Of a DNA stretch of 32,697 nucleotides, positions 1 to 32,697 are shown piece by piece (the stretch's first letter is position 1; each line of letters begins with the position of its first letter). The notes below the pieces were generated by a model. That model was not told where the DNA came from. It saw only the letters and a program-made list of their open reading frames with translations, and did no database searches. The stretch lies in sequence record SRR31156797_21941, one strand, 5' to 3'. The translations under genes were made by a program, and so were the position numbers.

Positions 1-1
1 A

Positions 2-436
2 TGGGATCCTAAAAACCAGCGTCCTGAATTATGGAACCTTTTTAATGGAAGAAAGAATATGGGAGAACACTTCCGTGTATTCCCTATCAGTAATTGGACA
101 GAGATGGATGTATGGCAATATATTTTGCTGGAAAACATTGAAATTCCAAGTATATATTTTACACACAAACGTCGCGTTTTTAATAGAGACGGTGTATGGT
201 TAGCTGAAGCGCCATTTATGAAACTGAGACCAACAGAAAAAGTAGAAGAAAAAATGGTTCGTTGTCGTACCATTGGAGATATTACCAATACCGGTCTTTC
301 TGAATCAAAAGCCAACACACTGGAAGAAATTGTGCAGGAAGTTGCTGCCACACGTACAACAGAACGTGGACAAAGAGCTGATGACAAGCGTTCAGAAGCA
401 GCTATGGAAGATCGTAAAAAAGAAGGTTACTTTTAA
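2..436 (+). CDS. cysD: Sulfate adenylyltransferase subunit 2, 5'-truncated by the window edge
   Basis: Frame is open from position 2: WDPKNQRPELWNLFNG...RVFPISNWTEMDVWQYI...AMEDRKKEGYF, the typical CysD C-terminus; cysN follows directly. Confidence 0.96.
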   Translation, partial: WDPKNQRPELWNLFNGRKNMGEHFRVFPISNWTEMDVWQYILLENIEIPSIYFTHKRRVFNRDGVWLAEAPFMKLRPTEKVEEKMVRCRTIGDITNTGLSESKANTLEEIVQEVAATRTTERGQRADDKRSEAAMEDRKKEGYF

Positions 437-456
437 ACAAAAGCATTTAGTTGATC

Positions 457-1764
457 ATGAGAGACGAAAACTACCAAACACAAGCCCAAAATACCGAAGG
501 TTATTTAGATATGGAGCTACTTCGCTTTACAACTGCAGGTAGCGTTGATGATGGAAAAAGCACATTAATTGGACGTTTGTTATACGATTCAAAATCTATT
601 TTTGAAGATCAGCTCGATTCAATCACTCAGGCCAGTGAAAGAATGGGAAATCTTGATACCAACCTTGCACTTCTAACTGATGGATTGCGTGCAGAACGTG
701 AGCAAGGAATAACCATTGATGTTGCTTACCGTTATTTTGCAACACCAAAACGTAAATTTATTATTGCTGATACTCCTGGACATATACAATATACCAGAAA
801 TATGGTTACAGGAGCATCAACTGCCAATGCTGCAATTGTGCTAATTGATGCAAGGAACGGAGTGCTTGAGCAAACAAAACGTCATGCCTATATTGCTAGT
901 TTACTTCAAATTCCACACGTTCTATTATGTGTAAATAAAATGGATTTGGTCGAGCACAGACAAGAACGTTTTGAAGAAATAAAAGCTGATTTTGAAAAAG
1001 TTGCGGAAAAGCTTGATATACCTGATATACGTTTTATTCCAATTTCTGCCAAAGATGGTGATAATGTAGTAGAGAAATCAGAAAAAATGACCTGGTACAA
1101 CGGTCCAACTCTACTTCACCTTTTAGAAACTCTGGAAATTACATCAGATAAAAACTATACTGATAAGAGAATTCCAGTACAATATGTAATCAGACCATTA
1201 CGTGATGAGTACCATGATTACAGAGGTTATGCAGGACGTGTAGCTGGTGGTGTATTCAAAAAAGGTGATGAAGTGGCTATTTTACCATCAGGTTTAAAAA
1301 GTAAAGTAAAAAGCATTACTGATTTTGAAGGTGAATATGAAGTAGCTCACCCACCAATGAGTGTTGCCATTGAATTGGAAGACGATATTGACATTAGTCG
1401 CGGTGATATGATTGCTGATCCTGAAAACATGCCACATGCTACTCAACAAATGGATTTAATGCTTACATGGATGAGTGAAAGACCAATGGCACCGGGAGCA
1501 AAATATATCGTGAAACATACCTCAAGTGAAGTAAAATGTAAAATTACAGATATCAAGTACCGTTTAGATATTAACAAACTTGAGATTAAAGACCGTGGTG
1601 TAGCATTCGAATTAAATGATATTGGCAGAATTACGATTAAAACAACAAAACCTTTATTTTGGGATGCATATAAACGCAATAGAATAACAGGTAGTTTGAT
1701 CTTAATTGAGGAAGGTACTAATAACACTGTAGGTGCCGGAATGCTAATTGATCCAAACGAATAA
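457..1764 (+). CDS. cysN: Sulfate adenylyltransferase subunit 1 (GTPase), without a fused CysC domain
   Basis: LLRFTTAGSVDDGKSTLIGRLL, AEREQGITIDVAYRYF, DTPGH, NKMD; ends TGSLILIEEGTNNTVGAGM. ATG at 457 preferred over TTG at 451. Confidence 0.96.
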   Translation: MRDENYQTQAQNTEGYLDMELLRFTTAGSVDDGKSTLIGRLLYDSKSIFEDQLDSITQASERMGNLDTNLALLTDGLRAEREQGITIDVAYRYFATPKRKFIIADTPGHIQYTRNMVTGASTANAAIVLIDARNGVLEQTKRHAYIASLLQIPHVLLCVNKMDLVEHRQERFEEIKADFEKVAEKLDIPDIRFIPISAKDGDNVVEKSEKMTWYNGPTLLHLLETLEITSDKNYTDKRIPVQYVIRPLRDEYHDYRGYAGRVAGGVFKKGDEVAILPSGLKSKVKSITDFEGEYEVAHPPMSVAIELEDDIDISRGDMIADPENMPHATQQMDLMLTWMSERPMAPGAKYIVKHTSSEVKCKITDIKYRLDINKLEIKDRGVAFELNDIGRITIKTTKPLFWDAYKRNRITGSLILIEEGTNNTVGAGMLIDPNE

Positions 1765-1777
1765 CAATTAATAATAT

Positions 1778-1814
1778 AAAAGAAACGGTTCAGATTTTTC
1801 TGAACCGTTTTTTT
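1778..1814. terminator. Bidirectional intrinsic terminator between convergent genes
   Basis: Perfect 12-bp stem AAACGGTTCAGA (1783-1794) / TCTGAACCGTTT (1799-1810), with an A-rich 5' flank and a T-run 3' flank. Confidence 0.88.
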
Positions 1815-4800
1815 ATTCCTTCAATCTAAATGCGAAGATTGTAATATCATCATAATTTTCGTGCTTCCCGCCTGAATGCTCAATGATATTATTAAGATAT
1901 TCTCGCTGCTCTTCTAATTCTTTCAATGATATACTGCCCAATAAGTTCCTAAAATTTTTCTTGCCTAAAATTTGACCATCGGTATCCATCGGCATGTCTT
2001 TAAATCCATCTGAAGACAAATAAAAAATTGAACGATATCTTACATCTATTTCATGATTCGTATATTCAAAATCTTCTTTGGAATCTACATATCCTATACT
2101 TTGACGATCACCTTTGATTTCATCAATTTCATTGCTCCAACAGTGATACAATGATTGCTTTGCACCAGCGAAAATTACTTTTCGTTCAACAGGTTTAATA
2201 AAGCAGATAGACATATCTAATCCATCATCGGATCTATCGTCACGTTCAACTTCCTGACGTAACATTTTTCGAACTTCATAATTTATACGCTGCAATAGTT
2301 TTGCTGGGTCTTTTGCTGTGTGATCATTCACGACCCTATTCATTGCTGCATAAGCAATAACTGTCATAAGGGCTCCCGGAACACCATGTCCTGTACAATC
2401 AACTACAGCAGCCATATAGTTTAAGCCATGCCTGGAAAACCAATAAAAATCACCTCCAACAATATCCTTTGGTTTATAAACAATAAAACTATCAACATCA
2501 CTTTCTTCCAATTGCGTTTTTAATGGCAACACTGAATTTTGTATTCGACTTGCATAACGTATACTGGCTGTAATTTCTCTAATATACTTCTCGTTTTGCG
2601 ATTGAGCTTCTTTTAATTGAGTAATATCTGCATATATTACGACATATTTCTTCAATTCATCGTTATCATCTAAAATGGGTGTAATTGTTGTTTGTAGCCA
2701 TATTTCTGAGCCATCAAACTTTTCATATTTAGATGAAAATGTAACTGATTGTTTTTCTTCTTTACATTTTTGAAAAAATTGTAATGTATTTTCACTTTTA
2801 TAAATAAAAAATAGATTTAGTCCTTTACTTTCTTTAAGTCCCTCTAAATTATATCCTAATAAATGTGTGTACCCTTGATTTATCCATTCAATATTACCTC
2901 TATAATCAGCAATTAAAACGCCGTTTTGTGTTTCACTGGCAACAATTGAAAGTCGTTCCAAATGAATATTGGTTTCGTTCAAGGCATCACGTTGAGCCTG
3001 AATCTCTTCTTTTTGATTTCTGATTTCTTTGGTTCGAATGGTTACCATTTCTTCCAATACGCGCTTTTGTCTCCTTAAATTAGACATTCTCAAACGGATA
3101 TAGACCGTAATTAAGAGAATTGTAGCTAATGTAACTGTAATTTGAAACCAAATTGTTTGCCACCATGGTGTTTTAATAGTAAAATGATATACTAAAGGTT
3201 TAGACCACACCAAATCACTGTTTATTACCTTCACTTTTAGGACATAATCTCCCGGGTCGAGATTTGTAAACATCGCTTTGGAATTGCCAGTCGGGTAACT
3301 CCAAATATTATTTAATCCTTCTAACTTGTATTTAAAAAGTAGCTTTTGAGGATTTTTCCAGTCAATGGCCACAAACTCAAATGTTATTTGATTATGTTTA
3401 TGAGAAAGCCTCAAACTTTGAGGAATCCCATATAAAGGATCAATTGAATCAAAATCAATACCTGATTTTTCCTTTTCTTGTGGTGTTTTTTCGTAAAAAT
3501 GACCAGCCCAGTCAATATCTTGTAATGCGATCTGAATGGACTTAATATGAAGATTTGCAGGCGCTGTATCCCTAAACTCAGTTTCCGGATTATACCTGGT
3601 TAAATGATTCCCGGTTCCTATCCAAATGTTACCATCTGTTCCAACTTCAACTGAGTGTTGACTACCAATACAATCGTGGCCCGTAAAGCCTTCAATTATT
3701 CCATAGGTTTTAATCGAATAATATCTTTCATCAATTACTACACTTTTTTCCAAAGTAACAGTATCTGTTAAGGTTTTGACAAAGGCTGAATCAGGGAATT
3801 GAGGCTCATTTTCATAATTAAGCTGTAATTCTGTTAATCCACTTTCCGTACCAATTAGAATTTTCTTATCGTTAATTTGCTTTATCCAATAGACAATATC
3901 TCCCGAAAGACCATGTTGCTTCTGAATTGAATGAAAAGTTGTACCATTATAAATAACAACCCCATTTCCACTTGTTGCAAACCACAAATAGCCATCTTCG
4001 TCCTCAAACATATTGTAAACTTTATCAGCAGGAAACTGAACATTTCCGCTAAAATGTGAAAGCATTTTTCCACTTATCATATAAACTCCGTCACCCCATG
4101 TCAATGCCCAAATGCTGCCTTTTTTATCTTCGAATAATGAAATTATTGGCTGATCTGTAATATTATATTGAATCCATTTTTTGCCATCGTACATGGCCAA
4201 TCCATTGTTTGCTGAGCCGACCCAAAGGTCATTATTCCTATCTAATAATAAAGACCAAAGACTATTTTGAAAAAAACCGGTGCTTTCATCAAATACGTTA
4301 AAACTCTCTCCATTAAACCTCCACAATCCCTTGCTATCAGTAGCGATCCAAAGGTTATTCACATTATCAAATATCATACTCCATATAGCCTGCCCATCAA
4401 AATTTTGGCGCATATGATACCTGTAAAACCCTTTATCAGAATATTTTATCAATCCATAACCAAATGAACCAAGCCAAATATTGCCATCTCTATCTTCTTT
4501 AATTGAAGGATATAAATTTGTAGGTAATCCGTGTGATTTATTGAAATGAACGAAACTAAAACCATCATAACGATTTAAACCGCCACCCCAGGTACCCATC
4601 CAGTAAACTTTACTTCTATCTTTATGTATAGTTTGTATTTCATTATTACTTAATCCTTGCTTCTCGTTAAGATTAATTATTTCATCATTCTGTATCTTGA
4701 TCAGTCCTCCTCCATTTGTTCCCAAAAATAGACCACTTCTCTCATCATAATTAATCACATTAATACGATAAGGAGGTATACCTTGATTTTTACCATAATG

Positions 4801-5808
4801 ATAAATGAAATCATCTTTAATAATATCGAGTCCCTTATTTGTTCCAATGTAAATATCTCCCTTATTATTAAAACCTAAGGAATAAATCATTTCATCTGCA
4901 AGTCCATTCTTTTTTGTGTAATGATAAATTAGACTATCAGTGACTTTATACAATCCTTTTGAGGTTCCTAACCATATATTTCCATCCAGGTCTTCTTCAA
5001 TTGCAGTAACATATTTCGGAAAAACAATGGAGTTATCAAAAGATTTGATTGTACTGTTTTCAATAACATTTACTCCTCCATTACGAGTAGCTATCCAAAT
5101 TCTATGCTTAGAATCTGTATGCAAATCTAATATGTGATTATCAGTAAGTCCATGTTCAAGGCTATAATTAGTAATATACTCTCCATTAAATACACTTAAA
5201 CCATTGATTGTTCCAAACCATAGATTTCCATTCCAATCACTTTCTATGGCTTTAACCATATTATTGGCCAAACCATGAGCCTCAGAATAGACAATGAACT
5301 GATCCCCATCAAAACGATTTACTCCTCCTCCATTTGTAGCCAACCAGAGCATTCCATTCTTATCTTCATGAATATCATACAAATAGCTATTACTTAATCC
5401 TTGTTCAACATCATAATATTTTACATTAATTACTGCATTATCCTTATAACGAGGCGGTAAAGCTTTAAAACCAGAAGGTATTGAATATTTGGTATTTCCA
5501 TCTTTGTAAGATTTGAAAATAGAGTCAGGTTTAATAAACAATTTATGGGCAGAATATAATAATTCATATTTTACAGGTGATCCCAATTTCCTTATTCTGG
5601 GTGGCTTAATGAAAGCACTGTTTTCACTTTTAAACTCATTAAACGAACCTTCATATTTTATTTTATCAGGGTTACCGGCTTTTTTTATTCTTGAAGAAAC
5701 ATTTTCAAGGAGCTTTACATAGGGTTCGATTGGTTCGATCTTTTGAGAAAAGACTGTACTACTAACAAAGAGCAATACAATTGCTGATATTTTATGATAC
5801 TTCCCCAT
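1813..5808 (-). CDS. Membrane sensor: periplasmic Reg_prop beta-propeller repeats, Y_Y_Y domain, TM helix, PAS domain and SpoIIE/PP2C phosphatase
   Basis: Signal peptide; many (D)xxGxxWxGTxxGL repeats; FTNLDPGDYVLKVK; PWWQTIWF TM entry; PAS (IEWINQGY...WLQTTITPI); GGDFY, VVDCTGHGVPGA, SSDGFKD, DDIT phosphatase motifs. Confidence 0.9.
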   Translation of the reverse strand: MGKYHKISAIVLLFVSSTVFSQKIEPIEPYVKLLENVSSRIKKAGNPDKIKYEGSFNEFKSENSAFIKPPRIRKLGSPVKYELLYSAHKLFIKPDSIFKSYKDGNTKYSIPSGFKALPPRYKDNAVINVKYYDVEQGLSNSYLYDIHEDKNGMLWLATNGGGVNRFDGDQFIVYSEAHGLANNMVKAIESDWNGNLWFGTINGLSVFNGEYITNYSLEHGLTDNHILDLHTDSKHRIWIATRNGGVNVIENSTIKSFDNSIVFPKYVTAIEEDLDGNIWLGTSKGLYKVTDSLIYHYTKKNGLADEMIYSLGFNNKGDIYIGTNKGLDIIKDDFIYHYGKNQGIPPYRINVINYDERSGLFLGTNGGGLIKIQNDEIINLNEKQGLSNNEIQTIHKDRSKVYWMGTWGGGLNRYDGFSFVHFNKSHGLPTNLYPSIKEDRDGNIWLGSFGYGLIKYSDKGFYRYHMRQNFDGQAIWSMIFDNVNNLWIATDSKGLWRFNGESFNVFDESTGFFQNSLWSLLLDRNNDLWVGSANNGLAMYDGKKWIQYNITDQPIISLFEDKKGSIWALTWGDGVYMISGKMLSHFSGNVQFPADKVYNMFEDEDGYLWFATSGNGVVIYNGTTFHSIQKQHGLSGDIVYWIKQINDKKILIGTESGLTELQLNYENEPQFPDSAFVKTLTDTVTLEKSVVIDERYYSIKTYGIIEGFTGHDCIGSQHSVEVGTDGNIWIGTGNHLTRYNPETEFRDTAPANLHIKSIQIALQDIDWAGHFYEKTPQEKEKSGIDFDSIDPLYGIPQSLRLSHKHNQITFEFVAIDWKNPQKLLFKYKLEGLNNIWSYPTGNSKAMFTNLDPGDYVLKVKVINSDLVWSKPLVYHFTIKTPWWQTIWFQITVTLATILLITVYIRLRMSNLRRQKRVLEEMVTIRTKEIRNQKEEIQAQRDALNETNIHLERLSIVASETQNGVLIADYRGNIEWINQGYTHLLGYNLEGLKESKGLNLFFIYKSENTLQFFQKCKEEKQSVTFSSKYEKFDGSEIWLQTTITPILDDNDELKKYVVIYADITQLKEAQSQNEKYIREITASIRYASRIQNSVLPLKTQLEESDVDSFIVYKPKDIVGGDFYWFSRHGLNYMAAVVDCTGHGVPGALMTVIAYAAMNRVVNDHTAKDPAKLLQRINYEVRKMLRQEVERDDRSDDGLDMSICFIKPVERKVIFAGAKQSLYHCWSNEIDEIKGDRQSIGYVDSKEDFEYTNHEIDVRYRSIFYLSSDGFKDMPMDTDGQILGKKNFRNLLGSISLKELEEQREYLNNIIEHSGGKHENYDDITIFAFRLKE

Positions 5809-5906
5809 TAATCCAAAAATAATTAAAATATAATCAAAACCATGCTAAATATGGGGAGAAATAATAGATCTATTTATAAAATAATATATCTTCAATCATA
5901 TTGTAT

Positions 5907-8471
5907 TCATTCACTTAAATCAAAGGCATTAATATTCTTAAAATGGATTGATGATTCTAAAACTTCAAATTCAACTTTAGAATTTATTTGTAACGAAATA
6001 GGCTTGTTGGGTTCAATATCGAAGAAATTTTGATTAAAATCAACATCATATGGCGGAAAAGAAACATACATTGATCGAATAAATACCGGAGACTTAATTT
6101 GTAATTCCGCTCCATAACTCTTTTTTTCTATTTCATAAGAATACTGAGGTTTTGGTAAATGTAAATTTCGATCATCCTTTAATAACAAAATCTTTTCGAA
6201 AGTCTCTCCAACCACCTTGTATTCAATTAATAAATACATTTTAGACCAATCAAATATCAAGCTTTCTTCAAAAGAAGGTGTCCAAAGCTTATTTACACGA
6301 TTATCAACAGCAATTTGGTCCACAAATTCCGTAAATAAAGTCCCATCAAATTCCTTTATTTTACATGTAAATTCAATTTCTAGTGGTTCATTTTTATCAC
6401 ATACAAAATTTAAACTAAATGCATTGTTTAAAGTATCTGCAAATACAGCAACAGGTTCAAAAGCTTCTTGAACAGCATAATATGCAGCTTTCTTTTCACC
6501 ATAAAAATCAATAATTGACCAGGAGGCAGCCGGCCAAACATCATTCATCTGCCAAAGTAATGAACCCATACAATAAGGTTTTTGAGTTCGATGTGCCTTG
6601 ATAGCGGTAGACATTGCACGCGCTTGTAATAGCTGGGTTAGATAAGGATAATTTTCAAATTTTGTATTTGATGTGAAATACATATCCAGGTAATTCTTCA
6701 AACGATTATTGCCTCCTGTAGATTTTTGATGTGCCAAAAACCCATCCGTTCGTAAACCTAAATCATTCTCACGCATTGCTTTTCGTAAATTGGATATTGA
6801 AGGAATAGATTGAAATCCATATTCAGACATAAATCGACCGGCATTGGTAAAGAACTCATTGAAAGGCCGCTCTCCCCACCAAACCATCCAATAATGGCGA
6901 TCTCCGGAAGTATCTGACTTTGCAACTCCAGGTGCAGATTGCGGCGAAGACGACCAATAAAACCGCTCAGGGTCGTGTTGATTTAAGATATTGGGAATAA
7001 ATTTATGAAACAGACTATCATAAGTACCCCAAATTCGATCTGCTACAGCTTTGCCCTGTTCTCGTTCTTCCTTTTTTCGCCATCCCCAATTGTTCCATGC
7101 GCTAACAACTTCATTGTTTCCACACCATATGGCTAATGAAGGATGATTTCGAAGACGTTTTATGTTGTAAACTGCTTCATTTTCAAAATTCCCGAAGTAC
7201 CCGGGATAATCAGGCACCATGCTGCATGCAAACATAAAATCCTGCCAAACCAAAATGCCCAAAGAATCGCATAAATGATAAAAATATTCATCCGGATAAA
7301 TACCACCGCCCCAAATACGAATCATATTCATATTAGCGTTTACCACATTCTTCATCATACCTCTAAGGTCAGATTTTGAAACCTGATGTGGGAAACTACT
7401 CATGGGAACCATATTTGCACCACGCGCAAACATATCCTGACCATTAACCCTAAAATAGAATGACCTGCCAATAGAATCCTTTTCCTGAATAATATCAATA
7501 TTTCGAAACCCATATTTAAGTTGATATTTGTCTTTCTTTTTGTCTGCCCATTTCAATAGGACTTCTACATTATATAAATACTGATTACCATAACCAATTG
7601 GCCACCAGAATTTTGGATTCTCTACTTTCATCTGAAAAGTAAGATCATTAAATCCTTCCTGAACTTTAAGACATTCTATCTCAAGCTTTTCTTTTCCAAA
7701 ACTTATGGTTAAACAAATCGAGTCTGAAGTATTTGAAAAAACCTGTGTATTAATTTCCAGATGAGCTATGCTATCCGTTAATTCTTTCTGATGTATTTGC
7801 ACATCATTGATAAATTTCGATTTCCTTCTAACCAATTGAACAGGTCGCCAGATTCCTGCAGAAATAAACCTTGGAGCAAAATCCCAACCAAATTGATAGG
7901 GTGCTTTGCGCGTAAAAACACTAATTCTTTTACCATGAATTCCACCTAAAGTATCATCATCATTGGCCGAAACAGGTAGTTTATAGTTTATTTTATCGAA
8001 TCGTTTAAGACCTTCTTTAATGGTTGAATAAAAATGGACTTTAAGCACATTTGTTCCATTCTTTAATATGTTATCAACTCTTATGCTTTTGCCCACAAAC
8101 ATGTTTTCAGTTTGCCAAATCAATTTATCATTCAGAAATACATCAGCATAAGTATCCAGACCTTCAAATTCCAACCATGCCATATCATCACCTAACTGAT
8201 CAAGCTGAAAGTCAAACTCCTTTTTATATATCCATTCCTTTTTGCTAATCCATTGAAGCTTTGATTCATTATTTCTATAAAAAGGTTCATCAATTCTTTG
8301 ATGTGAGAATAGGTCTGTATGCACTAACCCCGGAACAGAAGCGGTTAACCAAACCGAATCGGTTTTAGCCTTAAAGTACCAACCAGCTTGCATATCAGGC
8401 CATTCAGTGCTCTTTTTATTGCAAGCTGTGAAGATAACTACAATTAAAACAAAGTATATTGATCGATGCAT
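5907..8471 (-). CDS. GH2 beta-mannosidase-like lipoprotein
   Basis: Lipobox FTAC; FEGLDTYA, RKAPYQFGWDF, NMNMIRIWGGG, WQDFMFAC, WCGNNE (acid/base), RFMSEYGFQS (nucleophile), WQMNDVWP. Confidence 0.9.
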   Translation of the reverse strand: MHRSIYFVLIVVIFTACNKKSTEWPDMQAGWYFKAKTDSVWLTASVPGLVHTDLFSHQRIDEPFYRNNESKLQWISKKEWIYKKEFDFQLDQLGDDMAWLEFEGLDTYADVFLNDKLIWQTENMFVGKSIRVDNILKNGTNVLKVHFYSTIKEGLKRFDKINYKLPVSANDDDTLGGIHGKRISVFTRKAPYQFGWDFAPRFISAGIWRPVQLVRRKSKFINDVQIHQKELTDSIAHLEINTQVFSNTSDSICLTISFGKEKLEIECLKVQEGFNDLTFQMKVENPKFWWPIGYGNQYLYNVEVLLKWADKKKDKYQLKYGFRNIDIIQEKDSIGRSFYFRVNGQDMFARGANMVPMSSFPHQVSKSDLRGMMKNVVNANMNMIRIWGGGIYPDEYFYHLCDSLGILVWQDFMFACSMVPDYPGYFGNFENEAVYNIKRLRNHPSLAIWCGNNEVVSAWNNWGWRKKEEREQGKAVADRIWGTYDSLFHKFIPNILNQHDPERFYWSSSPQSAPGVAKSDTSGDRHYWMVWWGERPFNEFFTNAGRFMSEYGFQSIPSISNLRKAMRENDLGLRTDGFLAHQKSTGGNNRLKNYLDMYFTSNTKFENYPYLTQLLQARAMSTAIKAHRTQKPYCMGSLLWQMNDVWPAASWSIIDFYGEKKAAYYAVQEAFEPVAVFADTLNNAFSLNFVCDKNEPLEIEFTCKIKEFDGTLFTEFVDQIAVDNRVNKLWTPSFEESLIFDWSKMYLLIEYKVVGETFEKILLLKDDRNLHLPKPQYSYEIEKKSYGAELQIKSPVFIRSMYVSFPPYDVDFNQNFFDIEPNKPISLQINSKVEFEVLESSIHFKNINAFDLSE

Positions 8472-8487
8472 GGCGAATGATTTGCAT

Positions 8488-8495
8488 CAAATTTA
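8488..8495 (-). promoter_or_regulatory. Bacteroidetes -7 promoter element for the GH2 gene
   Basis: TAAATTTG on the minus strand matches TAnnTTTG, 16 nt before the ATG at 8471. Confidence 0.55.
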
Positions 8496-8541
8496 TGAAT
8501 TAACCGTAAAAGTTCATTAAAAACTTTTCTGCCTAAAGAAA

Positions 8542-9789
8542 TTAATCTTCAATACGAGAGGCAGCATTACCGGCAACCCAACCTGTTGACCAGGCTATTT
8601 GTAAATTAAAACCTCCTGTAACTGCATCTACATCTATTATTTCACCCGCAAAATACAATCCTTCCATTTTTTTTGATTCCATAGTCTTAGGATTAATCTC
8701 TGATGTTTTTATTCCTCCAGAGGTAATAATTGTCTCTTCCCATGGGCGATAACCTGTTATTTTAAAAGGCAGATTTTTAAATGCCTGACGAATAGTTTTA
8801 CGTTCTTTTGCAGTTATTTGATGACATTCCTTATCACCATCAAGTTGGAGATAATTAAGCATAACAGGCACCATAGCAGATGGCAACCATTCTGAAAATA
8901 TGGTTCTGAACTTCTTTTTGGGATTTCCTTCTAAGTCGCGTAAAAAGCGATTATCCAGTTTTTTATCATCCAACGCAGGTTTTAAATCCAGCGTTATTTC
9001 TATTTTCTTGCCTTCATCAATCGCTTCAACAACCATTCTACTCAACGTAATTATGATAGGTCCTGTAAGTCTATTGGGACCAAATCCCATCTCACCGAAT
9101 TCCTCACCAATTTTCTTTCCATCGGCCCAAACTGTAGCATTCACATTTTTAAGTGCCAGTTTTTGTAGTAAACCCGGTATTTTACTGTCTGTTTCTAATG
9201 GAACAAGTGCCGGTTTGAGCGGCGTAATGGTATGTCCTACGCTACGTGCTAATTCATAACCATCTCCTGTTGAACCCGTTACAGGATAAGATAACCCTCC
9301 TGTAGCAATAATCACAGATTTAGCTTTTATTTTCTTTTGCTGTATTTGAATTCCTTTCAGTTTTCCTTCTTCAACCCACAATTTGTCAACATTTTGATTA
9401 GTGCGAACTTCAACACCCAGCTTCTTTACCCAATTCTCCAACGCTTCAACGACATCATTGGCTAATTGAGATTCGGGAAAATATCGACCACCGCGTTCAA
9501 GTACAGTTTTCACTCCAAGCTTCTTAAGTAAACCCAAAAACTGACCACTATAAAACTGAGAAAAAACATTCCGTAAAAATCGTCCGTTTGGAAAAACCTG
9601 CGTAATAAACTCATCCACAGGTAAATTATTGGTTATATTACACCTACCCTTACCTGTAATCATCAATTTGCGGGCAGGTTTTCTCATTTTTTCCAATAAC
9701 AGCACCTTAGCACCTTTCTCTGCAGCTTGACCAGCTGCTAATAATCCAGATGCTCCCGCACCAACAACTATCACACTAAATTTTTCCAT
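8542..9789 (-). CDS. HI0933/YhiN (BaiN-like) family flavoprotein
   Basis: VIVVGAGASGLLAA, KLMITGKGRCNITN, GRYFP, ATGGLSYPVTGSTGDGY, LYFAGEIIDVDAVTGGFNLQIAWSTG. ATG at 9789 preferred because the TTG at 9798 lies inside the promoter motif. Confidence 0.93.
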   Translation of the reverse strand: MEKFSVIVVGAGASGLLAAGQAAEKGAKVLLLEKMRKPARKLMITGKGRCNITNNLPVDEFITQVFPNGRFLRNVFSQFYSGQFLGLLKKLGVKTVLERGGRYFPESQLANDVVEALENWVKKLGVEVRTNQNVDKLWVEEGKLKGIQIQQKKIKAKSVIIATGGLSYPVTGSTGDGYELARSVGHTITPLKPALVPLETDSKIPGLLQKLALKNVNATVWADGKKIGEEFGEMGFGPNRLTGPIIITLSRMVVEAIDEGKKIEITLDLKPALDDKKLDNRFLRDLEGNPKKKFRTIFSEWLPSAMVPVMLNYLQLDGDKECHQITAKERKTIRQAFKNLPFKITGYRPWEETIITSGGIKTSEINPKTMESKKMEGLYFAGEIIDVDAVTGGFNLQIAWSTGWVAGNAASRIED

Positions 9790-9795
9790 AGGGTG

Positions 9796-9803
9796 CAAAT
9801 TTA
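9796..9803 (-). promoter_or_regulatory. Bacteroidetes -7 promoter element, probably giving a leaderless or near-leaderless mRNA
   Basis: TAAATTTG-CACCCT-ATG on the minus strand. Confidence 0.6.
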
Positions 9804-9889
9804 CGATTAATCAGGGAATTAAAATAACATAATATTTTACGATATAAATTATCATTGTAACTTGTGAGCGCAACTTAACAATAAAAGCT

Positions 9890-12355
9890 ATGAATCCGAT
9901 ACTCAAACTATTCACATTAAGCACCTTAGGATTATTAACTGCAATATTACTATCCAACTGTGCTGAAGAGCAAAAAGAAAAAATTGAAAAGAAAAGTAAC
10001 GACTGGCAATTCAGGCAAAGAGCTTTTCCGCATGGAAAAATAGATAAACAAGCTTTTTTGGAAGCCATTCAGACTGTACAACATCAAAAACGCTCGGCTG
10101 AAAAATCCTGGACTTTTGAAGGACCCACAAATATTGGTGGCCGTATTACTGATATTGAAACTACAACTGATAAAGTCTATTTTGCAGCTGCATCAGGAGG
10201 CTTATTTGTCTCAGAAGATGATGTAAACTGGTCGCCAATCTTCGATGATAACTCAACTCTATCAATTGGTGATTTTGACATTGCTGACACGGACGAAGAT
10301 ATAATCTACGTAGGAACCGGCGAAGCTAATGCCGGAGGAGGTTCTCTCGCATACGATGGGACGGGTATTTACAAATCAACAGATGCAGGGACAAGCTGGA
10401 TAAATACAGGATTACAAAATGGAGGAAGCATCGGGAAAGTAATCATTCACCCTGACAATGAGAATATTTGCTATGTAGCAGCCATGGGACAGCTGTTTAA
10501 TAATAACACTGAAAGAGGCGTTTACAAGACCTTAGATGGCGGAAATACATGGAATCAGGTTTTATATTTAAACGACAGCACAGGTGCTATTGATATGGCC
10601 ATAGATGTTACTCAACCAGACACTATTTATGCCGCTTTGTGGGAACGCGTAAGAAGAGTAAACCGCAGAAATTATGGTGGACCATCATCTGGAATTCATC
10701 GGAGCTTTGATGGTGGAAATACATGGACGGAACTTACAAACGGATTACCCGCAACAGCCGGAAGAATTGGAATTAGCATCGCTCCCTCTTCGCCTAATGT
10801 GCTATACGCCGTATACACCGACCCCGAAACAGACTACTTATCAGCCATATACAAAACTGAGGATTATGGAGATTCATGGGTGGAAAAAAGCATTAGTAAT
10901 GTATCGCAAGCTGGTTTTAACTGGTGGTTTAGTAAAATATTTGTACACCCTACAGACCCTGAAACTGTATTTGTAGCAAGTTTAAATATGCACAAATCAA
11001 CCAATGGGGGAAATACCTGGAGTGAAGTATTTATAGGTTCTCACGTTGATCAACATGCTTTGGCTTTTGACCCTTCAAACCCTGAAAAAGTATACATTGG
11101 AAATGATGGTGGACTCTATATAAGTAATAATGGTGGATCAAGTCATGTGAAAACTGATGATTTACCCATCACACAATTCTATACTTGTGAAATAGATTAT
11201 TCCGAACCAGAAAGACTCTATGGCGGAACACAGGATAATAGCGCAATGCGAACCATGACAGGTCAATTAAACGACTGGGAAATCATATTCTACGGTGACG
11301 GGTTTTACACGCTGGTTGATCCGAATAATAACAATTATGTTTATACTGAATACCAATATGGAGGATTAGGACGATCTACAGATGGAGGAAACTCTTTCTA
11401 TTTCGCCACAGACGGCATTAGCAGCAGTGATCGTATTAATTGGAGTGCTCCCATTGCTTTTAATCCGCAAAACACTGAAGAACTATATTTTGGAAGTCAG
11501 CGAATTTATAAAACTACTGATAGAGCAGTATCATGGGATCCAATTAGTGGAGACCTTACTGATAGCAATACAAGTGGTAATTTGGTTTATAACACAATTA
11601 CTACAATAGCGGTATCAGAGCTGAATCCTCAAATTATTTTGGCCGGAACAGATGATGGAAACGTAAGTATTACCACAGATGGAGGAAACACCTGGAATAA
11701 TATTTCAGAAGCTTTACCCAAACGTTGGGTAACACGAGTTCTCACTGACAAATATGATGAGCAAAAAATATATGTATCCCTGTCTGGTTATCGTTTTGGT
11801 GAAATTGAAGGCCACATTTATCAATCATCTAATTTAGGCACTAGTTGGGAAAATATCTCTGGAGATATGCCTGATATTCCAGTCAATTGTATACTTCAAA
11901 TCAAAGAAGAACAAATGGCTGCAGCAACTGACGTAGGCGTTTTCATAAGCAAAAATGGAGGTGAAAACTGGGAAGTTGCAGGTAATAACCTACCTCCGCT
12001 TATAATTACTGATATGGATTACCACAAACCAACAAATACCTTGTTAGCAGCAACATTTGGTCGTGGATTTTACAGTTATAAGCCGGATACCACAAGTACA
12101 AATTCAATCATCTCACAATCAAAAAAAGAACAAGAGTTTGTAGTTTATCCAAACCCTGCAAAAGACTATATTACATTGGGAATGGATCATAAATCATCTC
12201 AAATAGAAATCATTGATTTATCAGGTAGATCAATAACTAAAATTCAAAATAGAGTATCAGACAAAATAGACATTCAACACCTAGAACCCGGGGTTTATAT
12301 TATTCGAGCATTTATAAAAGGTGAATTCAAACAAACTCAATTTATTAAAAACTAA
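9890..12355 (+). CDS. BNR/Asp-box (VPS10/sortilin-like) beta-propeller protein with T9SS type A C-terminal domain
   Basis: GPTNIGGRITDI; many S/T-x-D-G-G-x-T/S-W repeats; GGTQDN; AATFGRG; C-terminus VYPNPAKD...GVYIIR...QFIKN. Confidence 0.85.
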   Translation: MNPILKLFTLSTLGLLTAILLSNCAEEQKEKIEKKSNDWQFRQRAFPHGKIDKQAFLEAIQTVQHQKRSAEKSWTFEGPTNIGGRITDIETTTDKVYFAAASGGLFVSEDDVNWSPIFDDNSTLSIGDFDIADTDEDIIYVGTGEANAGGGSLAYDGTGIYKSTDAGTSWINTGLQNGGSIGKVIIHPDNENICYVAAMGQLFNNNTERGVYKTLDGGNTWNQVLYLNDSTGAIDMAIDVTQPDTIYAALWERVRRVNRRNYGGPSSGIHRSFDGGNTWTELTNGLPATAGRIGISIAPSSPNVLYAVYTDPETDYLSAIYKTEDYGDSWVEKSISNVSQAGFNWWFSKIFVHPTDPETVFVASLNMHKSTNGGNTWSEVFIGSHVDQHALAFDPSNPEKVYIGNDGGLYISNNGGSSHVKTDDLPITQFYTCEIDYSEPERLYGGTQDNSAMRTMTGQLNDWEIIFYGDGFYTLVDPNNNNYVYTEYQYGGLGRSTDGGNSFYFATDGISSSDRINWSAPIAFNPQNTEELYFGSQRIYKTTDRAVSWDPISGDLTDSNTSGNLVYNTITTIAVSELNPQIILAGTDDGNVSITTDGGNTWNNISEALPKRWVTRVLTDKYDEQKIYVSLSGYRFGEIEGHIYQSSNLGTSWENISGDMPDIPVNCILQIKEEQMAAATDVGVFISKNGGENWEVAGNNLPPLIITDMDYHKPTNTLLAATFGRGFYSYKPDTTSTNSIISQSKKEQEFVVYPNPAKDYITLGMDHKSSQIEIIDLSGRSITKIQNRVSDKIDIQHLEPGVYIIRAFIKGEFKQTQFIKN

Positions 12356-12730
12356 CAGAGATTTTTATAAAAATCTTGTTATTGGAATTATGTTGACAAA
12401 AAACGTTATAAGTATAACGTAAAACCAAAAATGCACTAGACGCTCATTCATATGCTATTTCCACACCAATGGAAAATGACACGAAAAGGAATTCCGTTTG
12501 AAATATGGTATGCTTTTATCTAAGGAAAAAGTTAAACAACCTTAACCATTCTATTGTTAATATTCATTAAATAAGCTTTTTAACTGTTGATAGATAAGAG
12601 TATTGAATCAAATTATCAATTGATGTTATTGTTCAAAAACGATCTCATAATAATTTGATATTAGAAATAAATTGATGTATTTTTAAAACTAAGTCTAGTT
12701 TTTCATCTTAAAATCCACAATAATAAAACA

Positions 12731-15592
12731 GTGTATAAACTGCTGCAAAAATATCGATTCATATTCATTTCAGGCATGTTTGGAATATCAGTTTGGGTTT
12801 TGGATGCATTAATAGACTATCTTATTTTCTACAAAAATGCAGGATCATTTCAAGACTTATTGCTTTTTGAGATACCAAAACATGAATTATATATCAGAAG
12901 TCTAATTCTAGTTATGTTCTTGTTCTTCGGATATTTAATGTCAGTGTATGAATCTAGAAATAACAAGCAAAAAAAGCAACTCAATGAAGCTCAGCAGCTA
13001 GCTAAAGTAGGAAGCTGGCAATTTAATTTAAATGATCGAACAGTAACAGCATCTAATGAAGCATTTAGGTTATACGGTATAGATCCTAAAAAAGGAATTA
13101 CAGTAAATGAAGCTCAATCTATTCCTTTGCAAGAATATAGACCGCAACTTGATCAAGCATTAAAAAACCTAATAGAAAAAGATGCTCCATACGATATCAA
13201 ATTCAAATTAAAACAAAAAAATACAGGAAAGATTATTGATATCCACTCTCGTGCCACTTACGATAAGGAAAAAAACATAATTAAAGGAACCATTCAGGAT
13301 ATAACAGAACAGGTAAAATTATCAGAAGCGCTCCAGGAAAGTGAAGAAAGATATCGATATGCAATACAAGGATCGCAAGATGGTTTATGGGATTTAAACG
13401 TAAAAACTAATAAAGTTACAGTATCTGAGAGATATTCTACTATGCTTGGTTATGAGCCGGGAGAATTACCAGATGATATTCACGTTTGGACCGACTTAAT
13501 TCATCCGGAGGATCATGATAATGCAATAAAGAAATTCAATGATTACCTGGAAAGAAAAATTGATACATATAATTCTATTTTCAGATTAAAAACAAAAGAT
13601 GGTTCATATAAATGGATTAACGGACGTGGTCAGGCTATTTGGGATAAAAAAGGAAAAGCCCTTAGAAGCATAGGATTTCATACTGATATTACACAACTAA
13701 TTGAGACCAAACAAAAGCTAATTGAGAGCGAGGAGCGGTTTAGAAGAGCCATTGAAGGAACTACTGATGGACTTTGGGATTTAGATCTAAGGACCAATTC
13801 TGCATTCTTATCAGATAGATACTCCACTATGCTTGGATATGAACCTGGAGAATTACCCGCTTCCGGTGATGCCTGGACAAAACTACTTCACCCTGAAGAT
13901 GTTAATATTGTTATGGAAAGACTTGAAGACTATTTATCTCATAAAACTGAGGTCTATAATTCAACTTTCAGGATGAGAACAAAAGATGGGTCATATAAAT
14001 GGATAACAGGTCGGGGAAAAGCTGTTTGGGATGAAAATGGGAAACCACTTCGTATAACGGGATTTAACACTGATATTTCTGATGTGGTTGAGGCTGAAAA
14101 TGCACTAAAAGCCTCTGAGCAAAAGTTTAAAAGCATTTTTGAGTCATCTCCTATGGGAATATTGGTATATGATTTAACAAAATCAGGAGATTTAGTCTTA
14201 ATTGATTCTAATAAGGCTGCAAATAATATTTTAAACATTGATCTATCTCAAAGACATGGTAAAATAATAGAAGAAGCATTTCCTCCCCTTTCTAAAACTG
14301 ATATTCCTAAAATATACAAAGAAATTGCGGCAAATGGTACATCCTGGAATTCAGAGCAAGTAGATTATAATGATGGATTAATAAACAGTGCCTACGAAGT
14401 ACATGCTTTTCAAACCTTACCTGGCAGAATGGTTGCTTTATTTTTGGATATTTCTGAAAAACTAAAAACCAGGCAAGAATTAATAGAAAGTGAAGAAAAG
14501 TATAGATTGTTACTTTATAATCAAACAGATTTGGTTGTTAAAGTAGATCGTGAAGGAAAATTTCTATTTGTCAGTCCAAGCTATTGCAAAATGTTTGGAA
14601 AAACAGAAGAAGAATTGCTTGGTCAAAACTTTATGCCCCTTGTGCATAAAGATGATATAGAAGCAACTGAAAATGAGATGAAAAAGCTTTATAAACCACC
14701 ACATTTTGCAAGGATGCAACAAAGAGCTAAAGCTGTGAATGGTTGGCGATGGTTAGAATGGATTGATACTGCGATTTTAGATGAAAATGGGGAAGTAAAA
14801 GAAATAATAGGTGTTGGAAGAGATATTCACGAGCAAAAAAAAGCAGAAGAAGCGCTCAAACAAAAAAACAAAGAATTGGCTATTGCCAAGCAAAAAGCTG
14901 AAGAAAGTGATCAACTTAAATCAGCATTTTTAGCCAACATGAGTCATGAAATTCGAACACCAATGAATAGTATAATAGGTTTTGCGCAGATGCTTCAAAG
15001 ACCTATGCTCCCTAACGATAAAGTACAGAAATATGTATCCATTATCAATCAAAGCGGGCAACGAATGTTAACCACTATTAATAACATAATGGACATTTCC
15101 AGAATTGAATCTGGACATTATAAAGTTTCTGAGCAAGAGATCGATATCTACATTCAGCTTAAAAGACATTATGATGTATTTCAACCAGAAGCTCAATTTA
15201 AAGGAATAGAATTTGTTTATCCCAATAAGCAAAAAAATATTACCATAAAAACCGACCCTGAAAAGTTTGATGCAATAATGATTAATTTAATCAAGAATGC
15301 CATAAAATATACGGATAAAGGTCATATTGAAATTGGATACAAAGTGTACAACTCCTCCTATGAGCTTTACGTCAAAGATACAGGAATAGGTATTGAAAAA
15401 GAGCGTCAAAAGGCCATATTTGACAGATTTGTTCAAGCAGACCTTTACGACAAAGAAGTAAGAGAAGGTACTGGCTTGGGACTATCAATTACTAAAGCCT
15501 ATGTGGAAATGTTAGGTGGCAACATAGAACTGGAATCAGATTTAAATAAAGGTTCTGTTTTCAAATGTATTTTTCATCTCTCCAACACATAA
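12731..15592 (+). CDS. Membrane-anchored multi-PAS sensor histidine kinase with no receiver domain
   Basis: Two N-terminal TM helices; about five PAS/PAC units; H box FLANMSHEIRTPMN; N box NLIKNAIKYT; DTGIGI; IFDRFVQ; GTGLGLSI. GTG start. Confidence 0.92.
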   Translation: MYKLLQKYRFIFISGMFGISVWVLDALIDYLIFYKNAGSFQDLLLFEIPKHELYIRSLILVMFLFFGYLMSVYESRNNKQKKQLNEAQQLAKVGSWQFNLNDRTVTASNEAFRLYGIDPKKGITVNEAQSIPLQEYRPQLDQALKNLIEKDAPYDIKFKLKQKNTGKIIDIHSRATYDKEKNIIKGTIQDITEQVKLSEALQESEERYRYAIQGSQDGLWDLNVKTNKVTVSERYSTMLGYEPGELPDDIHVWTDLIHPEDHDNAIKKFNDYLERKIDTYNSIFRLKTKDGSYKWINGRGQAIWDKKGKALRSIGFHTDITQLIETKQKLIESEERFRRAIEGTTDGLWDLDLRTNSAFLSDRYSTMLGYEPGELPASGDAWTKLLHPEDVNIVMERLEDYLSHKTEVYNSTFRMRTKDGSYKWITGRGKAVWDENGKPLRITGFNTDISDVVEAENALKASEQKFKSIFESSPMGILVYDLTKSGDLVLIDSNKAANNILNIDLSQRHGKIIEEAFPPLSKTDIPKIYKEIAANGTSWNSEQVDYNDGLINSAYEVHAFQTLPGRMVALFLDISEKLKTRQELIESEEKYRLLLYNQTDLVVKVDREGKFLFVSPSYCKMFGKTEEELLGQNFMPLVHKDDIEATENEMKKLYKPPHFARMQQRAKAVNGWRWLEWIDTAILDENGEVKEIIGVGRDIHEQKKAEEALKQKNKELAIAKQKAEESDQLKSAFLANMSHEIRTPMNSIIGFAQMLQRPMLPNDKVQKYVSIINQSGQRMLTTINNIMDISRIESGHYKVSEQEIDIYIQLKRHYDVFQPEAQFKGIEFVYPNKQKNITIKTDPEKFDAIMINLIKNAIKYTDKGHIEIGYKVYNSSYELYVKDTGIGIEKERQKAIFDRFVQADLYDKEVREGTGLGLSITKAYVEMLGGNIELESDLNKGSVFKCIFHLSNT
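13340..14113 (+). repeat. Tandem in-frame duplication of a PAS-PAC unit (2 x 387 nt)
   Basis: SEERYRYAIQGSQDGLWDL...RYSTMLGYEPGELP...KTKDGSYKWINGRG at 13340 versus SEERFRRAIEGTTDGLWDL...RYSTMLGYEPGELP...RTKDGSYKWITGRG at 13727. Confidence 0.85.
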
Positions 15593-15597
15593 AATTG

Positions 15598-15628
15598 AAA
15601 TACCTGATGGTTGATTCAAGTATTTTTT
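15598..15628 (+). terminator. Possible weak terminator after the histidine kinase
   Basis: Imperfect stem AAATACCTGA...TCAAGTATTT followed by more Ts. Confidence 0.35.
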
Positions 15629-15661
15629 CCACTAAAACATCATTATAATAGGTGGTTTTCT

Positions 15662-15669
15662 TATATTTG
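15662..15669 (+). promoter_or_regulatory. Bacteroidetes -7 promoter element
   Basis: TATATTTG about 50 nt upstream of the ATG at 15721. Confidence 0.55.
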
Positions 15670-15720
15670 ACATACAGTAAGTTATAATAGTTTTAATATC
15701 TTAAAAATAATGTTAAAGTC

Positions 15721-16386
15721 ATGAACACACCACAGCAAACAAATCCACAATTGATTTCCTACATTACCCTTCGTAGAGTAGTTGGAATTTTAGGAATAGC
15801 ATTTCCCATTGTATTGGCTATTGGAGCACTTCTTTTTGGAGGTTGTGATTCAATCCAAAAAAGCATTAGCATTTATTACCACACCATTATGCGCAACCTA
15901 TTCGTGGGCATATTAAGTGCTATTGGATTATTCTTATTCACCTACAAAGGATATGAAAGAATTGACAACGTTGCAGGTAGCTTAGCCGGTATTTTTGCCT
16001 TTGGAGTAGCTTACTTTCCTTGTTCTATCACAGGACCGTTCACAGATTGCCTCCCTACTTCATTAGATACAGGAATATTCTTCATTTTACATTTGATATC
16101 AGCAATAGCACTGTTTATTACCCTGGCTTTTTTTTCCATCAAACTATTCACAAAATCACATGGTCAAAAAACCAAAATGAAGATTAAACGGAACAAATTA
16201 TATCGCACATGTGGCTATATTATTCTTTCAAGTATTGCCCTTATTGGAATCATAGCGCTTTTAAATCATTTTGGATACTTATTATTTCTACAAAAATATC
16301 ATTATACTTTTTGGCTTGAATCTATATCATTATGGGCATTTGGAACTTCGTGGTTAGTTAAAGGAAGAACGTTTTTAAAAGATTAA
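15721..16386 (+). CDS. Polytopic membrane protein, DUF998-like
   Basis: About six hydrophobic segments; ISYITLRRVVGILG, SISIYYHT, FWLESISLWAFGTSWLVKG resemble this family from memory. Confidence 0.65.
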   Translation: MNTPQQTNPQLISYITLRRVVGILGIAFPIVLAIGALLFGGCDSIQKSISIYYHTIMRNLFVGILSAIGLFLFTYKGYERIDNVAGSLAGIFAFGVAYFPCSITGPFTDCLPTSLDTGIFFILHLISAIALFITLAFFSIKLFTKSHGQKTKMKIKRNKLYRTCGYIILSSIALIGIIALLNHFGYLLFLQKYHYTFWLESISLWAFGTSWLVKGRTFLKD

Positions 16387-16396
16387 TACAAAAAAC

Positions 16397-16404
16397 TATC
16401 TTTG
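16397..16404 (+). promoter_or_regulatory. Bacteroidetes -7 promoter element for truC
   Basis: TATCTTTG(CC), 14 nt before the TTG start. Confidence 0.6.
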
Positions 16405-16418
16405 CCGGAAATTAAAAT

Positions 16419-17108
16419 TTGGAGCTACCAATTCTATATCAAGATGAACATCTGGTTGCCATTAATAAGCCGCATGGGCTTTTAGTGCATAGATCCTCGT
16501 ATGCAGCTGAAGCTGATGAATTTGCAGTTCAAATTCTGCGCGATCAGATTGGGAAATTTGTGTATCCATGTCACCGACTAGATCGCAAAACAGGAGGTGT
16601 GTTGCTTTTTGCACTTGATAGAGAAACAAATGCATTAATGCAAAAGCAATTTGCTGAAAACAAAGTAAAAAAGAAGTATCATGCCATTGTACGAGGTCAT
16701 ACTGAACCATCAGGTAAAATTGAATATGCCTTAACCAATGAGGCGGGTAAAACACAAGAAGCCTTAACCAATTATAAAACACTTGCTAAAACAGAAATCA
16801 ACATACCATTCGGCAAACATGAAACATCCCGCTATTCGTTGATTGAAGTAACTCCTGAAACGGGACGTATGCATCAAATTCGTAAACATATGGCTCATAT
16901 CTTTCATCCAATAATTGGAGATCGACCCCATGGCTGCAATAAGCAAAATAAACTATTTAAGGAAAAGTGGAATATGACAACTATGTTGTTGCATGCTGTC
17001 TCTATTGAATTTGAACATCCGCACAGTGAAGAAAAAATAAAAATCGAGGCGCCTTTGGAAGAACAATTTGAGAGGATGATGAAGACGTTGGAGTTTCGTC
17101 CTTTTTAA
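16419..17108 (+). CDS. truC: RluA-family pseudouridine synthase, TruC-like (tRNA Psi65)
   Basis: ILYQDEHLVAINKPHGLLVHRS, LRDQIG, HRLDRKTGG (catalytic Asp), SRYSL, ETGRMHQIRKHMAHIFHPIIGD. Confidence 0.85.
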   Translation: MELPILYQDEHLVAINKPHGLLVHRSSYAAEADEFAVQILRDQIGKFVYPCHRLDRKTGGVLLFALDRETNALMQKQFAENKVKKKYHAIVRGHTEPSGKIEYALTNEAGKTQEALTNYKTLAKTEINIPFGKHETSRYSLIEVTPETGRMHQIRKHMAHIFHPIIGDRPHGCNKQNKLFKEKWNMTTMLLHAVSIEFEHPHSEEKIKIEAPLEEQFERMMKTLEFRPF

Positions 17109-17129
17109 AGGCTGATATCATAAATCGGA

Positions 17130-17230
17130 GACGCGACATTGCGAGGGCGAAGCCCGTGGCAATCTATTAAAAATAACCTGTACAGGCAGTTTGAATGAGA
17201 TCACTTCGCTGGCGCTCGTGATGACGTGTC
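17130..17230. repeat. CGTC-type REP-like palindromic element, copy 1
   Basis: GC-rich CGACATTGCGAG-GGC GAA GCCC-GTGGCAATCT...AGATCACTTCG...CTCGTGATGACG between convergent genes. Confidence 0.75.
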
Positions 17231-17254
17231 GTTGAATTGGGTACTAATACGAAT

Positions 17255-18046
17255 CTACCTAAAAACCTCCTTCTTCAGCATTGCAAACTTATTGAAAGCA
17301 ATAGGTGATGTCAGCCACAATGTGAGTAAAACGGAAAGCATGTTATTGCAGAAAATCGCGGTCATAATGGCTATCTGATATTTTATAGCTGTTACGGGTA
17401 ATGATCCACCCAGAATTTGCCCTGTCATCATGCCCGGAAGTGATACCAACCCAACCGTTGCCATGGTTGCCAACATTGGATTTACCGATGCTCGCAAAGT
17501 TTCTCTGTAGAAAGGTTTTAAAGCTTGTCCCCTGCTTGCTCCAAATGCTAAAAGCGATTCATAGCTTTCACGTTGTGACTTTAAACTAGAGAAAAATCGA
17601 TCAATACCTATTACATTAGCTTTTAATGTATTACCCAACATCATCCCACCAATAGGAATTAAATATCTGGCATCAAATAAGTTATCTAAATCGATAATTA
17701 GCCAGTCAAAATATAAGACCAATACTACGAGTGGTAATAAAGACGATATAAAAAACCGAAAGAAAAAGATACGCCATTTCAAATTACATGATTTTATTGC
17801 CGAAAATGAAGCTATGACAGTCATGAGAAGTAAATAACCAACATTTACCCACCTATTATTCAATTCGAAAATATAGTGTAGGTACAAACCTACAAAAGCC
17901 AATTGTAAGCCCATACGGGCAGTGGAAATCAAGGTTCGCTTAACAATACCAAGCTTTAACCAGTATGAAATGATTAATGGAGGTACTACTAGCAAGAAAG
18001 CAAATATCATTGCCCACAACCCTATATTTGCAGCAGCATCACTCAT
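17255..18046 (-). CDS. fetB: ABC transporter permease, UPF0014/FetB (YbbM) family
   Basis: RMGLQLAFVGLYL, ARYLIPIGGMMLGN, VGLVSLPGMMTGQILGG, AIKYQIAIM. Confidence 0.88.
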   Translation of the reverse strand: MSDAAANIGLWAMIFAFLLVVPPLIISYWLKLGIVKRTLISTARMGLQLAFVGLYLHYIFELNNRWVNVGYLLLMTVIASFSAIKSCNLKWRIFFFRFFISSLLPLVVLVLYFDWLIIDLDNLFDARYLIPIGGMMLGNTLKANVIGIDRFFSSLKSQRESYESLLAFGASRGQALKPFYRETLRASVNPMLATMATVGLVSLPGMMTGQILGGSLPVTAIKYQIAIMTAIFCNNMLSVLLTLWLTSPIAFNKFAMLKKEVFR

Positions 18047-18659
18047 TGATTTGCACTTTTTTAAGGTTTAAATTCTCCCATATTTCGTCGTGAGAAATAA
18101 TAATAACTGTGGCATCAGTTTTTTCGACCTCCACTATGATTCGCCTGGCGTTTGGCAGATCTAATCCACTTGTTATTTCATCCAGCAGCCATACTTTCCT
18201 ATTCAATACTTTCAACAAAGCAAAACCAACTCGTTGGCGTTCCCCACCTGATAATTCTTCAGTATTCTTTTTTTGAATATCCTGAGCAAGATTATACTTT
18301 TCAAACTCATTGAGAATTATAGCTTTGGAAAGATTGAGATGACGGTTACCTTCAAATTGGATCAATTCTTCGATAAAATTTTCGACTTTCATTTTTGGCA
18401 AAGGAATATTTTGAGCCACGTACCCCATATTTGAACGTAGACTACTCACATTTTCATCAGTCATTTCCTGATTACCAATCAATAGCTTACCCTGATCAGG
18501 TAATTGAAAACCAAAAATAATTTTCATCAAGGTGGACTTGCCACTCCCGGATGGAGCTTGCAGCCATACCTTTCCCCCACTTTCAAGCTTCAATGAAAAA
18601 TCAGAAAAAAGTTTTTGCTCATTGAATGACAAACTGATATTACTTAACTCAATTTTCAT
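18039..18659 (-). CDS. fetA: ABC transporter ATP-binding protein, FetA (YbbL)-like
   Basis: Walker A APSGSGKST, signature LSGGERQR, Walker B LLDE, H-loop ISHD; ATGAGTGA overlap with the permease start. Confidence 0.82.
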   Translation of the reverse strand: MKIELSNISLSFNEQKLFSDFSLKLESGGKVWLQAPSGSGKSTLMKIIFGFQLPDQGKLLIGNQEMTDENVSSLRSNMGYVAQNIPLPKMKVENFIEELIQFEGNRHLNLSKAIILNEFEKYNLAQDIQKKNTEELSGGERQRVGFALLKVLNRKVWLLDEITSGLDLPNARRIIVEVEKTDATVIIISHDEIWENLNLKKVQINE

Positions 18660-18855
18660 ATTCGAAAAACCAAAACAATTTCTTCAAAGAAAGTAATTTT
18701 AGTTGTGATTTAATACGTATCAGTTTCTCAATATGATAGAATTTTAGCTAAAAAATACTTGCAATGAGACTAGAAACTAAACAACATATAGTTATTGCCA
18801 AAATAATCATAATTATAAATTTTAATTATGTAATAATGAAAAGAGAAGAAACAAT

Positions 18856-19188
18856 TTAAGATTGCATGTAAAAATAAACACCTAAAACTACTCCAATGAT
18901 CAAGATAGCAAGACCAAAGAAAAGACCGATTTTCTTCTTTTTTACCTCTTTTTCATTTAATGGTCTGATATTACCAAGTTTTTCATGCTTTTTCTCAATC
19001 ATTGCTCCAATTGGAAGACCAATACTCATTCCAAATGCAGGTCCTAGTGCAATTAAATCAACTCTATCGATGGCAATTAAAATGGGAAAAGCTATGATTG
19101 TAAATACACCCATTCCTATTCCCATCCATTTTGATACAAAATGTCCTTTAGGATATTGCTGTTGGTTGGTTTGTGGATTTTCTTTCAT
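18856..19188 (-). CDS. Small membrane protein of unknown function (about three TM helices)
   Basis: Hydrophobic Gly-rich helices, GNIRPL motif, ATG start with an upstream promoter motif. Confidence 0.7.
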   Translation of the reverse strand: MKENPQTNQQQYPKGHFVSKWMGIGMGVFTIIAFPILIAIDRVDLIALGPAFGMSIGLPIGAMIEKKHEKLGNIRPLNEKEVKKKKIGLFFGLAILIIGVVLGVYFYMQS

Positions 19189-19213
19189 GATGTTGTGCTT
19201 TAAGGATTTAATT

Positions 19214-19221
19214 CAAAAATA
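19214..19221 (-). promoter_or_regulatory. Bacteroidetes -7 promoter element
   Basis: TATTTTTG on the minus strand, 25 nt upstream of the ATG at 19188. Confidence 0.5.
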
Positions 19222-19288
19222 CAACAATACCCCAATCAACTCAAAATTAAATGATTATTGAACGCATTCGAACATAGGCGTACACTAA

Positions 19289-20743
19289 TTAATCAATCTT
19301 TATAAACTTATTGGTCAATATTTGTTGTCCGTTTACAATTTGAATGGTATACACTCCGGCATTTAAATTTGAGACGTTCAATTCTATTTGACTATTCGAT
19401 TTTTGAATTTTCCTATTCATTATGGTTTTACCACTTATATCAAATACCATCAAATCAGCATCATAATTAAGATTTGAACTATTGATAATCAGCCTATCCT
19501 TAACGGGATTAGGATAAACCTTGAGCGATTCTAATTCAATGTCATTCGCTCCAACGGTAAAAGTAAGCGGCGTGCCCCACTCTTCGCCGGAGACATTGTA
19601 ATAGACAAGCTTATTGTAATAATCAAACATTTCATCGATATAATCATAGTACCATCCACCCAAACCACAAATTGCATGGGATGGATACAAACCTTTTGAT
19701 TTGTAGACAACATAAGTCCATACCCCATCCTCTTCTATTAATTCAATAAATGAATTGATAATAGTAATTCTACCTTTTATAACTTTAAAACCACCAATAC
19801 TTACAAAATCATCAGAACCTTCATATCTATATGCAGGGAGAACACCTATTTTATTTTTTGTATATGTTTCGAAAATAGTATCAACACCCTGATTAACAAC
19901 AGTGTCCGCCTCCCATACTTTATATTTATGGCGATATTGAATAGTAATATTGTGAGAAGAGTCAATTCGATGTAATACCCTTTTAATACCCCAACTATCA
20001 GTTGAATAAATATCTGGCATAATTCCCGTCCAACAATGTCTTTTAGTATGTAATTCATCTCCAACATTCAGATTAAAAATATCAGCATTTGATATTGAAT
20101 CTACAACATCAGGATTAAACGACTCAGCTGCAACTGTTTCATTTGAATAATTATAATAATCTACAGGTATCATAGAATATTCGATAATTCCAGGAAACAC
20201 AACGATATTAAAAAAGCTTAATAATCCTCTTTCTCGACTTATTACAAAAGTCTTTCCATTAACAGATTCAGAAAACCCTGAATTATTTTGCGGATAATTA
20301 AAAACAATCGTCTTGATGGTATCAACTACTCCTGTTTCCAGCATCGAAGTATCAATGGCTGATACCTTTGCAAAAACAGTATCATTGTTTTTATGATACG
20401 CAACCCACAAACTGCCTATAGGCATATTCGTATGAATAAAAATGCTATCACCAAATCGGTTGAATAGAGTATACTTTTGGTTTATAGTATCCCAAATAGC
20501 ATTTTGTCCTAAGAATCAGGGGCCATTTACATCAAAATAATACTCTTCAATATGATTCACCATTCCTTGAAAAGTATAATTGATTTTGCCATTGTCAATT
20601 GTTTTTGATAATGTGTTGTAAGGAAATATAAAACTATCTCCACCTGTAAATACAGTAAAATCATCATCAAAAAACCTGTAGTTTTGCGAATTAGCAACCA
20701 ATACCATACTAGTTGCCAAAATAAAAAGTAGTAGTTTTCTCAT
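19289..20743 (-). pseudogene. T9SS cargo gene (484 codons) interrupted by a single in-frame TGA at codon 76 (20516-20518)
   Basis: ORFs 20516-20743 and 19289-20425 share a frame. The gap reads DVNGP*FLGQNAIWDTINQKYTLFNRFGDSIFIHTNMPIG with no other stop. Signal peptide is in the 5' part; CTD (VYPNPVKD...GVYTI...KFIKID) is in the 3' part. Confidence 0.8.
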
Positions 20744-20815
20744 AGCAGTAACAATTAGGGGTTTGTCTACTGCAAGTTAAAAAAACAAGATGAGAAATAA
20801 AAACAAATTGGATGA

Positions 20816-22090
20816 TTATGTCACCTCATCTTTGGCCTTATCAAACTTATCATATAGCTTCTCATTTACAATATCTTCCAACTGCTCCACAGTATCCCAG
20901 ATGTCTTGAAAAGTAGTGTATAGAGGTGTTATTCCAAGTCTTATATTATCCGGCTCGCGGAAGTCAGGAATTACAGTCTTACCGCCTATTTTTGGATCAA
21001 TGAGTGCCTTGCAAATACGATACGCTTCGGGATGTTTTAGCGATATATGTGAACCTCTTTGTGCACTTTCAGCTGGTGATCCTAGTGAATAACCTAATTC
21101 CTGTAGTTTCTCTTTATAAAGTTGAATCAACAATTCTGTTTGCTGTATACTCTTTAATCGAATTCTATCCATTCCTGCTTCCAACATAATTTCCACCGCT
21201 GGCTCAATAGCAGAAAGGGAAAGCAAAGGTGGCGTTCCGGCTAGAAATTTACGGATTCCTTTAGCAGGTCTGTATTCTAATCCAAACTCAAAGGGGTTAT
21301 CCTCTCCAAACCATCCCCAGATTGGTGATTCTAGTTTTTCCTGCAAATCTTTACGCACATACAAAAACGCTAATGAACCGGGTCCACCGTTTAAATATTT
21401 GTACGTACAACCAATGGCTAAATCCACATTACAACCGTTTAAATCAACAGGAACAGCTCCCACAGCATGACTCAAGTCCCAAAGTATTAGTGCACCACTT
21501 TGATGCGCCATATCGGTAATAGCTTTCATATCATACATATAGGCACTTTTAAAAACTACATGTGAAAGTGTTACCAGTGCTGTATTGGAATCAATTAACT
21601 GCTCGTATGTTTCAATTGGCACTAGAATGCCATCTTTAGATTCTGCCAGTGCAATTTGATGCTTGTTGCCCAAAACCTCTCTTAGCCCCTGTAGCAAATA
21701 AATGTCTGAGGGAAAGTTTAGATTATCACTGACAATTTTAGAACGATCAGACCTTAATTTTAAAGCACCATACGCCAATTTAAAGAGATTTACAGAAGTT
21801 GAGTCGGCCACAATAACTTCATCGGGCTGAGCGCCTATTAAGCGGGATATTTTAGCGGCAATTTTCTGAGAACGATCATACCAACCTTCGTTCCAGCTGC
21901 GTATTAAACGATCGCCCCACTCCTTCTCAATCACCTCATTCATTCTTGGTTTAGTTGCAATTGGAAGCACTCCTAAAGAATTACCATCCATATAAATCAA
22001 ATTGGGATTATTTAATTCAAAACGTGATTTGAAATCTGCTAATTCATCTTCATTATCAAGACTTTGAATATTTTTTAAACTTAATGGCAT
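20816..22090 (-). CDS. kynU: Kynureninase (PLP-dependent)
   Basis: IYMDGNSLG, WGDRLIRSWN, DSTSVNLFK, NFPSDIY, WDLSHAVG, GCTYKYLNGGPG, GWFG, RGSH. Confidence 0.94.
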   Translation of the reverse strand: MPLSLKNIQSLDNEDELADFKSRFELNNPNLIYMDGNSLGVLPIATKPRMNEVIEKEWGDRLIRSWNEGWYDRSQKIAAKISRLIGAQPDEVIVADSTSVNLFKLAYGALKLRSDRSKIVSDNLNFPSDIYLLQGLREVLGNKHQIALAESKDGILVPIETYEQLIDSNTALVTLSHVVFKSAYMYDMKAITDMAHQSGALILWDLSHAVGAVPVDLNGCNVDLAIGCTYKYLNGGPGSLAFLYVRKDLQEKLESPIWGWFGEDNPFEFGLEYRPAKGIRKFLAGTPPLLSLSAIEPAVEIMLEAGMDRIRLKSIQQTELLIQLYKEKLQELGYSLGSPAESAQRGSHISLKHPEAYRICKALIDPKIGGKTVIPDFREPDNIRLGITPLYTTFQDIWDTVEQLEDIVNEKLYDKFDKAKDEVT

Positions 22091-22135
22091 ACTTTATAAT
22101 TTTATCTTAACTTTCCAACGCTATATAATTATTTC

Positions 22136-22360
22136 ATTGTCAAATTGATTTATTGTTAAATTGTTGTTTGTCATTTATTCTTATTATTACCATAATCCAG
22201 ACTAAGAAACAATATTTAATTTCATAATCATTCTATTCAATTAAACTTAACAAGAAATCCACTTTAAACAATTCAACAATTTAACCATTCAACCATTCAA
22301 CTAATCAACCATCCAACCAATCAACCATTCAACCAATCAACAATTCAACCATTCAACCAT
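22136..22360. repeat. Degenerate octamer tandem arrays in inverted orientation
   Basis: Twelve TCAACCAT-like units at 22265-22360 and four complementary ATTGTTAA-like units at 22136-22167. Confidence 0.85.
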
Positions 22361-22425
22361 ACATTCTTTTTTCAAATAAATATTTTAGAATAAATTCTTT
22401 CTATTTCTATCATTAAACAAAATCA

Positions 22426-23106
22426 CTACTTCAATATCGTTTTAGCAACCGGTGTTAACAATTCTGCCCAACGTCTGTACATCTCACCTGATGGGTGCAG
22501 GCCATCATTAGCAATCAGCTCAGGACTATCAGCAGCTTCCCTTGAAATGGGTGTAACATCCACATAGTATACTCCCATATTCTCGGCAATTTGTTTATTA
22601 ACAGCATTGTATGCATCAATCTCCATGGCAATCTGTTCTCTATCGCGACCTTCTGCAAATGGTGTAACTCCCCAATCAGGAATTGAAATTACAATGACAC
22701 GCTTCACATCTCCGCCGGCAAAATCAATGGCTTGTTGCAAAATGGGTTGAAATTCCTCCTCGTAATTCTCCACTGATCGCCCTCTGTATTGGTTATTCAC
22801 TCCAATCAGCAATGTAACTAAATCATAGGAACCCGAGATATCTGCTTGTAGGATTCCATTCACAAGCTCGTCAGTTGTCCAACCTGTAGTAGCGACAATT
22901 TTTGGAGAATCAACTACTATTCCGCAGGTTTTCAATGAGGTAACTAATTGAACTGGAAAACGTTCCTGTTCTGAAACACTTTGCCCAATTGTATAAGAGT
23001 CTCCAAGAGCAAGGTAAGTGAATTGCTTATCTGTTTTAGTCTTTTCTTCTGAACATGCCATGGTAAAAGAAATTATCGCAATAAGTATGATTTTTATTAT
23101 TTTCAT
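22426..23106 (-). CDS. SGNH/GDSL hydrolase lipoprotein
   Basis: Lipobox TMAC; YLALGDSYTIG, ATTGWTT, LLIGVNNQYRG, DGLHPS. Confidence 0.92.
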   Translation of the reverse strand: MKIIKIILIAIISFTMACSEEKTKTDKQFTYLALGDSYTIGQSVSEQERFPVQLVTSLKTCGIVVDSPKIVATTGWTTDELVNGILQADISGSYDLVTLLIGVNNQYRGRSVENYEEEFQPILQQAIDFAGGDVKRVIVISIPDWGVTPFAEGRDREQIAMEIDAYNAVNKQIAENMGVYYVDVTPISREAADSPELIANDGLHPSGEMYRRWAELLTPVAKTILK

Positions 23107-23160
23107 TTGTCTACACTTAAATTTTATTTATTAATAAGTATTTAACAAGCTGAAATATAT

Positions 23161-24765
23161 TTAGTTTTTCAAAAATTTAATGTTATACACCTTATTCCCG
23201 TTATTCATTTTTAAATGGTAAATCCCGGGATAAAAATTTGCAACCTGTATGGTATTTGAACCATTTAACATATTAGTTGTGACCACTCTGCCCATTTCAT
23301 CATAGATAATATAACTTACACTACCACTGTATTTCTTTAACTTTACACTTATTATATTTTCTGCTGGATTAGGATAAATTGAAACATCATCCAAAGATGC
23401 TGAAAAATGATCAAGAACTCCAACATTTTCATCATAGGAAACTAAAAAGTAATCAATGCCAACCGTATTTAAACTAAGATCCTCAAAATTTATTTGTGTT
23501 GTATACCATCCGGTAGTAATTACCTTAGTTCCAATTTGAATAATATCTGTGGATGCATCTGAGCCATCTCCCTCGCTTGTCCTGGTAAATTCCAATCTAC
23601 CGGTTTGATCAAATTTTGCTATAAATACACCACCATCCTCGGATTTAACTTCTTTTTCTTCCTCGCCAATAGTAAAATTGCCCTGGTAATTTCCTGTCCA
23701 ATAAGCATTATGATTCTCATCGCAATAAACTGCTCTACCTTTATTCATCCCTTCTCCTTTTATGGTTCTAACCCATTGCCAGTTCAAATTTTCATCAAAT
23801 GAAGCTACATAGCCGTCATCAGTATCATCTACACTGGAAATATTCATAGGTTCATCGCCTGGAAAATAACCGGTTCCTGTCACACGACCGGCTACAAAAC
23901 CTTTTCCTTCAGAATTTACAGAAATACTATTTACCGCAGCAGTATGATAATTCAAGTCAACAACTTCTCCATCCTCATTATACTTGGCAACAAAAGTACC
24001 TTCACCACCTAGCAATATTCCACCAAAATTGGCACCTGGTCCAGCTACACCTGTTACATAGCAATTTCCCAATTGGTCAGCAGCAATCTTAAATCCATAT
24101 TCAATTGCCTCACTACCCGCATTTGCAGCCCACTCAAAATTCAAATTTTCATCATAACTAGCAATAAATACATCGCTTCCTCCAAATGAAGTTATAGAGT
24201 CAACTTCAGAAAATGTCAATGTACTTTGAAACCATCCCGTAACAATCACCCTATTGTCTTTTCCAACCGCAAGCCCATATCCAAGCTCAGATTCGATACC
24301 TTCGGGATGAGTAAAATCAATAATATTGCCATTAGGGTCAATTTTTACGATATAGATATCCCATCCGCTGGCAAAATGGCTTTCTCCTAAAACATCAAAT
24401 TGTCCGGTAAAATAACCTGATACAAACGTATTTCCATGGCTATCACAATCTATGGATAAGGCTACTGTTTCTTCATTACACCCAAAAACTGTGCACCATT
24501 GATATTCGCCATCATTATTGTACTTTACAACAAATACATCAGAAATGCCATTTATTGAAAACACATCACCTTCAATATACAATGTATCAGTATACTGTCC
24601 TGTAATAAAAATGTCATTATCGCTGCTTTTAGCTAAATCCCAGGCGCGCTCCATTCCAGGTCCACCTCCACCTACCAACCAGTTTAGCTCTTGCCCATAA
24701 AACACTGTATTTAAAGTACAAACAATAATAAATAAAAGTCCTTTTTTAAAAATTTGAGTCTTCAT
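23161..24765 (-). CDS. Secreted beta-propeller (SBBP-like repeat) protein with T9SS type A C-terminal domain
   Basis: Signal peptide; repeated D-x-F-V/I-x-K-Y-x-x-x-G and GNxxVTG units; C-terminus IYPNPAEN...GIYHL...KFLKN. Confidence 0.82.
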   Translation of the reverse strand: MKTQIFKKGLLFIIVCTLNTVFYGQELNWLVGGGGPGMERAWDLAKSSDNDIFITGQYTDTLYIEGDVFSINGISDVFVVKYNNDGEYQWCTVFGCNEETVALSIDCDSHGNTFVSGYFTGQFDVLGESHFASGWDIYIVKIDPNGNIIDFTHPEGIESELGYGLAVGKDNRVIVTGWFQSTLTFSEVDSITSFGGSDVFIASYDENLNFEWAANAGSEAIEYGFKIAADQLGNCYVTGVAGPGANFGGILLGGEGTFVAKYNEDGEVVDLNYHTAAVNSISVNSEGKGFVAGRVTGTGYFPGDEPMNISSVDDTDDGYVASFDENLNWQWVRTIKGEGMNKGRAVYCDENHNAYWTGNYQGNFTIGEEEKEVKSEDGGVFIAKFDQTGRLEFTRTSEGDGSDASTDIIQIGTKVITTGWYTTQINFEDLSLNTVGIDYFLVSYDENVGVLDHFSASLDDVSIYPNPAENIISVKLKKYSGSVSYIIYDEMGRVVTTNMLNGSNTIQVANFYPGIYHLKMNNGNKVYNIKFLKN

Positions 24766-24794
24766 TTTTCTAAAATCGAATAATGATTAGGCTA

Positions 24795-24802
24795 CAAAGC
24801 TA
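24795..24802 (-). promoter_or_regulatory. Bacteroidetes -7 promoter element for the SBBP-like gene
   Basis: TAGCTTTG on the minus strand, 29 nt upstream of the ATG at 24765. Confidence 0.55.
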
Positions 24803-24844
24803 ACATTAAATTCTTCTCGGTTACTTAATTAGAATTATTCTATA

Positions 24845-24858
24845 TTGATGAATATCAT
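24845..24858. promoter_or_regulatory. FNR/CRP-like binding box
   Basis: TTGAT-GAAT-ATCAT, one mismatch to TTGAT-N4-ATCAA, centred about 42-44 nt upstream of the predicted transcription start of the glycyl-radical operon. Confidence 0.5.
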
Positions 24859-24880
24859 TTTTTAAAAATCAAAAATGCCC

Positions 24881-24888
24881 TATATTTG
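24881..24888 (+). promoter_or_regulatory. Bacteroidetes -7 promoter element for the activase-hypD operon
   Basis: TATATTTG matches TAnnTTTG; an ATG lies 7 nt downstream. Confidence 0.65.
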
Positions 24889-24895
24889 ATCCTCT

Positions 24896-24967
24896 ATGTC
24901 AGCATACTATACAAATAAACTTTCTCATGCTGAAGGCAAATGCCTCTTCGAATGCTGGATTTGCTAG
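24896..24967 (+). CDS. Putative leaderless leader peptide MSAYYTNKLSHAEGKCLFECWIC (23 aa, C-terminal CX3CX2C)
   Basis: ATG...TAG translated by hand; starts at the predicted transcription start; below the ORF-track size cutoff. Confidence 0.45.
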   Translation: MSAYYTNKLSHAEGKCLFECWIC

Positions 24968-25003
24968 TACCCCCCTTTTTGTTTCTTCTAAACTCATAAA
25001 CTG

Positions 25004-25042
25004 AATAGCACATAAGCACAATATTCATACTTATGTACTATT
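25004..25042 (+). other. Leader hairpin upstream of the activase
   Basis: AATAGCACATAAG (25004-25016) / CTTATGTACTATT (25030-25042), 13 bp with one mismatch. Confidence 0.55.
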
Positions 25043-25080
25043 AATCGCAAACAAAAATAACGTTTTACGTACACATTAAC

Positions 25081-25875
25081 ATGAAGGGGATAATATTCGA
25101 TATTAAACATTTTGCAGTCCACGATGGACCCGGGATACGCACCACTGTATTCTTAAAAGGATGCCCATTAAATTGCTGGTGGTGCCATAATCCGGAAAGT
25201 CAGAAACCGGAACCGGAAATTTATCAGCAAACACGTAAGCTTGACGATATTGATTTTTCAGAAACGAAAACTCTCGGTTATACTATTGATTCTTCTGAAT
25301 TGATACCAAAAATAACCGGAGATAAAGTTTTTCACGATGAATCATCTGGCGGGGTTACTTTTTCAGGTGGTGAGCCTTTACTTCAGTTTAATTTTCTTTC
25401 GGAGTTGCTGGAAAAAAGCAAAAAAGAAAACATACACACTGCAGTAGATACAACTGGTTATGCATCACCCAAAATATTCCAGCAAATCGCGCAAAAGGCG
25501 GATTTGTTCTTGTTCGACTTAAAAATTATAGACAGTGAACTTCATGAAAAATATACCGGAGTTCATACCAAACCCATCATCAACAATTTGAGGTGGTTAG
25601 ATGATAACAATATCGATACAATCATTCGATTTCCTGTTATTCCCAACATCACAAATACCAAAGAGAATATCAGTCAAATGCTGGTTTTTCTGGAGTCTCT
25701 GCAAAACATTAATCGCATTGACATACTGCCCTATCACAACATCTCCAATACTAAGTACAAAAGATTCAAAATTGAAAATAAGATGGAAGATGTACCGGCA
25801 TTTGAAGAGGAAGATATGTACCGTTTAAAAGAAGAATTTGAAAATATTGGATTTATCGTTTCGATCGGAGGATAA
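25081..25875 (+). CDS. Glycyl-radical enzyme activating enzyme (radical SAM), HypD activase, lacking the ferredoxin insert
   Basis: HDGPGIRTTVFLKGCPLNCWWCHNPESQ, GGVTFSGGEPLLQ, LFDLK, IRFPVIP, LPYH. Confidence 0.93.
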   Translation: MKGIIFDIKHFAVHDGPGIRTTVFLKGCPLNCWWCHNPESQKPEPEIYQQTRKLDDIDFSETKTLGYTIDSSELIPKITGDKVFHDESSGGVTFSGGEPLLQFNFLSELLEKSKKENIHTAVDTTGYASPKIFQQIAQKADLFLFDLKIIDSELHEKYTGVHTKPIINNLRWLDDNNIDTIIRFPVIPNITNTKENISQMLVFLESLQNINRIDILPYHNISNTKYKRFKIENKMEDVPAFEEEDMYRLKEEFENIGFIVSIGG

Positions 25876-25894
25876 ATCTTTAAAATCTATTATC

Positions 25895-28261
25895 ATGACA
25901 CCAAGAATTGAAAAATTACGATCACAAAGCTTAAACGCTGTAAATACATTAAGCAGCGAAAGAGCAAAACTCATTACACGGTTCTATAAAGAGACTTATA
26001 ATATGCATATGCCCGAACCAATTCGAAGGGCACGTGCATTTAAATATCTGCTTACGCACAAAGAGATTTGCATCAATGAAGGTGAATTAATTGTAGGAGA
26101 ACGCGGTCCTGCACCTAAAGCCACACCGACTTATCCTGAGGTTAGCTTACACTCATTAAAGGATTTAGATGTGCTCAATGATCGACCTAAAGTAGGTTTC
26201 AAGGTAGATAAAGAGACGCGTGATCTATATGAAAACGACATCATACCATTTTGGAAAGGCAATTCAATGCGTGATAAAATGTTTGCGCAGCTTCCTGAGG
26301 AATGGATAAATGCATATGGCGCAGGTGTTTTCACAGAATTTCAAGAGCAACGCGCACCAGGTCATACTGTAGCCGGAGAGAAGATTTTCAAAAAGGGAAT
26401 GAATGCGCTTAAAAAAGAGATTGCAGAAGCCAAATCAAAACTGGATACAATTAACAATCCCGACGACATTGATAAAAAGTATGAATTGGAAGCAATGGAG
26501 ATTGCTGCTGAGGCCATTGTACTTTATGCTCACCGACATGCTGCTAAACTGGATGAAATAAACAACCAAACAACTGATCCTCAAAGAAAAGCAGAACTCA
26601 CCAAAATGGCTGCAATTTGTCGTAAAGTACCAGCTGAAGCTCCCGAAACTTTCCATGAAATGCTTCAGCACTATTGGTTTATTCATGTTGGAGTAATTTC
26701 AGAAGTTAATCCATGGGACTCTTTTAATCCCGGCAGATTAGATCAGCATTTATTTCCTTTTTACAAAGCAGAAACTGAAAATGGGACTTTGAATAAAGAG
26801 TCGGCTGTGGAAATACTAGAATCGTTTTGGGTGAAATTCAATAACCACCCTGCTCCTCCGAAAATGGGTATCACAGCTCTTGAAAGCAATACCTATACAG
26901 ATTTTGCACTCATTAATTTGGGTGGACTAAAACCAGATGGATCAGATGCTGTCAATGAATTAAGTTTCCTACTGCTGGATGTGATTGAAGAAATGCGCAT
27001 TTTGCAGCCAAGTTCTATGGTTCAAATAAGCAAGCACAATCCGGATAGTTTTGTACATCGTGCACTTAAAATCTCCAAAACGGGATTTGGACAACCTTCT
27101 ATTTTCAATACAGATGCCATTATTCAGGAACTTTTGAATCAAGGTAAAGATTTAATAGATGCTAGAAACGGTGGTGCCAGTGGCTGTGTAGAAACCGGTG
27201 CTTTTGGCACAGAAAGTTATATACTTACAGGTTATTTCAACTTGAATAAAGTATTGGAGGTTACTTTCAATAATGGTAAAGATCCAAGAACAGGAAAAAC
27301 GATTGGTTTAAAAACCGGGGAAATGGATTCGTTCCAATCTATGGATGAATTACTTTCTGCATATCGCAAACAATTACAGCACTTCATTGATATTAAAATT
27401 TCGGGGAATCTCATTATTGAAAAACTCTACGCAGAAAAGCTTCCAGTACCATTTTTATCATTGATCATTGAAGATTGTATTTCCAACGGAACAGATTACA
27501 ATGCTGGAGGTGCCAGATATAATACGTCTTATATTCAAGGTGTTGGACTAGGCAGTATTACCGATAATCTTACGGCTCTTCAATACCATGTATTTGATCA
27601 ACAAAATTACAGCATGTCTCAAATGATGGAAGCTATTCAAAACGATTTCAAAGGTTTTGAAGAGATGCGCTACCAACTTGTATATGAGACTCCTAAATAC
27701 GGTAATGATGATGACTATGCTGATAAATATGCTACAACCATATTCAACTATTTTTACGAATCGGTTGATAATCGTCCAACATACAGAGGCGGTAAGTTTC
27801 GCATTAATATGCTACCTACCACAAGTCATGTGTATTTTGGAAGCGTAATTGGTGCTATGCCTGATGGCAGAAAAGCCGGAGAACCGCTATCTGAAGGTAT
27901 TAGTCCATTCCAGGGCGCCGACAAAAAAGGACCAACCGCTGTATTAAAATCTGCCTCAAAAATTGATCATATTAAAACTGGAGGAACACTTCTGAACCAG
28001 AAGTTTGCACCATCATTTTTCAAAGATGATTCAGCTATCAATAAACTAGGATATCTGGTTCGAAGCTATTTCCGCATGGATGGTCATCATATTCAGTTCA
28101 ACGTTGTAAGCGCTGATACACTGCGCGACGCACAAAAGCATCCAGAAAAATATTCAGACCTAATAGTGCGTGTAGCAGGTTACAGTGATTATTTCAACGA
28201 TCTGGGTGAAGACCTGCAAAATGAAATTATTCGCAGAACAGCCCATGAAGAAGCTTATTAA
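25895..28261 (+). CDS. hypD: trans-4-hydroxy-L-proline dehydratase (glycyl radical enzyme)
   Basis: Motifs recalled from clostridial HypD: FTEFQEQRAPGHTV, WDSFNPGRLDQHL, PAPPKMGIT..ESNTYTDF, SGCVE (thiyl Cys), MLPTTSH, DHIKTGGTLLNQ, IVRVAGYS (glycyl radical). ATG at 25895. Confidence 0.9.
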   Translation: MTPRIEKLRSQSLNAVNTLSSERAKLITRFYKETYNMHMPEPIRRARAFKYLLTHKEICINEGELIVGERGPAPKATPTYPEVSLHSLKDLDVLNDRPKVGFKVDKETRDLYENDIIPFWKGNSMRDKMFAQLPEEWINAYGAGVFTEFQEQRAPGHTVAGEKIFKKGMNALKKEIAEAKSKLDTINNPDDIDKKYELEAMEIAAEAIVLYAHRHAAKLDEINNQTTDPQRKAELTKMAAICRKVPAEAPETFHEMLQHYWFIHVGVISEVNPWDSFNPGRLDQHLFPFYKAETENGTLNKESAVEILESFWVKFNNHPAPPKMGITALESNTYTDFALINLGGLKPDGSDAVNELSFLLLDVIEEMRILQPSSMVQISKHNPDSFVHRALKISKTGFGQPSIFNTDAIIQELLNQGKDLIDARNGGASGCVETGAFGTESYILTGYFNLNKVLEVTFNNGKDPRTGKTIGLKTGEMDSFQSMDELLSAYRKQLQHFIDIKISGNLIIEKLYAEKLPVPFLSLIIEDCISNGTDYNAGGARYNTSYIQGVGLGSITDNLTALQYHVFDQQNYSMSQMMEAIQNDFKGFEEMRYQLVYETPKYGNDDDYADKYATTIFNYFYESVDNRPTYRGGKFRINMLPTTSHVYFGSVIGAMPDGRKAGEPLSEGISPFQGADKKGPTAVLKSASKIDHIKTGGTLLNQKFAPSFFKDDSAINKLGYLVRSYFRMDGHHIQFNVVSADTLRDAQKHPEKYSDLIVRVAGYSDYFNDLGEDLQNEIIRRTAHEEAY

Positions 28262-28265
28262 TGTT

Positions 28266-28335
28266 GATTTGATGATTTGGTCATTCGTTTATTTGACTGG
28301 ATAATCAAATAAACAAATAAGCGAATAACCAATCA
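28266..28335. repeat. Inverted octamer repeat hairpin (4+4 units) directly after hypD
   Basis: GATTTGAT GATTTGGT CATTCGTT TATTTGAC / ATCAAATA AACAAATA AGCGAATA ACCAATCA. Confidence 0.7.
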
Positions 28336-28346
28336 AAAATAAAACT

Positions 28347-28424
28347 ATGAAAACTATAATAAATGAAAAAAAAATTAACCAAATCAAACTACATACATTA
28401 AGCCCTATTCCGCTATTACTATAA
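28347..28424 (+). CDS. Possible leader peptide MKTIINEKKINQIKLHTLSPIPLLL (25 aa)
   Basis: ATG preceded by A-rich AAAAATAAAACT; TAA stop followed 7 nt later by a strong hairpin. Confidence 0.3.
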   Translation: MKTIINEKKINQIKLHTLSPIPLLL

Positions 28425-28431
28425 ACAATTC

Positions 28432-28464
28432 GCTATGTAGTACTGGAAATCAGTACTGCATAGC
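28432..28464 (+). other. Strong stem-loop in the pepP leader, without a U-tract
   Basis: GCTATGTAGTACTG-GAAAT-CAGTACTGCATAGC, 14 bp with one G-U pair. Confidence 0.75.
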
Positions 28465-28503
28465 ACTACCCAAATCCTATTAATAAAATTTAAAATCACC
28501 GCT

Positions 28504-29898
28504 ATGTTTAGTAAAGAAACCTATATCAACCGTAGAAATCAACTTAAATCGCAATTCAAATCAGGTATTCTCCTTTTCATGGGAAACGAAGAGAGCTCAA
28601 TGAATTATGAGGATAATACTTACCGCTTCAGACAAGACAGTTCGTTTTTGTATTATTTTGGGTTGGATCAGCCCGGATTAAATGGGGTTATTGATTTGGA
28701 TGAAGACAAAGATTACATTTTCGGTGATGATTTAACCATTGACCACATTGTGTGGATGGGTTCACATCCAACTATCAAAGAAAGCAGCCAAAAAGTTGGC
28801 ATAACCAACACCGGTAGACTTTCCGAAATGGAAAACCTTTTGAAAGTAGGTAAATATAAGAACAGAAAAATTCACTTTTTACCTGCTTATCGTCCGGAGC
28901 ATAAAATCAAACTTTATAATTGGCTTGAAATATCTGTAAATGAAACAAATAACCATGCTTCAACTGAGTTAATTGTAGCTGTTGGTGAACAGCGCAATAT
29001 CAAATCAGCAGAGGAAATTGAGCAATTGGAGCAAGTAGTAAGCGTAACCGCTGATATGCACTTTGCGGCCATGCGATATGCACGTCCCGGAATGACCGAA
29101 GCACAAGTAGCTGCAAAAGTGCACGAAGTAGCACAAGCAGCAGGAGGCGACATCTCCTTTCCTATTATTGCTACCATTAATGGACAAACACTACATAACC
29201 ATTACCATGGCAATACAATCAAAGAAGGTGATTTGTTTCTATTGGATGCAGGTGCTGAGAACCAGCTCCACTATGCCGGAGATATGTCCAGCACTTTCCC
29301 TGTTTCACCAACATTTACTGACCATCAGAAAGATATATACCAGATTGCCTTAAATGCGCATAATGCAGCAATAGACATGCTTAAACCGGGCATCAATTTT
29401 AAGGAAGTCCATTTTACCTGTGCCCGCACCATATTTAACGGATTGAAAGAGATGGGATTTGTAAAGGGTGATACAGAAGAAGCCATTCATGCAGGAGCTC
29501 ATGCCCTATTCTTCCCATGCGGCACAGGCCATTTAATGGGATTGGATGTGCACGATATGGAAAATCTGGGCGAACAATATGTTGGATATGGTGGCGAACC
29601 CAAAAGTACGTTATTCGGTATTAAATCGCTTCGTTTAGGTCGTGAATTAAAACCAGGATATGTGTTGACAATCGAGCCGGGTATCTATTTTATTCCTGAA
29701 TTAATTGATATGTGGCAAGCAGAAAAAAAATTCGCGCAATTCATTAATTACGAGAAAGTAAATGAATACCGAAATTTTGGAGGAACCAGAAACGAAGAAG
29801 ATATTTTAATCACAGAAAACGGACATAAAATATTAGGAAAACCATTGGCCAAAAGCATTGAAGATGTTGAAGCTGAAAGGGCGAAGGCGTTTGGGTAA
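28504..29898 (+). CDS. pepP: Xaa-Pro aminopeptidase/prolidase, M24B family
   Basis: YRFRQDSSFLYYFG, LHNH, LLDAG, YAGDMS, GHLMGLDVHD, TIEPGIYF, RNEED metal-binding motifs. Confidence 0.92.
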   Translation: MFSKETYINRRNQLKSQFKSGILLFMGNEESSMNYEDNTYRFRQDSSFLYYFGLDQPGLNGVIDLDEDKDYIFGDDLTIDHIVWMGSHPTIKESSQKVGITNTGRLSEMENLLKVGKYKNRKIHFLPAYRPEHKIKLYNWLEISVNETNNHASTELIVAVGEQRNIKSAEEIEQLEQVVSVTADMHFAAMRYARPGMTEAQVAAKVHEVAQAAGGDISFPIIATINGQTLHNHYHGNTIKEGDLFLLDAGAENQLHYAGDMSSTFPVSPTFTDHQKDIYQIALNAHNAAIDMLKPGINFKEVHFTCARTIFNGLKEMGFVKGDTEEAIHAGAHALFFPCGTGHLMGLDVHDMENLGEQYVGYGGEPKSTLFGIKSLRLGRELKPGYVLTIEPGIYFIPELIDMWQAEKKFAQFINYEKVNEYRNFGGTRNEEDILITENGHKILGKPLAKSIEDVEAERAKAFG

Positions 29899-29925
29899 AA
29901 ATAACAAAGCAAAAAAAATCGAAGA

Positions 29926-30037
29926 CGTCATTACAAGGAGGAACGACGAAGTAATCTGGTTCGTTTTTGCAATTACCAGATTGCTTCGTCGCCACCTCCT
30001 TCACTTCGCTACGGCGGTCTGGCTCCTCGCAATGACG
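29926..30037. repeat. CGTC-type REP-like palindromic element, copy 2
   Basis: CGTCATTACAAGGAG-GAACGACGAAGTAATCTGG...CCAGATTGCTTCGTCG...CTCCTCGCAATGACG, nested inverted repeats. Confidence 0.8.
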
Positions 30038-30089
30038 ATGGCATTGGAATTTTAAAAATATTATCTATCTTGAAATAAAAAATCTAATT

Positions 30090-31724
30090 ATGAAATTCAT
30101 CACAATTCTTTTCACCACACTCTTTTTATTCCTTACAATACAGAGTAATTCATGTACCATAGTTGCTGTAGGCAAAAAAGCCTCAAAGGATGGTTCCATC
30201 ATCATTTCGCATTCAGATGCAGGACAAGATTCCCGTATTTTTGTTGTCCCCAGAATGACATATAAAGCCGGTTCTAAAGCTCCGGTTTATTGGGGAATTC
30301 AGGATGCTACACTTCCATTAGATAATGATGGGAAAATACTAGGATACATTCCTCAAGTAGAACAAACTTACAAATATTTCCATTCAGCCTATTCACAGGT
30401 TAATGAGTTTCAGCTTGGGATAGCAGAAAGCACAACTACTCAACGTCATGAGCTTGTATGCACCATGGAAAATGGTGAACAAATTATGACCATTGAGCAA
30501 GCACAAATATTCGCATTACAACGTCATAAAAAAGCACGTGAAGCTGTTCAGTTTATTGGTAACTTAATGACTGAGTACGGATTTTTACCTTCAAGTGGTG
30601 ACGGATCTGAAACGTTGGTAATTGCCGATAAAGATGAATTGTGGATTTTAGAAATTTTTGGTGTTGGTGCAGGTTGGAAAAAAGATAGTGGAAAACCTGG
30701 TGCTATTTGGGCAGCCCAGCGAATTGGCGAAGACCAGGCCATTATGGTTCCTAACTGGTCCATCATCAAGGAAATAAATGTAAAGGACAAAGATAATTTC
30801 TTGGTTTCTAAAAACTACAAACAAGAAGCCATTAACCGTGGCTGGTACGACCCAAAATCAGGCAAACCTTTTATCTGGCAAGAAGCTTATACGCCATTGC
30901 CAGTAGAATATGCCACAGGTCGTTTTTGGTTATTCCATCAAACATTTGCTCCAAACTTAAAGGAATGGCCTGACAGATTTGTGAAAGACAATTACTTTAA
31001 AGGAATGCAGCCTTATTTCCAGATTGTGGAGCCTGTTTCTTATTATCCTTTCTCGATTAAGCCTGAGAAAAAGATTTCACATCAAGATGTAATTGCATTC
31101 CAACGCTCTGTCTTTGAAGGAACTATTTATGACATGACCATTTACCCTCAATGGATGGTACCGGATGGAAAAGGAGGAATCAAACAAAGCCCAATGGCTA
31201 CGCCATTCCCTGACAGTGAGATGCGCAGCGTAATGGAAATTACTTATCGTCGCCCAATTGCACGTCACCGTGGATATTACGGAATGGTATTGCAAATCAG
31301 AGATTGGTTACCAGATGAAATTGGTGGCGTTTATTGGGTATACCTGGACAATCCATACATTGCACCTTATGTACCAATCTATACAGGAAACCTCTCAGTT
31401 GACGAATCATACAAAACCTATAACCCGAATGCATATGATGAGAAATCAGCTAACTGGGCTTTCGACTTTGTAGAAAATCTATGTCGATTACGTTTTCAAC
31501 CCATGTCAAAAGCTGTAATTAAGGCGCGTGCGCCCTTTGAAAACAAAATCTTTGACAAACAATCTGAAATTGAAAAAGAAGCAGAAAAACTTTACAAGGA
31601 AAGCCCTGAGAAAGCTCAACAGTTCCTTACAGACTATTCTAATGGCTTGATGAAAGAGGCTACGGAGTTATATGTGAAGTTAAGAAATCAATTAATTACA
31701 GACTTTACGAATAATCATGAATAA
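30090..31724 (+). CDS. Exported peptidase C69 family dipeptidase (Ntn hydrolase)
   Basis: Signal peptide, then CTIVAVGKKASKDGS (N-terminal Cys nucleophile); VNEFQLGIAEST; ETLVIADKDELWILE; WAAQRI. Confidence 0.88.
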   Translation: MKFITILFTTLFLFLTIQSNSCTIVAVGKKASKDGSIIISHSDAGQDSRIFVVPRMTYKAGSKAPVYWGIQDATLPLDNDGKILGYIPQVEQTYKYFHSAYSQVNEFQLGIAESTTTQRHELVCTMENGEQIMTIEQAQIFALQRHKKAREAVQFIGNLMTEYGFLPSSGDGSETLVIADKDELWILEIFGVGAGWKKDSGKPGAIWAAQRIGEDQAIMVPNWSIIKEINVKDKDNFLVSKNYKQEAINRGWYDPKSGKPFIWQEAYTPLPVEYATGRFWLFHQTFAPNLKEWPDRFVKDNYFKGMQPYFQIVEPVSYYPFSIKPEKKISHQDVIAFQRSVFEGTIYDMTIYPQWMVPDGKGGIKQSPMATPFPDSEMRSVMEITYRRPIARHRGYYGMVLQIRDWLPDEIGGVYWVYLDNPYIAPYVPIYTGNLSVDESYKTYNPNAYDEKSANWAFDFVENLCRLRFQPMSKAVIKARAPFENKIFDKQSEIEKEAEKLYKESPEKAQQFLTDYSNGLMKEATELYVKLRNQLITDFTNNHE

Positions 31725-31798
31725 CTAAGTTTCACTATAAAGACGCCCAACATTCACAGACGTCATTGCTGTAGATGACGCTTCCAAATATCTCTAGA

Positions 31799-31843
31799 TA
31801 AAAAAAGCACCGCTCCCGATAATAATCGGTATTGCGATGCTTT
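31799..31843 (-). terminator. Intrinsic terminator for gcvT, possibly bidirectional
   Basis: Interrupted stem AAAGCA.CGC..CCGAT-AATA-ATCGG....GCG.TGCTTT; the A-run gives a U-tract on the minus strand. Confidence 0.6.
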
Positions 31844-31863
31844 GATTCTATTTTGGTATAAAA

Positions 31864-32697
31864 TTAACCTTTATAGAAAGGTAATTTCGTGATGTGAGCC
31901 TTTACAGTTTTCTTACGAATACGAATATAAATTTCAGTATCTGCTTTCCAATATCCTTCTTTCAAATATCCCATACCGATAGAAATATCTAATGATGGAG
32001 ACATTGTACCTGAAGTAACCTCTCCAATCTCATTTCCTTCGGCATCTTCAATTTTGTATCCTTTACGTGCAATACCTTTCTCATCAATGATAAATGGTTT
32101 CAATCTGCGAGAAGGTTTTTCTTCTTTTTGTTTTTCAAGTAATGCTCTATCAATAAAATCATTACCATCAACAAATTTAGTGATCCAACCTAATCCGGCT
32201 TCAATTGGTGATGTAGTATCATCAATGTCATTTCCATAAAGGCAGAATCCCATTTCAAGACGAAGTGTATCTCTGGCAGCCAGGCCGATTGGTTTCACAC
32301 CAAACTCTTTTCCAGCTTCCATCACAGCGTTCCAAAGTTTATCGCCATCTTCGTTAGCTACATAAATTTCGCAACCACCAGCTCCGGTGTATCCGGTTGT
32401 TGAGAAAATAGCATTTTCAATACCAGCAACATTTAACTTTTTTACTGTGTAATATTCCATATCTTCAACCGGCTGGTCAACTATTTTTTGCATTGCTTTA
32501 AGAGCAAGAGGGCCTTGTATAGCCAACAAGCAAATCTCATCAGAAGCATTGTATACTTCTTTACCAACTTCAAGACCCATTTCTTCAGCATTTTTTGCTA
32601 CCCAGGCCCAGTCTTTATCAATGTTTGCACCATTAACGACCAACATGTACGTTTCTTCATCGAAACGGTAAACCAACAAATCATCAACAATACCACC
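31864..32697 (-). CDS. gcvT: Glycine cleavage system aminomethyltransferase T, 5'-truncated by the window edge
   Basis: Open to the edge: GGIVDDLLVYR, LVVNGANIDKD, LAIQGP, TGYTGAGGCEIY, GLAARDTLRLEMG, GEVTSGTMSPSL. Confidence 0.96.
   Translation of the reverse strand, partial: GGIVDDLLVYRFDEETYMLVVNGANIDKDWAWVAKNAEEMGLEVGKEVYNASDEICLLAIQGPLALKAMQKIVDQPVEDMEYYTVKKLNVAGIENAIFSTTGYTGAGGCEIYVANEDGDKLWNAVMEAGKEFGVKPIGLAARDTLRLEMGFCLYGNDIDDTTSPIEAGLGWITKFVDGNDFIDRALLEKQKEEKPSRRLKPFIIDEKGIARKGYKIEDAEGNEIGEVTSGTMSPSLDISIGMGYLKEGYWKADTEIYIRIRKKTVKAHITKLPFYKG

Follow-up and report, generated by a model that had tools for sequence, protein, structure and literature searches.

A 23-codon open reading frame (ORF) heading a glycyl-radical activase-hypD operon almost certainly encodes a functional regulatory leader peptide, as judged by its conservation among related sequences. 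The ORF lies in a stretch of 32,697 nucleotides from sequence record SRR31156797_21941, hereafter the window. With slightly better than even confidence, it is taken to be a cis-acting regulatory leader of the arrest type, belonging to a Bacteroidota-specific family that serves the hypD operon and peptidase operons. The best reading is that of an undescribed regulatory arrest peptide resembling TnaC and SpeFL, for which we infer stalling, a ligand and dependence on Rho. The comparisons given below directly support conservation of the ORF and its linkage to hypD, selection on the encoded peptide, paralogous copies arranged as in a regulon, and the base composition after the stop codon. The hypD leader constitutes an undescribed family, with no match in Rfam, Pfam or NCBIfam.

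Leader ORF, promoter box and operon genes

The leader and the genes around it were placed in the window as follows.

23161-24765, minus strand: T9SS-sorted protein, upstream and divergent
24881..24888, plus strand: Bacteroidota-type -7 promoter box TATATTTG (TAnnTTTG), read in the sequence
24896..24967, plus strand: leader ORF of 23 codons and a TAG stop, peptide MSAYYTNKLSHAEGKCLFECWIC, from sequence and conservation
25081..25875, plus strand: glycyl-radical-enzyme activase, radical SAM, 264 aa (Radical_SAM and Fer4_12)
25895..28261, plus strand: hypD, trans-4-hydroxy-L-proline dehydratase, a glycyl radical enzyme (NF043068, PDB 6vxc)
28504..29898, plus strand: M24B Xaa-Pro aminopeptidase of the aminopeptidase P type (Peptidase_M24 and AMP_N)

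The promoter box, the 7-nt distance from its G to the leader ATG at 24896, the ORF at 24896-24967 and the peptide were all read in the sequence as the original prediction had given them, and this is the one leader of the window. As many as 112 ORFs of at least 20 aa overlap positions 22000-30000, and a 23-codon ORF is therefore unremarkable by itself. The caution that a short ORF can arise by chance thus holds for the ORF taken alone, but its conservation across relatives exceeds chance.

We take TAnnTTTG to be the consensus of the Bacteroides promoter literature. An exact box of this type was present upstream of the in-frame leader ATG in 45 of 59 leaders, and the promoter box was conserved in alignment A1. 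The distance from box to ATG was 15-25 nt in 34 of the 45, so that a short 5′ UTR is the norm of the leader family; tight spacing was seen in the window and in its closest relative L001 (7 nt each) and at L120 (4 nt). To our knowledge, Bacteroidota initiate translation without Shine-Dalgarno pairing. A sigma-70 promoter and terminator scan of the window, which is not informative for Bacteroidota, returned 0 terminators.

The activase is a short form without the ferredoxin-like insert. It scored above the cut-off of TIGR02494 (267 bits, cut-off 174) and below that of NF043069, the HypD activase model (288 bits, cut-off 425), the latter match falling into two stretches that skip profile positions about 63-98. 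HypD exceeded the cut-off of the NF043068 equivalog (1227 bits, cut-off 1100) and matched PDB 6vxc with an E value of 1.8e-296; its ATG start is likely at 25895. The M24B aminopeptidase is probably the last gene of the regulated unit; other genomes have independent leader copies that are followed first by a gene of the same aminopeptidase P family. Among gut microbial enzymes HypD is prominent and widespread, according to the available passages of Huang et al. 2018 (PMC6219649), which name Bacteroides vulgatus and Parabacteroides distasonis as carriers.

Conservation of the peptide and its linkage to hypD

Leaders were compared in 80 activase-anchored loci from species-representative genomes. 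In 32 of these loci the activase was preceded by a short ORF ending in [FY]ECW, one or two further residues and a stop; three stray matches of the [FY]ECW type elsewhere in these loci were left out. Among the 32 leader-bearing loci, 31 were labelled Bacteroidota, the exception being L010, labelled Thiohalospira. Three more Bacteroidota loci carried diverged leaders, such as MYTRLGRGLYSCLIF before the stop in a Bacteroides sp. MAG. Apart from L010, the loci with labels outside Bacteroidota, 41 in number (Ignavibacteria, archaea, Calditrichia and others), had no leader. The closest relative is a Salinivirgaceae MAG (L001), the activase of which is 84% identical to that of the window. The two leaders differ by one synonymous change in the 72-nt ORF, and the flanks diverge.

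The length of the ORF was 21-26 aa in 38 of the 45 leaders with an assigned box and start, with a mode of 23 aa. An alignment of activase upstream regions had been proposed as a check on the start, the frame and the three cysteines of the leader. Start, frame, length, C-terminus and stop were kept; the three cysteines were not. The placement of a leader ORF at the head of the activase-hypD operon is thus borne out by a conserved start, frame, C-terminus and stop, with variation that is mostly synonymous.

Codon tables for 69 unique activase-anchored leaders were used to define the conserved part of the peptide. One row of this table, L140, is a chance ORF; the true L140 leader is MITDNPNILYHDFGKGLYECWIT.

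24935..24964, plus strand: C-terminal core G14-K15-C16-L17-F18-E19-C20-W21-I22-C23, from the codon tables

Within the core, L17, F/Y18 and C20 are constant and W21 and I/M22 almost constant, in contrast to the variable C16 and C23. That L and C do not vary is partly by construction, as the regular expression that collected the 69 leaders fixes both; with a looser first expression that did not require L (80 loci), L was still present in every leader. The N-terminal half is variable, and in most leaders a single residue separates the core from the stop. Stops of all three kinds occur, and the residue before them is highly variable. The family signature can be written as G-[KR]-G-L-[FY]-[E, rarely A/S/H/D]-C-[W, rarely L/R]-[I/M/L]-x-stop.

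Entropy over the core was 0.41, 0.37 and 1.23 bits at the first, second and third codon positions, respectively, so that third positions are 3-fold more variable and a three-base periodicity is seen. Leu is encoded by six codons (CTN and TTR), Glu by GAG or GAA and Ile by ATT, ATC or ATA; Phe/Tyr and Gly likewise use synonymous codons, and K/R swaps pass through many codons. The codon-position entropy and the six Leu codons indicate that selection acts on the peptide.

These data bear on the reading that it is a nucleic acid element (structured RNA, operator or protein-binding site), open in one frame by chance, and not a peptide that is conserved. At many loci TTCGAGTGCTGGAT is also highly conserved at the nucleotide level, and over the ORF the window hardly differs from L001, as such an element would require. 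The codon periodicity, the use of both Leu codon families and the retention of start, frame and stop nevertheless speak against it. A scan of the window stretch with Rfam gave only a 16.7-bit chance match to a snoRNA, on the minus strand at 25235-25295 and outside the spacer that follows the leader, and no Rfam family was matched in 13 leader-bearing loci or in 5 loci without leader. A pure RNA element was thus rejected, and we regard an RNA or DNA element of any kind as very improbable.

The linkage of the leader to hypD was surveyed in 401 Bacteroidales-order genomes by using degenerate DNA patterns and a reversed control pattern. hypD was present in 140 of the 401. The strict DNA pattern, [FY]ECW[IM][C/F/W/L]-stop, gave 40 matches in 39 genomes against 1 match of the reversed control, and all 39 genomes carried hypD. 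The relaxed pattern gave 64 matches in 60 genomes (control, 1 match), which fell in 58 of the 140 hypD-positive and 2 of the 261 hypD-negative genomes. One of the two hypD-negative matches is a true leader before a DPP-IV gene (G009) and the other is probably due to chance (G098); the latter (L173), lacking a start codon and the G-K-G context, was set aside, as was a match in G034 that ends in TGG and not in a stop. With a 14-nt degenerate pattern, 13 matches were obtained in five genomes, which contained one leader-like ORF per genome, each at hypD.

Downstream of 30 pattern-found loci, the activase followed at 53-210 nt in 26, the contig ended early in 1 and other genes followed in 3. Conversely, when 40 hypD-positive genomes missed by the strict pattern were inspected, a variant leader was found upstream of the activase in 31, no leader directly upstream of the activase in 8, and no adjacent activase in 1. 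Several leader-less activases sit behind co-oriented genes, one of which reads through an HEFGH motif.

Cysteine residues and leader copies before peptidase genes

The original prediction had drawn attention to the last eight residues of the leader, which share the CX3CX2C spacing of the activase cluster motif CPLNCWWC (25162-25185, codon 28 of the activase). The DNA strings given for the two motifs were both correct. By manual count they are identical at 16 of 24 nt, an identity mostly forced by the shared Cys and Trp codons. At the position of C16, 44 of the 69 leaders have G, 10 have H, 7 have R and 6 have C. Of the 69, 31 end in C; the others have F, Y, W, Q, I, L, T, A, N, R, S or H at this last position, in some cases with one more residue added. 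Only the middle cysteine (C20) is invariant, a residue that the collecting expression required. The complete CX3CX2C ending was confined to the window and L001 (2 of 69 leaders), and a radical-SAM-like motif is therefore not a conserved property of the family.

Leader copies were also found at loci where the first downstream gene is not an activase. All 8 interpretable cases precede genes for proline-specific peptidases, DPP-IV, aminopeptidase P and the S37/S28 families being known for this specificity.

G160: leader, then S37/S28 peptidase, activase and hypD in one unit
G268: leader, then DPP-IV
G009: leader, then DPP-IV
G101: leader, then DPP-IV and aminopeptidase P
G229: leader, then DPP-IV and aminopeptidase P
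G312: leader, then aminopeptidase P
G335: leader, then aminopeptidase P and C69 dipeptidase
G343: leader, then aminopeptidase P

The G101 and G229 leaders are near-identical and hence not independent. In four genomes (G268, G312, G335 and G343) the peptidase-linked leader is at a locus separate from hypD. It is a second leader besides the hypD-linked one in G268, G312 and G335, where the N-termini of the copies differ and the core is the same; in G343 the peptidase-linked leader and hypD are on different contigs. No radical SAM gene was seen in the fetched stretch of 7 of the 8 peptidase loci, and in G160 the activase comes after the peptidase. The presence of extra leader copies before proline-specific peptidases in every interpretable case indicates a regulon.

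Both sets of results bear on the proposal of a C-terminal CX3CX2C that ligates an Fe-S cluster or responds to Fe-S, Cys or redox state and would so couple the expression of the glycyl radical enzyme to the supply of clusters, the leader being either a sensor or a mini accessory protein. HypD and its activase are oxygen-sensitive Fe-S/radical enzymes, the motif is present in the window and L001, and one cysteine is found in all 69 leaders, though by requirement of the expression. A single cysteine cannot, however, ligate a 4Fe-4S cluster, and three cysteines occur in only 2 of the 69 leaders, the first position being mostly Gly and the last one of about a dozen residues. The 23-aa peptide had 0 Pfam and 0 NCBIfam matches at E up to 10 and shows no radical SAM domain by the Pfam search; the true domain is in the next gene. 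The leader copies that head genes for peptidases of secreted or periplasmic type, with neither a radical SAM nor a glycyl radical partner, also argue against the accessory role. The same copies point to the substrate pathway (hydroxyproline and proline peptides) as the source of a signal.

The closest precedent for the metal or redox idea is CruR of Bordetella cruR-bfrG, a Cys-containing, CXXC-bearing uORF peptide that senses copper, its stalling at the stop shielding a Rut site, according to the available part of the source (PMC12360218). By the same account CruR needs CXXC and RAPP; the hypD leader has one conserved Cys and no RAPP, and its genes are not metal-related. An Fe-S ligand role was rejected because CX3CX2C is found in so few leaders and because of the peptidase-linked copies, and any form of the Fe-S or redox proposal is now judged highly improbable.

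A short Cys-containing ORF beside a radical SAM gene is also the typical layout of a RiPP, in which the ORF would be a precursor modified by the adjacent enzyme. Against this, the neighbour is a standard glycyl-radical activase, above the TIGR02494 cut-off and paired with an equivalog-level HypD, and in the 8 peptidase loci it is a peptidase gene that directly follows the leader, mostly with no radical SAM gene in sight. As there is no obligate pairing with a maturase-type radical SAM enzyme, a RiPP precursor was rejected and is given next to no probability.

The region after the stop codon and a proposed arrest mechanism

Two features were delineated between the leader and the activase.

24968..24997, plus strand: C/U-rich, G-poor tract, candidate Rho loading (rut) or ribosome-shielded segment, from base composition
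24968..25080, plus strand: spacer of 113 nt from leader stop to activase start, without a canonical intrinsic terminator

The tract of the window is 80% pyrimidine, with C minus G of +0.30 per base (a surplus of 9 C over G). Across the family, 25.7% C and 9.7% G are found in the 30 nt that follow the leader stop. The corresponding values for 205 long ORFs of these loci are 14.9% C and 15.1% G (Mann-Whitney p 3e-19 for C-G and 6e-24 for pyrimidines). The same contrast was obtained against 92 upstream regions. A scan for a hairpin plus T-run flagged 7 of 59 spacers, mostly far from the stop and none in the window; it missed hairpins at L025 and L026 that are evident in the fold comparison. With so few spacers flagged, the involvement of Rho is suggested by base composition. 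Some leader spacers measure only 39-60 nt, a length that leaves little room for a rut site that does not continue into the following gene.

The known systems are described here as in the available parts of the cited sources. TnaC, SpeFL and CruR are uORF peptides that stall at their own stop codon and shield a Rut site, and Rho NTD insertions are particularly common in Bacteroidota (PMC12360218). Like TnaC (PMC12360218, PMC8450073, PMC8429421), the hypD leader is a 5′-terminal ORF of some 24 codons in an operon for amino-acid catabolism and has its conserved residues in the would-be tunnel part. TnaC has a Rut-type region beside its stop, for which the tract of the hypD leader is a candidate by base composition. 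The function of TnaC depends on the position of its stop codon (PMC12360218, PMC8450073, PMC8429421); this position is conserved in the leader family. The two differ in that TnaC inhibits RF2 at UGA (PMC8450073) and ends in Pro (reference title in PMC12360218), whereas the leader family of the window uses all three stops and has a variable last residue. Any mode of arrest must therefore differ from that of TnaC. The hypD leader family also differs from TnaC in occurring in several copies per genome, as a regulon, and in its host phylum, which is not known to use Shine-Dalgarno initiation.

SpeFL of speF-potE senses ornithine, a pathway metabolite that stalls the ribosome at the uORF stop and masks Rut (PMC12360218). 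The likeness lies in a substrate inducing its own catabolic enzyme, as proposed for the hypD leader; the sequences are unrelated, the hypD leader is shorter, and hydroxyproline or proline as its ligand is a guess. In the search for Pfam and NCBIfam matches no homology to the TnaC or SpeFL families was seen with the window peptide; the second query was an offset fragment of the L009 leader, and the presence of TnaC and SpeFL models in these libraries is assumed. PepNL, an E. coli arrest peptide that forms a mini-hairpin, is a further nascent peptide that blocks translation termination (PMC11890864).

In the proposed mechanism, the transcript would start a few nucleotides past the TAnnTTTG box and the leader would be translated. 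Its C-terminal G-K/R-G-L-F/Y-E-C-W-I/M-x would act in the exit tunnel and arrest the ribosome at or next to the stop, in a manner dependent on a small molecule of the pathway. From gene content, the likeliest signal may be guessed to be trans-4-hydroxy-L-proline or proline in free form, or a peptide of the X-Pro/X-Hyp type. A ribosome arrested in this way would cover the C-rich, G-poor tract right after the stop and thereby keep Rho from loading, so that in the presence of the signal transcription would continue into the activase, hypD and peptidase genes. In its absence the ribosome would be released and transcription attenuated. The direction of this response is likewise presumed.

A more specific and more tentative form of this proposal, which we rate as possible and short of even, is that the arrest peptide senses hydroxyproline (or proline, or X-Hyp peptides), that it governs a Bacteroidota regulon for collagen and proline-rich peptides, and that its arrest module tolerates any C-terminal residue and any stop. 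If true, the nascent peptides that sense amino acids would gain a new class after TnaC and SpeFL, and the Bacteroidota-wide regulon would include HypD, its activase, DPP-IV, aminopeptidase P and S37/S28 peptidases.

Conservation at the peptide level would equally fit a micropeptide that is released and acts in trans, for instance a small protein that regulates or partners HypD, its activase or the peptidases, or one that serves in signalling. A function in trans has precedent among leader peptides, peTrpL being one such case in the available part of the source (PMC7298713). The leader, however, has no signal peptide, and its conservation is limited to the last ~10 residues, about the length of the exit tunnel. 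Several genomes have two copies that differ at the N-terminus and lie directly 5′ of separate operons, and the stop position and CU tract are fixed in every copy, which is the pattern of a cis-element. A function in trans is accordingly considered quite unlikely.

Likewise unlikely, though slightly less so, is a generic constitutive uORF (coupling or ribosome feeding) or an attenuator that responds to starvation for Cys or Trp codons, of the trpL or mycobacterial polycysteine type. The leader is the first ORF of its transcript and close to the promoter, as both would require, and in the available part of the source (bioRxiv 10.1101/834739) the leaderless Cys-rich uORFs of mycobacteria are Cys-responsive attenuators, short first ORFs with Cys codons that control operon genes. 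The hypD leader, possibly leaderless itself, resembles them in being a short first ORF with Cys codons. It differs in that the mycobacterial ORFs use runs of Cys codons and respond to Cys supply, whereas its own Cys codons are non-consecutive, only one of the three is conserved, and the operon has no relation to Cys metabolism. Retention of a sequence of 9-10 residues across families through synonymous change would not be expected of a generic uORF. The starvation attenuator was rejected, as Cys and Trp are each represented by a single conserved codon and do not occur in tandem runs, the genes under control act on hydroxyproline and proline peptides and not in the supply of Cys or Trp, and alternative terminator/antiterminator hairpins are mostly absent from the spacers scanned.

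All 9 leader peptides looked up were absent, as exact matches, from a collection of ~15 billion proteins. The family is thus invisible to annotation, and for this reason the signal of a whole regulon has been missed so far. No description of the hypD leader was found in the literature searched on hydroxyproline dehydratase and on Bacteroidetes arrest peptides, and the passages found in Huang et al. 2018 (PMC6219649) make no mention of a leader, riboswitch or upstream element. If the leader arrests ribosomes as proposed, it would be the first amino-acid-sensing nascent peptide in Bacteroidota, as far as the literature searched shows. It would add a metabolite-sensing nascent peptide to a short list, on which the available part of a review names TnaC, SpeFL and CruR (PMC12360218). 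It would also explain how Bacteroidota switch on the catabolism of hydroxyproline and proline peptides, and offer a compact ribosome-based sensor part for Bacteroides engineering.

Predicted folds of the spacers are lineage-specific. The spacer of the window has a minimum free energy of -12.5 kcal/mol and a fold that differs from that of L001. Between the CU tract and the downstream translation start region, pairing was on average stronger in native than in mismatched combinations (-4.7 against -3.8 kcal/mol, permutation p 0.0014), a weak effect that possibly stems from genome composition and is given no weight in the argument. In the Rikenellaceae loci L024-L026, a GC-rich hairpin with a T-run starts 9 nt past the leader stop; in this version of the proposed arrest mechanism, the arrested ribosome would prevent the terminator hairpin from forming.

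The HypD activase of the window

Window 25081-25875: HypD activase, short form, 264 aa

The activase encoded downstream of the leader, the conserved 23-codon ORF at the head of the activase-hypD operon, was compared with profile models. It passed the general activase model TIGR02494, and scored 288 bits against the HypD-activase profile NF043069, under the cut-off of 425. The match to NF043069 was split in two stretches, with profile positions about 63-98 skipped. Apparently, the enzyme is without the ferredoxin-like auxiliary-cluster insert. In most of 80 relatives, the alignment extended on the window activase from about residue 1-3 to about residue 260-264.

The region upstream of the activase in other genomes

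Spacers between the leader stop and the activase start were compared among loci from other genomes. An inverted repeat, GATTAACGA ... TCGTTAATC, with arms about 40-60 nt apart, is common to the spacers of L004, L006, L007, L008, L010, L016 and L019, and in the same loci a conserved block, CATTCGTTAATC.A.ATTCGAAAATAAAC, lies immediately 5′ of the activase start. The spacer element of this subgroup, which is not present in the window, may form a long hairpin, or it may be a palindrome to which a protein binds. The record of L010 is labelled Thiohalospira sp.; its leader is of the typical Bacteroidales type and its activase is 59% identical to that of the window. This contig may be mis-binned.

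L022:2162-2896: leader-to-activase interval

At two Rikenellaceae/Bacteroidota loci, L022 and L023, leader and activase are separated by ~720-730 nt (about 724 nt in L023) of repeat-rich, strongly folding sequence without a long ORF. The leader of L028 is near-identical to theirs and is followed by a spacer of 92 nt; the extra length may represent an insertion into the spacer.

The leader is missing directly 5′ of the activase in hypD loci L045, L051, L153, L154 and L170, where in its place a co-oriented gene ends right at the activase start. The conserved region of this gene runs through a HEFGH...GLADEY motif, from which we read it as a putative zinc metallopeptidase. In L045 and L051, the leader was not found 5′ of this gene either.

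The region downstream of hypD

Window 28262-28503: gap of 242 nt between hypD and the M24 aminopeptidase gene
L124:3970-5010 (genome G312): Pro_racemase-family gene, 3′ of hypD (E 1.9e-109)

The gap contains an inverted repeat, GCTATGTAGTACTG...CAGTACTGCATAGC, and also a 25-aa ORF bearing no relation to the leader. In G312, one of the Bacteroidales-order genomes searched, the Pro_racemase-family gene following hypD fits the idea of an operon for hydroxyproline/proline handling.
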